DNA of 64,000 bases from Eledone cirrhosa (taxonomy: Eukaryota), in assembly GCA_964016885.1 (NCBI GenBank), contig OZ024745.1, forward strand, positions 94,488,001 through 94,552,000, read 5' to 3'. Shown here one piece after another: positions 1-64,000 of the stretch. The notes under the pieces were generated by a model. It made no database searches and had not been told where the DNA came from. It worked only from the letters and a program-made list of their open reading frames with translations. The position numbers were made by a program, and so were the translations under genes. Numbering within the stretch: position 1 is the first letter of the stretch; each line of letters opens with the position of its first letter.

Positions 1-15
1 ATCTCATTACAGTTG

Positions 16-212
16 AAAATTGCAAACTCGACTGTCACCACATATCATGAACCTGAAAATTGCGAAAGCATGAAAGTACTTGTTCAATTAACACTTAGAA
101 TTTAATATTCTATCATACTATTTCATTATAATACCATATTATATTATATATATTTTAAAGGATTGTAAATAAAACGAGTAAATCAGACAAAGTTGGAATT
201 CCTCTTATTAAT
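16..212 (+). mobile_element. Non-coding PLE pLTR-like unit, family F1; HHR at 48-86 has a mutated core (CTGAAAA)
   Basis: Near-identical to 20730-20912. Reads tgaac-CTGAAAA-ttgcgaaagcat-GAAA-gtac-TT-gttca. Confidence 0.7.
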
Positions 213-458
213 ATAATCTTCTATACACAATCATACACACCCGTGTATATTTACTTATCTATATATATATATAATAAATATATATAGGGAGATATATTTT
301 AATTATGTCTCATATAAAAAAATACAACTGGCTTTCCGCAAAATACATATAGTTAGCACCCAAACGTAAAATTGGGATTATACTAAGGTATATCCTAATG
401 TTTGTTGAGTGAGTTGGTAGCCAGTCAGAGTATAGCTTAAAGCTTTCTCTGTTAATGT

Positions 459-489
<31 letters not shown>

Positions 490-544
490 TGCAGAAGAGT
501 GTTGATTTTCTTAGTTGTTATCTTGCCGGTTCAACAGCTAGTTC

Positions 545-579
<35 letters not shown>

Positions 580-848
580 GGTGTCCCTCCTTTATCAGTT
601 TTACTCAATATCTGAAGTAAATAAATGAATAGTAAGATAAATAGAAAAAATATACCTAATTCGTCCTTTCATTGAGGTGGTTTCTTGAAAAGTTAATAGT
701 CTCACATCCCTGGTTCACTTTAGTTGCACTCGTCAAAACTGTACAGTCGGTCGGGACTTATATATATATATATATACTATCCAAGGATAACTTGAACCGT
801 TAAGGTATATTCTCCTTGGTTATGTCAAAATTTATAAAACACACTTCG

Positions 849-910
849 TATTTTATCTGATGATAACGTACCAACATTTTTGGTACCCTTGAAATATATA
901 TAATAGAATA
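849..910 (+). ncRNA. Type I hammerhead ribozyme, family F2
   Basis: tattttat-CTGATGA-(gtacca/tggtac stem II)-GAAA-tatata-TA-atagaata. Stem I is 8 bp with one G.U. The unit 778-955 lies between (TA)n tracts. Confidence 0.8.
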
Positions 911-949
911 AATATGATTTTATAAATATAGTTTCCATTTATTTATTAT

Positions 950-1015
<66 letters not shown>

Positions 1016-1147
1016 AGATAAATCTACCAAGAGTTTACGGTAGTGTCCAATCCGTATGAAGAACTCAATGTAATCCGGATATCATGGAAAGAAGAGATGC
1101 AACGAAAAATCACTTTCGGTGAAAGATAAACGGAATACAGAGTCAAG

Positions 1148-1565
1148 ATAAAATATAAAAAAAATAATGAATAAAACAATGAAACAGTTCCTTATATTAA
1201 ACAAAAAAAGTTCATTATTTAACGATCGTTTCTAGGATATATATGTGTTAGAAATGGCATGCATATTCAACAGATCTATGTACAAAATTATACAAAATTA
1301 TACAAACTATCAAAATTAAATATACATACCAAACACATATATATGCCGTCTTCAGAAATATTATTTCTGAAGACGGCATATATATGTGTTTGGTATGTAT
1401 ATTTAATTTTGATAGTTTGTATAATTTTGTATAATTTTGTACATAGATCTGTTGAATATGCATGCCATTTCTAACACATATATATCCTAGAAACGATCGT
1501 TAAATAATGAACTTTTTTTGTTTAATATAAGGAACTGTTTCATTGTTTTATTCATTATTTTTTTA

Positions 1566-1574
<9 letters not shown>
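1148..1574. repeat. Near-perfect palindrome of about 427 bp centred on 1361
   Basis: Arms 1148-1360 and 1362-1574 are reverse complements. This explains the mirror ORFs 1248..1463(-) and 1259..1474(+). Confidence 0.97.
1360..1508 (+). ncRNA. Type I hammerhead with a very long stem II, family F3; mirror copy on - at 1214-1362
   Basis: attattt-CTGAAGA-[ggcatatatatgtgtt...aacacatatatatcc]-GAAA-cgatcg-TT-aaataat. Confidence 0.72.
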
Positions 1575-1634
<60 letters not shown>

Positions 1635-1652
1635 ATATATATATATATATAT

Positions 1653-1691
<39 letters not shown>

Positions 1692-1722
1692 TATATATAT
1701 ATATAGTAATATATATATATAT

Positions 1723-2146
1723 GTGCTGCTGTATGGGTCTGAGACTTGGACACTGACCAAGAGACTCACTCAGATAGTGGATGGGTGCTACACGAGAATG
1801 CTGAGGATGGCTCTGAACATTAATCAGTATACACTGAGGATGAAAAACTCAGAGCTGTATGGGAGCATCCCAAAAGTCAGCTCAAAAGTGACACAGAGGA
1901 GACTGAGGTTGGCTGGACATGCTCACCGACATCCAGAGTTGACATTGCACTCGGTGCTCCTTTGGGAGCCCCTACATGGACACACTAGAAGAGGAAGACC
2001 AAGGTTAACGTATGTTGATGCCCTAAGGACAGACACTGGTCTGTTGGAGATGCAGGATATGGCAGCGATAATGAGGGACAGAGACCGCTGGAGAGAACTC
2101 GTCCATGGATCTCGGGAATTTTACCCGCCTTAGATAGATAGATATA
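1723..2146 (+). mobile_element. RTE-type LINE, 3' fragment
   Basis: LLYGSETWTL...RRLRLAGH...[11 protein letters not shown]...DRDRWR followed by a (TAGA)n tail. Second copy at 63287-64000(-). Confidence 0.9.
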
Positions 2147-2734
2147 TAGTAATTATAAATGTGAAGAATAAAATCAAAGAGTTTTAGATCCCATAAAATG
2201 GTGAAAGCATCGATTCTTTGCTTAAACTTTAATCTGTACATATAATAAATAAATAAATAAATAAATAAATATAATATTCATAGATACACAAACATTTTGA
2301 AATATTTTTATGTACGTTTTGTAGCTAATTCCTCTGCACATGCACTTGAATACTACTATACGTCTGTATATGGTTTTACGAAATGTACTTTGGTGCATGT
2401 ACACGACTATGCCTTCATGAGAACCAATATTGCTATTTGTATGATCGCTAGATTTCCCGTGTTACTCTCACAACCTAGCTATTGGAATTTTAGTTTGCCA
2501 GATGTGAAGGCTTACGTATTTACATTTATATTGACACTGAATCCTTTTTATCAGTTTCATAAGCTTCTTTAAATACTTATATCGATTATTCCAATGTTGC
2601 TGTGACTATGAATATGTAACATGTTCTTACTCACTTCCTATACTTTTAATTAACCATATATGAATATATATTATTATATCAGCTTAAGATAATTTTAGAT
2701 ATATCTCAATGATTTCTAATTTATCCACAAGATC

Positions 2735-2920
2735 AGCAATTGTAGGAAAAGGGCTTACCTGATTATATCAACCTAAATATATGACTGGTATTTTATTAAC
2801 TCTGAAAGGATGAAAGGCAGGCAAAGTTTACCTCGACAGGATATGAACTCAGAATGTAAAGGGTTGTAGCCTAAATACGGTAAAGGCAATTTATCCGACA
2901 CTTTGTCTATCCACCTCCCT
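2735..2920 (-). mobile_element. Decayed tRNA-derived SINE related to family S1
   Basis: Contains the S1 core: aaggatgaaaggca...cctcgac..gaactcagaa. Confidence 0.7.
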
Positions 2921-3337
2921 AATGTGGTATAATAAATACTTTTGTGCGGCATATAGTTTTTCGGTATATTTGTTGGTTTTGGAACCCAATTAAATAGATG
3001 TAATTTAATTTAATTCTCTAAAATGCCAATTAATTCGTCTAGAAACGGATGTTTTCTCCTCACAAAATACGGAAACATTTTATGTCTTTAATGTTTGTTT
3101 TCATAATCCAAACAATTAATATATCAGATTGTAGTTTTAATATTATACAAACGTTTTTATATTGAAACCACTTAAAGTTAAACCTTTCTGATAGACAGAT
3201 TTTACTATAATCATTGTATATATAGTATGACAAATGGAAAATCTTGCAAAAAACCCCCCAAAACAAACAAACAAACAAACAAAGAACAGCTTAATAATTG
3301 AAAACTACGGTCAGGCTTTATATCGTAGTATCATTAT

Positions 3338-3538
3338 AGATTTCTACTTTAGGTACTAGGCCAGAAAATCTGGAGGAATGGTAAAGTTGTTTGACTGGTA
3401 TTTTATCTCATCGAATCCGGAAGAATGAAAGACAAAATTGATGTCGGCGGAAATTTGAACTTAGAATGTAAAGAGACAATAACTACTACAACGGCATTCC
3501 ATCCGACACCCCTGCCAATTCTGTCAAAACACCACCCT
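3338..3538 (-). mobile_element. Decayed tRNA-derived SINE related to family S1
   Basis: tttctactttagg...gaatgaaagacaaa..gtcggcggaaatttgaact; lies back-to-back with the next copy. Confidence 0.75.
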
Positions 3539-3546
3539 CTTTATCG

Positions 3547-3733
3547 TTTGGCAGTATCGGTAGAGCGTCAGACATCATGCTTCGCAACATAGAGTTATGG
3601 CCCTTTATGATCTGAGTTCAAATCCCGCCGAGATTAACTTGCCTCTCATCCTTACGAGGTCGATAAAATAAGGTATCAGTAATACACTGGGATTAATTGC
3701 TGGCCTTGTACCAACATGTAGAAACATTATTAT
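3547..3733 (+). mobile_element. tRNA-derived SINE, family S1
   Basis: A-box-like tggcagtatcggtag, B-box gagttcaaatccc, body ctcatccttacgaggtcgataaaata, (ATT)n tail. Confidence 0.9.
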
Positions 3734-5664
3734 TGATACCGAGTTTCCATTGAAATGTACAGGCGCCTTCATTATATTTTTCATAGTAAAAGAAAGAAAG
3801 AAAGAAAGAACTACTTTTGAAGTTGTTCTATAATTTTTTTTATGTATTCGAAGATTTATATTATTGAATTATACTTTTGAAACATATAGATACTTGTCTT
3901 AGAAATATTTTAATACATTTTTAATGTGTCTATGTATTTGCATTTACACAATGTACAAAAAGTAATTTAGTTGGATCTAATCTCATCTACTAGCATACCA
4001 TCTTTGTATATTTTGTCAAGTCTTTTATATGTTTATATATATTATATGTTTCTAATAGTTCTGGTTGAATAGATGCAATCAGAAATCAAAATAGAATGAA
4101 GGAAAGTTTAATGATCGTTTTACCGAAAAAAGAAAGCTCAGCACAATAGGATGCAAGATAATGTAGTTTTTTTCAAGTTGAAAAGTTGAAAGAAAATTGA
4201 AAAATGTGAATAGATATAAATGGTATGTATGCATGCATGATCATGTAACTCCTGATGGAGTCGTAGAGGCGCCGTAATGGTGCTTCTGGGGGCATTTCAA
4301 AGCCTGGCGGCGCCCATCCCTCTCCAAGTCTGAATAAACAGATTTTTTTCAGGTTGTGGTAGGTGAAACAATTGCAACACTGTAAGATATGTTGCGACAT
4401 TGTTTTACAAGGAAAATTCGTTGTAAGCCATCTTTGGGGGTCATACGACACTATAAATCAAAATGGATTTCAGTACTTCACTATAACGAATACTATGACA
4501 AGCTGTGCTGAATCACGTGGAATTGTGAGGAAAAAAGAAATAAACAATGATTGCCAGCTAAATTAAAAATATAAATAAACATTGATTGCCAACTGAATTA
4601 AAAAATATAAAAAACTATACTGAAGCGAAAAGCAAACCAAACCAAACAGTGAGTGTGTTTTACTATATGTTTCTGGGATCCTCCCCAAATATAACAAAGA
4701 CATAAACAATTGGCATTCATCACACAATTAAACAATAATTATATTGAGCTTGTGTAGCCTTACACCTTTTCTAATGACTGATTTGAACGTTCATTTTTCG
4801 TATTAACACAACAACAACAACTCACTTTTCATACAGGAAAACAATTTAAGGATTTTGATCTGGAAACACCTTTACTTTTGACAAGATAAACACTTTAGTT
4901 TTCATGGAACCTTAGAAGTGAAAAAGCACCAAAATTGGGTATGCCATACTATCACATAGCTCCTTTTAATAATATGTTTAAAAGTCAATCATTTTCACTA
5001 AAATCTGTATTACATGCAATGTGTTTTTTTTCTATAGAATGATGACTATTATGTACTCATGTAACTGATACATACGGTATCATATATTTCTAAATTTGAA
5101 CTTTTTCCATTAATATCATGGCTGTGCTATATAATTTTTCATGTGAGACTACACACTAGTATCTAATATTCTATCAAATGTTTAAAAATATTCTTCAATA
5201 GTTGCTTTTTATTGTGTCACCTCGGATTTCTTGTATGATATACTTAATCTTATCAAGTGTTCATATCGATTATAAGTTATTCTATGTACACTGTTGTCGG
5301 TGCATTGTCTTCTATCTAGTTAAACAGAAAAAAAAATCATGCTTGTGTATAAATCAGTTAACAACTTTACATCTTGAGCGACAGTAATTAAATGGATGAA
5401 GAATTGAAACTACACGCAAGAGATACCTAAATCCAATTACCTGAAAAGTTAATTAAATCCTGTGTCATTAAGATACGCCTTCGAGGAGGTAGTTAGGATC
5501 TTGTCGATATTCAAAGTAGGATTGTTCATTTTGTTTGTTAGCCGCTATATATCTATAGGCAAGCATATATATTAAAATTCATTAACTCACTCTCATCTCC
5601 TCTTTCTTATCTCTCTAGTCGTAAACTTATCTTTCTAACAACTAACTGCTGGACACACACACGC

Positions 5665-5719
<55 letters not shown>

Positions 5720-5899
5720 AACATATCTATATAAGCATAGTTTTGTAAATTTATTTGTTCGTGAGAATGGTAGAATTTCTATATACCTTTGCTTTCATAA
5801 ATAACGTTTTACATTGCAATTCGACATTTCTCTGCTACATTATTTATGATTATGTCCTGTTATTTCCCTCCCACACAGTAAGATCATATCAGCGTTATA

Positions 5900-8880
5900 A
5901 ATGCAAGCATATATATGTATAACAATGTTGTATCAGATGAAAGAATGGTATTTAACTAATGTATTGGTACGCGATGGGGCCCACCCACAGCCCCGGCGGA
6001 CAGAATGGAGAAGGCGTTTCTCCGAAGGACGGCAAGGGAGACGCGCTGGAAAAGCCACTCCAACTCGCGGGGCTCACACCTGCGGCTGGCCAGGTGGTGA
6101 GTAAGGAGGTAGCCCTGGGGCCGAGGAAACCAGAAGTCTCCACTGCCAGGGGAACGACCGCAAACCTGTCAGAGAGCAACCGGTATTTGAGGAGTTTAGC
6201 CTCCTCAGCCCGATGTGCAGCAGAACCTGGGTCAGTCGCAGACTGCACCAAGTTGCGGCTGCAGAAAGTGTCGGTGCAAGTGGCATCCCAGACGAGGGGT
6301 ATGCCACCGCGGAACGGGAACATGTCATGCCATCTGGCCTTTTGCCGTCCCCTCGATCCAGCCCCACCGGCTCGAGCTGGGAGGGGAAGAATGCAGGGTC
6401 CAAGCCATGCTTAATGACCTCGTTAAGGGCAGCATGGCGTGGAATGCGGCCGGCACTGTGGGGACAGGAAAGCGGGTGGAGGCCGAAAGAGTCCACGGTG
6501 GAACCGCAGCGACATTGGCGTGGCTGGCAGATCCGGAGGCCGAGCCTCAGGGAAACGCCGATTCGCAGGCTATGGTTGTCTAGCTGCGTGCCAGTGGAGA
6601 AGGAGGGCAGGGCATGGGGCCAGGCATCACTGTGGGGTTTGGAGGCCGCACGAAAACAAGCAAGGCGGTGCTGGTCGAGCTGGCGCGTAAGCCTGTCTGA
6701 GGCCAGGCTGCACTGGATGTCAGAGTCTGGAGCTGTTCAAGCCTGGACGTGTTGGTGGAGCGGATGGCCGGCGGGTGGATAGTGACTCGAGGATGTGGAC
6801 ATCCTCTTTGGGGGTCATTTGAACCTGGCGGAGAATGGTCCGCACGTCCAAGACAGAGGCTGCAAAGCTCGCAGCATCGAGGCTGACGTTCACCACCTCC
6901 GACTTGGCCAAGTTGACCTGGAGACCGATTCCTGCCAGGGCAGGAATCACCGATTGAAGGTCTTGGCAGACCGTCTGTACGGGCCCGCCCAACGTAGCAT
7001 CATCCAGATACCAAACGTTGAGAGGGGGCGTGATACTCCGGGCGATGTGGTCAATACCAAGGGCGAACAGGAGGGGCCCCAAAGAATAGCCGAGGGTATG
7101 ACCGTAGCAGCAGCTAGGAGCATGCTCGGGGCTCCATATGACAGGTAGGCCAGCGGGTAGGCAGAGGGGGCTCAGCTGAGGCAGGCCTCGAGCAGATGAT
7201 CCCGGCGTAAAGAGTTAAAGGCATTCCTCATGTCAAGCTTGACAATGAGGTGCCTGGAGTCCCTGGATGCCGGTACCGATGAGCAGCTGCTGAAGAACTG
7301 CCTGATTGCATGAGCGGCCCTCTCACAGCCACGGAACACGCCGACACCCAGTTGCACCGGAATAAACTCCTCACCCAGTTCGTGTGTGACGGACTTGCAG
7401 ATCACCTTTGTAGCCAGCCCCCGGAAGACATTGCACACAGCAATGGGGCGTATGCCACCCTCTTTCTTCCTGAGAGCGGTGAGGCTGGCCGAAAAAAGAG
7501 GCCTCGGGCGTAAAGTCGAGGGCATCATGAATGAGCCTATTGGTGAGCGCCACAATTGCACTCAGAAGGCGGCGTCCGGCCTCAGCAGAGACGGGGGATG
7601 TCAACTCCCTGAGGTGGCTTGGTCGGAGACCATCAACACCTTCGCAGCTGCTAGCTGGGAAGGACCTGATGGCGGACATGATATCTGCATCAGTATCCAC
7701 AAGGAGCAGGTAGGGGTCGGGTGGGGGTATGGGCCTGAGATCAGTGGGTGGCTCAGGGGGTTTGAGCCGCAGAGCAGCCATGACCTCCTCGGTGGGTTGG
7801 AGGAGAGTGTCCTCTGAGGCAACAACTCTGACTGCGGCCGAGACATCACCCATGATAAGTTTTGCGTTTACCTGGTCACGCAACACTTGGCGCTGGCCTC
7901 AGGGGTGGAGGATACGGGGTACATGAGGGTGGGGTGTGTGGCGTCCCTGGGCACGCTTGGAATGGGCGCTCGCTCAAATGACGAGACATTGGCCTTTGCG
8001 AAGGCTGCTGTTGACCGGAAGCTCCGGTCGGCGCCAGAGCTGGGGAAGCCGAGGGCGAGTGGGGCGAAATAGAACAGCTGCTCCCAGTCACTGGCTCGAT
8101 TGGAGTCCAGGGCGCTCTCAATCGAGGAAGCGAGGGCATCGGCTACCGGCACCTGTGCCGCTCTCGGGATCCTGTGTGGGATCTTCCGGAGCCACCTGAG
8201 CCGAGCGATGTTGACCAGCAAGGCTCGGGCGTCAGGCAAGCTCGCTGTCCCATCTGGTGGTGTGCCAGACGGCCGTGGCTGGGAAGACGTGGGGAAGAGG
8301 CAGCTCCTGCACCTCCACGCTGCGAGGGCATTGGAAGCTCGACGAATCAAGCTAACGCAGGTGAGGTGGTGGAAGCAGCCGCACCCCAAACAGTTCCGGC
8401 CCCTCTTTCGTTTGTTAGTGGTGCCCCAAGTGCTACAGGTGTCGATTTGGAGGGGTTAGGGATGGGGCGTGGGGCCGGGGACTGGGGCACCGAGCGGCAT
8501 CAGGGGTGGGTGGATGGCGTCTATGGGTGGAAGGGAAAGTGCTGGTAAGAGGGTAGCATAGCTCACCTATATATATGGAGGTGCCAGAAAACGAGAGCGA
8601 AAAGGGGCTGCATGGAGGGGGAGACACAGGAAGGTAGAATGGCAGTAAATGAATGAGTGAATCGATGGATGTACACAAAAAAGGGGGTGGAGAGAAAACA
8701 AGGGGTTGTTCCCAGCGGAAAGACCCAGAATTCAGCACGCACACATGCGAGCAACTGAGCAGTTTGTCATAGGACCATGTGGCTGGTGGTGAGTCACTGA
8801 TGCTGGGGTTAGCTTCCTCTTGTTAATGGTAGAGTTGTTGTTAATGACACTGTTGTCGTCGTTGCCTTCCTCTTTTAATG
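5900..8880 (-). mobile_element. CRE-type non-LTR retrotransposon (RT plus restriction-like endonuclease), frameshifted
   Basis: KKEGGIRPIAV, QLGVG, VKLDMRNAFNSLRR, GPLLF, WYLDDATL, RHAALN, GKRPDG, WDATCTDT, PLAVET. Cys-rich N-terminus. GC-rich island in an AT-rich background. Confidence 0.9.
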
Positions 8881-10329
8881 GTGAAGATATAGAGCGAAAT
8901 ACAAAATCCACCAGCAGGCAATTATATAAAAAATGTATCTAGAAATAAAAGTCAACATTTCTGTCTGGGATATAAAGATTTGTTTTACATTTTCGCAAAC
9001 AACGTAACGATATTCTCAATGGATGCGCTTACAACATTTGAATATAACTGAACCATCGTGTCATTTAATTTGAAAAGTGGAGCAATGTAAAAGGAGAATA
9101 GTGAATTTGGAGTGTCAATCCCTTGTGATTTTTTTTTTTCCATACCGGCATTAGTTTTCCAGGATTTATACTCATTTTTTTTTTTTTTTCCTTCAAAATG
9201 ATGGAGCCGTTTTACTCCTCATGAAACTGACATTACTTAATGATGTTTGTCATCTATGGCTTATTCATATGTATTATTTCATAACTCTATAGAACATTTA
9301 GAATGTTTGTGCAGTGTTCTGTGTCCAGCGAGGTTTGATCAACAGGTAAGAAAAATGATGATTCGGTGACGGTTTCTTCTGATAGGAGCCTCTTCCACGT
9401 CGGAAGATCGAAGTGTGTTTTCTTGTCTTCTTCAATACTTTCATAAACGGCTTCGGAGATTTAAAACTTATGTTTCAATTGGTGCTTCCATTTCCACACG
9501 GTTCTATTGTCTTATTTACAAAAATATATTTCTATATATTTCTTTATTTATTTCTCTTCTTTTAGTATAATATAGCGAGTTGTCACCAGTGATGTTTGAA
9601 GTTCCTTTTGTAGCAGCATATTATTTCTGTAGAATATTTTAAGTGTGCATTTCAGATTTAAAATAATTTTTTTAGAATTGCCCAAATCTTTGAGACAAGT
9701 ACCATGACCTTATGTTTGATATTCTCTGAGTTTGAGAAGCATTTGTAATAGGTAGTCTTTTAACTATCATTTACTACGTAAACATAGTATTTCACACAAA
9801 ATGTAATCTTACTGCACAGAATTAGATTTAGAACTAAACAAGTGGTGGTCAACTGTACATTAAAATAATTACTGATGCATTTTGCTTCTGAGGTGTATGC
9901 AACATGTGTTTCAACAATATTGACTGTCACTATAATGCTAAAGCCTCATTGCAGGACATTTTGTCGCCTGCAATTGGAATATTACAGGATGATGTTGTTG
10001 TTGTTGTTGATAGGTCAGCCTTGATCAAATGGAGCTAACATCAAAGATCAACCATGACGAACTCATCTTTTTATTTGTGAGTCTAGGACTGTATTATGCA
10101 ATCTGTTCTTTTTTAGCATAGTATAGTGAGATTTGAGGAATATCTAGCTTCTATTTCTATCAACTCGAGTAAATGCACAGAGGCTTCCTTGATAATATAG
10201 CTCACATAAAAGTGTATAACAATTACTTTCAGAGTAATTGTGTGTTGACGTACTAGGAATTTCATAACGGTTACAAGCTTATACTAATTAGCTCACCTGG
10301 TGTGAATTAAGAAGCACATATACGTATAT

Positions 10330-11041
<712 letters not shown>

Positions 11042-11270
11042 AGGGGGATTCTTTACAAATGAGGAAATTTTCAAACAAAATGCTGAATATTATAACAATG
11101 CTAAATCGGAAAATTATACCTGCCGCATACAACAAAAGGCAATAACACCAATAATAATAGTAGTAATAATGTGTTAATACCCGGGGCAACCCAAATGTTC
11201 GGCTGGTAATGGCGACAACACAGATATCGTCATATGCAGCAGCACTTATATACCCAAATGTAATAGATAA

Positions 11271-11312
<42 letters not shown>

Positions 11313-11500
11313 TGTTTCTACTTTAGGCACAAGGCCAGCAAATTACCCAGTACATTACTGGTACTTTATTTTATCGACCCCGTAAGGATGAAAGGCAAAG
11401 TTAACCTCGGCGGGATTTGAACTCAGAATTGCAAGGGCCGTAATTCTATGCGTCAAAGCATGTCGTCCGACCCTCTACCGATACTGCCAATTCACCGCCC

Positions 11501-11554
<54 letters not shown>

Positions 11555-11982
11555 TGTTTCTACTTTAGGCACAAGGCCAGCAATAACCCAGTACATTACT
11601 GGTACTTTATTTTATCGACCCCGTAAGGATGAAAGGCAAAGTTAACCTCGGCGGGATTAATAATAATAATAATAATGGTTCTTATATAGGCAAAAGACCA
11701 GCAATTTTGGGGGAGGGTAAAGTCGATTAAATCGACTCCAGTACATTACTGGTACTTTATTTTAACGACACCGTAAGGATGAAAGGCAAATTTAACCTCG
11801 GCGTGATTTGAACTCAATAATAATAATAATAGTTTCTACTTTTGACACAAGGCCAGCAATTACCCCAGTACATAACTGGTGCTTTATTTTGTCGACCCAG
11901 TAAGGATGAAAGGCAAAGTTAACCTCGGCGGGATTTGAACTCAGACTGTAAAGGGACGTAACTATGCTAGAAAGCATGGCGT
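11271..11982 (-). mobile_element. Tandem array of four S1 SINEs joined through (AAT)n tails
   Basis: Bodies at about 11313-11500, 11554-11657, 11677-11815 and 11832-11982. Confidence 0.92.
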
Positions 11983-11999
11983 ACATTTTTTTTGAAAAA

Positions 12000-14441
12000 A
12001 ATATTTTGAAAAGCTGAAATAATTTGCAGCGGTAATGGCTAGCTCAGTGGAAGGAACGCTAGCGAACGCCGATGAAAAAATAGAGAAACAGACGGAGAAT
12101 AACGTTGCTACAAGCTCTGCCTGTAGTGAAAACAAGTAGTGAAAACAAAGATTTGTTTCGCAATGAAAGCGAAAAATGCAACTCACAAGTTAGACCACAC
12201 AGCTCACAACAGACATAAAAAACCACAGAAAATGAACCAATTTACACAACTACAAACGAAAAAAGTGACAACAACAACAATAACACAAAAAAAATAACAT
12301 TTGCACAAACAGTCATAAACAAAAAAAGACTTCAAGGATCTCGATATCTCCAATGCGAGACAGATGCTTTCTGAAGCAAAGGAATTTATCATTTTCGGAG
12401 AAAACGGTGGGTTTAAGATAAACTCACCCCCAGAAATTCGTCTTCAAACACTTCAAAGGACAGTTACCTTCAGAACTGTTTCAAATGAAACAAGAAAGCC
12501 GGCATTCTTCAGTCAAGAGGAAATAGAAGCAACCTTGAAGGAGGTTTTGCCGGATATACATTTTATGCAGAGGGCCAGACAGTATGGGAGCATTTCGGTG
12601 TTCCTCAAAAGCGAGGCATTCGCACAGAAATATTCAGTGATGCTGATCAGTTCGAAGAAATGCACCCTTTTCCCTATTTACCTGGGCAAAAGACCCCCCA
12701 AAAATCAAAATATCCAACATACCACCAAATATTAATATTTCTCCTTCAAGAAATCAACCAGACACACGTGGTCTGGTATAAATTTGGAGATTCTGGTTCA
12801 AATGAGGCCGGAGAGAATCTCCAAAATACCTGAAAAAGTGCTGGTGGACAATAACAGCCACATAAACATTTCAGTTGAAGGAAGGAAGGAGACTACACTG
12901 CTTTCGATATTACAGTACATCGCATCTAAAGGCCTCCTGCCCTTTACAGACACACTTTAAAAAACAATCCAAAAAATACTGTTACCAACACCAACACCAA
13001 AACAACCACAACCACCACCACCATCACAACAACACACAAAACAAGCAAACACACCAAAACAAACAGCCACTCAACCAGCAACAACAGAAAAAACACAGAC
13101 AACTCCCCCGAAGAACACAGTCCCACCCCACCCCACTCCATCCAACACTATCACAAACACACACACAAACCCCTACCGCACGCCCCTGATGACGATACAT
13201 CGTCAGACGAGACTACTTTTCCATCCCCAAGCGAGGATGAAGGACAGCCTCGAAAATAAAAAAACAAAAAAAGAAACACCGTAAAGGCAAAAAAAAACAC
13301 CAATCCCCAACACAAACACACAACCACCGACTCAAACAACAACACAAACAACACCACAATCAAACCTCCTCTTACCAGCAAAACAAAGACCAACACCACC
13401 CCAAACACAAACACCCACCATAAAAAGAAAACTCCCAGATGAACAACAAACAAAAACAACACAACAAAAACACAAACAACAATACGCATGCATCAACACC
13501 AACAACAAGAATTTGATGGCGGTCATCTCCAAAACCTCAAGGTAGAGACCGAGGGTAAAAATTTTGTTAAAGCAGAATCGTCTCCACACCTCAAACTGAT
13601 GAGGGTTTCCATGGAAAAATATAGTGAACTGAAAAGTGCATTTTTGCAGGACGTGGGCAGCCCCTGTCAAAACCCCATAAACCGAGTCCTATTAAAATTT
13701 TCCCCCACCCCACCCAACACCCCGACCAGCACCCAAATGGAGATTGGACAACCCGATCTCCAGGATACGAAAAGGTAAGTGAATCTTTTCGTCCTTTTTC
13801 GCCAACTCTTCTCCACCAACATGGCTAATTTACGAGTTGGAAGTGTGAATGTGCGTGGCCTAGGGATGCCCTGGAAACGGCCAACTTTTAAACGACCTTA
13901 GGTCACACGGTATGGATGTGATAGCCATCACCGAGTCCAGGATCCACAACAGGCAGCAACTAACCTTCAACTTCAATGGCTTTGAGATCTACGCATCTCT
14001 CTGTTAGCCAGGAGTTGGAGGGAGAGTGGCTGTCATGTTTCGGAAAAACCTGTATGTCGAAGTACAGCAAGTACACTTGGACCCAGAGGGTAGACTGGTA
14101 GTCTTAGACGTGAACAGTGTTGGAGGTGGAGTTTTAAGACTGGTGGCCGTTTATGCCCCGACTGGGCAATCGCGGCTAGACTTCTTTAAGCGTCTAGAGT
14201 TTTTTCTGGGAACGTCTCGCTCCTTGCTTTCAGTAGGGGACTGGAATGGTATCCTAGACGCACGATGGGACTATGTAGGATCATGTCCCAGTAGAGGGGG
14301 GTGCAACAGTCTCCAAATTTAATCGGCTAATTCCATCTGGCCGGTAGGTATCGACTAGATTTCCCGACTGCACCACAGTGGACGTGGACAAACCGTAGCG
14401 GGACATCTAGATCGTATTTAGACAGGTTCTTTATTAGAGAT

Positions 14442-14483
<42 letters not shown>

Positions 14484-17400
14484 AAGAAGATGTTAAGCTG
14501 TCCACAAATGCACATGGTTGCCTATTCAGAACACAAACTAGTCAACTGCATAGTTAACCGTGATAGAATACATAGACAATAGACAAGGACCCGGATACTA
14601 GAAGCTGAACGTGTCGCTACCGACACGTAAAGCTTACAGTAACGTAGATTAGTTAAGCAATATTTGACGGGAACCATCGTTAACAATAGATGGTGGTACT
14701 CTCCCAAGAGAGCAATTAGAGTAGAGTCAATAGACTTTAGCAGAGAATTAGCCTTAGAGAAAAACAGAAACAGAAACAGAACTAGTAGCCAAGATAGAGG
14801 AGGCGCTTAGGAGTGGCAACGCAGCTAGAGTGCTAGCAACGAGAACGGCGCACTGGACCAGTTCTTCGACGCGATACACGGAGGCTGCGTGGTCAGAAGT
14901 AAATCATGTGCTCTAGGAAACGAGGGAGCAAAAGCTGTTAGCTGGATCCGAGTGGCAGAGGCGAAAGGTGGCAACAAGTCCACGATTCCAGCTTTGAAAG
15001 ACCAAAACGGACGGGTGCTACTTGACCCCAAGCGGATGTACGCGGCCTTTCAGCGGCAATTTGCGCAAATATTTGAGCAGAGTGGAGGTGCGTCGAACGG
15101 GGCAATGGACTTCGGTTCATACCTTGACGGCCTGCCACGTCTCTCGAGCATGGACGCCGAGTTCTGCGAAAGACCGATCACAGCCACTGAGATACGGGAC
15201 GCTCTGGGCCGCTGCTGGAAACGCAAATCACCCGGTCTAGAGGGTCTACCCTATGAGTTTTACATAGGCATGCCGGACTTGTTCTCTGGCGTCCTTGAAG
15301 CAGTCTATTGCAACTGGCAGCAGAACGGGAGAATTCCCATTTCTGCAGGCAGATCAGGAAAGACGAGAAAGACGCTGATCAGGAAAGCCGAGAACAAGCG
15401 GGATCAGATAAGCAACTTTAGGCCCATAACTCTGCACAACACAGTTAAATATTTTGGCCCAGGTGTTGGCAACGATGTTGGCGCTTGTCGTCGAGAACCT
15501 GGTAGGGAAAGCGCAAACATGTGCAATCCCAACCAGGTCGATATACGACAACATCCACCTCATGCAATACATCATATAGAGGGTGGGTGTAAACCCGGCT
15601 TCGGTGGGGCTCTGATCAATTTAGATCAGTCTAAGGCGTTCGATAGGGTCGACCATCAATACTTGGAAGCGGTTCTCAAGGGGGTCGGTTTCGGACCCGT
15701 CTTCAGAAGCTGGATCGCTGCAATGCTCACCAACATCTGCTCGACGGTCAAGGTGAACGGCTACCTATCGGAGCCGTTCGCAATTACGCGTTCCATCCGA
15801 TGGGGATGCCTTCTCTCCTCCATTCTGTACGTGCTGACTCTGGAGCCACTACTGCGGAAGTTGGAGCTGCTGCAGGACATCCCGTTGGAACCAGGACTGC
15901 GGAAAGCGGCGTCGGCTTATGCCGACGACGTGACAGTAATGGGTGTCGGAAACCTCAGAAATCGGGGCGATCGGCAACTTACTGCAGGAATACGAAAGGC
16001 TTACAGGAGCAAAACTGAACCCGGACAAGTCTGTCGGTTTGCAACTCGGAACGTGGAGAGGCACACCGATGCCGTCCGATAGCGTTGTCGGACGCTGGCC
16101 GGACGCATCGGTGAAATTGCTCGGGGTCTGGTTTGGTCCTGACCTCCAGGTGGAGAAAAACTGGAACGAGATCACGGCCAAGGTATTTACGCTCACCCAG
16201 AAGTGGGCAGAGTGCAAACTATCCTTGAAAGGTCGAGTGGATGTGGCGAACACTCTCATAGCATCCGTCACCTACTACCGCTTGACCATCGTGCCATGTC
16301 CCCGTGACACCTCACCAAGTTGGAACGCATGTTCTTCCAGTTCCTTTGAAAGAAGCAGGTTCTACTGGTGAGGAGATCCGTCTGCTGTCAGCACCCTTCC
16401 AACAGAGGGCTGAGAACGCCGTGGCTGATGATGCGCAAACTTGCGCTGAGGCTACGGCATCTCCAGATATTCCTCACCGACCAACCGGTGTGGGTACCGT
16501 TTGTGAGACAGCCCTTCCCGCAACTTGTCTCGCTGACGGAGCTGCAGTCCTGGGTCAAGCGGAGACCGAAGAAGATGGGTGCCTGGCAAATTGAATGCGC
16601 TCAGGCGGTCACAGTCCTCTGTCAAGCGGGTACAGCAATCAGTGGAGACTCCACTTCGACATTCTATAGCGGGTTAATACGTCACAAGGGCGACGACGTG
16701 GTCGGAGAGACTATAGGCGTCGAAGACGACGAACTCACCGGTCTGTTTGGTAGGCTTTTCCTCCCGGGACCTATGGACAACTTCCAGAGGTCCTTGGCCT
16801 GGCAGTGCTACCGAGGAGCTCTACCAGTTCGAGACAAGATCTACAGGCATGAACGCCCCGGCAGGGATCCTTCCAAGAGGACGTGTTCAAGATGCGAGCA
16901 GGACATTGAAACTGTCTTGCACGCAATTGTACACTGCTCGGGCGTAACTGACCTGTGCAACTACACAGAACAACTGCTTTTGCGTATGAGACAAATCCAG
17001 CCGAGTCCATAATAAGGATCAAACCGGCAACTACTTTCAAAAACGAAAGCGAGGCGGTTTTCCTCTGTATAGTGGCTATGGTGAAAGAGGTTATATGGTG
17101 GACGAGATTGAGAGGACTGAGGATAGATGCCTTTCTCTGCGGAAAACAACTCATTCCCTTCTTTAGGTATCACTTTAGAAGTAGAATCAGAGTGGAGAGA
17201 GAGGCACTGCATCCCAGTAAATTTACTGAAAGGTGGGTGAATGTAGCAAAAATGGCCCAAGTGATTGGGCTTTCTCTGTATATAAACCTGTAGGTTCAAG
17301 AAGAGAGCAAAAGGAAGAAAGGAGCACATGCACAACACACTCATGAAGTTGAGGGTTGTTCTATCGACCGGGTATTAAACAATCCATTTGTGGCCCCTCC

Positions 17401-17537
17401 CCCTCCCCTTTTGGGGATTCCGATTGTTAAATTTGTTTGTTGAAAATATATTTTTTACCCGATTGTATGTAAAATCCCCGGCATGTGTCCTTGTATTGTC
17501 CTCTTTTCTTGTGCGCCCTTGTGGCAAATAAAGAAAT
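12000..17537 (+). mobile_element. Tx1/L1-clade LINE, nearly full length, with disrupted ORF1 and ORF2
   Basis: ORF2 starts at 13821 (MANLRVGSVNVRGL). APE motifs VAVYAP, GDWN, SYLDR. RT motifs KSPGLEGLPYEFY, NFRPITL, LDQSKAFDRVDH, AYADDVT. C-terminal CxxC..H..C, stop at 17293, AATAAA near 17527. A/C-rich ORF1 remnants at 12364-13778. Confidence 0.92.
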
Positions 17538-18598
17538 ATATCTATCTATCTATCCATTTGTGTCTGTATGTGTGTACGGATGTATATATATGTATGTATT
17601 TATGTAAATATAGATGTATGTATGTATTTATGTAAATATGTTGGGATGAATGTGTGTGTATGTGTGCATATGTGCATATGTGTATCGCGTACTAATTTGT
17701 TTTAGATGAGAAATATATAGTTCCATTAGTACTTTTCTGATGTAGTAAAAGTGGTTAAAGGAAATCGAAATATATCTAAATCTAGAAGAGTCATTAAAAC
17801 ATTCTCCAGGTCATCTATCACACGTGTTGTAGTATGAAAATTGTCAATAATTTGTTTTAATGGCGCGTTAAAGAATTTCATGTTCGCCAATACAAACATA
17901 GTCAGGAAAATGAAATTAAAGGATTAAAAATGAGCTGGAAGCCGTCGTTAGGCAAAAGACAGAATATGTATGCTTCATAATCATATACAATTTTGAAGAA
18001 AAAAACAAACAAAAACAACACAAAAAAAAACAAAAGCAAAACATTTATTGCATTAATGAAAACTTCAGAAAGCCGGTACAATGCAGTTGAAGTATATAAA
18101 TAGCAAAGGATAACAGACAAAACAAAACAAAGTAATGTTTTTTTACGCAGTATACTTAAACATGATATTTCGGGAATACAATCCCCTTTTCAAATGCAAA
18201 ACAAAAACGACGCGTTCTTCCTTGTTGCATTAATTATATCCTTTTATCCTTCCGGGGCGATAAAATAAACTACCAGTCACGCACTGGGGTTGATATAACT
18301 GACTTATCCGAGCTCACAAAAACAAGATGGTGTTGCACAGAATAAAAATAAGAGACACAAAATAACAACAAAAGTAGTCACTGAGGAGCTCACAGAACGT
18401 CTGATGAAAGTGCTTTGAGAATCAGCAGCTAAGCAACCATCCGGTTATTAAACTAACCGGGTGGGAGCTTATAACAAATTGAAGTGAAATTCAACAGATG
18501 CGTGTGTTTTTAATTTGGAAGAGTGACTCTCCCAAAGCACAACAATATCTTTTTCAACACGTTTTCTTATAAGAAATCTTGCGAAAGAAATACAAAAA

Positions 18599-18646
<48 letters not shown>

Positions 18647-18694
18647 TATTCAAAATATTAATAAATGAAGACGTCCACATAATCAAAATATATG

Positions 18695-18756
18695 TTTTAT
18701 TATATATATTTCGGAGGTACTGTGCTGTTTTTTCAGTACATCCTCATCAGATAAAA
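18695..18756 (-). ncRNA. Type I hammerhead, family F4
   Basis: ttttat-CTGATGA-ggatgtactg...cagtacctcc-GAAA-tatata-TA-ataaaa. Confidence 0.85.
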
Positions 18757-20129
18757 TACATGAATTGATGTATGACATACCTCAACTGTCTTGATGGTTC
18801 AATCCCAGTCTTGGCAGTGATTTATTAGAACAAAACTCAATATTTATATACCACAAGAAATAACATGATAAACTAAATATGAATAAGAGAAGGATGTGGA
18901 GCGAGGTATAGGAATCAGGAGGGGGTAAGTATGAGAAAATATAGAAGAAATAAATAAACACATAAGTACATACATGTTAAAATATTTAAATGCGTAAATA
19001 TCAATGTTAGAGAAGAAACAGAAGAGAGATAGAGTGCTAAATAGAAGAGAAGAGGGAAAAAAAGATGAAGATAAAAAGAAGGAGGGAGAGGGAGATAAAA
19101 GAGAGGATGGAATACATAACTGCAACAGGAAAGAAAGAAAGAAAGAAAGAAGAAAGGGACTTGATGCGTGACAGTTGTTTTCAAATATTAAGTCAAGTAG
19201 AAGCGATCAATTAAATACCTTGACATTTTTACTATCTATTGTATTTCGTTATGTTTGAGCAAATTATACTAATATATTATATCAAAATTAAAACATATAA
19301 AATATTTTCAATGATAATCAGAAGTATAGTTAAATTAATAAATATATTCAATATTTTGTTACAAAATTTAAAAATCAGAGACATTATTACTTACCAAGGA
19401 AGTTTACAAATATAGTAAATATGTATGAGGATATTTATCACAACTTATTCGTATATCGCGATCTGTATATGCATTTTATATAATGTTTAGAATTATTAAC
19501 ATTATAAACATTACAAACAGTTTAAATCAATAGTTGTCAATTATATATAGGATTAATTAATAGTTATATTTACTCTTGAAAGTATTATTATTTCGATTCA
19601 ACCAAATCATACCATATGTAACAGTATAAATTATGTTAAATATACATTATTAATCCATTTGGATAACACGAAAATTATATACGAGGAATGTAAACAAATG
19701 AGCTCCGTACAGCATATCTGATCATTTAAATTAGCTAAATGCTTTGAAAGCCAGAAGGTATTTCAAATCGCAAATTTAGAAAATTTAAGTTATACAAAGA
19801 CGATTCTAAAACCAAACTAAAGGTAATTAGTCAATTATGAGATTAACTTACTATATAAAAGAACCGATATGCAATTTTATAAGGTAAGGTAAAACATTAT
19901 ACATAATAACAACTGTAGCATTTCAAGAATTATTAATAAAAGTCAATATTTTTTTCTCATTCATTCAGTGTTTTTTTTCTTAAATTTATATGATGCTTGA
20001 AATGTTTTCCAGATTTATGGAGGCAAGTTGCAAATAACTCGTTTTTCTTATTAATTAAATTACCATAATTAGTAATTATTATATAATGTGGTATAATATA
20101 TTATTATATAATGTGGGATAATTATATAT

Positions 20130-20320
20130 AATTGTTTCTACGTTTGGCACAAGGCCAGCAATTACCCAGTGCATTACTGGTACTTTATTTTATCGACCCT
20201 GTAAGGATGAAAGGCAAAGTTAACCTCGACGGAATTTGAACTCAGAATGGCAAAGACCGTAACTCTATACACCAAAGCACGGCGTCCGACCCTCTACCGA
20301 TACTGCCAATCCACCCTCCT
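20130..20320 (-). mobile_element. S1 SINE
   Basis: Full body with ttattatata..atgtgg repeated on both flanks. Confidence 0.9.
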
Positions 20321-20463
20321 TATTATATATAATGTGGTATATAATATGGGATAATTATATATAATGTGGTATATAAATATTGAGTTTTGTTGTAATAAAT
20401 CACTGCCAAGACTGGGATTGAATCATCAAGACAGTTGAAGTATGTCATACATCAATTCATGTA

Positions 20464-20526
20464 TTTTATCTGATGAGGACGTACTGAAAAAAACAGCACA
20501 GTACCTCCGAAATATATATAATAAAA
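20464..20526 (+). ncRNA. Type I hammerhead, family F4
   Basis: ttttat-CTGATGA-ggacgtactg...cagtacctcc-GAAA-tatata-TA-ataaaa. Confidence 0.85.
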
Positions 20527-20661
20527 GATATATTTTGAACGTCTTCATTTATTAATATTTTGAATAATATTAAAAACTCCAGAAAACTTCACTGATGAGT
20601 GCTTTTAATCAATTGTAAAACTATATTCATTGAGTAATCAATGAACCTTATTAACTTTTGG

Positions 20662-20735
<74 letters not shown>

Positions 20736-20761
20736 GCAAACTTGACTGTCACCACTGAATA

Positions 20762-20800
20762 TGAACCTGAAGATTGCGAAAGCATGAAAGTACTTGTTCA
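20762..20800 (+). ncRNA. Minimal type I hammerhead, family F1 (39 nt)
   Basis: tgaac-CTGAAGA-t-tgc(gaaa)gca-t-GAAA-gtac-TT-gttca. GNRA-capped stem II and palindromic GTAC in place of stem III. Confidence 0.85.
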
Positions 20801-21028
20801 ATTAAAACTTAAGATTTAATATTCTACCATACTATTTAATTATAATATCATTATAATTTTAAAGGATTGTAAATAAAACGAGTAAATCAAAGTTGGAATT
20901 CCTTTTATTAATATATATATATATATATATATAACCAAAGATTACTCAATGAATACAATTTTACAATAGATTAAAAGCACTCAACCAGAAAATTTTCCTG
21001 GAGTTTAAGGTCTGGAAATAACATTGAG

Positions 21029-21440
21029 AATAAATGTAATTCTAGAAAGAAGTCCGAATATCCTTTACAAAATAATTGCCTTGACAAAAATCTAGTATAT
21101 AAATGTACCATTAAGACAAATAATAATATATATAACTATATTGGTGCCACTTCATCCAAATTTAAGGAACGTTGTTATAATCATAGACATTCTTTTAGTA
21201 AACCAGATAAGAAATTTTCAACTTCACTTTCGCAATTAATATGGTCTTTAAAGGACAATAATATTAAATACTCCATCTCTTGGATCAAATTAAAGCATGC
21301 CAATTCCTATCAAAACGCAACTATTTCACAAATTTGAAAACTTTGTAACATCGAGACTTTACAGATAATTACAAATTATGACAATTTAATCAACAACAAA
21401 AAAAAAACGATTATTCAATAGTTGTCACCATAAAATTGGT
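21029..21440 (+). pseudogene. GIY-YIG endonuclease remnant of a PLE (Naiad-like)
   Basis: Manual translation: KCNSRKKSEYPLQNNCLDKNLVYKCTI...NYIGATSSKFKERCYNHRHSF...STSLSQLIWSLKDNNIKYSISW. Confidence 0.8.
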
Positions 21441-22162
21441 AAAACTTTCCAGGCATTGTACACGTTTCGAAAAAATATTGACAATTAATAAGTTAATATA
21501 TATATGTTTTTGCCTCTTTGTGGTAATAATTTATTGATATTTATATGTATTAGAATTATTTCATTAAGAGTCTCGTTATCCTATGTTTTGATTAGGACAG
21601 TTCAATATTTAACTAGACATCTTTTATGATATTTGCAATAGATGATTTATGGTTTTCGAAATATCGCGGAATGTGAGAGTAGAGATATGTTATAAATGTT
21701 TGTATATGGTGAATGAGTTATCTTCCTTTTGTTTACATTATCCGTAAACATTTCCTTTCTTTTTGACTAGCTTGCTAAATTATATTAGTTTTAAAATATG
21801 TAGACTAATAATATACAGACTATCATTAAAATGAAACTATATATCAAAATAAGTAAATACAGAAGTAAATATAACCTTTCATTAAATTAAAGGAATTTAA
21901 ACTTTTGAGAGTAAATGTAACTGCAGTTTAATTATAAAAATTAAATGAAAATTAAAGAATAGTGAATATTTTATAAAGAGAACATCATAATTAAATAATT
22001 TGAGTAATATATGATCTAAATATATTATATGTATTGATGGTGATTTATGTATGGTATTAGATTTTAATACATATGTAATAATTATTTAAATACGCTTTAA
22101 AGATTAATTCTTTCAAAGTTGTAACAAAATATTTATAGAATATCTTACCTGAAAATTAAAAA

Positions 22163-22324
22163 TAATTGTTTCTATTTTTGGCACAGGCCAGCAATTACCC
22201 AGTACATTACTGGTACTTTATTTTATCGACCCCGTAAGGATGAAAGGCAAACTTAACCTCGACGGGATTTGAACTCAGATCACAAAGGGACGTAACATGC
22301 TTCAAAGCATGGTGTCTGACTCTC
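22163..22324 (-). mobile_element. S1 SINE, 5'-truncated, with a 14-bp TSD
   Basis: aaattaaaaataat at 22153-22166 and 22325-22338. Confidence 0.9.
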
Positions 22325-22926
22325 AAATTAAAAATAATAATCTATAATGAGTTAAATTAAATTATATAAATTTTTAATTAAACTATATATATGATTGCTA
22401 TAGAAAATAATCTACATTGATTAATTTTGATATAATATATAAGTATAATTAGCTAATGCCTAATCAAATACAAAAAATATTCAATTTATTATGTGAATTG
22501 ATTGGATGTCCTATTAGATCGAGCATTTGAAAACAACGGTTTTTTCTCTATCCCCACTCTATTTGATGTTCCTTTATTTCTCTTAATTTACCCATCTCTG
22601 TTCCCTTTACTTTCCTCACACCTTCCCTCTTTTGTCGTTATTCCTCTTTTCTGTTTTATATATTTCTTTTACTCATTCATCCTCTTATCTTTTATTCATT
22701 TATCTATTTATGTATGTATTTATGTATGTATTTATTTATTTTTTCTTGCCTTCCCTCTTATTTACACCCTCTCTCATATCTCTAATTTGCTCTACGTCCT
22801 TTTCTTCTTTAAGTTTATCATATTATTTGTGGTATATAAACATTGAGATTTGATGAAATAAATCACTGCCAATACTGGAATTGTATAATCAAGACCGTAG
22901 CGGTATGTCATATATCAAATCATATA

Positions 22927-22988
22927 TTTTATCTCATGAAAACGTACTGAAAAAACAACACAGTACCTTTGAAATATATATAATACAG
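22927..22988 (+). ncRNA. Degenerate hammerhead, family F4 (core CTCATGA)
   Basis: Homologous to 20464-20526 with a G5 to C change. Confidence 0.6.
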
Positions 22989-23054
22989 CATATATTTTGA
23001 TTATGTGAATATCTTTCATTTGTTAATATTTTGAATAACACACACACACACACA

Positions 23055-23119
<65 letters not shown>

Positions 23120-23339
23120 ATGGAAAAAATGAAATTTCATTTCTCACTCTTATTACGGCTGATACTTAAATGTAAGTATGTATATACATACATACATGCA
23201 CAAATATATATATGTGCGTATGGGTTTACCGAACATTTATTATAATGCTCGGTTTGTTTGTAAACAAACAGCCCGAATTATTAGCCGTACAGTGTTCGGC
23301 AACCATCGCTGCCCTATTTGTTCAACACTGACAAAGGAA

Positions 23340-23380
23340 CGATGAACTAGTTTCTAGCTTATTAGCTGTCATCAGCACCG
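23340..23380 (-). ncRNA. Minimal type I hammerhead, family F5
   Basis: cggtg-CTGATGA-c-agct(aata)agct-a-GAAA-ctag-TT-catcg. Confidence 0.85.
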
Positions 23381-23779
23381 TATACCTCCCTGTCAGTTGA
23401 TTGAGCGGTTGAAAGTATATAATTTCTTCGTGCATATTAACGGCTGAGCAGCCTAATTTGCATATCGAGTGAGTTAGTCGGCCGGGCGTACCGAAAACGA
23501 TAAATGCAAAAAATGTACGGCTGATACTTAAATGTAAGTATGTATACGTACATACATATATGAATACAGAAGTACAGTAGTATGTATATACATACACACA
23601 TGCACACATATACATGTACATATGGGTTTACCGAACATTTATTATAATGCTCGGTTTGTTTGTAAACAAACAGCCCGAAAAACAAACTCACTCGATATGC
23701 AAATTAGGCTGCTCAAACGTTAATATGTATAACGAAAGTATATACGTTCAAACGTAAAATCAACTGACAGGAAGGTATA

Positions 23780-23818
23780 CGGTGCTGATGATAGGTAATA
23801 AGCTAGAAACTAGTTCAT
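23780..23818 (+). ncRNA. Hammerhead family F5, truncated by a SINE within stem I'
   Basis: cggtg-CTGATGA-taggtaataagcta-GAAA-ctag-TT-cat, then the SINE begins. Confidence 0.75.
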
Positions 23819-24160
23819 GGCGCATGGCTTAGTGGTTAGAGCATTGGGCTTGCAATCGAAAGGTTGCGAGTTCAATTCTCGGACCGGGTAATGTGTTGTT
23901 TCCTTGAGCAAGACACTTTATTTCACGTTGCTCCAGTTTACTCAGCTGTAGAAATGACTTGCGACGTCACTGGTGTCAAGCTGTATCGGCCGTTGCCTTT
24001 CCCTTGGACCTCATCGGTGGCGTGGAGAGAGGAGACTGGTATGCATGGGCGACTATTGGTCTTCCACAAACAACCTCGCCTGGTCTTGTGCCTTGGAGGA
24101 AAACTTTCTAGGTGCAAATCCCATGGTCATTCGTGACCGAAGGGGGTCTTTACCCTTTTA
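23819..24160 (+). mobile_element. tRNA-derived SINE, family S2
   Basis: A box tggcttagtggttag, B box gagttcaattc, conserved-domain-like ccttgagcaagacactt, then (TA)n. Confidence 0.88.
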
Positions 24161-24187
24161 TATATATATGTATATATATAATTTATA

Positions 24188-24231
<44 letters not shown>

Positions 24232-24294
24232 AATTAACGTAAATAAAAGCTCTTCTTATCTTTCTTTTTCTTCTTCCTACACATACATACATAA

Positions 24295-26340
24295 TCATCA
24301 TCATCATCATCGTTTAACGTCCATATTCCACGCTTGCATGGGTTTGGACGGGAGTTTTTCCACTTGAGGCAAGAGTGGTTGTCTTGCTCGCATAGAACTG
24401 TCCGGCGGGATTTCTACGGCTGGATGCCCTTCCTAACACCAACCACATTTACAGTGTGGAACTGGGAGGTTTTTACCGTGTTACCCACACGGCCACATTA
24501 CAGCATGGACTGTGTGTTTTTTTGTCGTGACACCTACACCACCTCATTTGTTTCGGGCTGGATGTTGTGACACCAACATAACTTTACATTGAAAGAGGTG
24601 GTGTGCATGGGGTGGGGGTAGTGGGACGGGGGTGTATTTTGTTAGAGGTGCCTACTGACTGTAGTAGGTTTCACTTTGTACTTAGGTAAGGCGGGTCTTC
24701 TCTATTACTGTGTAGCGCCAAAGCTCTCGGTCTAGTGACATTGTCTTGGAGAGGTGTAAGTGTGTGAGGTCGGAATTTATCAAGTCGTCCCAGGTTTTTC
24801 TGGGTCTGCCTACTCCGTGGCCACCGTCTATTTTTATTGCCCTGCACTTTTTTATACAACTGTCGTCTTTCTTGCGCATCTCGTGACCATACCAACGTAG
24901 TCTTCTCTCGAGTAAACAACATCTGATCCCTCTTATTCCTAATTTCTCCCTTAGTTCGTTTATGCTTTGCCGTTCACGTATATTACTATTACACATCCAG
25001 CGGAGCATGCAAGCTTCGTTTCTCTCCAGTCTGCGTATATCCTCAGCACACAATGCCCAGGTCTCACTGCCATGTAACATTGCTGTTCGTATGCAGGCAT
25101 CATACAGCCTGCCTTTCATTTTTAGAGAGAACCCTTTAGCGGCCAATAGTGGTATAAGCTCTCTGAACTTTTTCCATCCCGTTCTGACTCTAGCTACTGT
25201 ACTTTCAGAGCACCCTCCCCTACTGCTGATTTTATCACCCAGGTAACGGAAGCTGTCCACTATTTCTATAGAACCATTTGTGCAATGGAATGAGTTAGTA
25301 TTCTGTGCGCACTTGCTGCTACTTACTGCACCAGAGCACCGGCCACATATAAAATCTATATTCTTAGTTAGCTTACCTGTGATCTCACTACATCTTTTAT
25401 GTACCCATACTTTGCATTTGGGACATAAAATGGAGTTTCTACCTACTCCTTTCCTACACACTGAGCATGGCCATCTCCCTGATGGGACCGGTGCCCTATT
25501 TTCCTTCCTACAAACTAGAACTTTAGTCTTGGACAAGTTAACTTTAAGGCCTTTTGATTCTAGGCCATGCTTTCATGTTTGGAATTTCTTCTCTAGTTCA
25601 GCCATTGATTCAGCTATGAGCGTTAAATCATCTGCATATAGGAGTTCCCATGGGCAGCCGGTCTTGAACTCCTCTGTTATAGCCTGAAGGGCAATAATAA
25701 ATAGTAGGGGGCCAAGGACGGAGCCCTGATGAACACCAACTTTTACGCTAAACTCTTCACTATATCCGTTGTTAATCCTAACCTTGCTGACTGTTTCTTT
25801 ATACATGGCTTGTATAGCTCTCACAAGCCATTCATCAACACCTAGTTTTCTAAGGGCCCACCAGGTAGCTAGGTACCCAGCCCATTGTCATTTCCCACCC
25901 AGAAAAGCTTATAGCATCGTTCTTTACCCACGATGAATCTAGCAGACCCACCCCTCCACCTGGTCTCTTGAATACAACAAACATCGACCTCCTTACGTTC
26001 AAGCATTTCTACAACCTCGTTAGAGCGACCCTTTAAGGTGCCTACATTCATGGCACCAACTCTGAAGTTTTGGATTGCGTTTGGAGGGTGGGAGCGGTGG
26101 GACGCGGGGGTGGGGGGTATGGGAGAGATGGGGTTATGTTAGCCATCCGCGGCCGAAACAAAGAGGAGGAGTCCTTGCATTCTCGTCCATGAGGTGAATT
26201 TGTCTTTATTTTTGGCATTGTCACTTAGCGTCCAGATTTTTCTTTTCAACTCTCCAGAATTCCGTAGTCCATCCATCCTATCGAAAGGCAACCAGGTAAG
26301 CGATAGCATATGCCTCTGACTTATGATTGGGCCACGTAAT
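24295..26340 (-). mobile_element. RTE (BovB-like) LINE with an internal deletion
   Basis: APE start NVGTL..CCIQETRW; RT GVHQGSVLGPLLF and LLYADDL; Cys insert CSVC..C..C..H..C; LHGSETW; (GAT)n tail. Confidence 0.92.
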
Positions 26341-26416
26341 AATGGTGGTGCGTGGGGGTGGGTGGGAGGGATATTTGGTAGTTAGCGAGAAGGTTAAGTT
26401 TTAAATAAGATCCCCA

Positions 26417-26895
26417 TATTTTGGGCATAATTTAACAAGCATAAAACAATAATACAAGATTTGTTTTGGAAAATTCGCTAGAGTATTGAGTAGAAAAGCA
26501 AAGATTGGATTCGGGGAAAAATGATACAGAATGACGAATGGACTAAGAAATTAAAATGGTGAGAAGAGTGAAGAAATATTTGTACGTTACATTACACCAT
26601 GAAAGCAGCCATCCGGAATAGGAATTGGCGATTCTGATTTTTCGTACTTGCAGGATTTATTTTATATATGGAGAGAGGGGATAAGGGATTGGCGGCGACC
26701 CAGCATGTAGGGGGGGGGGGGTGAAGATAGGAGGGAGCAGAGGTTAAGAGTTTAAATATAGTCCTCGAATTTGAGGCAAAATTTAGCCAGCATAACAAAA
26801 TATATTTTAAAATATATAAGAAGTTTTGTTTTGAAAATACGACAGAATTAAAGTCCTCGAATTTGGGGCATAATTTAGCCAGCATAACAAAATAT
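26417..26895. repeat. Three dispersed direct repeats of 35-70 bp
   Basis: tttgrggcataatttagccagcataacaaaata-like units at about 26419, 26769 and 26863; possibly the 5' region of the adjacent RTE. Confidence 0.7.
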
Positions 26896-27101
26896 ATATA
26901 TATATACATATATCCTAATTATTTAAATCTACATAGCGTCTAAAAATAACGTTTTTTTTCAGCCCTACACCTCAACCTCATTTGCATACTCATCTTAATA
27001 ATTTGAAATAGTTGTCTTTTCTTCTCTTTTCTATCCAGGAAAAACTTGAACCGTTAAGTTATTCTTTCCTGGTTATGTCAATATTTATAAAACAAACCTT
27101 G

Positions 27102-27162
27102 TATTTTATCTGATGAGAGCGTACCAAAGTTTTGGTACCCTTGAAATAAATATAATAGAATA
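27102..27162 (+). ncRNA. Type I hammerhead, family F2
   Basis: tattttat-CTGATGA-gagcgtaccaaagttttggtaccctt-GAAA-taaata-TA-atagaata. Confidence 0.78.
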
Positions 27163-27300
27163 AATATGGTTTTATAAATATAGTTTCCATTTATTTAATA
27201 TCATTGAATATTATACTCCAGAAAACTAGTCGAGTGCTTTGAATCAGTTCTAAACATTTATATTTGTTGAATTACCAACAAATTGAATATCCCTTTTGCT

Positions 27301-27381
<81 letters not shown>

Positions 27382-27545
27382 TCTGTATTAAAATGTAAAA
27401 GGTTTCCGTGAAAAATATTTTCATTTCTTGAAAGAAGGAACAACAGAATGTGTTGATGTTTCCACGCCAGCCGACCACGGCATTACGAAATTCAAAAAGA
27501 ACCTTTTTTTTGTAGTTTCTCTAATATTTTTATGTTTTTTAAAGG

Positions 27546-27641
27546 TTTCTATACTGTCTGACGAGCCCAGGCTATCGGATTGGTAGGTTGAGCACTATCT
27601 AGCCGTGGTCCTCGGCGAAATATGTATCACGGAGATAGAAA
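27546..27641 (+). ncRNA. Type I hammerhead with extended stem II, family F6
   Basis: tttctat.a.ctgt-CTGACGA-gcc...ggc-GAAA-tatgta-TC-acgg.ag.atagaaa. Confidence 0.75.
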
Positions 27642-27761
27642 TAAACCTAAATCAACTACATATGGTCTCCGATCTTTTAAATGCTAACGATGTAGATCCA
27701 TTCATATTATATCTATCTATCCATACACACACACACATACACATGCACACACACACAAACG

Positions 27762-27811
<50 letters not shown>

Positions 27812-27852
27812 CATTTTGAAAGACAAACGATGCGGAATGGATTACATTAGAT

Positions 27853-30800
27853 CACCAAGAACAAAGCCCGCAAGCTACACTCACTCCTCCCAACCACCCC
27901 TATCCACCACCACCCGCCCATCCCCACACGCCCACCACTCTCCACCTCTCCCTCGACCCACACCCCTACCAAATCTCCCCCCTAACCCCCGCCAAACACC
28001 CAAACCCCACCACTTGTTGTCACCATACCCCCTGACCTCCCCCTCTCCGCACCTGAGCGCTCACTCCTTAGTAGAGGCCTTCGCTTCATACCCCACACTC
28101 CGCACAGCGACGAGTTCCGCACCCGAACGGAAGTCGAGCGATTCGTGCGACGCACTAAGCTACAGGCACATTTCGGCCGAACGCCACCGGCTCCGGACGC
28201 CCCAGACCCGTTTCTCGCCCTGGGCCGACGACCATCTTCTTGGACGCCGGCCCCAGGGCAATTTAGCACCCTGGACGCCTTCGTCGATGCCAGACGTAGC
28301 GCAGTAAATCGTTTCGACTTCCGCCACCGTTCCAAACGGTGCAATATTTCACGGGGCGAACTACTCGCTCTCCGCTCCCTCCGTAGCCGAGATGACATCG
28401 TCATCAAACCGGCGGACAAGGGAGGCGCCGTAGTGGTGTGGTGCGCGGACCTCTACACGGCCGAAGCCCTCAGGCAGCTCTGTAACCCCCTCTTCTACCG
28501 CCTCTACCCTCCGATCCCACCCCCCTCTACCAACAACAAGTCTCCTCCACCATCAAAGACCTTATCGCCTCCTCCCTCCTCCCCCACCGCTTCCCACCTC
28601 ATCGTCCGCACCCCCCGCACCCCCACCATCTACTTACTCCCCAAACTCCACAAACCCGACAACCCCGGCCGCCCCATCGTCTCCGCTTGCAACTGCCCCA
28701 CCGAACTCATCTCCGCCTTTCTCGACTCCATCCTCGCCCCCCTTGTCACCACCCTCCCCTCCCACATCTCCGACACCAACCACGCCCTGCGCCTTTTCGA
28801 CTCCTTCACCTATCCACCCGGCTCACAGCCCTTCCTCTTCACCCTAGACATCAAGTCCCTCTATACCGTCATCCCCCACGCCGACGGCCTACGCGCCCTC
28901 AAACACTACCTCGACCTTCGCCCCTCCCCCATTCCCTCCACCCCCACCCTCCTTCGCCTCGCCGAGCTGGTCCTCACCCTCAATTGTTTCTCATTCTCGG
29001 GTGAGTTTTACCAACAGGTCACGGGGGTAGCCATGGGTACAAGAATGGTCCCGAACTATGCCAACCTTTTTGTTGGCCATGTTGAGGCCCAAATTTTTGC
29101 CCAGTACACCGGCCCCACGCCCGAACTGTACGGTCGTTACATTGACGACTGTATCGGAGCCACGACCCTCACCCGAGAACAGCTCGACTCCTTTCTCTCC
29201 TTCTTCTGCTCCTTCCACCCCTCCCTCCACTTCACCACCTCTATCTCCACCACCCACGTCCACTTCTTAGACATCTCCGTCGCCTTCGACCCCTCCCACC
29301 ACTCCCTCGTCACCTCCGCCTTCTTCAAACCCACCGACTCCCACTCTTATCTCGACTTCACATCTTCCAACCCCACCTACACTAAACACTCCATTCCCTA
29401 CTCCCAACTTCTCAGGATCCGCCGCCTCTGTAGCCGAGATGCTGACTTCGAGTCCCAGGCCCTTTCCCTAGTCAGCCATTTCATCCGCAGAGGTTACCCC
29501 CCCTCTCTCGTCCACACCGCTCTCACCCGCGCCCGTGCTGTCCACCGCTCCACCACCCTCACCCCACGCCACCGCACACCCACCCACCGTCTCCCCTTCC
29601 CCATCACCTACCACCCTCCACCTTACCCCTCCACCGCACCATCCGCCGCCTCTTCCGACGCCTCCAGTCCGACCCTCCACCTCCCACATCTTCCCAACCC
29701 CACCACTCCCCTCCTTCAAACGCGCACGCAATCTCCGCACCCTCCTCGTCCACAGCTCCCTACCCCCCAACCCACGCTCTGTTTCCCCCCGGTTCCTTTC
29801 CCTGTTCTAGGCCCCGCTGCAACACCTGTCCCCACATCACCAACACCACCACCTTCCAGGGTCCCAACGGCCACTCTCTCTCTGTCCGGCATGCCTTCCG
29901 CTGCACCTCCTCCAACCTAGTCTACGGACTTATGTCGGACAGACGGGACGTCGCCTGGCGGACCGATTCACTGAGCACCTCCGGAATATTCGTCTCGGTG
30001 GTAGTTCCCCCATCGCCCGCCACTTTGGTGGCCCTGGATATTCCGCACGCCATCTCACAGTCTGTGGCCTACTCCAATGCCACGGAACACCCGCCAATCG
30101 CCTTAGAGTCGAACAAAGAACTATCTTCATCTTACAGACCCACACTCCCCCCGGCCTGAACTCCCCACCCTTATTCCTTTAGCCTTCGACCGCCCCCCTC
30201 CCCCCACACTTATCCCCCACTAACACCACTAACACACCCCTCCTTTTCACCGCCCACCCCACAACTAACAATACTAACACCTCCACTCCAAGCCTCATCC
30301 GACCACCCTTCCCCAACTAACATACTAACATCCCTCCCTTCTTCTCCTCCTCCCCCTCCTTATCACACGCACACACCCACCGGCACATATATACACGCGC
30401 TCACACTAAACACACACCCTACTACCACCACTAACCCTCACCCCCACACCTCTCACCCCCACACCTCCATCCCACCACCCCGCAACTAACCTCACTAACA
30501 CCCCGTGACCCCAAGCACACGAACACACTCACCCACTTACACCACCCACCCCACACGCAACTAACATCACTAACACCCCCAACCCCACGCACACGTACCC
30601 ACACACCCTCGTACACCACCAACTCTACACACCCTACCACCACTAACCCCCACTCACACCTGCATTCAACCCTTCCCCACCTCCCGTATACTAACACCCA
30701 CTAACACCCCTTCATCAAACTAAACACACACCAGTACACCACACTCCCTCCATAGAACTACACACACCCTTCTCTCCCCGCTCCACCCACATCCTCGCTC

Positions 30801-31800
30801 CACACTCACTCATCCCACTAACACCTCTACTAATACACACACACACACACCCTCCTCACTCCAACTTTCACACCTACCCATCCTCGCCCCTTTACCATTC
30901 CACCGACTGCTGCTATGCCCTCTGACCACCTCCCAGCACAAACAGACACACGGCACTCCCACTGCTTGACCACTTCCTGTTGCGCGCGCACCCCACATCT
31001 CTCTTCCGACCATCTCTTCATGGAATACTCGTATATGGTACTTGACCACCACAGAATCCACTAAACATCATAGGATTTTACCAACTTTTCAACCATCCTC
31101 TTACGGAATCACCTATATAACTCACCCACACACACACACCCCAAAAACTTTTTTTCTCCACACGCCACCTACACCCACAACACGCTTAAACCCCACACAC
31201 ACGTGCTTTCCACCACATATTTACACCCTCAGCCTCCTGATTCCTCTCCCCCCACCCCTCTATCCACACACGCACAGACACTCCGACCTACAACCCCCAC
31301 CCCACACACACCTCTTCCTGAACATGCAACCCCGTTCTTCCCCCAACCCTTACTTTCACATACACACACACACACACACACACGTACACCTACACACACA
31401 CACCACCTTCAGCCCTCCCCGCTCGGACACCCGTCTCCCTCTCCCCACTCCACCCGCCACCATCCCTACACACCCACACCCTTCCACCACCTGTTTTAAC
31501 CCCCTTTTAATTTCAGTTTATTTTGATCATGCTTTTATATTTAATTTTATTTCATTCCTTGTATTTTGATCATGCTTTATTTTAATTTGTATTTTAAATT
31601 TCATTCGCACCGTTTCCTTTCGCTATATGTCTCTCCCCCCCCCCTACACACCCTTTGAACTCTGTTCCCACACACTTCTCACCTGAGGAAGGGATTATGC
31701 CCGAAACGTCGTTCCCCACCACCACCCCACTCTCCAGAGCGTGAAATTAATAAACATTCGTTGTACTGCCTCTCTGTTTTGTTCCTGTTCAAATTTTTCC
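27853..31800 (+). mobile_element. Penelope-like element (Neptune-type): RT plus GIY-YIG, long C-rich 3' region and HHR-containing pLTR
   Basis: IKPADKGGAVVV, LLPKLHK, GRPIVS, LDIKSLYT, GVAMGT, RYIDD, FLDI, SIPYSQLLRIRRLCS. The frameshifted C-terminus reads C.RPRCNTC..SNLVY..VGQTGRRLADRFTEH..PPGLN. AATAAA near 31750. Confidence 0.93.
31681..31712 (+). ncRNA. Minimal hammerhead core in the PLE pLTR, family F7
   Basis: CTGAGGA-a-ggg(attatg)ccc-GAAA-cg-TC. Stem I is only about 2 bp. Confidence 0.65.
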
Positions 31801-31880
<80 letters not shown>

Positions 31881-32016
31881 CATATAATAGCTGTTTGATG
31901 AGGTCGTAAGTGTAACATAACAATTAACATTAAAATACGTATAACAGCGATAAATGAGGTAAATTCTAACCTACTCGGTTCTACTTCATTGTTATATATA
32001 TACACACACACACATA

Positions 32017-32081
<65 letters not shown>

Positions 32082-32156
32082 TGATGTATATAAGGGAAAA
32101 AGCATTTTATCATCAAATCGAACTGAATGAAACTATACTTTTTATCATTGCTGATA

Positions 32157-32211
<55 letters not shown>

Positions 32212-32600
32212 ACAACATAGTATATATATATACATTATATATGTATATATATATATACATTATACATGCACACGCACACATGCACACATCTACGCCTCCA
32301 CACACGCCCACAGACATGCACCTCCACACATACATATATCATGCAAAAATTAATAATTATACCTGATATAAATGTTGGCATGTAATAACCTTGTTCAAAG
32401 TAAACATTCTTCAGATCTCGGTGAAGCTAACAATGTTATCTATTTCGTCTTTCATTCGACAATTATTTACAATAGATAATGTAGGTGGAAACTGATCTGA
32501 TATTGTTTTTTCATTCCCACAAGTAGCATGAAAGAAATATTGACCAGGATTTAGAATTGAAGTTAGTCCTTTACATACGTATATATATAATTGTTTCTAC

Positions 32601-32658
<58 letters not shown>

Positions 32659-33049
32659 TATATACATATGGTGGCTGCCAACTCGTTTTCGAGTACGGCC
32701 ACTACTTTATATCCATGTAGGAGAACCCCTACCGATGCGCTGAACGAGTGTGACTTTTTAGTCCCGCCAGCGACTTGAAAACTCTGGTACAAGCACTACA
32801 CTTGTGACAATTATTGACACATAGTGCTGGGCCCATGGTACCATGTGACGACAAGTGCAGAGAGATCTCCAGATATAAAGCAATGCCTGTGCCGTGAAGC
32901 TTTTATAGTGAGCAAAGGCACTGCACAAAGCCAGTCCCACTCTCTTAACCAAGATGATATTTACCAAAAAGAAGAACAAGTCAACATCATTGGATACCAT
33001 CAGGGTTGCAGGTGTTATATCAGAGTTTTCCTTCTCCTAGAATTCTGCC

Positions 33050-33084
<35 letters not shown>

Positions 33085-33139
33085 CGGATTATCTGGTGAT
33101 CAAAATCTAGTAACACGTTGTTTAGTAGAGCTTTTGGAT

Positions 33140-33285
33140 TGTTTATAGTTCTAGAACATCGGAAAGAATGCTTTGCGGCATTCGTTACAGCACTCTGCTC
33201 TCTGAGTTCAAACCCTACCGATGTCAACTTTGTTTTTCATACAGGCCGATAAAAAAAAGAGTATCAGTCTAGTATTAAAGTCGAT
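33140..33285 (+). mobile_element. Old SINE related to S1
   Basis: tctgagttcaaaccc..gtcaactttgtttttcat. Confidence 0.65.
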
Positions 33286-34182
33286 TCTTCCTCTATAGCT
33301 CTTTCTCATTTCCACTCCCTCACTTTCTGTCCTTCTCTAGAAGAAATCTGTTGTATTCAGACCCAGAGATGAGATGGGCTCCGTCAGGGTTTTTAAAAAA
33401 AGTACCCTAGAAATATCGTATGTTAAGGCAGTGCTTCTACATCTCGTTCTAGTGTTATAGGACCATACACATGCACACATAGTTTTCGAATTTGAGTATG
33501 AAAAGATGAAATATATAAAGGAATAAGTAGAACTGATTTAACGATATTCTCGATAACTATAATTAAAATAAAACTATGCATATATTCATAATTAAAACTA
33601 GAAAAGAAAACAAATAAGCAGTTTTAATAATGTATTGAAATTTCGTATTTTTTACGAAATACAATATGTTTAGATATAAACATTTAGAAAGTCGTATTTA
33701 TGCGAAACACCCGGTGTTTCTGTCAATGTTTATCTGTAAATATAGTGTATTTCTTTAGAAATTCGAAATTTCAATACATATCTGTATACAGCTATGTATG
33801 AAGCTAAATCCTAATTCTATTCCAGTTTTAATAATATATTAATCATTGGTTTATCGGATTCAGGTTTAAATGCTTTGTGGTTTTACGTTCTGATTTCAAA
33901 TCCCGGCAATCGAGTTAAAAAATCTAAGGTTTCCATTCAAGTGTAATTAAAATTCACTGTATCCTTTTCTCAAAATGTTTGGTTTTGTTGTTGTATTATA
34001 TACCAATATACTAACCTCAGACAATGCCTGGTATTTACATTATTAACCTTATGAGAGATGAACCACTAGACTGATCTTAGCATGAAAGGAACTCAAAACC
34101 TAGAAGGACAAAATTAATTACCGTAAAGAATGAAAATCCGTTGTTCTGCATTATATATATATATATATATAATGCAGAACAA

Positions 34183-34370
34183 CGGATTTTGGCAATATCG
34201 GAAGAGGGTCAGACGACATGCTTTGACGCATAGAGTTACGGCCCTTGCCATTCTGAGTTCAAATCCCGCCGAGGTTAACTTTGCTTTTCATCCTTACGGG
34301 GTCGATAAAATAAAGTACCAGTAATGCACTGGATATTTGTGGCCTTGTGCCAAAAGTAGAAACAATTATA
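34183..34370 (+). mobile_element. S1 SINE
   Basis: Full S1 body. Confidence 0.9.
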
Positions 34371-34443
34371 TATATTAATATTTTATACTCTGCTATGTAT
34401 TGAGTACCTTACTTACTATGGTTACCTAAATTAACCCGGAATA

Positions 34444-34538
<95 letters not shown>

Positions 34539-34664
34539 CAGAAGGGATATTCAATTTGTTGGTAATTCAAGAAATAAAAATGTTTATAACTGATTCAGAG
34601 CACTCGACAGGTTTTCTGGAGTATAATATTAAATAAATGGAAACTATATATATAAAACCATATT

Positions 34665-34726
34665 TATTCTATTATATATATTTCAACGGTACCAAAAACT
34701 TTGGTACGCTTTCATCAGATAAAATA
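34665..34726 (-). ncRNA. Type I hammerhead, family F2
   Basis: tattttat-CTGATGA-aagcgtaccaaagtttttggtaccgtt-GAAA-tatata-TA-atagaata. The unit 34535-34910 is homologous to 26930-27300. Confidence 0.82.
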
Positions 34727-35599
34727 CAAAATGTGTTTTATAAATTTTGACATAGCCAAGGAACATACCTTAACGGTTGAAGTTTTCCTTGGATAGTGGA
34801 CTTAAAGACAGATTTTTCAAAATTGTTAAGATGAGTATGCAAATGAATATGTAAATGAGGTTAAGGTTTATGTTTGAAAAAACGTTATTTTAGACGCTAT
34901 GGAGAAGTTAGATATGTGTTTGTATTAGTAGGAAAGAAAGGAAAGGAAGAAAAAGAAAAAAGAAAAAGGAAAAAAAGAAAAGAAGACCTTATATTTACGT
35001 TAATTTTGTGGAAAAAATTTGAATATTTACCTATATTATGTATATACTTATATGAAGAATTATGTTTGTAAGTATTTATCTTATTACAATATTGTAGTAG
35101 GTTATATGTATAAACATCTGTATATATTAATAATTGCATATGTATTAGTATTAAAGAGATATAGAAAATTTACAATTATTAGTTGTTTATAATATGAGTT
35201 ACGAGGGAGTTGATTTTGTGTTTTAAGTAAATAAATAGGTATTTCAAGTTATGAGAGGAGAACAATTTATAGATTTGAATATTTTGTTCAGCATTGAAAA
35301 TGTTTTCATAATATTGTTAATTTAGCGAAGTTACGTATATAATAAGTTTATACGATTGAGAAAGGAAAGATAACTCCAATTTTGTTTGTTAATAGATACA
35401 TTTGAAGAGTTAGTGTGAGATTAATTATTTTGGTTGAAAGATGTGTGAATATTTGAAAATCCAAAAAGAGGAGTTCATGAAGAGGATACATTTTTTTTAG
35501 TTAATGATTATCGATCTACATCTAAAAAATATATCTTTAGAGGGCGTCATTAGAAAAATAATAATGTAAGAATTGAAAATTAAGATTATATACATACAC

Positions 35600-35636
<37 letters not shown>

Positions 35637-36444
35637 AACATATATATATTTAACAATTTTGATTGGTCGGTAGAGGTCATGTGAATGTAAAAAAAATTGA
35701 TTTTGCGCCAAGACTGTTTTTATGTTAAAAAAGTGGCTCCAGCAAAAAAAAAAAACGGTTGAGCTCCGACCGTTTCGACAGCTTGTTCCAGGCTCATCCT
35801 GGAATTAGCTGTTGAAATGGCAAGCGTACAGCCGCCGAGTCTCGACTCTTTATAATATATCCATACTCTACTACACCGCGTATCAAATACTCTATTGAGT
35901 GATGGGCTAACAGGGTAAAACTGGTTATATCCTGATTTTTATATATATACACACAATGATTCAAGCAAACTATAACACACTCTCTCTCTCTTATATATAT
36001 ATATATATTATTTTTCAGACATAAACATTATAAAAAAGCTTAAATTTCATGTTATTATGAAACAAATATGTTTGCTAATGTGAAAATCATGTAATGGGTA
36101 ACGGAATATAGGCAAAGAGCCGATATAAAAAACCCCCCAGAAATTTCCAGACAGATTTGATCTTAGTAACGATCTGTTATTTAACAAATACGTACACATA
36201 CAAACAGAACACACATACGCTCACACTCACATACGTACACATATATAACAAATACGTACACATACAAACACTAACACACAAGCATTGACACTCATATATA
36301 TATATATATAATAAACACGTGCATAAGTATGACACAAGAAACAAACCATTTGTATGTGTGCGTGTATGTATATATGTATATATATATATGTACGTATGTA
36401 TTTATATATGATGTACTTATATATGTACGTATGTATGTACGTAT

Positions 36445-39400
36445 GTTCTGGTTTTATAATTTCACAAATTTTTTCCCAATAGAGAGAGAGTCGGTTTCTG
36501 ACATAGGCACAAAACTTTCTCATTGGAATTTACACACCAACTAAGTAGATTATGTATGCATGCATGTGTAGATATGGATGTTATTGTATGTGTGGATGTG
36601 GATGTTTTGAGTTGTATGTGTGCATGTGTATATGCTTTGTATCTGTACATGTGTATATGCAGTTATTAGATGCAACACTTTTGGAATGTTTTACATATTT
36701 TTACTCTTCCATTAATGGATTGTACTTGTAGTTTCCTAACTAGTTGTGTTCTTTCTGTTCCTGTGAAGCCTAGCTTCTCAAGATTTGTATTGAGGCAGTT
36801 ACTAACATATCCCAGTTCCCCAATAATCACAGGCATAAATCTGAAGGTGTAATCAGAGTGGAGTATCTGCAGATTTCTAACCAGTTCTGCATAAATAATT
36901 TCCTTTTCACTAATCTTTGATATTATATTGGCATCTGCTGGTTAGCTAATTTCCACTACTGTGCATGTTTTCTTCTCCCTGTCCCATATCATAATATCTG
37001 GTCTGCTATACCTACATGTTATTGGGGAACATTCCACCAGTACTCTTTCATATTATGTACATGGATGTCTTCCACATTGTTGTAGCTTTTAATGTGTTTA
37101 TTATCGGGGCTATCTTTTTTACGAACTACATTGTACAGTGTTTTAGCCACTTCATCATGCCTCATAGGTAGATAGTACCGCGGTGACATCTTTGGACAGT
37201 TGCTGATGACATGGGTGATATCCTCGAAGTTAGTTCTGCAGAGTCTGCACTTGTTATCACATCTAGGTGTTTTGCCTGCATCCATATCTCTTTAGTGAAT
37301 CAGGTATTTCGTGCTAATCTCCTGTTCCTAGATTGCAAAAGCGTATCCTTCAAAGTGGGAGCCAATATAGCGGTTGTTGGTCCAAGATAGACTACTTTCC
37401 TTATCTATATTACTCTCACTCTGGAGCTTCCTGGCAACATATCCAAGCATGATTTTTTGCTGATAGGCATGCAGTTTTCCATCCATGGATTCTCTGCGAT
37501 ACTGCTGAGCGACATCCCTGGGTGTGAGTTTTTGATTATCACACAGGGAATATCTCTCAAGGAGTTCCTTCCCAACTCTCATGATCTTATCTGTTTCATG
37601 CAGATAGACTTGCTCCAGAAGCCGGCTCCTACGCTTCAAGGTTCGTAGATGTTGTCGGAGAGATATAATGCGACATTCAAATGTTGTCTGGACTGATGTT
37701 AGGCCTCTGCCTCCCTGCTTACGTTTCAAGTAAAGGCGGTCTATGTCACTGTTGATGTAGAAGTTTCCGGTGTTGTTCAGTATTTTTCGAGTTCCAACAT
37801 CAACTGCTCGGATTTCGTCTTTCGTCCAATTGAGTATTCCAAACGTTGGTGTTAGGACAGGCACAGCAAACACATTGTGAGCCACTGTTTTGTTTTACGC
37901 AGAGAGTTCCGATGACCAGGTCTTTCTTAATCGGGTGTAGTATTCCCTGGTTACGCGTTCTTTATTACATATACCATTATAGGATATGTTCTCATCTATC
38001 CCCAGGTATCTGTAGCAGTCCTCATCAGATATCGGTGAAACAATTAGAGCATTGATGACAATGCTGTTACATTGGGTTGTTATTTTGCCCCGCTTTACAG
38101 TCATGTATAAGCATTTATCTTGGCCAAACTCCATTCCTATATCTTTTGAGAACGTTGTAACCAGGTCAAGATTTTTCTTCATCCCATCCCTGTTCTTGGT
38201 ATAGAGGTTCAGATCGTCCACAAAGAAGTTATGGGTTAGGTTCGTATTTCTGTTTTCCTGTGAGCCAATGATGTAACCCTCACATTTCTTGAGCAGAAAG
38301 GATAAGGGTTTTAATGACAAGATGAACAATATCACAGAGAGACTGTCCCCCTGAAATATACCCCTGCAATATTTTATTTTAACAGTGAAAATAGAGTCCT
38401 CCCTCTCTGTCTTTAACCTTAGGATAGTAGCCCAAGAAGAAGACAGCCTCTCTATGGCTCTGACAATAATGTCTGGGACTTTAGCATGTTGGAGGGCCTC
38501 TATCATCCAAAAGTGGGGAACAGAATCGAAAGCTTCCTGTAGTCCAGCCAGACTGTAGTCATATTCCTCCTAAGTTGTCGCACCTCCGACATCGCAGTTT
38601 TGTTGATTAGGAGTTGTTCAGCATTTCCCCAAACCCCTTTCCCTCCAGCTGCTTGTTCATCTGTGATGATGTTATTATTTTCACAGTGATCTTGGAGGAA
38701 TAGGTTCAGGCAGGCTGTATACATCTTATACATCAGGTTCTGGCATGCAATGGGTCGGTAGTTTTTTGCCAAGTGGGTGTCTTTGAGAACCAGTAATGTT
38801 TGTGCATACCATTCTGGTATAAGTGTATCTCCCTTAAGAACTTGTTGGTAGAGGTCAGTAATATACCTCCGATAGAATATCAGTTTTTTGTACCAGTAGC
38901 CGAGAATCATGTCTCTTCCTGGTGTTTTCTTATCTTGGAGTTTTTTCCTATCAAAGTCACAAGGGTGCCCTCACTTATTCCGTATGTTTTTGCTGTAGTG
39001 TAGGAGCAATAGCTCTTTCGGATTTCTCTTAGCCACACTCCATCTTGGTTGAAATTCTTCTTTTCACCCCATATTTTTCTCCAAAGGGAATCTATGTCTT
39101 TCTGGGATGGGGCCTCAGTGACACTTATTATTTTGTTCTTCATATCACTATAGACTGTTGTTTGGTTTCGTCTGAATCTTTTATTAAGCACTTTTCTCTC
39201 ATCTACCTTCTTCAGGTATCGGCGTTTTTCGCTAACAGCTCTCAATTCTTGTTTGAGGGTGATCAGCTTATATTGGAGAGTTCTGGTTCTACTGTTACCA
39301 AACATCGTCTCTATTTTATTTTTCACTCTTTGTTGGTGAGGAGTGAGGTTTTTTGTGTGTGTTTGCATGTAAGGAGCATTGTCACATGTCCTATGTTTTT

Positions 39401-39510
39401 TCGTAGGTCAGCACTCTCTTTTTCTATTTTAGTTATATATGATGGTATTTTTGGTGGTGTTTTGTTCTTGTTAATATCTCTGCTATCACCAACATAATGC
39501 TTCACTGTCA
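36445..39510 (-). mobile_element. Dong/R4-clade LINE, family A copy 1, flanked by (CATA)n
   Basis: KNYRPIAC, WLDYRK, GIFQGDSLS, FVDDL, RLYLKRKQGGRGL, CRLC..H..C, RHD, and the RLE C-terminus. Confidence 0.93.
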
Positions 39511-39688
39511 TTGTATGTATGTATGTATGTATGTATGTATGTATGTATGTATGTATGAGAGTCGTATGTATGTGTGTATGTATGTGTTTGTGTATGTACG
39601 AATGTATGTATATAAGTACGAATCTGTGTGTTTGTATGTATGTATGTATGAATGCGTTTATGTATGTATGCATGCATGTATTTATATA

Positions 39689-39763
<75 letters not shown>

Positions 39764-39811
39764 TAAGGAAAAGCGAAGTAGTTTCAGATGTTCAAGTCCT
39801 TTAATAATAAT

Positions 39812-39885
39812 GCTGTGATATATATTTCAATGACGACACTGGCCACACTCTTCTGTGTGCGAGTGTCGTGATATCATCAGACAGC
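39812..39885 (-). ncRNA. Type I hammerhead, family F8
   Basis: gctgt-CTGATGA-long stem II-GAAA-tatata-TC-acagc. Confidence 0.82.
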
Positions 39886-40753
39886 TTGTTACATAATAAG
39901 GTTATGTTTCCGAGGCAATCCAAATTGAATCGACATGGGAACGGATGAAGTGCGTGCTTCTGGGTTTTTCATCCATTCCCCTGTGAGTACCCATTCACCT
40001 CCACCGGTCTGCGCAGGCGCATGTCCGAAGGAAGTTGACCATTAGCTACCGCAGATTTCAACGAAATTCGAGTGAGGTTTTTTTGCGTGTGTTTGCATGT
40101 AAGGAGCATTGTCACATGTCCAATGTTTTTTCGTAGGTCAGCACTCTTTTTTTCTATTTTAGTTATATATGATGCTATTTTTGGTGGTGTTTTGTTCTTG
40201 TTAATATCAATCCGAATTCTCACTTGAAAAAAAAAAATTTTATTTTTTAATTTCTATTTGTTAATTTTTTAATTGTTTAATTTATAATTTCTGATATTTG
40301 ATTTAGGATTTTAATTTTTATTTCCAACGCTATCTCTTAACTTCCAATGTAAAACCATGATACCTAGAATTAAGTTTATTTTCCCTTATGAGTTGATGGT
40401 CAGTCGTACTGTCAACGCTTGGTGAGAGGTAGTATTATGACCTGTAAAAACTAACACTCTCCCATCCCCTCTGGCTTTCGGCTGACTGCCACAGTTGGGA
40501 TGGGTAGCAGTAAACTATGGTAAGGCATAGGTGGGCCATTGTTTGGCTGAGAGGGTGAACTGACTAAGCGAATTTCGTTGAAATCTGCGGTAGCTAATGG
40601 TCAACTTCTTTCGGACATGCGCCTGCGCAGACCGGTGGGGATGAATTGGTACTCACGGGGGAATGGATGAAAAACCCAAAAGCACGCACTTCATCCGTTC
40701 CCATGTCGATTCAATTTGGATTGCCTCGGAAACATAACCTTATTATGTAACAA

Positions 40754-40827
40754 GCTGTCTGATGATGTCACAACACTCGCACACAGAACAGTGTGGCCAG
40801 TGTCGTCATTGAAATATATATCACAGC
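40754..40827 (+). ncRNA. Type I hammerhead, family F8
   Basis: gctgt-CTGATGA-tgtcacaacact..cacac(agaaca)gtgtg..agtgtcgtcatt-GAAA-tatata-TC-acagc. Confidence 0.82.
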
Positions 40828-40950
40828 ATTATTATTAAAGGACTTGAACATCTGAAACTACTTCGCTTTTCCTTATTCGATATTAACTCCGTCACTCCTA
40901 TGTGGAAAAAGTACGTTGAGTGCTTGAATTTAATTGCATCAATGTTTACC

Positions 40951-41006
<56 letters not shown>

Positions 41007-41351
41007 TATATATATACACGTTATTATACCTATTATATTTTACTGTTGTGACATCAGCCATTGGCTACTCCTTTTAGACTGTGGTGAGGATATTTTGGTT
41101 TCATCTATTTTTGTTACAATACTTTCTCTTTCTTATTTTGTCGATGTCTTGTATATATTTTCATTATTACATTTTTACTACCATTATAGTCACAGACACC
41201 TCCAATTATCTATTGTAGAGACTTATATAGATTATATTTTGAACCTAAAAATAGAATTAGATTATATGAAGTGAAGTGGGTACTACCGTGTTTTTTCTAA
41301 AGAAATTTTAAATACACCGACAGACAAGAGAAAAAATCCTAATATTAATAA

Positions 41352-41700
41352 CTTCTGATCGTGTCCATAAGAGTGTCAGTTATAAAGCTTGGCGAGATGT
41401 GGTTTCGCCACAGCTAAAAACATTGCCGCCCTTTCTCATTAAACTCTGCCAAGTCCAATGCTGTATAGGGGTGTTCCAACAGGGGGCATATCAGGAGATG
41501 ATGCGTAGTCTGTGGTTCGATGACGCAGTCACACACAACTTCTCATTCCTTTAAATATCCTCATTTTGCAAGAGGGACTTTTGCACGTCCAACACCAGAT
41601 CTTCATAACTAAATTTAGCCAAGGCAGGCAGGGAAGACAATCATGGAATTTAAATCATTTGATGCTAAGAAAATATAGTGCTGAATGAATTGCCTCTTTG
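41352..41700 (-). mobile_element. Vingi/Ingi-like LINE, 3' remnant
   Basis: RSGVGRAK..LAK*GY..CDC..PQTTHHLLICP; ends ggacacgatcagaag. Confidence 0.7.
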
Positions 41701-41885
41701 GTAGCATGGTGATAGCACCGAAAATACTTTGGTCGTGTTAGATTGTATTTTGTGATCTCTCACGTCTTTCTAGAATATAGTCAATGATGAAGATAATGTT
41801 TTCTGACCACCATGAGTGTGTTTTTATTTAATAAAAGTTTCTTGATTCACTATATCATATATTTTAAAGCTCACGTTACTATCAA

Positions 41886-43040
41886 CTAGCTGGCGTACCC
41901 AGCTTCGCTCGGGTAAACAGATGATAATAGAAGACAGGTAAAAGAGAAAATGACTGTATTGGATGTTTGTCTGGTTACAGTATGAGGCGAGTCCGTGGTG
42001 TCTGTGTGATACAGAAAACAGTAAAAAGAAATCTTCCAGATATACCAGATTCTTCATTGTACCGTTTGTGCATAGCATATGAACAATTCTAGGTGCTCCC
42101 ACCTAGAATAGTGACCTCTAGGAGATGGTTCATCTTCTGCCTGACTGTAAAACGTGTATCATTGCATAGCAGTGGTTGTTCCACGTTTCTCAAAAGGATG
42201 ATGAAGTTCCAATCTTTTATATTATATGTAGATTTAGACATAGATAATTAATATAAAAGATGATGCTCAGCCAGTTCGTCTTCAACCATCGCAGCACGCC
42301 GTCGCTGCTTGGCTCCAGTGTTTCGTTGGCGTTGTTCAGCCAGCTCCTCTTCATTCATGGCGGCACGTCTTCGCCTCTGAAGTTCGGCGTTCCGATGGCG
42401 CTGTTCGGCCCGTTTTTCTTCATTCCTGACTGCACGCAGTCACCGCTGTAGTTCACTGTTTGATAAAGTCGTATTGCTTTTATTATCAGTATTCGTTTCG
42501 AGCAATTGTCAAAAAAATGACACAATAATAAATATAAAAGATGTCCGTCATTACAAAAATGCTCCCTATTTACTCCCTGAACAACTCTGTGTATGTTAGA
42601 CTGACAGAGAGGCACACAAACAGATAAACTGCGTGGAGATTGTGGAACGCCCCACGTACACACACATACACGCATGGAAACGCACACACGCACGCAAACT
42701 TACACACGCACCCGTGCACTTACACACACTTACACACTCACACATGTTGATAGTTTTTATTTTCTGTGGAACACTGCACACACGCACACACACATAAACA
42801 TACGCGCACGTACATACACACGCGCACGTACATACACGCGCACACATGGTAATAGTTACAGCGTTCACTTTTCCTCTCTGTTTCTTACTCTCCCCTCTCG
42901 CTCCCTCGTTGACATTATGCGTATTAATTTAAGTTTGGCGTCGTTGAGGTGGGCGGAGTCGTTTGAAACCTATGAACCAATGATAATCGAGAATTATGAC
43001 ACACGGAATACTGACGTTGTTGAAATTAATATATATATAT
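41886..43040 (-). mobile_element. Non-autonomous Helitron
   Basis: The 3' end acccgagcgaagctgggt.acgccag-CTAG|t is a hairpin plus CTAG. An STPR-like repeat remnant (EQRHRNAELQRRRRAAMNEEELAEQRQRN) lies at about 42263-42430. Confidence 0.75.
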
Positions 43041-43175
43041 ATGTTAGTATAGGCACTCTAGTACATGTCCACCAACGCGTTGTTTTAATTTATCAGACCA
43101 CTCAATGATTTCTCAAAACATCCTACATCAGTTTTCATCAGGAGAGTTTAGACTAAGCTTCGGTAATAAAGTGTA

Positions 43176-43353
43176 TAATTGTTTCTACTTTTGGAACAAG
43201 GCCAGCAATTACCCAGTACATTACTGGTACTTTATTTTATCGACCCCGTAAGGATGAAAGGCAAAGTTAACCTCGACGGCATTTGAACTCAGATCGTAAA
43301 GGGACGTAACTATGCTGGAAAGCATGTCCGACTCTCTACCGATACTGCCAATT
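43176..43353 (-). mobile_element. S1 SINE
   Basis: S1 body. Confidence 0.9.
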
Positions 43354-44758
43354 AACCAAGTTCCCATCCAGGTACCAGCCATGAGTCGGTGAGTAGTCGG
43401 TCCTTTTGTCAACCACTTTATTCTTCTTAATGATATCTAAACACGCTCGGGGTTTTTGCTGTATTGACAAAATATCAGAATACTCCCGAGTGTATCACTG
43501 AAACAGAATCAGTCATTTATGTAATGGTGTTTTCTGTATACAGAACCAGGGTGACACAGTGAGTGACAATACAGGTTCTTTGAATTACAAACACTGTCCA
43601 TCTGACGCGATTCCACAGACGTCCATGGAAATAAGACAAATCTTCATGGAAAAGTCAATTACAGTAACATATTTCCTTGATACAACAGACAAAAGGCTTG
43701 AAGTCATTAAACCCGACTTTTATTGGAACTTAAATTTATCAACCATATAACTAAAAATGATATTCGAACTTAAATATTCGAAATATAAAACAACCGCAAG
43801 TCCATTACATCTAGGGAAGTGGTTTAGCTAGGTTAAAGGTAAACTAAAATTGAACTCCGCTCCTCCAAAACCCCCCAAACCAAAGCACAAACGATGAACA
43901 CAATTATGGAAAAAATACCTCTCGATGGTGATTATCTTGGAAAACTTAATAGTGAAAAGCGAGCCAATATAGTCGAAATCTGTAGATTAAAGGTAAAACA
44001 TGCAAAATCTAGCTATAAAAGCTAAATAAAATAATAAAACAAGAAGCTAACACCAACTACAGGTTATGTAAACTCATAAGGCTTGTGGAAATCGTGTACT
44101 GATATCACTTCATTTGTGTCTTGAAAATTCTTTGGATATGTAAAATGTTACACATAATTATTTATAACCCTCTCTATACGCTGTGGCTTCGAAAGAAATC
44201 AATACAAAAGCTTATTACAAGTACCTAAATTTAATATCTAAACTCAAGACATATCATCTTCACATGTGTGCTTTGATTGTATTTATTTAATTCGCCTTAT
44301 ACTGCCAATATCTTCTAGGTTGTTGAAGTTCTGAGATTCACATAATCTCTTTTCAACAATCATGTTAATCAGAAACCTGGCTCCAGTATGAGAAATCAAT
44401 ATAGAGCTGAAATACATCCCCAACTCCTCATAGCTTTATTCAAATAAATTCAATTATTTAAGAGGACGATGAATGCTTTTTAATGCTGTTTAGAATCGTT
44501 ACAGGACTTCAACGATGAAGCCTTAACAGTCTTCTATATATTACGATTAATGAAGTGTAAGCGAAATAAACCCAAAGTAAAATGAATTGGAAGTATTCAT
44601 AAAATATCACTGTCAAAAATAAAACACACCAGTTAGGAATATGATAACATGAAAACCACATTTCATACACATACACACACTCATCTATATATATACATAT
44701 ATATATACATATATATACATATATATACATATGTATATAATCATATATATATCTATAT

Positions 44759-44790
<32 letters not shown>

Positions 44791-45812
44791 GTATATATAC
44801 ATATATATGTATATATATACATACACACACACATATATATATGTATATATATATATACAAACATATATATATGTATAGTGTTATACTTGGGGAGGGTCAT
44901 ATATATACCTACACACAAATATATATGTACATATACACACTCACACACGCATACACAAACATATATACACAATATACACATATATATTTTAACACTAAAA
45001 CACTTTATCATGTTTCATTTGTAACCAGCCAGTTAAACTTTTTAAAATTAATTCTTCGAAAAGATATTTTCCACTTATTGTAGTTTTTATTATCTTTTAA
45101 TTAGATATTTGCTCTATTTATATCCATTCATTCAGATCAACACTCACGTTACATTAATATATAAATTTTTTCAAAATACATCATTGAAAATGGTTTCATA
45201 TTATAACAGTTCAGTCTCTTGTATCGTTTGATAGACACTACAAAAAAATGAAGCAAGAAGATTGCATTTCTTTGCTTGCAAATATTCTTTACGTACAAAT
45301 GTAAGTTTTCTTGCTGAATAGATAGATATGTTCCTAGAGCGAAGGGTTGTAGTGCAAGCTGTCATTGATTAGTTCCTTAATCATTTATCCGGATCTATCA
45401 GGCATGATATTGTATGGTATTGTATAGTATTGTATACTTAGAGAAAACGTTGATGACGACAACGACAACCATTTCTAAAGGTGATGTTGACTACGATGAG
45501 GATAATAATGATGATGATGTTGGAGGTGATGATGATAATAGAGATGATAAAGATAAAGACGATGATGATGATGAAAATAATAATGTCGATGCTAATGGTG
45601 ATAATTTATATCTATATGAAAGGTGATTGTGTGTAAATGACTGCTGCGATAGGAAAGTGTAAAATATATGTACAATGCATATCATAGATTCCTTTTCTAA
45701 CTGCAGCGTGTATTGGTGTAAATTGGGTTGTTTTGTATTCGTGTGTATGTACATCTGTATGTATGTATGTATGTATGTATGTATGTATGTATGTATGTAT
45801 GTATGTATGTAT

Positions 45813-46975
45813 GTTTTCTCTTTCTCTTAATTTTGAGTATATTTTTTTGACCGGCCACCTTCCTGGTGGCAAGGTTGTAAAAGAAAAGAAATTGTCATCC
45901 CTTGAATCGCAAGAATGTTTTGCAAATTTTGAAGGTGCCAGCTATCGCAGCCATTTGTAGACTATGAATTAGGGAGCTGCGCTTTTTGTTCGCAAATCCA
46001 AGTTCAGTCATACTTTGGTCCAAGCGGGTTGGTATATAACCCGTAGCACCAATAATGATGGGTATGAAGCTAAAGGTGTATCTTGGATACTGGATTTGTA
46101 AACTCCTCATCAATGGTCTGTAGATGTCCTCCTTCTCCTGTATTTTTCTGACAACGTTTACATCAAGTGGGCAGCTGATCTCCACAACAGAACACGTTTT
46201 CAATGTGTGGTCCCAAACTACAATATCAGGCCGGTTGTGCTTTAATTTGGTGGCAGTTTTTATTTTCAGGTTCCACCAGTATTCCTTAGTGCCATCTGTC
46301 TCAATATATTCTTCCTCGTTTGTTGTTAATTTTGTTTTCCGAAGTGCGTTCCAGATGGTTCTAGCTATCCCATCGTGTCTCATGGGGAGGTAGTAGCGAG
46401 ATGACATTCTTTCGCAGCTGGCAACAATATGGCTTACATCCTCGATCTTTGTTTTACATAGCCTACATTTATTGTCAGCTGCTGGCCCTCCTCTTTTGTG
46501 CAGCAGATATTTGGTAGGGAGTTCTTGTTCCTGTATTGCATAGAGATATCCCTCAAGGTGTGATGTCATAAACTTGTCGGAACTCCATGCCAGGCTTTTT
46601 GAGTGGTTTATCCTCTCTATTGTCTGTGTTTTACGTCTCAAGTATCCATGCACAACTTTTTCTGTAAATTGGTCAATTTTTTTTTCTTGTTTGAACATTG
46701 AATAGGATCTTCCGATTTCTCTGGGTGAGAGATTTATATCAGGCTTTATTCCATATCTCTCCTCCAGATCAGTCGCTATTCTAATGATATTTCTTTTTTC
46801 ATGGTCATAAACCTGGGTAAGATGGTTGCCAACCTTTTTCCCCTGTTGAAGGTGTTGCTTCAGTGTCACTATCCGGGTCTCATATGTTGTTAATATTGAT
46901 TTTAGACCCCGGCCACCTTCCTTGCGTGAGAAGTATAGCCTATCCACATCACCATTGATGTTAAAGTTCCCAGTA
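45813..46975 (-). mobile_element. Dong/R4 LINE, family B, 3' part (ORF 45895-46947 is open)
   Basis: DRLYFSRKEGGRGL, AIQEQ, CRLC..H..C, RHD, HNRPDIVVWD, EISCP; (CATA)n on both sides. Confidence 0.93.
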
Positions 46976-47049
46976 GTATGTATGTATGTATGTATGTATG
47001 TATGTATGTATGTATGTATGTATGTATGTATGTATGTATGTATGTATAG

Positions 47050-48502
47050 GTGTATGTTCTTCTGGTTTTATAATTTCACAAAGTTTTCCCAATAGAGAGA
47101 GCGTCGGTTCTAACATAGACACAAGACTCTCTCATTGGAATTTACACAACATCAACTAGGTAGATATGTATGTATGCATGCATGTGTAGATATGAATGTT
47201 ATTATATGTGTGGATGTGTATGTTTTGAGTTGTATGTGTGCATGTGTATATGCTTTGTATCTGTACATGTGTATATGCAGTTATTAGATGCAACATTTTT
47301 GGAATGTTTTACATATTTTTACTGTTCCATTAATGGATTGTACTTGTAGTTTCCTAACTAGTTGTGTTCTTTCTGTTCCTGTGAAGCCTAGCTTCTCAAG
47401 ATTTGTAGTGAGGCAGTTAATAAAATATCCCAGTGCCCCAATAATCACAGGCATAAATCTGAAGGTGTAATCAGAGTGGAGTATCTGCAGATTTCTCATC
47501 AGTTCTGCATAAATATTCTCCTTTTCACTAATCTTTGATATTATATTGGCATCTGCTGGGCAGCTAATTTCCACTACTGTGCATGTTTTCTTCTCCCTGT
47601 CCCATATCATCATATCTGGTCTGTTATGCCTGCATTTTATTGGGGTTTTTATTGGGACTCTTTCATATTATGTACATAGATGTCTTCCACGTTGTTGTAG
47701 CTTTTAATGTGTTTAATATCGGGGCTATCATTTTTACGAACTGCATTGTACAGTGTTTTGGCTACTACATCATACCTCATAGGTAGATAGTACCGCGATG
47801 ACATCTTTGGACAGCTGCTGATGACATGGGTGATATCCTCGATGTTAGTTCTACAGAGTCTGCACTTGTTATCACATCTAGGTGTTTTGCCTGTATCCCT
47901 ATCTCTTTTGTGAATCAGGTATTTCGTGCTAATCACCTGTTCTTGGATTGCAAAAGCGTATCCTTCAAAGTGGGAGCCAATATAGCGGTTGTTGGTCCAA
48001 GATAGACTACTTTCCTTATCTATATCACTCTCACTCTGGAGCTTCCTGGCAACATATCCATGCAATTTTCTTTTGCTGATAGGCATGCAGTTTTTCATCC
48101 ATGGATTCACTGCGATACTGCTGAGCGACATCCCTGGGTGTGAGTTTTTGATTATCACACAGGGAATATCTCTCAAGGAGTTCCTTTCCAACTCTCATGA
48201 TCTTATCTGTTTCATGCAGATAGATTTGCTCGAGAAACCTGCTCCTACGCTTCGAGGTTCGTAGATGTTGTCGGAGAGATATGATGCGACATTCAAATAT
48301 TGTTTGGACTGATGTTAGGCCTCTGCCTCCCTGCTTACGTTTCAAGTAAAGGCGGTCTGTGTCACTGTTAATGTGGAAGTTTACTGTGTTGTTCAGTATT
48401 TTTCGAGTTCCAACATCAACTGCTCGGATTTCGTCTATCGTCCAATTGAGTATTCTAAACCTTGGTGTTAGGACAGGCACAGCAAACACATTGTGAGCCA
48501 CT
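47050..48502 (-). mobile_element. Dong/R4 LINE, family A copy 2
   Basis: Near-identical to 36445-37886; (CATA)n on both sides. Confidence 0.93.
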
Positions 48503-48844
48503 GTATGTATGTATGTATGTATGTATGTATGTATGTATGTATGTATGTATGTATGTATGTATGTATGTATGTATGCATGTATGTATGTGTGTTCCTATAT
48601 GATCTTAAGCGCACCATCGCTTTTGACCACCAAAATGTAATAATTTCCTGAGTATCTTTGCTAGACATAATTCTCCTCATAACTATATATAGATATATAT
48701 TAGTGGGAAAACCCGGAGGGTTGTATCCAAAGATGGATAAGCACTCAGTTCAAAGGACAAGTTCGGTATGAAGTTAGTTGCACAACAAATTAGCAAACAA
48801 TTTGTGGAAACCATTTGTGGAACTCCCTGTGAGAGAGGGAGAGA

Positions 48845-48933
<89 letters not shown>

Positions 48934-49233
48934 TTCTACAGGATTAGAATTGTTTCATTCGCATGAAGTTGGTTTCATACAAATGAAATAGTAAGCCAAA
49001 GAAAAGATACAAAGAATCTTTAAAATCAAATTTGAAATGTCTTGAATTATGTTACGAAAGTCTGGTATCACATGTAGCAGATAGGAAAGAATGGCGAACT
49101 GCAATTTGTGACAGTGTTAAATATTTTGAAGGTGACAGAATTCAGCATGCTAAAACGAAAAGAAAAGTTAGTAAAAATGAGATTAATAGCAATAGCGTTG
49201 GGATATGATTCTCATTATTACTTTAAATGTTAA

Positions 49234-49423
49234 AGGCGGTGGATTGGCAGTATCGGTAGAGGGTCGGACGCCATGCTTTCCAGCATAGTTACGTCCCTTT
49301 ACGATCTGAGTTCAAATCCCGCCGAGGTTGAGTTTGCCTTTCATCCTTAAGGGGTCGATAAAATAAAGTACCAGTAATGCACTGGGTAATTGCTGTCCTT
49401 GTGCCAAAAGTAGAAACAATTAT
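49234..49423 (+). mobile_element. S1 SINE with TSD
   Basis: ctttaaatgtt at 49221-49231 and 49426-49436. Confidence 0.92.
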
Positions 49424-50067
49424 TTCTTTAAATGTTCCTTATGCAAAAAATATGCATATTTCACACTGAGATCGTACCAGCACACCATGTGGGCAAGGCA
49501 AACATGAATTATTGGAATTTCATTCTGAATGGCCAGTTTCAATGCTGTTTGTCAAAACATCTGAAAGTCACTGGGAAGATTGAAGCAGCACATGAATGTT
49601 TATAATACATTAGCGGAAATGGAGCCAATGCTAAAATGAGGCTTTGCTGCAATATTTTCAGTCAGATCTTCATTTGCTTATCAGGGATCAAACGACATTT
49701 AAGATCTCACGTAAGGAAAGCAGAAATTATAGGTACAAAAAGATGTCAAGTTCTGCAAGGAGCAGACAACCATTGAGACCTAGAAAGATGATGGGCTCCG
49801 CCAGATTTAAAGGGCTCAATACATTTTATATGTCACAACGGTACGCCTGCGACTCCATTATTGTTTGAGTAAGTTAAGATAACAGGAATACTTATTGCTT
49901 TAAATAAACATATACCCGGAATCTTTGTAGTCGTTAATTTAATTACTATTTAAAAGATCAATTGAATACGTACCATCCCCTGTATGTTGCGGGGTCTCTG
50001 TTATATTTTCATACACATTAACCTTCTGAGAAGTGGTAACCCATGTAATTTACAGTTGTGTAAATCC

Positions 50068-51350
50068 GCCTAGCATCAATCCAGACAACATTTGAATCTC
50101 GCATCATATCTCTCCGACAACATCTACGAAACTCGAAGCGTAGGAGCCCGCTTCTCGAGCAAGTATATCTGCATGAAACAGATAAGATCATGAGAGTTGG
50201 GAAGGAACTCCTTGAGAGATATTCCCTGTGTGATAATCAAAAACTCACACACAGGGATGTCGCTCAGCAGTATCGCAGAGAATCCATGGATGGAAAACTG
50301 CATGCTTATCAGCAAAAATCATGCATGGATATGTTGCCAGGAAGCTCCAGAGTGAGAGTGATATAGATAAGGAAAGTAGTCTATCTTGGACCAACAACCG
50401 CTATATTGGCTCCCACTTTGCAGGATACGCTTTTGCAATCCAGGAACAGGAGATTAGCACGAAATACCTGATTCACTAAAGAGATAGGGATGCAGGCAAA
50501 ACACCTAGATGTGATAACAAGTGCAGACTCTGCAGAACTAACATCGAGGATATCACCCATGTCATCAGCAACTGTCCAAATATGTCATCGCGGTACTATC
50601 TACCTATGAGGCATGATGTAGTGGCCAAAACACTGTACAATGCAGTTCGTAAAAAAGATAGCCCCGATAATAAAGACATTAAAAACTACAACAATGTGGA
50701 AGACAACGATGTACATAATATGAAAGAGTACTGGTGGAATGTTCCAGTAAAAACCCCAATAAAATGCAGGCATAACAGACCAGATATTATGATATGGGAC
50801 AGGGAAAAGAAAACATGCACAGTAGTGGAAATTAGCTACCCAGCAGATGCCAATATAATATCAAAGATTAGTGAAAAGGAGATTATTTATGCAGAACTGA
50901 TGAGAAATCTGCAGATACTCCACCCTGATTACACCTTCAGATTTATGCCTGTGATTATTGGGGCACTGGGATATGTTAGTAACTGCCTCAATACAAATCT
51001 TGAGAAGCTAGGCTTCACAGGAACAGAAAGAACACAACTAGTTAGGAAACTACAAGTACAATCCATTAATGGAACAGTAAAAATATGTAAAACATTCCAA
51101 AAAAGTTGCATCTAATAACTGCATATACACATGTACAGATACAAAGCATATACACATGCACACATACAAATCAAAACATACACATCCACACATACAATAA
51201 CATCCATATCTACACATGCATGCATACATACATATCTACCTAGTTGATATTGTGTAAATTCCAATGAGAGAGTCTTGTATTTATGTTAGAAACCGACTCT
51301 CTCTCTATTGGTAAAACTTTGTGAAATTATAAAACCAGAAGAACATACAT
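50068..51350 (+). mobile_element. Dong/R4 LINE, family A copy 3
   Basis: ORF 50582-51115 contains RHD..HNRPDIMIWD..; same 3' UTR as the other copies, ending in cataca. Confidence 0.93.
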
Positions 51351-51873
51351 ACACCTATACATAGACATCCATACATGCAGGTTTACACACATTCGCAAAA
51401 AGCATATTTATATACATGAACACTATATGATAAAAAGGAATTTAGAAATTATAAGTTTAATTAAACATATATCTATATTATAAAGCTGACGTCTGTAACA
51501 AACCTTTTGTCAAACGGCTGGACCAAACAGCACCAAATTTGCACCATAGATGTAACTTTTTCCAAGTAAGAAAGTGAGGGTATTTTTGTTTTCTAACTTT
51601 CGTTAAAATATTAAAGATTAACATTTTCAAATGTCAACACTTACGGTTATACGACATTTCTCTCTTTTTCTTAGTCTGTCTTTTTAGATAGATACATAGC
51701 TATAACGTCGCGCCCTTATAATATGTCTCTGTATGTCTGGCTGTCTGCATGAGATACATAGCTATAACGTCGCACGCTTATAATATCTGTTTGTCTGGCT
51801 GCCTGTCTGCATTGACTTCGCTTCTAACCAACTTTTAATTAATTCAGTGCAAAGATACCGCACGCCCTCCCAA

Positions 51874-51913
<40 letters not shown>

Positions 51914-52533
51914 GTAATAATAATAATGTGAAGACTAAAATCCAAAGAGGCTCGATAAGGATAAATATATATCAAATATATAAGAACCCTAGAGCAAATA
52001 TTGTTCTCATTGCTGACGTATTATCTTCGCTTTTTCCCATTCATTGCCAGGGAACGTCTCCACGAACCAAAGTATCGTCTTCCTGTTTTCCTTCGGTTGC
52101 AACGTTTTTCGAAATATTTACTTCTGCGTTCACAGATTGATTTTTTTTAGTTTCAGAAAATCCTGTTAAGGGTGAAAGCAGCGATTCTTTGCTTAAACTT
52201 TAATCTGTTATTTTAATATATATATATATAGATTTTGAGTTTATGTTGGTTGTATACCAACACCTCAGTATGCAGGCTGGAGCACTCGACGAAGTGCGCA
52301 GGTTGGTTTGGTTACTCCGGATTATTGTAAAATAAAGTTAAATAAAAGTCAAATGATTAAAATTTAGCTTCGTTTATTACTGCTATATATATTTCAGTGA
52401 CAGCCATCTTTGGCTGTGACCTCTTCAGTTCCTCAGTGAATTAACAACCCAACAAGGAACTGGGCATATCAGAGTATTGACAATATTATACACCTAAACA
52501 ACATGTGTACTTGTCTATACCATACTAATTCAA

Positions 52534-52588
52534 ACTGCCTGAAGAGGTCACAGCCAAAGATGGCTGTCACTGAAATATATATAGCAGT
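52534..52588 (+). ncRNA. Type I hammerhead, family F9; inverted copy on - at 52379-52428 lacks the 5' strand of stem I
   Basis: actgc-CTGAAGA-ggtcacagcc(aaagat)ggctgtcact-GAAA-tatata-TA-gcagt. Confidence 0.87.
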
Positions 52589-52797
52589 AATAAACGAAGG
52601 TAAATTTTAATCATTTGACTTTTATTTAACTTTATTATATATATATATATATATATATACGTTATTCCGGGTTGAATCGGAGGTAACCACAGTAAGTAAG
52701 GTACTCAATACATAGCAGAGTATAAAAGTTTTAATATAGATGAGATTCTACAGGACTAGAACTGTTTCATTCATTAGAAATCATCAGAAATCATCAG

Positions 52798-52850
52798 GAG
52801 ATTCCTGATGATTTCTAATGAATGAAACAGTTCTAGTCCTGTAGAATCTC
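52798..52850 (+). ncRNA. Type I hammerhead with a monomeric stem III, family F10; inverted copy at 52734-52787
   Basis: gagattc-CTGATGA-t-ttc(taat)gaa-t-GAAA-cag(ttctagtc)ctg-TA-gaatctc. Confidence 0.85.
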
Positions 52851-53451
52851 ATCTATATATATATATATATATATATAGATATAGATATACATATATATAT
52901 ATATAAACTTAATTATATATTCGTGTACATATATTTTTGCAGCATCAGGAAAGCACAGGCGGCTTATCGTCATTGTTACTGCCGATATGCGACCACAAAA
53001 ATCCCAGCCTGGCCGCAAGATCAGATTCCCCAGAAGAAAAAATGTTACTAGAACAACAGAGAGACTAAGCTTCGCGATTACCATCAACAAAGCTCCGGGT
53101 CAAACCCTAAAAGTGGCTGGCCTTCATCTGGGAAAAACTATGCTTTTCCCATGGTCAATTGTATGTAGGATGCTCTAGGGAGCTTGCCAAACAATCTCTT
53201 CATATTTGCTCCCGAGGGCCGAATAAAAAATATTGTATACTCTGAGGCTCTAACAATGTAATTTATGTATTTTCTGTTACTTTGAATTTCCATTATGGTT
53301 GTACAAATCTGGTTGATCAGTGGATATGCTTATATGAAGATCTGACTGATCAGCCAGTCTGCTAATATGCAAATCTGTCCGATCAGTCACTGTATATTTT
53401 AGAAAATATATATTTTCACTAGCTCTGACAGTTTGGCAGGTAAACAGTGAA

Positions 53452-53495
53452 CTGTACTGATGAAGGGTGATACCCAGAAACATTAGTGTCTGCAG
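53452..53495 (+). ncRNA. Type I hammerhead, family F11, with a GUC site
   Basis: ctgta-CTGATGA-a-ggg(tgata)ccc-a-GAAA-ca(ttag)tg-TC-tgcag. Confidence 0.82.
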
Positions 53496-53660
53496 GTCTG
53501 TTTTATATGCCAACACAGATCAAGAATGAGGGGCTCATTCTACTGGCATGGCTTTAAAAAATGAGGCTGTTTGCATAATTGCAAACGAATCGAATCTTAT
53601 TATTAATATTCGAAAAACTCAGATTAAATTTATTGTATTCAGCCATGTAGAGCGAAAATG

Positions 53661-53697
<37 letters not shown>

Positions 53698-53699
<2 letters not shown>

Positions 53700-55493
53700 A
53701 GCTACATTTATCTTGCTTTATGTTCATACGAGTTATCACCAGGTCACAACCAGTGACCTCAATAGACAACAAGGTCCGCCATGTTCAAGAAAGAACATAC
53801 ATACACACACATGCATCTTTAGTGTTTAGACTTGTGATGTACTTATATTGACAGAATCTTCCTTAGTATATTGGCAGTTCCCATTAGTATTATCTTTTGT
53901 ATTTCTCCTATACTCGAGTTTCCTGGGATTTGCGATAAGTAATCATTAGACCCCTTAGGTATCATTCCCAGAGCACCTACAACCACTGGTATTGTTTTAG
54001 TTCTCAATTTCCACATTTTTCCAATTTCTATCTCCAGGTCCTTATACTTGCTCAATTTTTCAAATGTTTTTATAGATACATTCTTGTCTATTGGAACGGA
54101 CATATCAATTAGCAGGCATACCCTTTTTTAAAGTCCTTCAGTATTATATCAGGTCTATTTGCATCTATTTTTCAGTCTGTTTGGATGCTAAAGTTCCAGA
54201 AGATTGAGATGTGATCTTTTTCAAGTATGGGAGGTGGTTGATGCTCCCACCAATTCTTTTAATGGGGCAGGTCAAAATGCTTGCACATTAGCCAATGTAT
54301 GTATTGTGCAGCTCTGTCATGCCTGTTTAGGTATTCGGTTGGAGCTATAGGACTGCACATTGAAATTATATGATCAATTGTCTCTGGTTGTTTTTTACAT
54401 ACACGGCATAATGGGTTGCATCCATTTTTTATTATGTTGGCTTGGTAATTTTTTGTTGGCAGACACTGATCTTGTGCTGATATAATCAGTCCTTCAGTCT
54501 CCGATTTCAGTCCAGAGGATGCCAACCACTGATGGTTTAAAGTTTTGTCAACATCAGGATTGTTAGTTCTTTTTGGGTATTTTCCATACAGAGGCTTTTC
54601 TTGCCATTTCTCAGCCAGTTTCTGTAGCAGTTCTTTCTTTGCAGTTATTTTTACCTGCTTTGCTTTTTCTGTTTTCCATTTCAGCAGTAAATGGGACTTC
54701 TGAAATGTGTAGTCCATTACTGTATCTTTGTGCATCTTTTGTAATGGAGTATGATTTTTTGATGCTTTCGTGTTTCAAAACGAGTTTGATCATCCAATCA
54801 TGTGATTCCCTTAAATATGTAGATAATCCAATTGTTGCAGTTTTCAACGCAATATCTAACTGGATTAAGCCACGTCCTCCTTCTTTCCTAAGGAGATATA
54901 TTCTATCTGTACCTGCCTAAGGGTGATGCATTCTGTGCATGGTTCAGCATTTTCTAATTTTTGTATCGAGCCTACGGATCTCTGTGCTTGACCAGTTGAT
55001 GACATTGTAACTGTAGGTTACTACTGGTATGGCAAGCGTGTTTATGGCATCGATCCTATTCATTGTATTCAATTCCATTCTTAAGATTGCTCTTACTCTG
55101 CGGTAACATCCCTTCCTTATCGTTTCCCTCATTGTCGAGTGCTTGATTCCGTCTCCTTCACAAACACCTAGATATTTGTAAGTTTCCTCTTGATCAAGTT
55201 CTCTTATCACATTCCTCCGATTAAGATTAATGTCTGAACTTTTCAGCAGCTTTACTCTGGTGAAAGTTGCTTTGTCGCATTTATCTAGTCCAAACTCCAT
55301 TTTAATGTCATCACTGAACTGCTCCACATTGGATAATAGTACTTGCAATTGTTCATAATTTTTTGCAAATAGTTTCAGGTTATTCATGTAGAACATGTGA
55401 TTAATCGTTTTGTCATAGACTTTATATCCATGTTTTGTTTCATTGACTATTTTACTTAATGGTATAAGTGCGATGCAGAATAAAAGCGGTGAT
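53698..55493 (-). mobile_element. Dong/R4 LINE, family C, flanked by (AAT)n
   Basis: LSPLLFCIAL, YKYLG, LKSETEGLIISAQDQ, CRVC..H..C, RHD, KLSKYKDL. Confidence 0.92.
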
Positions 55494-55495
55494 AA

Positions 55496-55528
<33 letters not shown>

Positions 55529-55529
<1 letters not shown>

Positions 55530-55743
55530 GGGCGGTGGATTGGCAGTATCGATAGAGGGTCGGACGCCATGCTTTGACACATAGAGTTACGGCCCTTGCC
55601 ATTCTGAGTTCAAATCCCGCCGAGGTTAACTTTGCCATTCATCCTTACGGGGTCGATCAAATAAAGTACCAGTAATGCACTGGGTATTTGCTGGCCTTGT
55701 GCCAAAAGTAGAAACAATTATTATTATTATTGTTATTATTATT
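55529..55743 (+). mobile_element. S1 SINE within an (ATT)n tract between two R4 elements
   Basis: Full body with (ATT)n on both sides. Confidence 0.92.
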
Positions 55744-58700
55744 GGTCTTTGAGTTTCAGTCATTGATGGAAAGTTTGTTGAAATGAATATCAAGCCACTA
55801 CCTGCAGCCTCAGATATTCAGGACATAACGGAGGGTTCTTGCTGTTCCCAGCAAGCATGCCTTTTGAAGTGTTCCAAACAGCGGAGCGGGACCAATTCTC
55901 TTTAACCATCCTTGGAAACTCTTTGAGATAGTACCTAGTGTACTTATGACAATCGGGACCACTTTGACCTCATGGCAGTTCCAAATCCTTTTTACCTCCC
56001 ACTTTAAGTCCTGGTATCGGTTAATTTTCTCTCTATCCTTCTCTTGCACTCCATTGTCCAAAACCACCAGGTCAGGTCTATTGTGTTCCAGTTTCTTGTC
56101 CGTCTGTATCCTAAAATCCCACAGCACCTTCACCTGATCGTTTTCCATCACCGACTCTGGCTTATGCTGATACCATTTCTCAGAATGTGGTAAATTGTTT
56201 ACTTTGCATAGGTGCCAGTGGATCACCCTGCCCATCACATCATGTCTCCAGCCTTTATAGTGAGTCTGGGCTAGGTGTTTACACTCGGATACAATGTGAG
56301 CCACAGTCTCCTCTCTCTCTCCACAGATCCTACATAGTGGGCTAGCCTTCTCCTTGTAAATATGGTGTTTCAGCCACTTCATTTTGCGGGCCTGCTCTTG
56401 CGCAGCCATTAGCATTCCTTCTGTAGCCTTTTTAAGGTCTCCTCTTTACAACCAGTTCCATGTCTGTGGATCTCTGAATTCAGTTTTCTCAAAGAAGGTA
56501 CTATGAAGGGATTTGTCATGAAGGCTGCTCTTTCTCCTTGTTGTTATTTCCTCCTTGGACATCCCTTGGTCTATTGTCCTCTCCTTCAGTACAATTCTGA
56601 GCATTGGCTCCTTACTATCAGTCACGTATTTGTGTAGGTTGTTTTTCTCCATCTGAACACAGTCCTCTATGCTGATAAGACCTCTTCCACCTTCAGATCT
56701 CCTTAAGTAGAGTCTATCGACATCACTCCTCTTGTGGAACATGTTGTAGATAGTCAATAGCTTCATAGTTTTTCTATCCATTTCTTTTTGTTCAGCAACA
56801 TTCTATCTCAGAATTCCCGCACTGTATCTAATAATAGACACAGCTCGGAAATTTACTGCACTTATGGCATTCCTACTGTTCAGTTGTGACTTTAATACGC
56901 TCCTTACTCTCCGAATGTATTCAGATCTTATCAATTCCTTCATTTTTTTGTTCTTGATGGCATCAACCTCCAGAACACCCAAATACTTGTATCCTTCTTC
57001 AGTGTCAATTTCCTTTATCATCTCACCTGTTGGTACCTGGATTCCGTTGCTTCTGCTCAATTTACCCCTCTTCATCACAAGGACTCCACACTTACTAATA
57101 CCAAATTGCATACATATATCATTGCTGAAAATACGGACAGTGTCAACAAGTACATCCAACTCCTTTCACTCCTCCCAAAGAATTTAAGATCGTCCATGAA
57201 GAGGAGGTGATTGATGGTAAGCTCTCCCTTTCCCAACTTGTATCCTGCTCTCACTTTTCGCAGTATAATGGTCAGGGGAATCAGGGCAAGGACAAACAAC
57301 AGAGGGGACAGACTATCTCCCTGGAAGATACCTCTCTTGATCTTCACTCCTCCCAAGGATTCTCCAGCTGATCTTAACTCTGTTTTCCAGGACTTCATAC
57401 ATTTGCTCAACAACTGTCTGATGTTATCTGCCACCTTGAAGATCTCTAGGCTTTTGCTGATCCAAGAATGAGGCACCATGTCAAATGCCTTTTTGTAGTC
57501 TATTCATCCCATGGCAAGACCAGTGTGTCTCCTCTTGCAATTCCTCAATACTATAACATCAATAAGTAACTGGTCCTTTGTACCACGGGACTTCTTTCGG
57601 CATCCTTTCTGTTCGTCCGGTAACAAGTTGTTTGTGTGGAGGTGATGGTAGATTTCCTCAGACACAATGCTTGTCAACAGTTTCCACATTACGGACAGAC
57701 ATGTGATAGGTCTATAGTTGGTAACATCATTACCCTTGATTCGGTCTTTCATTACCAGAACTGTGGTACCTTTTGTCAACCACTCTGGTACCTCACCTGA
57801 CATCAAGCAGTCATTGGACATGGCTGTCAGTTTCGGGTGGAGGGATGTTATATTTTTAATCCAATACCCCTGCACACCATCTGGGCCTGGTTATTTCCAG
57901 TTGGTCAGTTTTTTGGCCTGCCCCTTAAGAGTTTCAACTGTGATACTCAAATCAGTTTTTTGGTGTGCCTGTTCACTAATCTCCTTTTCTACTGTCTCAA
58001 TCCACACTGCCTGGTCATTATGTTTAACATCCTGCTCCCATATTCCTCTCCAGAATGTCTTAGTTTGTTCCGCCTCAGGGATCAAGTCGTTGCCTCTTTC
58101 TTTCCCTTCAAGCTGACCAAACAACATCTTCTGGTTGTTGTCAAACATGCGGTTCTGTCTATACTGACTGACTCTGCTCTCCTATCGCCTAATTTTTGCA
58201 CTCTTTGCTACAATGCGTTACTTCAGTTCCTCTATGATAATATTTAGTTTTTTCCTCCTAGTTTTGTACTTTATTTCCAGTCTATTTTTAGTGTCTATGT
58301 TTTTTAGTGTTCCATTCAGTAGGGACTCAAGCTTTCCAAAGTCATTTCTCATTTCCCTGATTTGACCATTCAGTCGTTTCTTCCACCAAGGTTCTGATAT
58401 TTCTTGTTTGTTGTTTCCTCTCGCTTTTATGCCAAGTAATTTCCTCACCGCATTTGCTGTTGCTTTGAGGATATTGTTGCACTGGTGAAGGCTCCTCGCC
58501 TCAAGGTATAATGAGTTTGTTTACCTTAGCTGTTGTTTCTTTTGCTTTTTCCTGTCTACAAATCTCAGGTTCACAGGTTTCCCACTATCATTGTTCATTT
58601 CATCTACCACTAAGTTTAGGATATCAACCAAATCTTGTCCTAGCCCGTCGGCATTCATCTCCTCAATGGCCGTATCTTTGTTCCAGCAGTATCGGTAGAG

Positions 58701-59465
58701 GGTCGGACGCCATGCTTTGCAACAAAGAGTTACAGCCCTTTATGATCTGAGTTCAAATACCGCAGAGGTTAACTTTGCCTTTCATCCTTACGGGGTCGAT
58801 AAAATAAATACCAGTAATACATTGGGTAATTGCTGGCCTTGTGCCAAAAGTAGAAATTATTATTTATTTCAGCATTCAGATCATTGTCTGCTTCGGATGG
58901 TTCCTCCGTTCTCTCAACCTCTTCACCTTCATTTCCCACTGGCTCGTTTGCCTGGCATACTCCACTCTCCATTTCCAACCTAATCTCTCTGTTCCAGCTC
59001 GCTTATCCACCCATTAGTTCTTATTACCAGAGCCTGCCCGGCTAATTTTTGTTCCTCTAATTTAAATAGTCAAATCTCGTTCCAGATGTTATGCATCCGT
59101 TTCCTATAGCCTTTTTCCTTGAGGTCACTCTTCAGGTAACATTGGATAACAGTTTTATTCAATTCTTTCGTCCAGTTGGTTCTGGTCCCTTTCCATCATC
59201 TTCTTCTTCCTCCGACACCAGAAGTATTTGGTTGACAGCCAGGTTCCTGCTGCTGAGCCAGGGAGCACCTGCTGGGTGAGAGTCTGTCACATGACATTCC
59301 AGTCTCCACTTCACCATTATTCGAACTGTTTAGGTTCGACATTTAAACACTCTTATCGAGGATTGGTGAATGTATGGTTACATAACCTCCGGGGATTTCA
59401 TCACCTACGGTGATTTGATCAGCCCCGGTGATTTTAGCGTGGCAATATCACGCTGTAGACGAACA
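55744..59465 (-). mobile_element. Dong/R4 LINE, family D, probably near full length and disrupted
   Basis: NYRPITCL, EQKGC, GIFQGDSLSPLLF, LFMDDLK, EGGRGL, CRIC..H..C, RHD, HNRPD; (AAT)n tail. Confidence 0.93.
58685..58864 (+). mobile_element. S1 SINE inserted into R4 family D
   Basis: The S1 body interrupts LINE sequence. Confidence 0.88.
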
Positions 59466-59735
59466 TAAATAAACAAACAAACAAATAGGTTAAAAAAAAC
59501 CCAAAATAAGCATAAGTTTCATTGTAATGTAATGTTTGAATGTCAGACTTAGTTTTTTTGCTTGTCCGTCTGTCTGTTTGTTTTTCTTTTCTTTTTTCTT
59601 TTCTTTACGTTTTTCGTTGCTGCTGCTGTTTTGATTTTGATTTTTGATTTTTTGATTTTTTGACCGGGTCATCAAATCAGTCTATTTATATCTTTTGATG
59701 CCTTCCTCCTTTAGTGGGAATACTACGATGCCTGT

Positions 59736-59878
59736 CTTAGCAGGAGGTAGTGGGAGAGAATAGCGGCGGTAGCGATAATGAGGCAGTGGTGGTGGTGATG
59801 TGCTATTAGTACTTAGCAGGAGGTAGTTGGAGAGAATAGCGGCCGTAGCGATAATGAGGCAGTGGTCGTGGTGATGTG
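59736..59878. repeat. Tandem duplication with a period of about 76 bp
   Basis: cttagcaggaggtagt.ggagagaatagcggc.gtagcgataatgaggcagtggt occurs twice. Confidence 0.85.
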
Positions 59879-60243
59879 ATCGTAGTACTGTAGTGATGGT
59901 GTTGAAGTTGAAGTAGAAATAGAAGTTGCGGTAACTTGACTAGAATGTTTTTCGTGTTAATGGTGATGGTGGCGGTGGTGGTGTTGGTGGTGAAATTATT
60001 TGCCTGTCTGTCCACTTAGCCATTTTTCTCTTTTTTCTTTTTCGACTATAACATTTCTGATCCAAAATTAAATATTAAATATTGGGATCTATGCCGTAAT
60101 GTGATGCGTTGTCGCTTGCTGAGAGCCAAACTTTAATCTTATATTTCATTTGTAATAAGAATTATTCGATCACACTTGTTTTAAATAAGTAAAAATCAAA
60201 AACTTACGGGAGCGATTCCATAACGATATATATCCACCATTAT

Positions 60244-60428
60244 TCGGTGGATTAGCAGTATCGGTAGAGGGTCGGATGCCATGCTTTGACGTTTAGAGTT
60301 ACGGCCCTTGCCATTCTGAGTTCAAATCCCGCCGAGGTTAACTTTGCCTTTCCTCCCTACGGAGTCGATAAAATAAAGTACCAGTAATGCTCTGGGTAAT
60401 TGCTGGCCTTGTGCCAAAAGTAGAAACA

Positions 60429-60464
<36 letters not shown>

Positions 60465-60655
60465 GGGCGGGGAATTGGTAGTATCAGTAGAAGGTCGGAC
60501 GCCATGCTTTGCAGCATAGAGTTACGCCCCTTTATGGTGTGAGTTCAAATCTCGCCGAAATTCACTTTGCCTTTCATCCTTACGATAAAATAAAGTACCA
60601 GTAATGTACTGCGTAATTGCTGGCCTTGTTCCAAAAGTAGAAACAATTATTATTA
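60244..60655 (+). mobile_element. Two S1 SINEs in tandem
   Basis: Bodies at 60244-60456 and 60465-60655. Confidence 0.9.
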
Positions 60656-60675
60656 TATATGTATATATATATATA

Positions 60676-61874
60676 TATAATATAAAGCTGACGGCCGTAT
60701 GTAAGTAACGAACTTTTCGCCAAACTGCTGGACCAAACAGCATCAAATTTGCACCATAGATGTAAATTTTTCCAAGTAAAAAAGTGAGGGTAGTTTTGTC
60801 TATTGAATTTTGTTAAAAGATTAAATACATTATTTAAATATTCACTTCTTTAAAATTTCAAATGTCAACACTTACGGTTATACGACATTCCTCACTTTTT
60901 CTTAGTCTGTCCTTTTAGATAGATACATAGCTATGACGCCGTGCCCTTATAATATGTCTGGCTGTCTGCATTAGATAACGTTTTTCGAAATATTTACTTC
61001 TGCGTTCACAGATTGACTTTTTTAGTTTCAGAGGATCCCGTTAAGGGTGAAAGCAGCGATTCTTTGCTAAAGTTTAATCTATTATTTTAATATATATATA
61101 TTTGTGTACAGATATTTTTGCATACACAAAATAAAAACCTATTTATTTCACGAAAGCACGGATACATGCCCACATTCAAAGTACAGGGCCAAGTGTACCA
61201 CACGATTGGAAGTCTCCTACCTCTGACCGACGAAGACCACAGGTTTTTGCAAATCTACTTCATTGGAAATGCAGATTCACAAGCGATACGTCGTCATCGC
61301 GCCATCTCAGGAACCAGACTTGAAATCATTCGCCAGTTACAGGACATGTTAAGCGACTTCAGTTTCCAATAAGACTAAGCTTCGCGATTACCATCAACAA
61401 AGTTCAGGGTCAAACCCGAAAAGTGGCTGGCCTTCATCTGGGTAAACCACGCTTCTCCCATGGTCAATTGTATGTAGGATGCTCTAGGGTGAGCTCACCA
61501 AACAATCTCTTCATCTTTGCTCCGGAGGGCCGAACAAAAAATATTGTATACTCTGAGGCTCTAACAATGTAATTTATGTATTTTCTGTTACTTGGAATTT
61601 CCATTTTGGTTGTACAAATTATTGTTTGTTAAAAAATGTGTTCTCTGTTCAGCGTTTATTGTTGTAACTATCAATTTTCTTTAACGTACTGGCTGCTGAA
61701 CGGCGGAATCCTAAAATCTATTCAAACCCAACACGTTAACTCCCCCCCCCACACACAGACCTCGCAGACTTAAGAGGGCGTGCGGTATCTTTTGCACTGG
61801 TGTGGAGGAGGGGATTCCTGAAAAGATAAAATGCCGGTATAACTAACCAGGGGCCAGCCGGACGGGTCAGCTAG
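60676..61874 (+). mobile_element. Non-autonomous (internally deleted) Helitron
   Basis: A Rep-side remnant MPTFKVQGQVYHTIGSLLP..FLQIYF is fused to the Pif1 C-terminus FPIRLSFAITINK..SHGQLYVGCSRV..TKNIVY. The 3' end is GC-rich and finishes with CTAG|t at 61871-61874. Confidence 0.88.
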
Positions 61875-62179
61875 TATAAATATATATATGACGGTAAAAA
61901 TAAATAAATAGATATAATAATATAAAAAAGCGAAAAATTAGAGATGTAAAAACGAATAAACAGATAAAAAATGTTTATATTTTCAAAACGTCAAAATGTA
62001 AACGCAATTATGATGGTGTTAGAGATGTTATGTGAAAAGATTTGAGATACGTCACGTAAAATATTTCGAAATGTTTTTATAAAACTTTATAAAATATTTA
62101 TATGAAAGTCTTATTGTGAGTTATTGCGAGATGTATATGGAACCAGGTATATGTCGGTAGCTAGAAAACAATTTAGACT

Positions 62180-62400
62180 TTTTGATCAATTGTGAATGAT
62201 CATTTGTTAAGATACTAAAGTTCTTGTGTGACAGAGTTGACATTTTTTAGATCTGTTGGTTCGTGGATTGGCTTTTTCAGCCATTGACCAGTTGATCATT
62301 TTTTTCACTGAGTTTCACTTTTAACGTTCCAGATATATTGTGCCAATTACGAAGTGTGTTGTGCATATCAACTAGTAAAAGAACTGGTGCTAAGTCTGTT
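62180..62400 (-). pseudogene. Decayed PLE GIY-YIG C-terminal remnant
   Basis: LAQYIWNVK..INWSMAEKANP..SKKCQLC, the same type as the remnant at 21029-21440. Confidence 0.6.
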
Positions 62401-62772
62401 ATAATTTTAATGTAAGTCACAAGACACTTTCCATTTCGGAACTAAGAAGAGGTGGTATTATTAATACCGAAAATAACTTACAACCTGTTAGTGATTCAAG
62501 TTATGCTTGTGCTTGTATAATGTTGTATAGTAATGTTTGATCAGCAAGAATTTCGGTGCAATCATAACTAACGTTTTTTTTTATATATATTAAAGGGGTT
62601 GTGGTAGTTGAGATACTACTCGTTATAGACCAGATGGATGTCTGCATTTTTATACGTAATTCATTAACCAAAATACTATGTGAAAGAACATATTATAAAC
62701 ATATATAAGTATTTTACAAGATATATACCATAAATACTGTCACAAAATATCTATAACACTGTCATAATTACG

Positions 62773-63024
62773 TTTACGTTCAGAAATATAGTTTTTTATT
62801 ATTTATATATTTCATACATATTATATTTTCTATTTATTAATTTATTATTTTCTGAATTAATTCTTCCTATTTGTATCTATAAAGTTTTATTTCCATATAT
62901 ATATTTAAATGCTATTTTGTGATCATATCTGTAACTTGATATTGATAGGAAGAATTAATTCAGAAAATAATAAATTAATAAATAGAAAATATAAGTAATG
63001 AAAAACTATTTTTCTGAACGTAAA
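62773..63024. repeat. Imperfect AT-rich inverted repeat
   Basis: 62773-62870 versus 62945-63024. Confidence 0.8.
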
Positions 63025-63072
63025 TTGCTTATATATGTTTATAATAGCACCACCTGGCAAAATATAAGTCGT

Positions 63073-63143
63073 TGCATCGACCGAGAACCCAACCCGGGTC
63101 GCCCGCGTCGCAGGCGATCATTCTACGACTGAATCATCGATGC
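63073..63143 (-). pseudogene. tRNA-Gly(GCC)-derived pseudogene
   Basis: GCATCGATGATTCAGTCGTAGAATGATCGCCTGCGACGCGGGCGACCCGGGTTGGGTTCTCGGTCGATGCA has a tRNA-Gly body, but the anticodon reads GCG and the T-loop/B box is damaged. Confidence 0.85.
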
Positions 63144-63198
63144 TCTGTGTGCGCGTGCGTGTGCGTGTGCGTATGTGTGTGTGTGTGTGTGTGTGCGC

Positions 63199-63286
<88 letters not shown>

Positions 63287-63288
<2 letters not shown>

Positions 63289-64000
63289 TCCCGAGATCCA
63301 TGGACGAGTTCTCTCCAGCAGTCTCCCATGTCCTGCGTCTCCAAGCGACATGTGTCTGTCCTCAGGGCATCAACATATGTCAACCTCGGTCTCCCTCTTC
63401 TAGTGTGTCCGTGCAAGGGCTCCCACAGGATCTCTGAGTGCAGTGTCAACTCTGAATGTCGGTGAGCATGTCCAGCTAACCCCAGCCTCCTCTGTGTTAC
63501 TTTCGCGCTGACTTTTGGGAAGCTCCTCTACTGCTCTGAGTTTTTCATCCTCAGTGTGTATTGATTAATGTTCAGAGCCATCCTCAGCATTCTCGTGTAG
63601 CACCCATCCACTATCTGAATGAGTTTCTTGGTCAGTGTCCGAGTCTCAGACCCGTACCGCAGCACATACTCCACTGAAGCAACGAAGAGACGATCTTCAG
63701 GTCTTTACGAAGGTCCGACTTCCAAATCGATCTCAAACTATAGCACGCCGCCCAGGCTTTGCTCTTCCTCTCAACCACATCATTCTCTGTGTTCCCAATC
63801 TTTGCTTCCAGATACAGGAAGTCTTCAACCAATTCTAACAACTTCCCGCCTACATTCATAATCTTCTCTGGCTTCTTAATATTCTCTACCAGACACTTCG
63901 TCTTAATCTCACTCATTCTCAGCCCCACACTCATCGACACAGTCTCCACCTCCTGCATCAACTCCTCTGACTCCTTCACTGTGTTTGTCACCAGAACTAT
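63287..64000 (-). mobile_element. RTE-type LINE, same family as 1723-2146; runs off the end of the window
   Basis: [44 protein letters not shown]. Confidence 0.92.

What the first reader, a model, noticed from the sequence alone, without database searches (positions are those of the whole stretch)
1148..1574. A 427-bp near-perfect palindrome whose axis lies in stem I of a hammerhead
Seen: the symmetry centre (1361) is 6 nt upstream of CTGAAGA, so both strands encode the same ribozyme. Inference: this is a fold-back product of PLE reverse transcription that is keyed to the ribozyme. A transcript would have to choose between a 210-bp duplex (a Dicer or ADAR substrate) and the HHR fold.
Basis: partly seen in the sequence, partly recalled or inferred. 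Interest (0 to 1): 0.75.

Follow-up and report, generated by a model that had tools for sequence, protein, structure and literature searches.

The report
Inverted Penelope-element ends, no hammerhead
The 427-base palindrome is real and is one of at least 408 near-identical copies built from two inverted 3'-end pieces of a Penelope-like retrotransposon sitting in (TA)n repeats; it was likely made when both cut DNA strands primed copying of one short RNA, and no hammerhead ribozyme is detectable in it.

Summary
The palindrome exists as described. Its arms are 1148-1360 and 1362-1574, 212 of 213 positions are complementary, the centre is T1361, and CTGAAGA lies 6 nt away. It is not a one-off. The own genome holds 408 loci with the same centre, 5755 exact hits to an arm 32-mer and 2818 to a 32-mer of the adjacent 128-nt "head".

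In 4-12 kb relatives the same arms are inverted repeats of 255-2646 nt. They flank an ORF with reverse-transcriptase motifs followed by a Cys-rich and GIY-YIG motif, which is the Penelope-like element (PLE) architecture. Published PLE traits match: 5'-truncated copies with an adjacent inverted copy, an optional "tail" at one end, and (TA)n targets.

The hammerhead part does not. Rfam gives no hit, and no helix II or GAAA box follows CTGAAGA.

Both arms carry the same subfamily variants in 48 of 52 short copies and 8 of 8 long ones. The central loop varies within subfamilies. Thirty-nine of 40 unselected short copies are simple palindromes with exactly one head.

I infer that two cDNAs were primed from both target strands on one short RNA whose 5' end is at the axis. 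This is a new member of a known kind, of moderate interest.

The parts
955..1013 (.). Left (TA)n microsatellite flank, ending in TGTG
   Evidence: Sequence. All 20 copies aligned have a (TA)n run directly before GTAGAT. Where unique DNA follows, the run is about 20-22 nt.
1014..1147 (-). 'Head': the extreme 3' terminal about 134 nt of the left PLE copy (sense strand is the minus strand). It begins with the small hairpin GTAGAT-AA-ATCTAC. It is present on one side only and behaves like the optional PLE 'tail'.
   Evidence: 128-nt query 1020-1147 is 95-100% identical in other copies. An exact 32-mer has 2818 genome hits. It is present once in all 40 unselected short copies, and at one end in 5 and at both ends in 3 of 8 long elements.
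1148..1360 (-). Left arm: 213 nt of PLE 3'-terminal region, continuous with the head
   Evidence: An arm 32-mer has 5755 genome hits. In long elements the arm runs on inward into 'ext' and then into the 3' UTR and ORF.
1361..1361 (.). Axis or junction (loop TATTA within GAAA..TTTC): the point where the two copies meet at their 5'-truncated ends
   Evidence: Loop sequence differs among copies that share one arm haplotype. 1353 arm ends read through this point into the long form.
1362..1574 (+). Right arm: second, inverted copy of the same 213 nt, without head. It ends directly in (TA)n.
   Evidence: The rare variant at 1468 mirrors the one at 1254. The outer boundary is the same in the 20 unselected copies listed.
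1575..1722 (.). Right (TA)n microsatellite flank (imperfect)
   Evidence: Sequence. Run lengths on this side are given.

Best explanation
The palindrome is two copies of the last ~220 nt of a Penelope-like retrotransposon (PLE) joined head to head inside a (TA)n microsatellite, and it was likely made in a single insertion event in which both cleaved target strands primed reverse transcription of the same short RNA whose 5' end lies at the axis.

Shown directly:
- The arms are the terminal part of inverted repeats that flank an RT plus GIY-YIG ORF in 4-12 kb relatives.
- The short form occurs at 408 or more loci.
- Both arms of a copy carry the same subfamily variants.
- The central loop varies.
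- Exactly one 128-nt 'head' is attached.
- Single-arm forms (head+arm, or arm alone) end at the same point.

Inferred:
- One cDNA starts at the outer initiation site and yields head+arm. The other starts at an inner site at the head/arm border and yields the arm only.
- Both run to the 5' end of a ~350-nt RNA and are joined there with a few untemplated or slipped bases.
- No ribozyme is involved.
- What creates the discrete 5' end is unknown. In the parent's sense strand an AATAAA lies 7-10 nt upstream of it and a GU-rich stretch lies downstream, so cleavage at a poly(A)-like site is one untested possibility.
For: PLE origin:
- Eight long elements (L081-L088) have the same arms as inverted repeats of 483, 707, about 255, 1546, 1370, 2646, 1911 and 1713 nt.
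- L083:1084-2976 encodes 630 aa with FLQFDIDNYY, GSSDSAQ, YRDD and SNHP motifs, then CNCx6CPx5C and IVYKC..SYIGAT.
- 415 homologues have E<=1e-3. An alignment with 5 of them has 90 invariant columns, including YRDD, the Cys motif and Y[IV]G, and shows that P0002 lacks about 210 N-terminal residues.

Size of the family:
- The short-palindrome centre occurs at 408 loci, control 0.
- A head 32-mer has 2818 hits and an arm 32-mer 5755.

One template for both arms:
- The 14-site haplotype is identical in both arms in 48 of 52 short copies and 8 of 8 long elements.
- Shared interior variants are symmetric, for example 8 of 8, 8 of 8, 22 of 23, 6 of 6 and 5 of 5 carriers.
- The window's own rare bases at 1254 and 1468 are mirror positions. 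Nearly all other reads and contigs differ there, for example 135 of 137 and 685 of 700 reads in run X21 (contig depths).

Junction made afresh:
- Loops differ within a haplotype, with 11 or more loop types in the window's group.

Tail rule:
- 39 of 40 unselected loci are simple palindromes with exactly one head. The 40th (L035) is rearranged, with three arm pieces and one head. None has 0 or 2 heads.

Predicted single products exist:
- 19 head+arm and 12 arm-only forms were seen among the 88 fetched loci, spread over most haplotypes.

Discrete end:
- 29 single forms end at the axis. Only 8 and 3 end at the richer TA microhomology sites.

Literature:
- PLE insertions are 5'-truncated, often with an adjacent inverted 5'-truncated copy and a tail at one end. 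(TA)n is a preferred target, and the Cys linker has been proposed to mediate this (PMC8557442, passages).
- A purified PLE protein cleaves and extends both target strands and initiates at two internal RNA sites, with the tail lying between them. Hammerhead cleavage was not needed (PMC11167929, main text).
Against: - Pfam gives no hit for the ORF, even at E<=10. It gives only sub-threshold GIY-YIG hits in 2 of 5 homologues, E 0.012 and 0.025. PLE membership therefore rests on motifs and architecture, not on a curated model.
- Canonical hammerheads are reported as universal in C-terminal-EN PLEs (PMC8557442), yet none was found here.
- The head is 128 nt, whereas published tails are 30-40 bp.
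- Three of 8 long elements have heads at both ends, so the one-head rule is not general.
- Two outer-end sites (alignment columns 10 and 13) show recurrent asymmetry between the arms: 9 proximal-only, 2 distal-only and 0 symmetric at column 13. A single template does not explain this by itself.
- Four of 52 short copies differ between arms at diagnostic sites.
- No RNA data were available, so the short RNA and its 5' end are unobserved.
- The sample of 88 loci was drawn by several criteria. Only 40 loci are unselected with respect to the head.
Confidence: 0.65

Rival explanations
1. Self-propagating hairpin unit. A palindromic master (head-arm-loop-arm') is transcribed as a whole and copied in a single pass from the inner initiation site. 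The arms are kept alike by arm-to-arm gene conversion, and the centre varies because palindrome centres are fragile in situ. Half forms arise by centre breaks repaired on the flanking (TA)n.
For: - Exactly one head in all 40 unselected copies is what inheritance of a fixed unit predicts.
- Asymmetric singleton variants in the arms are rarer (27 in 19552 sites) than singletons in the head (20 in 6016 sites). Ten singletons are symmetric, which hints at some conversion.
- Both half forms are the two products expected from a centre break joined to either (TA)n flank.
- Two recurrent asymmetric outer-end sites exist.
Against: - Long elements with arms 4-6 kb apart show the same arm symmetry, 8 of 8. 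Hairpin-driven conversion is less likely there, and the literature ascribes that inverted copy to the insertion event.
- Every shared interior variant is symmetric. That would need conversion to be much faster than amplification.
- Short, half and long forms share haplotypes, which suggests repeated fresh origin.
- The head has CpGs and the arms are AT-rich, so the density comparison is confounded.
Confidence: 0.15
2. Snap-back of a single cDNA. One target strand primes, the RT reaches the RNA 5' end, and the cDNA folds back and copies itself to give the second arm.
For: It gives symmetric arms and a variable loop.
Against: - A self-copied strand would also copy the head if the first strand had one, or leave none if it had none. 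Instead exactly one head is seen in 40 of 40.
- In long elements the two inverted copies have unequal lengths, which snap-back does not give.
- Both-strand priming is shown in vitro for a PLE (PMC11167929).
Confidence: 0.1
3. One reading: a hammerhead ribozyme at the axis cleaves the PLE RNA, which fixes the 5' end and hence the symmetry centre.
For: - CUGAAGA fits CUGANGA and lies 6 nt from the axis.
- The breakpoint is indeed fixed across copies.
- CUGAAGA-type minimal hammerhead-like motifs do occur elsewhere in this genome, for example at L013:2772 and L053:830.
Against: - No Rfam hammerhead at E<=10.
- No helix II or GAAA after the box.
- In a hammerhead the cut lies 3' of the GAAA and helix III, not 6 nt 5' of CUGANGA.
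- Hammerhead cleavage was dispensable for PLE insertion in vitro (PMC11167929).
Confidence: 0.04
4. A DNA transposon derivative: a MITE or foldback element, or a TA-microsatellite-targeting element like plant SaTar/Micron/MuTAnT, or a Helitron/Helentron derivative.
For: - (TA)n flanks on both sides and no visible target-site duplication, as in SaTar elements (PMC5907723, passages).
- The arms are inverted repeats of a longer element.
Against: - The internal ORF is RT plus GIY-YIG, not a transposase.
- The inverted copy has variable length.
- The head lies outside the palindrome on one side only, so the ends are not inverted repeats.
- There is no 5' TC or 3' CTRR and no 12-15 bp subterminal inverted repeats (features taken from PMC4067079).
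Confidence: 0.03
5. An assembly or library artefact, such as a chimeric fold-back read.
For: Perfect palindromes can arise from long-read library chimeras (my own knowledge).
Against: - 408 loci have different unique flanks and different loops.
- Short-read unitigs of two other organisms' runs contain the loop and stop 14 nt past the axis, as expected for k=31 graphs at a palindrome (X4 record 12, X5 record 21).
Confidence: 0.01

Closest known systems
Complex Penelope-like element insertions: a 5'-truncated copy with an adjacent inverted 5'-truncated copy, an optional tail, and microsatellite targets (Craig et al. 2021, PMC8557442, passages read)
   Same: - Inverted repeats formed by two copies of the 3' part.
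- Variable truncation in long copies.
- An extension at one end.
- (TA)n flanks and no discernible target-site duplication.
- RT followed by a Cys-rich linker and GIY-YIG.
   Different: - Here more than 400 insertions share one truncation point in both copies, giving near-perfect 427-bp palindromes.
- The extension is 128 nt, not 30-40 bp.
- No hammerhead was found, although the endonuclease is C-terminal.
In vitro mechanism of the Anolis Poseidon PLE (Frangieh et al. 2024, PMC11167929, main text read)
   Same: Both target strands are cleaved and extended. There are two internal initiation sites whose spacing equals the genomic tail. Targets are AT-rich. The hammerhead is not required.
   Different: That is a different clade and host. 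No head-to-head products were described in what I read. The use of one RNA for two cDNAs is my inference.
Paired minimal hammerheads 100-700 bp apart on opposite strands in metazoan genomes (Cervera and de la Pena 2014, PMC4209133, passages read)
   Same: Short inverted pairs of PLE terminal repeats scattered through a genome.
   Different: Those are defined by a hammerhead in each arm. These arms have none.
Non-LTR retrozymes as non-autonomous PLE derivatives (Li et al. 2026 preprint, doi 10.64898/2026.07.22.740005, abstract read)
   Same: Short non-coding derivatives of the PLE terminal region that have been amplified to high copy number.
   Different: Retrozymes are tandem and direct, carry hammerheads, and are proposed to use circular RNA. 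These are inverted dimers without a ribozyme.
L1 twin priming inversions (recalled, not read here)
   Same: Two cDNAs primed from the two sides of one target and joined internally.
   Different: Twin priming gives an inverted 5' segment next to a direct 3' segment of one RNA with scattered breakpoints. It does not give a palindrome of the same segment.
SaTar, Micron and MuTAnT TA-microsatellite-targeting DNA elements of plants (PMC5907723 passages; PMC4486113 listing only)
   Same: 250-800 bp repeats bounded by TA microsatellites, often without a target-site duplication, and arrays of different families sharing microsatellites.
   Different: Those have terminal inverted repeats and Mutator-type partners. 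This family has an RT/GIY-YIG parent.

Membership tests
Hammerhead ribozyme | Conserved core: CUGANGA box plus GAAA box plus cleavage triplet | tested here: not met
   Only CUGAAGA is present (1367-1373, and mirrored on the minus strand starting at 1355). No GAAA box lies in register. The nearest candidate is GAAU after 80 nt.
Hammerhead ribozyme | Helices I-III around the core (helix II closing directly after the first box) | tested here: not met
   The strict descriptor gives 0 sites. The relaxed one gives a 4-bp helix with two G.U pairs closing a 72-nt loop. The same relaxed descriptor finds compact canonical-looking motifs elsewhere, e.g. L053:95, L079:1044, L011:2245 and L066:2918, which serve as positive controls.
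Hammerhead ribozyme | Match to a curated covariance model | tested here: not met
   No hammerhead family at gathering score in the window, none at E<=10 in 800-2000, and none at E<=1 in the window. For the long elements only the best 150 of 416 matches were visible. None of those was a hammerhead, and the rest were unseen.
Penelope-like element (insertion structure) | Parent encodes a reverse transcriptase joined to a GIY-YIG endonuclease in one ORF | tested here: met
   P0002 has the motifs FDIDNYY, GSSDSAQ and YRDD, then CNCx6CPx5C and VYKC..SYIGAT..H..H. They are conserved in an alignment with 5 homologues. Caveat: there is no Pfam hit for P0002, and GIY-YIG is only sub-threshold in 2 of 5 homologues.
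Penelope-like element (insertion structure) | 5'-truncated copies with an adjacent inverted 5'-truncated copy forming inverted repeats | tested here: met
   8 of 8 long elements, with inverted copies of 255-2646 nt. The upstream junction differs (L083 at arm+47 nt joins RT motif 1; L081 at arm+271 nt joins the EN region) while the downstream side is contiguous.
Penelope-like element (insertion structure) | [quoted passage not shown] | tested here: inconclusive
   A 128-nt head is present at one end in 40 of 40 unselected short copies, and at one end in 5 and both ends in 3 of 8 long ones. It behaves like the tail but is about 3-4 times longer than the 30-40 bp described.
Penelope-like element (insertion structure) | Microsatellite / AT-rich target bias | tested here: met
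   All classified copies are flanked by (TA)n on both sides. Runs bordered by unique DNA are mostly 14-30 nt.
Penelope-like element (insertion structure) | Hammerhead motif in the terminal repeat (reported as universal in C-terminal-EN clades) | tested here: not met
   None in head, arm or ext, or anywhere in L081-L088, by the strict descriptor. Only the weak arm candidate appears with the relaxed one.
Penelope-like element (insertion structure) | Placement of the RT within the PLE/telomerase RT clade by phylogeny | not tested
MITE / foldback DNA transposon | Terminal inverted repeats at both ends plus a target-site duplication | tested here: not met
   The left end is GTAGATAAATCTACC... and the right end is ...AATATTTTAT. 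They share no similarity. The head is on one side only, and no duplication is seen beyond TA repeats.
Helitron / Helentron derivative | 5' TC and 3' CTRR with a 3' hairpin, or 12-15 bp subterminal inverted repeats with a T-rich target | tested here: not met
   Ends read. Feature list taken from PMC4067079. A small terminal hairpin exists, but there is no CTRR, TC or subterminal inverted repeat.

The most novel reading that the evidence does not exclude
The 400-plus mini-palindromes are a genomic record of how Penelope-like elements integrate. One short RNA serves as template for two cDNAs, primed from the two cut strands at the two different internal initiation sites, which is why there is always exactly one head. 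That RNA is the fragment downstream of cleavage at the element's own poly(A)-like site (AATAAA 7-10 nt upstream of the axis). The arms are therefore born identical and the junction marks the RNA's 5' end.
Probability: 0.25. Interest if true: 0.65.

Novelty: new member of a known kind. Interest (0 to 1): 0.4.

Why it matters
How PLEs integrate is still poorly understood. Both-strand priming and internal initiation have so far been shown only in vitro, for one lizard element.

This family offers hundreds of young, simple insertions in which the two arms, the junction and the tail can be read directly. It could therefore test whether the two strands use one template and two start sites.

Practically, more than 400 near-perfect 427-bp AT-rich palindromes matter in three ways:
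- They are potential sites of hairpin or cruciform formation and breakage.
- They are potential sources of long double-stranded RNA if transcribed.
- They are a known hazard for short-read assembly.

The result also shows that a CUGANGA word beside a PLE repeat is not enough to call a hammerhead.

Tried and rejected
- **Rfam on the long elements.** The list was swamped by TA/TG-repeat miRNA models. Only 150 of 416 rows were visible, so it settles nothing. I replaced it with my own descriptors.
- **Pfam on the parent ORF.** No family was found.
- **Earlier notes of this scan.** Nothing was on record.
- **The look-up of sequencing runs.** No RNA holder was listed, so expression, small RNAs and editing could not be examined.
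- **Raw RAD reads of three runs.** They cover both arms. 152-207 reads per run leave the window's sequence at 1360 and continue as the long form. The tables do not single out reads that bridge the axis by 31 nt or more, and reads within one arm fit both arms. I therefore count this as no test of the junction.
- **Unitigs.** They reach only 14 nt past the axis, so they do not count as bridging under the tool's 31-letter rule.
- **Simple (TA) microhomology as the reason for the fixed breakpoint.** Rejected, because the richer TA sites have fewer truncations (8 and 3) than the axis (29).
- **A TATA-like CATATATATG 23-26 nt before the axis as a promoter for the opposite arm.** The spacing is on the short side and nothing tests it. 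I keep it only as an idea.
- **Terminal inverted repeats, target-site duplications and Helitron ends.** I looked for these and found none.
- **Head versus arm singleton densities as a test for gene conversion.** Confounded by base composition.
- **The window's own RT ORF at 28145-29917.** It is only distantly related to the parent (24% identity over 165 residues). No other piece of the parent lies in the window.

Full report
**The observation.** The stretch 1148-1574 is a palindrome. Its arms are 1148-1360 and 1362-1574 around T1361, and 212 of 213 positions are complementary, with the single mismatch at 1157. CTGAAGA starts at 1367, 6 nt from the centre. As RNA it would fold into one hairpin of -315.8 kcal/mol, and none of 100 shuffles comes near that. 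It lies between two (TA)n tracts. A 134-nt unique "head" (1014-1147) separates it from the left tract.

**No hammerhead.**
- Rfam gives no hammerhead at gathering score in the window, none at E<=10 in 800-2000 and none among the 61 matches at E<=1 in the window. The matches over the centre are generic miRNA-hairpin models below threshold.
- A strict descriptor of my own (CUGANGA, helix II of 3 bp or more, GAA) finds nothing in the element or in eight long relatives.
- A relaxed descriptor (one bulged base, helix II of 4 bp or more) finds only CUGAAGA-c-GGCA[72 nt]UGUU-GAAU in each arm. The same descriptor picks up compact canonical-looking motifs in unrelated flanks, such as L053:95, L079:1044, L011:2245 and L066:2918.
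- The word CUGAAGA is there. The ribozyme is not.

**A repeat family.**
- Searching the own genome (3.0 Gb) with 1020-1361 gave 453 candidates. The 40 that were scored are 97-100% identical over the full length.
- The centre pattern, allowing loops of 0-30 nt, occurs at 408 loci, with 0 for the reversed control.
- A head 32-mer has 2818 exact hits and an arm 32-mer 5755.
- In 40 loci taken in list order (L021-L040, L061-L080), 39 are simple copies of the form (TA)n-head-arm-loop-arm'-(TA)n with exactly one head. One (L035) is rearranged. None has two heads or none.
- Minority forms end at the same point and run straight into (TA)n. These are head+arm (19 seen) and arm alone (12 seen) among the 88 fetched loci. 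The exact pattern for such ends has 29 genome hits.

**What the arms are.**
- Many arm pairs lie 4-12 kb apart, always with their outer ends facing outward.
- Eight such elements were fetched. Their arms continue inward past the short form's axis (GAAATAATG|AAATATATTTATTG...) as inverted repeats of about 255 to 2646 nt.
- 1353 arm ends in the genome read through in this way.
- Between the arms lies a conserved interior. In L083 it contains a 630-codon open frame with reverse-transcriptase motifs (FDIDNYY, GSSDSAQ, YRDD, SNHP), a low-complexity linker, CNCx6CPx5C, and a GIY-YIG-like VYKC..SYIGAT..H..H.
- 415 proteins match at E<=1e-3. The one carrying a source name is a hypothetical protein of a cephalopod.
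- An alignment with five homologues conserves these motifs and shows that the L083 frame lacks about 210 N-terminal residues.
- Pfam does not recognise the protein. It gives only sub-threshold GIY-YIG hits in two homologues.
- RT followed by a Cys-rich linker and GIY-YIG is the architecture of canonical Penelope-like elements (PMC8557442, passages).
- The upstream inverted copy stops at different points: arm+47 nt joined to RT motif 1 in L083, and arm+271 nt joined to the endonuclease region in L081. The downstream side is contiguous from the ORF through a long 3' region into ext, arm and, in some elements, head. The arms plus head are therefore the element's 3' terminus.

**Fit to published PLE behaviour.**
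- Craig et al. (PMC8557442, passages) describe frequent 5' truncation, an inverted 5'-truncated copy adjacent to the main copy that forms inverted repeats, a 30-40 bp tail at one end, (TA)n as preferred target, and the Cys linker as the proposed mediator of that bias.
- Frangieh et al. (PMC11167929, main text) show that a purified PLE protein cleaves and extends both target strands. Reverse transcription starts at two internal RNA sites whose spacing corresponds to the tail, and hammerhead cleavage is not needed.
- Cervera and de la Pena (PMC4209133, passages) noted paired PLE motifs 100-700 bp apart on opposite strands.

**Evidence on how the short palindromes arise.**
- At 14 subfamily-diagnostic sites the two arms of a copy have the same haplotype in 48 of 52 short copies. 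L005, L042 and L065 differ at 1-2 sites, and L057 has a 75%-identical second arm.
- The same holds in 8 of 8 long elements.
- After I dropped five copies with indel-rich alignments (L020, L026, L036, L057, L063), shared interior variants are symmetric in nearly all carriers, for example 8 of 8, 8 of 8, 22 of 23, 6 of 6 and 5 of 5. Two outer-end columns show recurrent asymmetry. Among singletons, 10 are symmetric and 27 are not.
- Over all 52 copies there are 107 symmetric, 51 proximal-only and 128 distal-only differences. The five dropped copies supply most of the last group.
- The window's own copy shows the point directly. Its rare A1254 and T1468 are mirror positions, while almost all reads and contigs of the family carry the other base.
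- In contrast, the loop differs among copies of one haplotype, and the half forms occur in most haplotypes.
- Truncation at the axis (29) is more frequent than at the two better TA microhomology sites (8 and 3).

**Best reading.**
- *Shown:* two inverted 3'-terminal PLE segments, born alike, joined at a fixed point inside (TA)n.
- *Inferred:* both target strands primed cDNA synthesis on one short RNA of about 350 nt whose 5' end is the axis. One cDNA started at the outer site (head+arm) and the other at the head/arm border (arm only). The two ends were joined with a few extra bases.
- *What this accounts for:* the symmetry, the variable loop, the one-head rule, and the two single-product forms.
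- *Unknown:* what makes the discrete 5' end. In the parent's sense strand an AATAAA lies 7-10 nt upstream and a GU-rich run follows (read as the reverse complement), so a poly(A)-type cleavage is a possibility I could not test.

**Rivals.** A self-copying hairpin unit with arm-to-arm gene conversion remains possible. It is supported by the one-head rule and by fewer asymmetric singletons in the arms than singletons in the head. It does not explain the equal symmetry of arms 4-6 kb apart. Single-cDNA snap-back fails on the one-head rule and on the unequal arms of long elements. A DNA-transposon origin fails on the ORF and the ends. An assembly artefact is excluded by 408 loci with distinct flanks and loops. 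It is also excluded by unitigs from two other organisms' runs that contain the loop and stop 14 nt beyond the axis, as k=31 graphs do at a palindrome.

**Limits.**
- No RNA run was available.
- The raw RAD reads do not isolate axis-bridging reads.
- Only the first 100 places per pattern are listed, so genome-wide distributions are extrapolated from samples.
- PLE membership rests on motifs and architecture without a phylogeny.
- Supplementary files of the cited papers were not consulted.

**Verdict.** The palindrome is real, ordinary in kind (a PLE insertion structure) and unusual in degree (hundreds of near-perfect mini-dimers with one tail). The PLE inference is right and the hammerhead inference is wrong.

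Noticed in passing
window 1723-2148 (+): Directly after the right (TA)n tract lies the C-terminal part of a LINE-type RT ORF (VLLYGSETWTLTK...RDRDRWRELV, then a stop). It is 5'-truncated at the microsatellite. A 98% identical piece with the same start lies in L009:200-626. There is no Pfam hit for this fragment.
   Followed up: partly
window 28145-29920 (+): A 591-aa ORF with a weak RVT_1 hit. The protein atlas places it with DUF8422/HTH_animal/RVT_1 clusters, the same Pfam labels that homologues of the palindrome's parent carry. It is only 24% identical to the parent RT over 165 residues, so it is another, distant PLE-like family.
   Followed up: partly
window 13596 (+) and 34718 (-): My relaxed hammerhead descriptor finds CTGATGA...GAAA candidates here, with helix II of 4-5 bp. 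Rfam reports no hammerhead in the window at E<=1, so they are unverified.
   Followed up: no
L053:95, L079:1044, L011:2245, L066:2918, L013:2772, L053:830, L055:556, L064:2162: Compact hammerhead-like motifs (CUGAUGA/CUGAAGA/CUGACGA, 5-6 bp helix II, GAAA) recur in unrelated repeats near other copies. This genome seems to hold hammerhead-bearing repeat families distinct from the one studied.
   Followed up: no
L005, L041, L052; L008 and L041; L015 and L042; L007 and L008 (flanks): Other repeat families abut the same (TA)n tracts at fixed end points in several loci. (TA)n microsatellites appear to be shared landing sites for several mobile families, as described for plant SaTar arrays.
   Followed up: partly
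L057:1014-1198: One short palindrome has a second arm only 75% identical to the first. It is either a chimera with an older related family or a heavily decayed arm.
   Followed up: no
window 1151 to 1560 (joint in reads): 14-27 raw reads per RAD run join 1151 to 1560 with TA between them. This is a variant that lacks almost the whole palindrome. Short-read contigs also show several symmetric-looking central deletions, for example 1199 to 1510.
   Followed up: no
L081:3266-4620 and equivalents in L082-L088: The parent element's long 3' region holds a degenerate TA/TG microsatellite-like array of about 1.4 kb that is conserved in position among copies.
   Followed up: no
window 63073-63143 (-) and 23825-23882 (+): One tRNA gene (42.7 bits) and one partial tRNA-like match (31.2 bits, model positions 8-63).
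   Followed up: no
arm alignment columns 10 and 13 (window 1157/1565 region): Two sites in the outermost 15 nt of the arms differ between the head-side arm and the headless arm, recurrently and across subfamilies (column 13: 9 proximal-only, 2 distal-only, 0 symmetric). The window's single arm mismatch (1157) is one of them. It may reflect imprecise initiation at the inner start site.
   Followed up: partly

Follow-up and report, generated by a model that had tools for sequence, protein, structure and literature searches.

Inverted Penelope-like terminal repeats in a Helitron-like repeat of Eledone cirrhosa and their possible origin by dual priming on one capped RNA

Introduction

How did two fold-back sequences, each with a hammerhead motif, come to lie side by side in one copy of a Helitron-like repeat at a site where another copy has only (TA)5, and what determines where their arms meet? 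The locus lies in a 64,000-nucleotide stretch of the Eledone cirrhosa genome (the window), and a sequence-only reading of this window took the units to be mobile, to target TA and to invert at the ribozyme's catalytic core. The locus itself is ordinary. Inverted terminal repeats (pLTRs), tails, pLTR promoters, hammerhead pairs on opposite strands and (TA)n targeting are already in print; its value lies in the counts that can be made in the two families. How tandem and inverted structures form is described as an open question by Craig et al. 2021 (PMC8557442), and antisense self-priming was proposed earlier as their origin (PMC3846280).

Results

The filled and empty sites (Table 1) have common flanks, the left one 94% identical over 127 nt, and the ~690 bp of the filled site are exactly two inserts, F9 and F10, with (TA)n between them. 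The pair of sites is therefore real, with coordinates and flanks as first described. Its description as a pair of sisters needs qualification: the flanks are the same, but L048 and L054, which have the ATTATATATTCGTGTAC variant of the filled copy, are nearer sisters of it than is the copy at 61 kb. About 35 nt that close sisters have immediately to the right of the site are missing from the filled copy (52939-52945), and further internal blocks differ between the filled and empty copies.

Table 1 Features of the filled and empty Helitron-like copies and of the two inserts (window positions)
Feature	Position	Strand	Remarks
Filled host copy, non-autonomous Helitron-like repeat	51472-53308	+	5' TC at 51472 after an A
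Filled site	52215-52925
(TA)n target, left part	52217-52230
F9 insert	52231-52636
F9 left arm, C3 (52428) to long 3' end (about +197 to +200)	52231-52428	-	3 mismatches to L288
F9 long 3' tail (~100 nt)	52231-52330
F9 inverted repeat	52328-52428 / 52539-52639		1/98 bases mismatched
F9 junction	52426-52428		CAG microhomology common to both arms
F9 right arm, -113 to +97 (short 3' end)	52426-52636	+
F9 type I hammerhead motif	52534-52588	+	C3 52539; predicted cut after 52583; z -2.87
(TA)n separating the F9 and F10 inserts	52637-52659
F10 insert	52660-52858
F10 left arm, C3 to long 3' end (about +127 to +129)	52660-52787	-	Compared with L137
F10 long 3' tail (74 nt)	52660-52733
F10 inverted repeat	within 52734-52858		0/54 bases mismatched
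F10 junction	52788-52798		10-nt tandem duplication AAATCATCAG plus G just before predicted start
F10 right arm, -6 (predicted transcription start) to +53 (shortest 3' end)	52799-52858	+
F10 type I hammerhead motif	within 52799-52858	+	C3 52805; predicted cut after 52843
Degenerate (TA)n target, right part	52859-52911		Before Helitron flank resumes
Putative helicase C-terminal remnant, filled copy	53062-53262	+	Frameshifted
Empty host copy	60679-61874	+	Ends CTAG before T
Empty site with (TA)5	61076-61122	+	Flanks match filled site
Putative helicase C-terminal remnant, empty copy	61372-61569	+

The pair could in principle reflect a deletion in the short copy, or a fold-back created during assembly. 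There are 41 matches to the empty site, and each of the 30 fetched is empty, with a query that is biased towards empties. When the left flank alone served as query, 11 of 30 copies were empty, 17 ran on into other sequence and 2 were filled, namely the window copy and L039. Empty copies are thus common, and the long Helitron copy therefore carries insertions, the empty form being the usual state of the repeat. An unequal strand distribution of F10 seed matches genome-wide (8190 versus 6523; F9 is equal, 1907 versus 1902) might be cited in favor of an artefact, but an artefact would yield neither unequal fixed ends nor the 1-2% differences that we observe from arm to arm. We find deletion or misassembly scarcely credible. 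Behind the same Helitron flank, at distances of up to ~220 nt, there are five other F9/F10 insertions (L134, L145, L187, L192 and L283). L039, at ~640 nt behind that flank, has an unrelated insert with inverted ends in the same Helitron (TA)n site.

We call the host 'Helitron-like', which is the safe label. Its two termini (Table 1; CTAG followed by T at 61871-61875) are on different copies, and a 3' end of the filled copy was sought within the window without success. No subterminal hairpin was found at 61845-61875, a segment that folds worse than all 200 of its shuffles. The remnants contain RLSFAITINK-QGQT and FSHGQLYV motifs, which we take to resemble the end of a Helitron helicase, and their helicase matches in Pfam are weak (E 0.03-0.06). 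Two copies of a SINE-like repeat (60248-60427 and 60467-60646) immediately precede the empty Helitron copy; the same repeat also breaks up the F10 copies L132 and L133.

The anatomy of the inserts was resolved against longer natural copies, L288 for F9 and L137 for F10, with positions counted from C3 of the hammerhead. The inverted repeats hold as first delimited, but the arms had been drawn too short, omitting the long 3' tails of both families. As also described in the sequence-only reading, the common part of the arms starts at CTGANGA in both inserts, and stem I is kept in one arm only. The F9 right arm begins 9 nt inside the 5' hot spot of its family (see below), and the F10 core match at 52787 arises from the 10-nt junction duplication. 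An older copy of the F10 long tail (86%) is present at 34356-34445.

F9 and F10 contain the elements of a type I hammerhead (CUGANGA, GAAA, NUH and three stems), and we classify them as type I motifs for which self-cleavage is predicted. At 10.1/11.1 the F10 motif has a U.U, and another fold of the sequence is lower in energy (-8.3 kcal/mol, versus -5.4 for the motif). A sister family of F10 (L309, L312, L314, L315, L318 and L321) also keeps the U.U at the base of stem II, and the mismatch is therefore a family trait rather than decay; this family has a compensatory change in stem I (AGCTTC/GAAGCT). Rfam returned two tRNA matches in the window and no hammerhead at the gathering score. Elsewhere in the window, further type I motifs belong to at least three other families: 857, 27110 (+) and 34718 (-); 20470 (+) and 18750 (-); and 23375 (-) and 23785 (+). 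The common arms of the 18750/20470 pair extend ~105 nt upstream of C3 with no break at the core, and long near-perfect inverted repeats at 1148-1574 and 39761-40878 have no hammerhead core.

From the reading frames into which their tails lead, we identify F9 and F10, to which the sequence-only reading gave no element name, as the pLTRs of protein-coding Penelope-like elements (PLEs) with Hydra-clade motifs. In some copies the tail continues into an ORF, in F10 one of 713 aa that is intact in L289, and in F9 an RT/GIY-YIG ORF pieced together from different copies (L257, L288). In both families a reverse transcriptase is followed by a GIY-YIG endonuclease in one frame, with YRDD and YIG motifs. 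Pfam gave no RT family match for these ORFs and a weak GIY-YIG match (E 0.13). By the motif criteria of Craig et al. 2021 (PMC8557442), whose description of the Hydra clade also includes a (TA)n preference, F9 has RMRWKAF and ADKT and F10 has the variant RIRWRAF and SDKT; the CxCx5C linker reads CNCRNPESC and CNCLNKEAC; and CxxC and CxH surround E and N (CKLC..E..N..CRH and CDLC..E..N..CMH). No CCHH motif was spotted by eye around the YIG motif.

Both families are abundant. Exact seed matches in the 3.0-Gb genome number 14,713 for F10 and 3,809 for F9, and (TA)n flanks the 3' end in 94 of 101 F10 arms and 81 of 90 F9 arms, which bears out the earlier proposals that the units are mobile and that they target TA. 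Each family has two classes of fixed 3' end, equivalent to an optional tail at one end that is longer than the usual 30-40 bp, and the first ATG (at +175 and +252 in the two families) is downstream of both 3' ends. Inverted element sequence lies directly upstream of 53/79 and 51/75 truncated arms in the two families, and partial tandem copies are also present.

Where do the arms end? We mapped the 5' ends of 101 F10 and 90 F9 arms (for F9, 90 of the 100 matches listed) with a seed downstream of the core; the samples are exact seed matches (young copies), all taken from the first part of one chromosome, and a few of them are likely segmental duplicates. The break is at C3 in both window copies, which favors the sequence-only reading of inversion at the core and would fit a reverse transcriptase that stalls or changes template there. 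Tabulating breakpoints relative to C3, as had been recommended, gave a divided answer: 51/101 F10 arms have their ends no more than 10 nt from C3, as stalling would have it, but 0/90 F9 arms do so. The F9 ends concentrate instead at -125 to -117 (29/90, with 1.3 expected if uniform), with a peak 122 nt upstream of C3. In F10, 47/101 ends fall at -8 to +3 (2.1 expected if uniform), the mode is -5/-6, where -6 coincides with the first base of stem I, and only 8/101 ends are at C3 ±1. Inversion at the catalytic core is therefore not the rule. The window F9 break at C3 is a one-off at the 3-nt CAG microhomology, and the F10 mode is accompanied by a TATA spacing and an extra G, described next. We consider a stall or switch at the core very unlikely.

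The F10 hot spot has the surroundings of a predicted transcription start. The TATA sequence TATAAATA precedes A(-6) by 30 nt in 30/39 long copies and by 30-37 nt in 36/39, and CCAAT precedes it by 83-85 nt in 29/39; the bases around A(-6) agree with YYANWYY, the initiator consensus. Moreover, an extra G precedes AGATTCC at 19/49 TA-abutted F10 sites, a G that is absent from the target and takes a position that is C in the element (counted by hand over 84 distinct sites from the first 100 rows of 398). A control start at -16 gave 21 rows and no G, versus 398 rows for the -6 start, and a start at the ribozyme cut site gave 23 rows, a query that requires 3' ends beyond +57. A read-through count at the cut site (50/53) was biased by the seed and was set aside. 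In the sister family (about 70% protein identity), identified among 14 loci of related families of which 7 are without a core, the TATA spacing is the same and the predicted extra G was borne out in 25/35 cases (hand count, all 66 rows). In F10 and the sister family, the extra G likely records an RNA start that was capped. Reverse transcriptase could also add C without a cap; the end of the template would be marked either way.

The case for a start site is weaker in F9. There is no clear TATA box in this family, the extra G is rare (4/75 sites), and the bases at -122, ATAT, also fit the (TA)n target, so that microhomology with (TA)n may create or sharpen the peak. An identical CATATG at -37, however, draws 0 ends versus 29 at -123.

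How are the two arms of a fold-back related? Head-to-head pairs combine one long and one short 3' end in 39/42 cases (F10 19/20, p 1.5e-5; F9 20/22, p 6e-5), with either arm on the left, and the other 3/42 do not. Moreover, the F10 loop variant is identical in both arms of all 18 pairs scored (9 T/T and 9 A/A). Identical arms would also be expected if one cDNA folded at its end and was copied back, or if an antisense template primed itself (PMC3846280), and some junctions do resemble tiny hairpins (GGA-ATC-TCC), while many F9 junctions are perfect palindromes. In snap-back, however, the copied arm is never longer than its template, and the long arm should reach further 5'; this was seen in 10 pairs, with the short arm reaching further in 20 and the two equal in 9. 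Such a reach of the short arm is not predicted by snap-back of a long cDNA. In addition, some junctions would need a 1-nt loop, and the G added at the sense start speaks for a template that was sense and capped. Snap-back or antisense self-priming thus seems unlikely to us. A systematic C/G difference between F9 arms (17 of 18 G-arm pairs with a C or T partner) was rejected as a signal: the query selected G, and the pattern fits ordinary mutation among thousands of copies.

Junctions are also diverse, with 10 offsets in 20 pairs and 13 in 21 pairs, and most are 1-8 nt overlaps or short inserts. A fixed palindromic unit moving whole, whether MITE-like or spread from one master copy, might account for one F10 junction that recurs in 17 of the 41 top matches to a junction-containing query, but this recurrence is query bias, and the seed-only samples give differing junctions. 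The ends of the fold-backs, moreover, are asymmetric and their arms read into the RT ORF, and we judge a fixed unit highly improbable. An apparent F10 beginning at GGAGATTC was likewise an artefact of the junction-containing query and was corrected by the seed-only sample.

Discussion

The window contains two independent pLTR fold-backs in (TA)n, each probably formed when both cut ends primed on the same RNA and the copies were joined head to head at or near the predicted start. For the families as a whole, we lean, with modest conviction, toward the view that inverted pLTRs are made by dual priming to the cap followed by end-joining, that their centers map transcription starts, and that the hammerhead of F10 and its sister family lies at the first bases of the transcript. 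Several steps would be involved. First, Pol II would start within the pLTR, at -6 in F10 and near -122 in F9 according to our predictions. Second, the protein of the element would bind near the start of the ORF and cut both strands of a (TA)n. Third, one cut end would prime at a near start site and the other at a far site ~70-100 nt further 3', and both cDNAs would pass through the uncleaved hammerhead up to the cap, where G would be added. Finally, microhomology of 1-8 nt, or short templated inserts, would link the two cDNA 3' ends, and fill-in would follow. Throughout, the hammerhead would be carried along as a passenger.

Dual priming has partial parallels in other systems. In LINE-1 twin priming, the same RNA also serves as template for priming by the second target strand, and microhomology is found at the join. 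L1 inversions cover non-overlapping RNA segments, however, whereas in the fold-backs described here the same segment would be copied twice. The inverted pLTRs described for Penelope in D. virilis and in Adineta vaga (PMC3846280, PMC2377424) are closer, with head-to-head arrangement, an optional tail, palindromic junctions and TATA/Inr-like motifs in the pLTR. They differ in that here both arms are solo pLTR pieces, the tail is ~70-100 nt rather than 30-40, and junctions are most frequent at the predicted start; the antisense self-priming put forward in PMC3846280 fits the present counts poorly. Cleavage and extension of both strands were shown in vitro for the Poseidon protein PAc (Frangieh et al. 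2024, PMC11167929), which also uses two internal starts that bound the tail and accepts uncleaved RNA. These activities resemble those that dual priming would require, although PAc belongs to another clade and its start sites are in the ORF, whereas those proposed here are upstream of the first ATG.

F9 and F10 resemble the Hydra clade, as described in PMC8557442, in their C-terminal endonuclease, RWK-type and DKT motifs, CxCx5C, CxxC/CxH, hammerhead and (TA)n preference. They differ from it in that F10 has RWR for RWK and that the units here, with 4.5 kb from core to core in L308, exceed the <3 kb given for the clade. The clade includes Hydra-1_Obim of Octopus bimaculoides, for which the supplement of that paper gives a (TA)n preference. 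Type I motifs in pLTRs are likewise described among the minimal PLE hammerheads of Cervera and de la Pena 2014 (PMC4209133), where opposite-strand hammerhead pairs 100-700 bp apart were already put down to truncated PLEs. Non-LTR retrozymes (bioRxiv 10.64898/2026.07.22.740005), by contrast, are described as head-to-tail tandems, whereas the units here are head-to-head or single, and no head-to-tail hammerhead units were found among the mapped F9 and F10 arms.

Full-length elements call for an additional template. Among 16 ORF-bearing F10 copies (20 loci fetched, minus 4 without a core in the orientation of the ORF), 14 reach far upstream of the predicted start and 0 begin at -6. Full-length copies therefore need a tandem or circular RNA template, as proposed by Cervera and de la Pena 2014 (PMC4209133).

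More broadly, these young and abundant families offer three countable rules, namely that a long arm is paired with a short one, that a single template serves both, and that they meet at the predicted cap. None of the three was found in our search of openly available full-text literature, and all of them could be tested in the existing in vitro system. If true, dual priming would explain a long-unexplained hallmark of Penelope-like elements.

In three F10 copies (L106, L108 and L114), the 5' end is joined, upstream of the F10 start, to an inverted duplicate of neighboring non-element DNA, which suggests a template switch onto the target.
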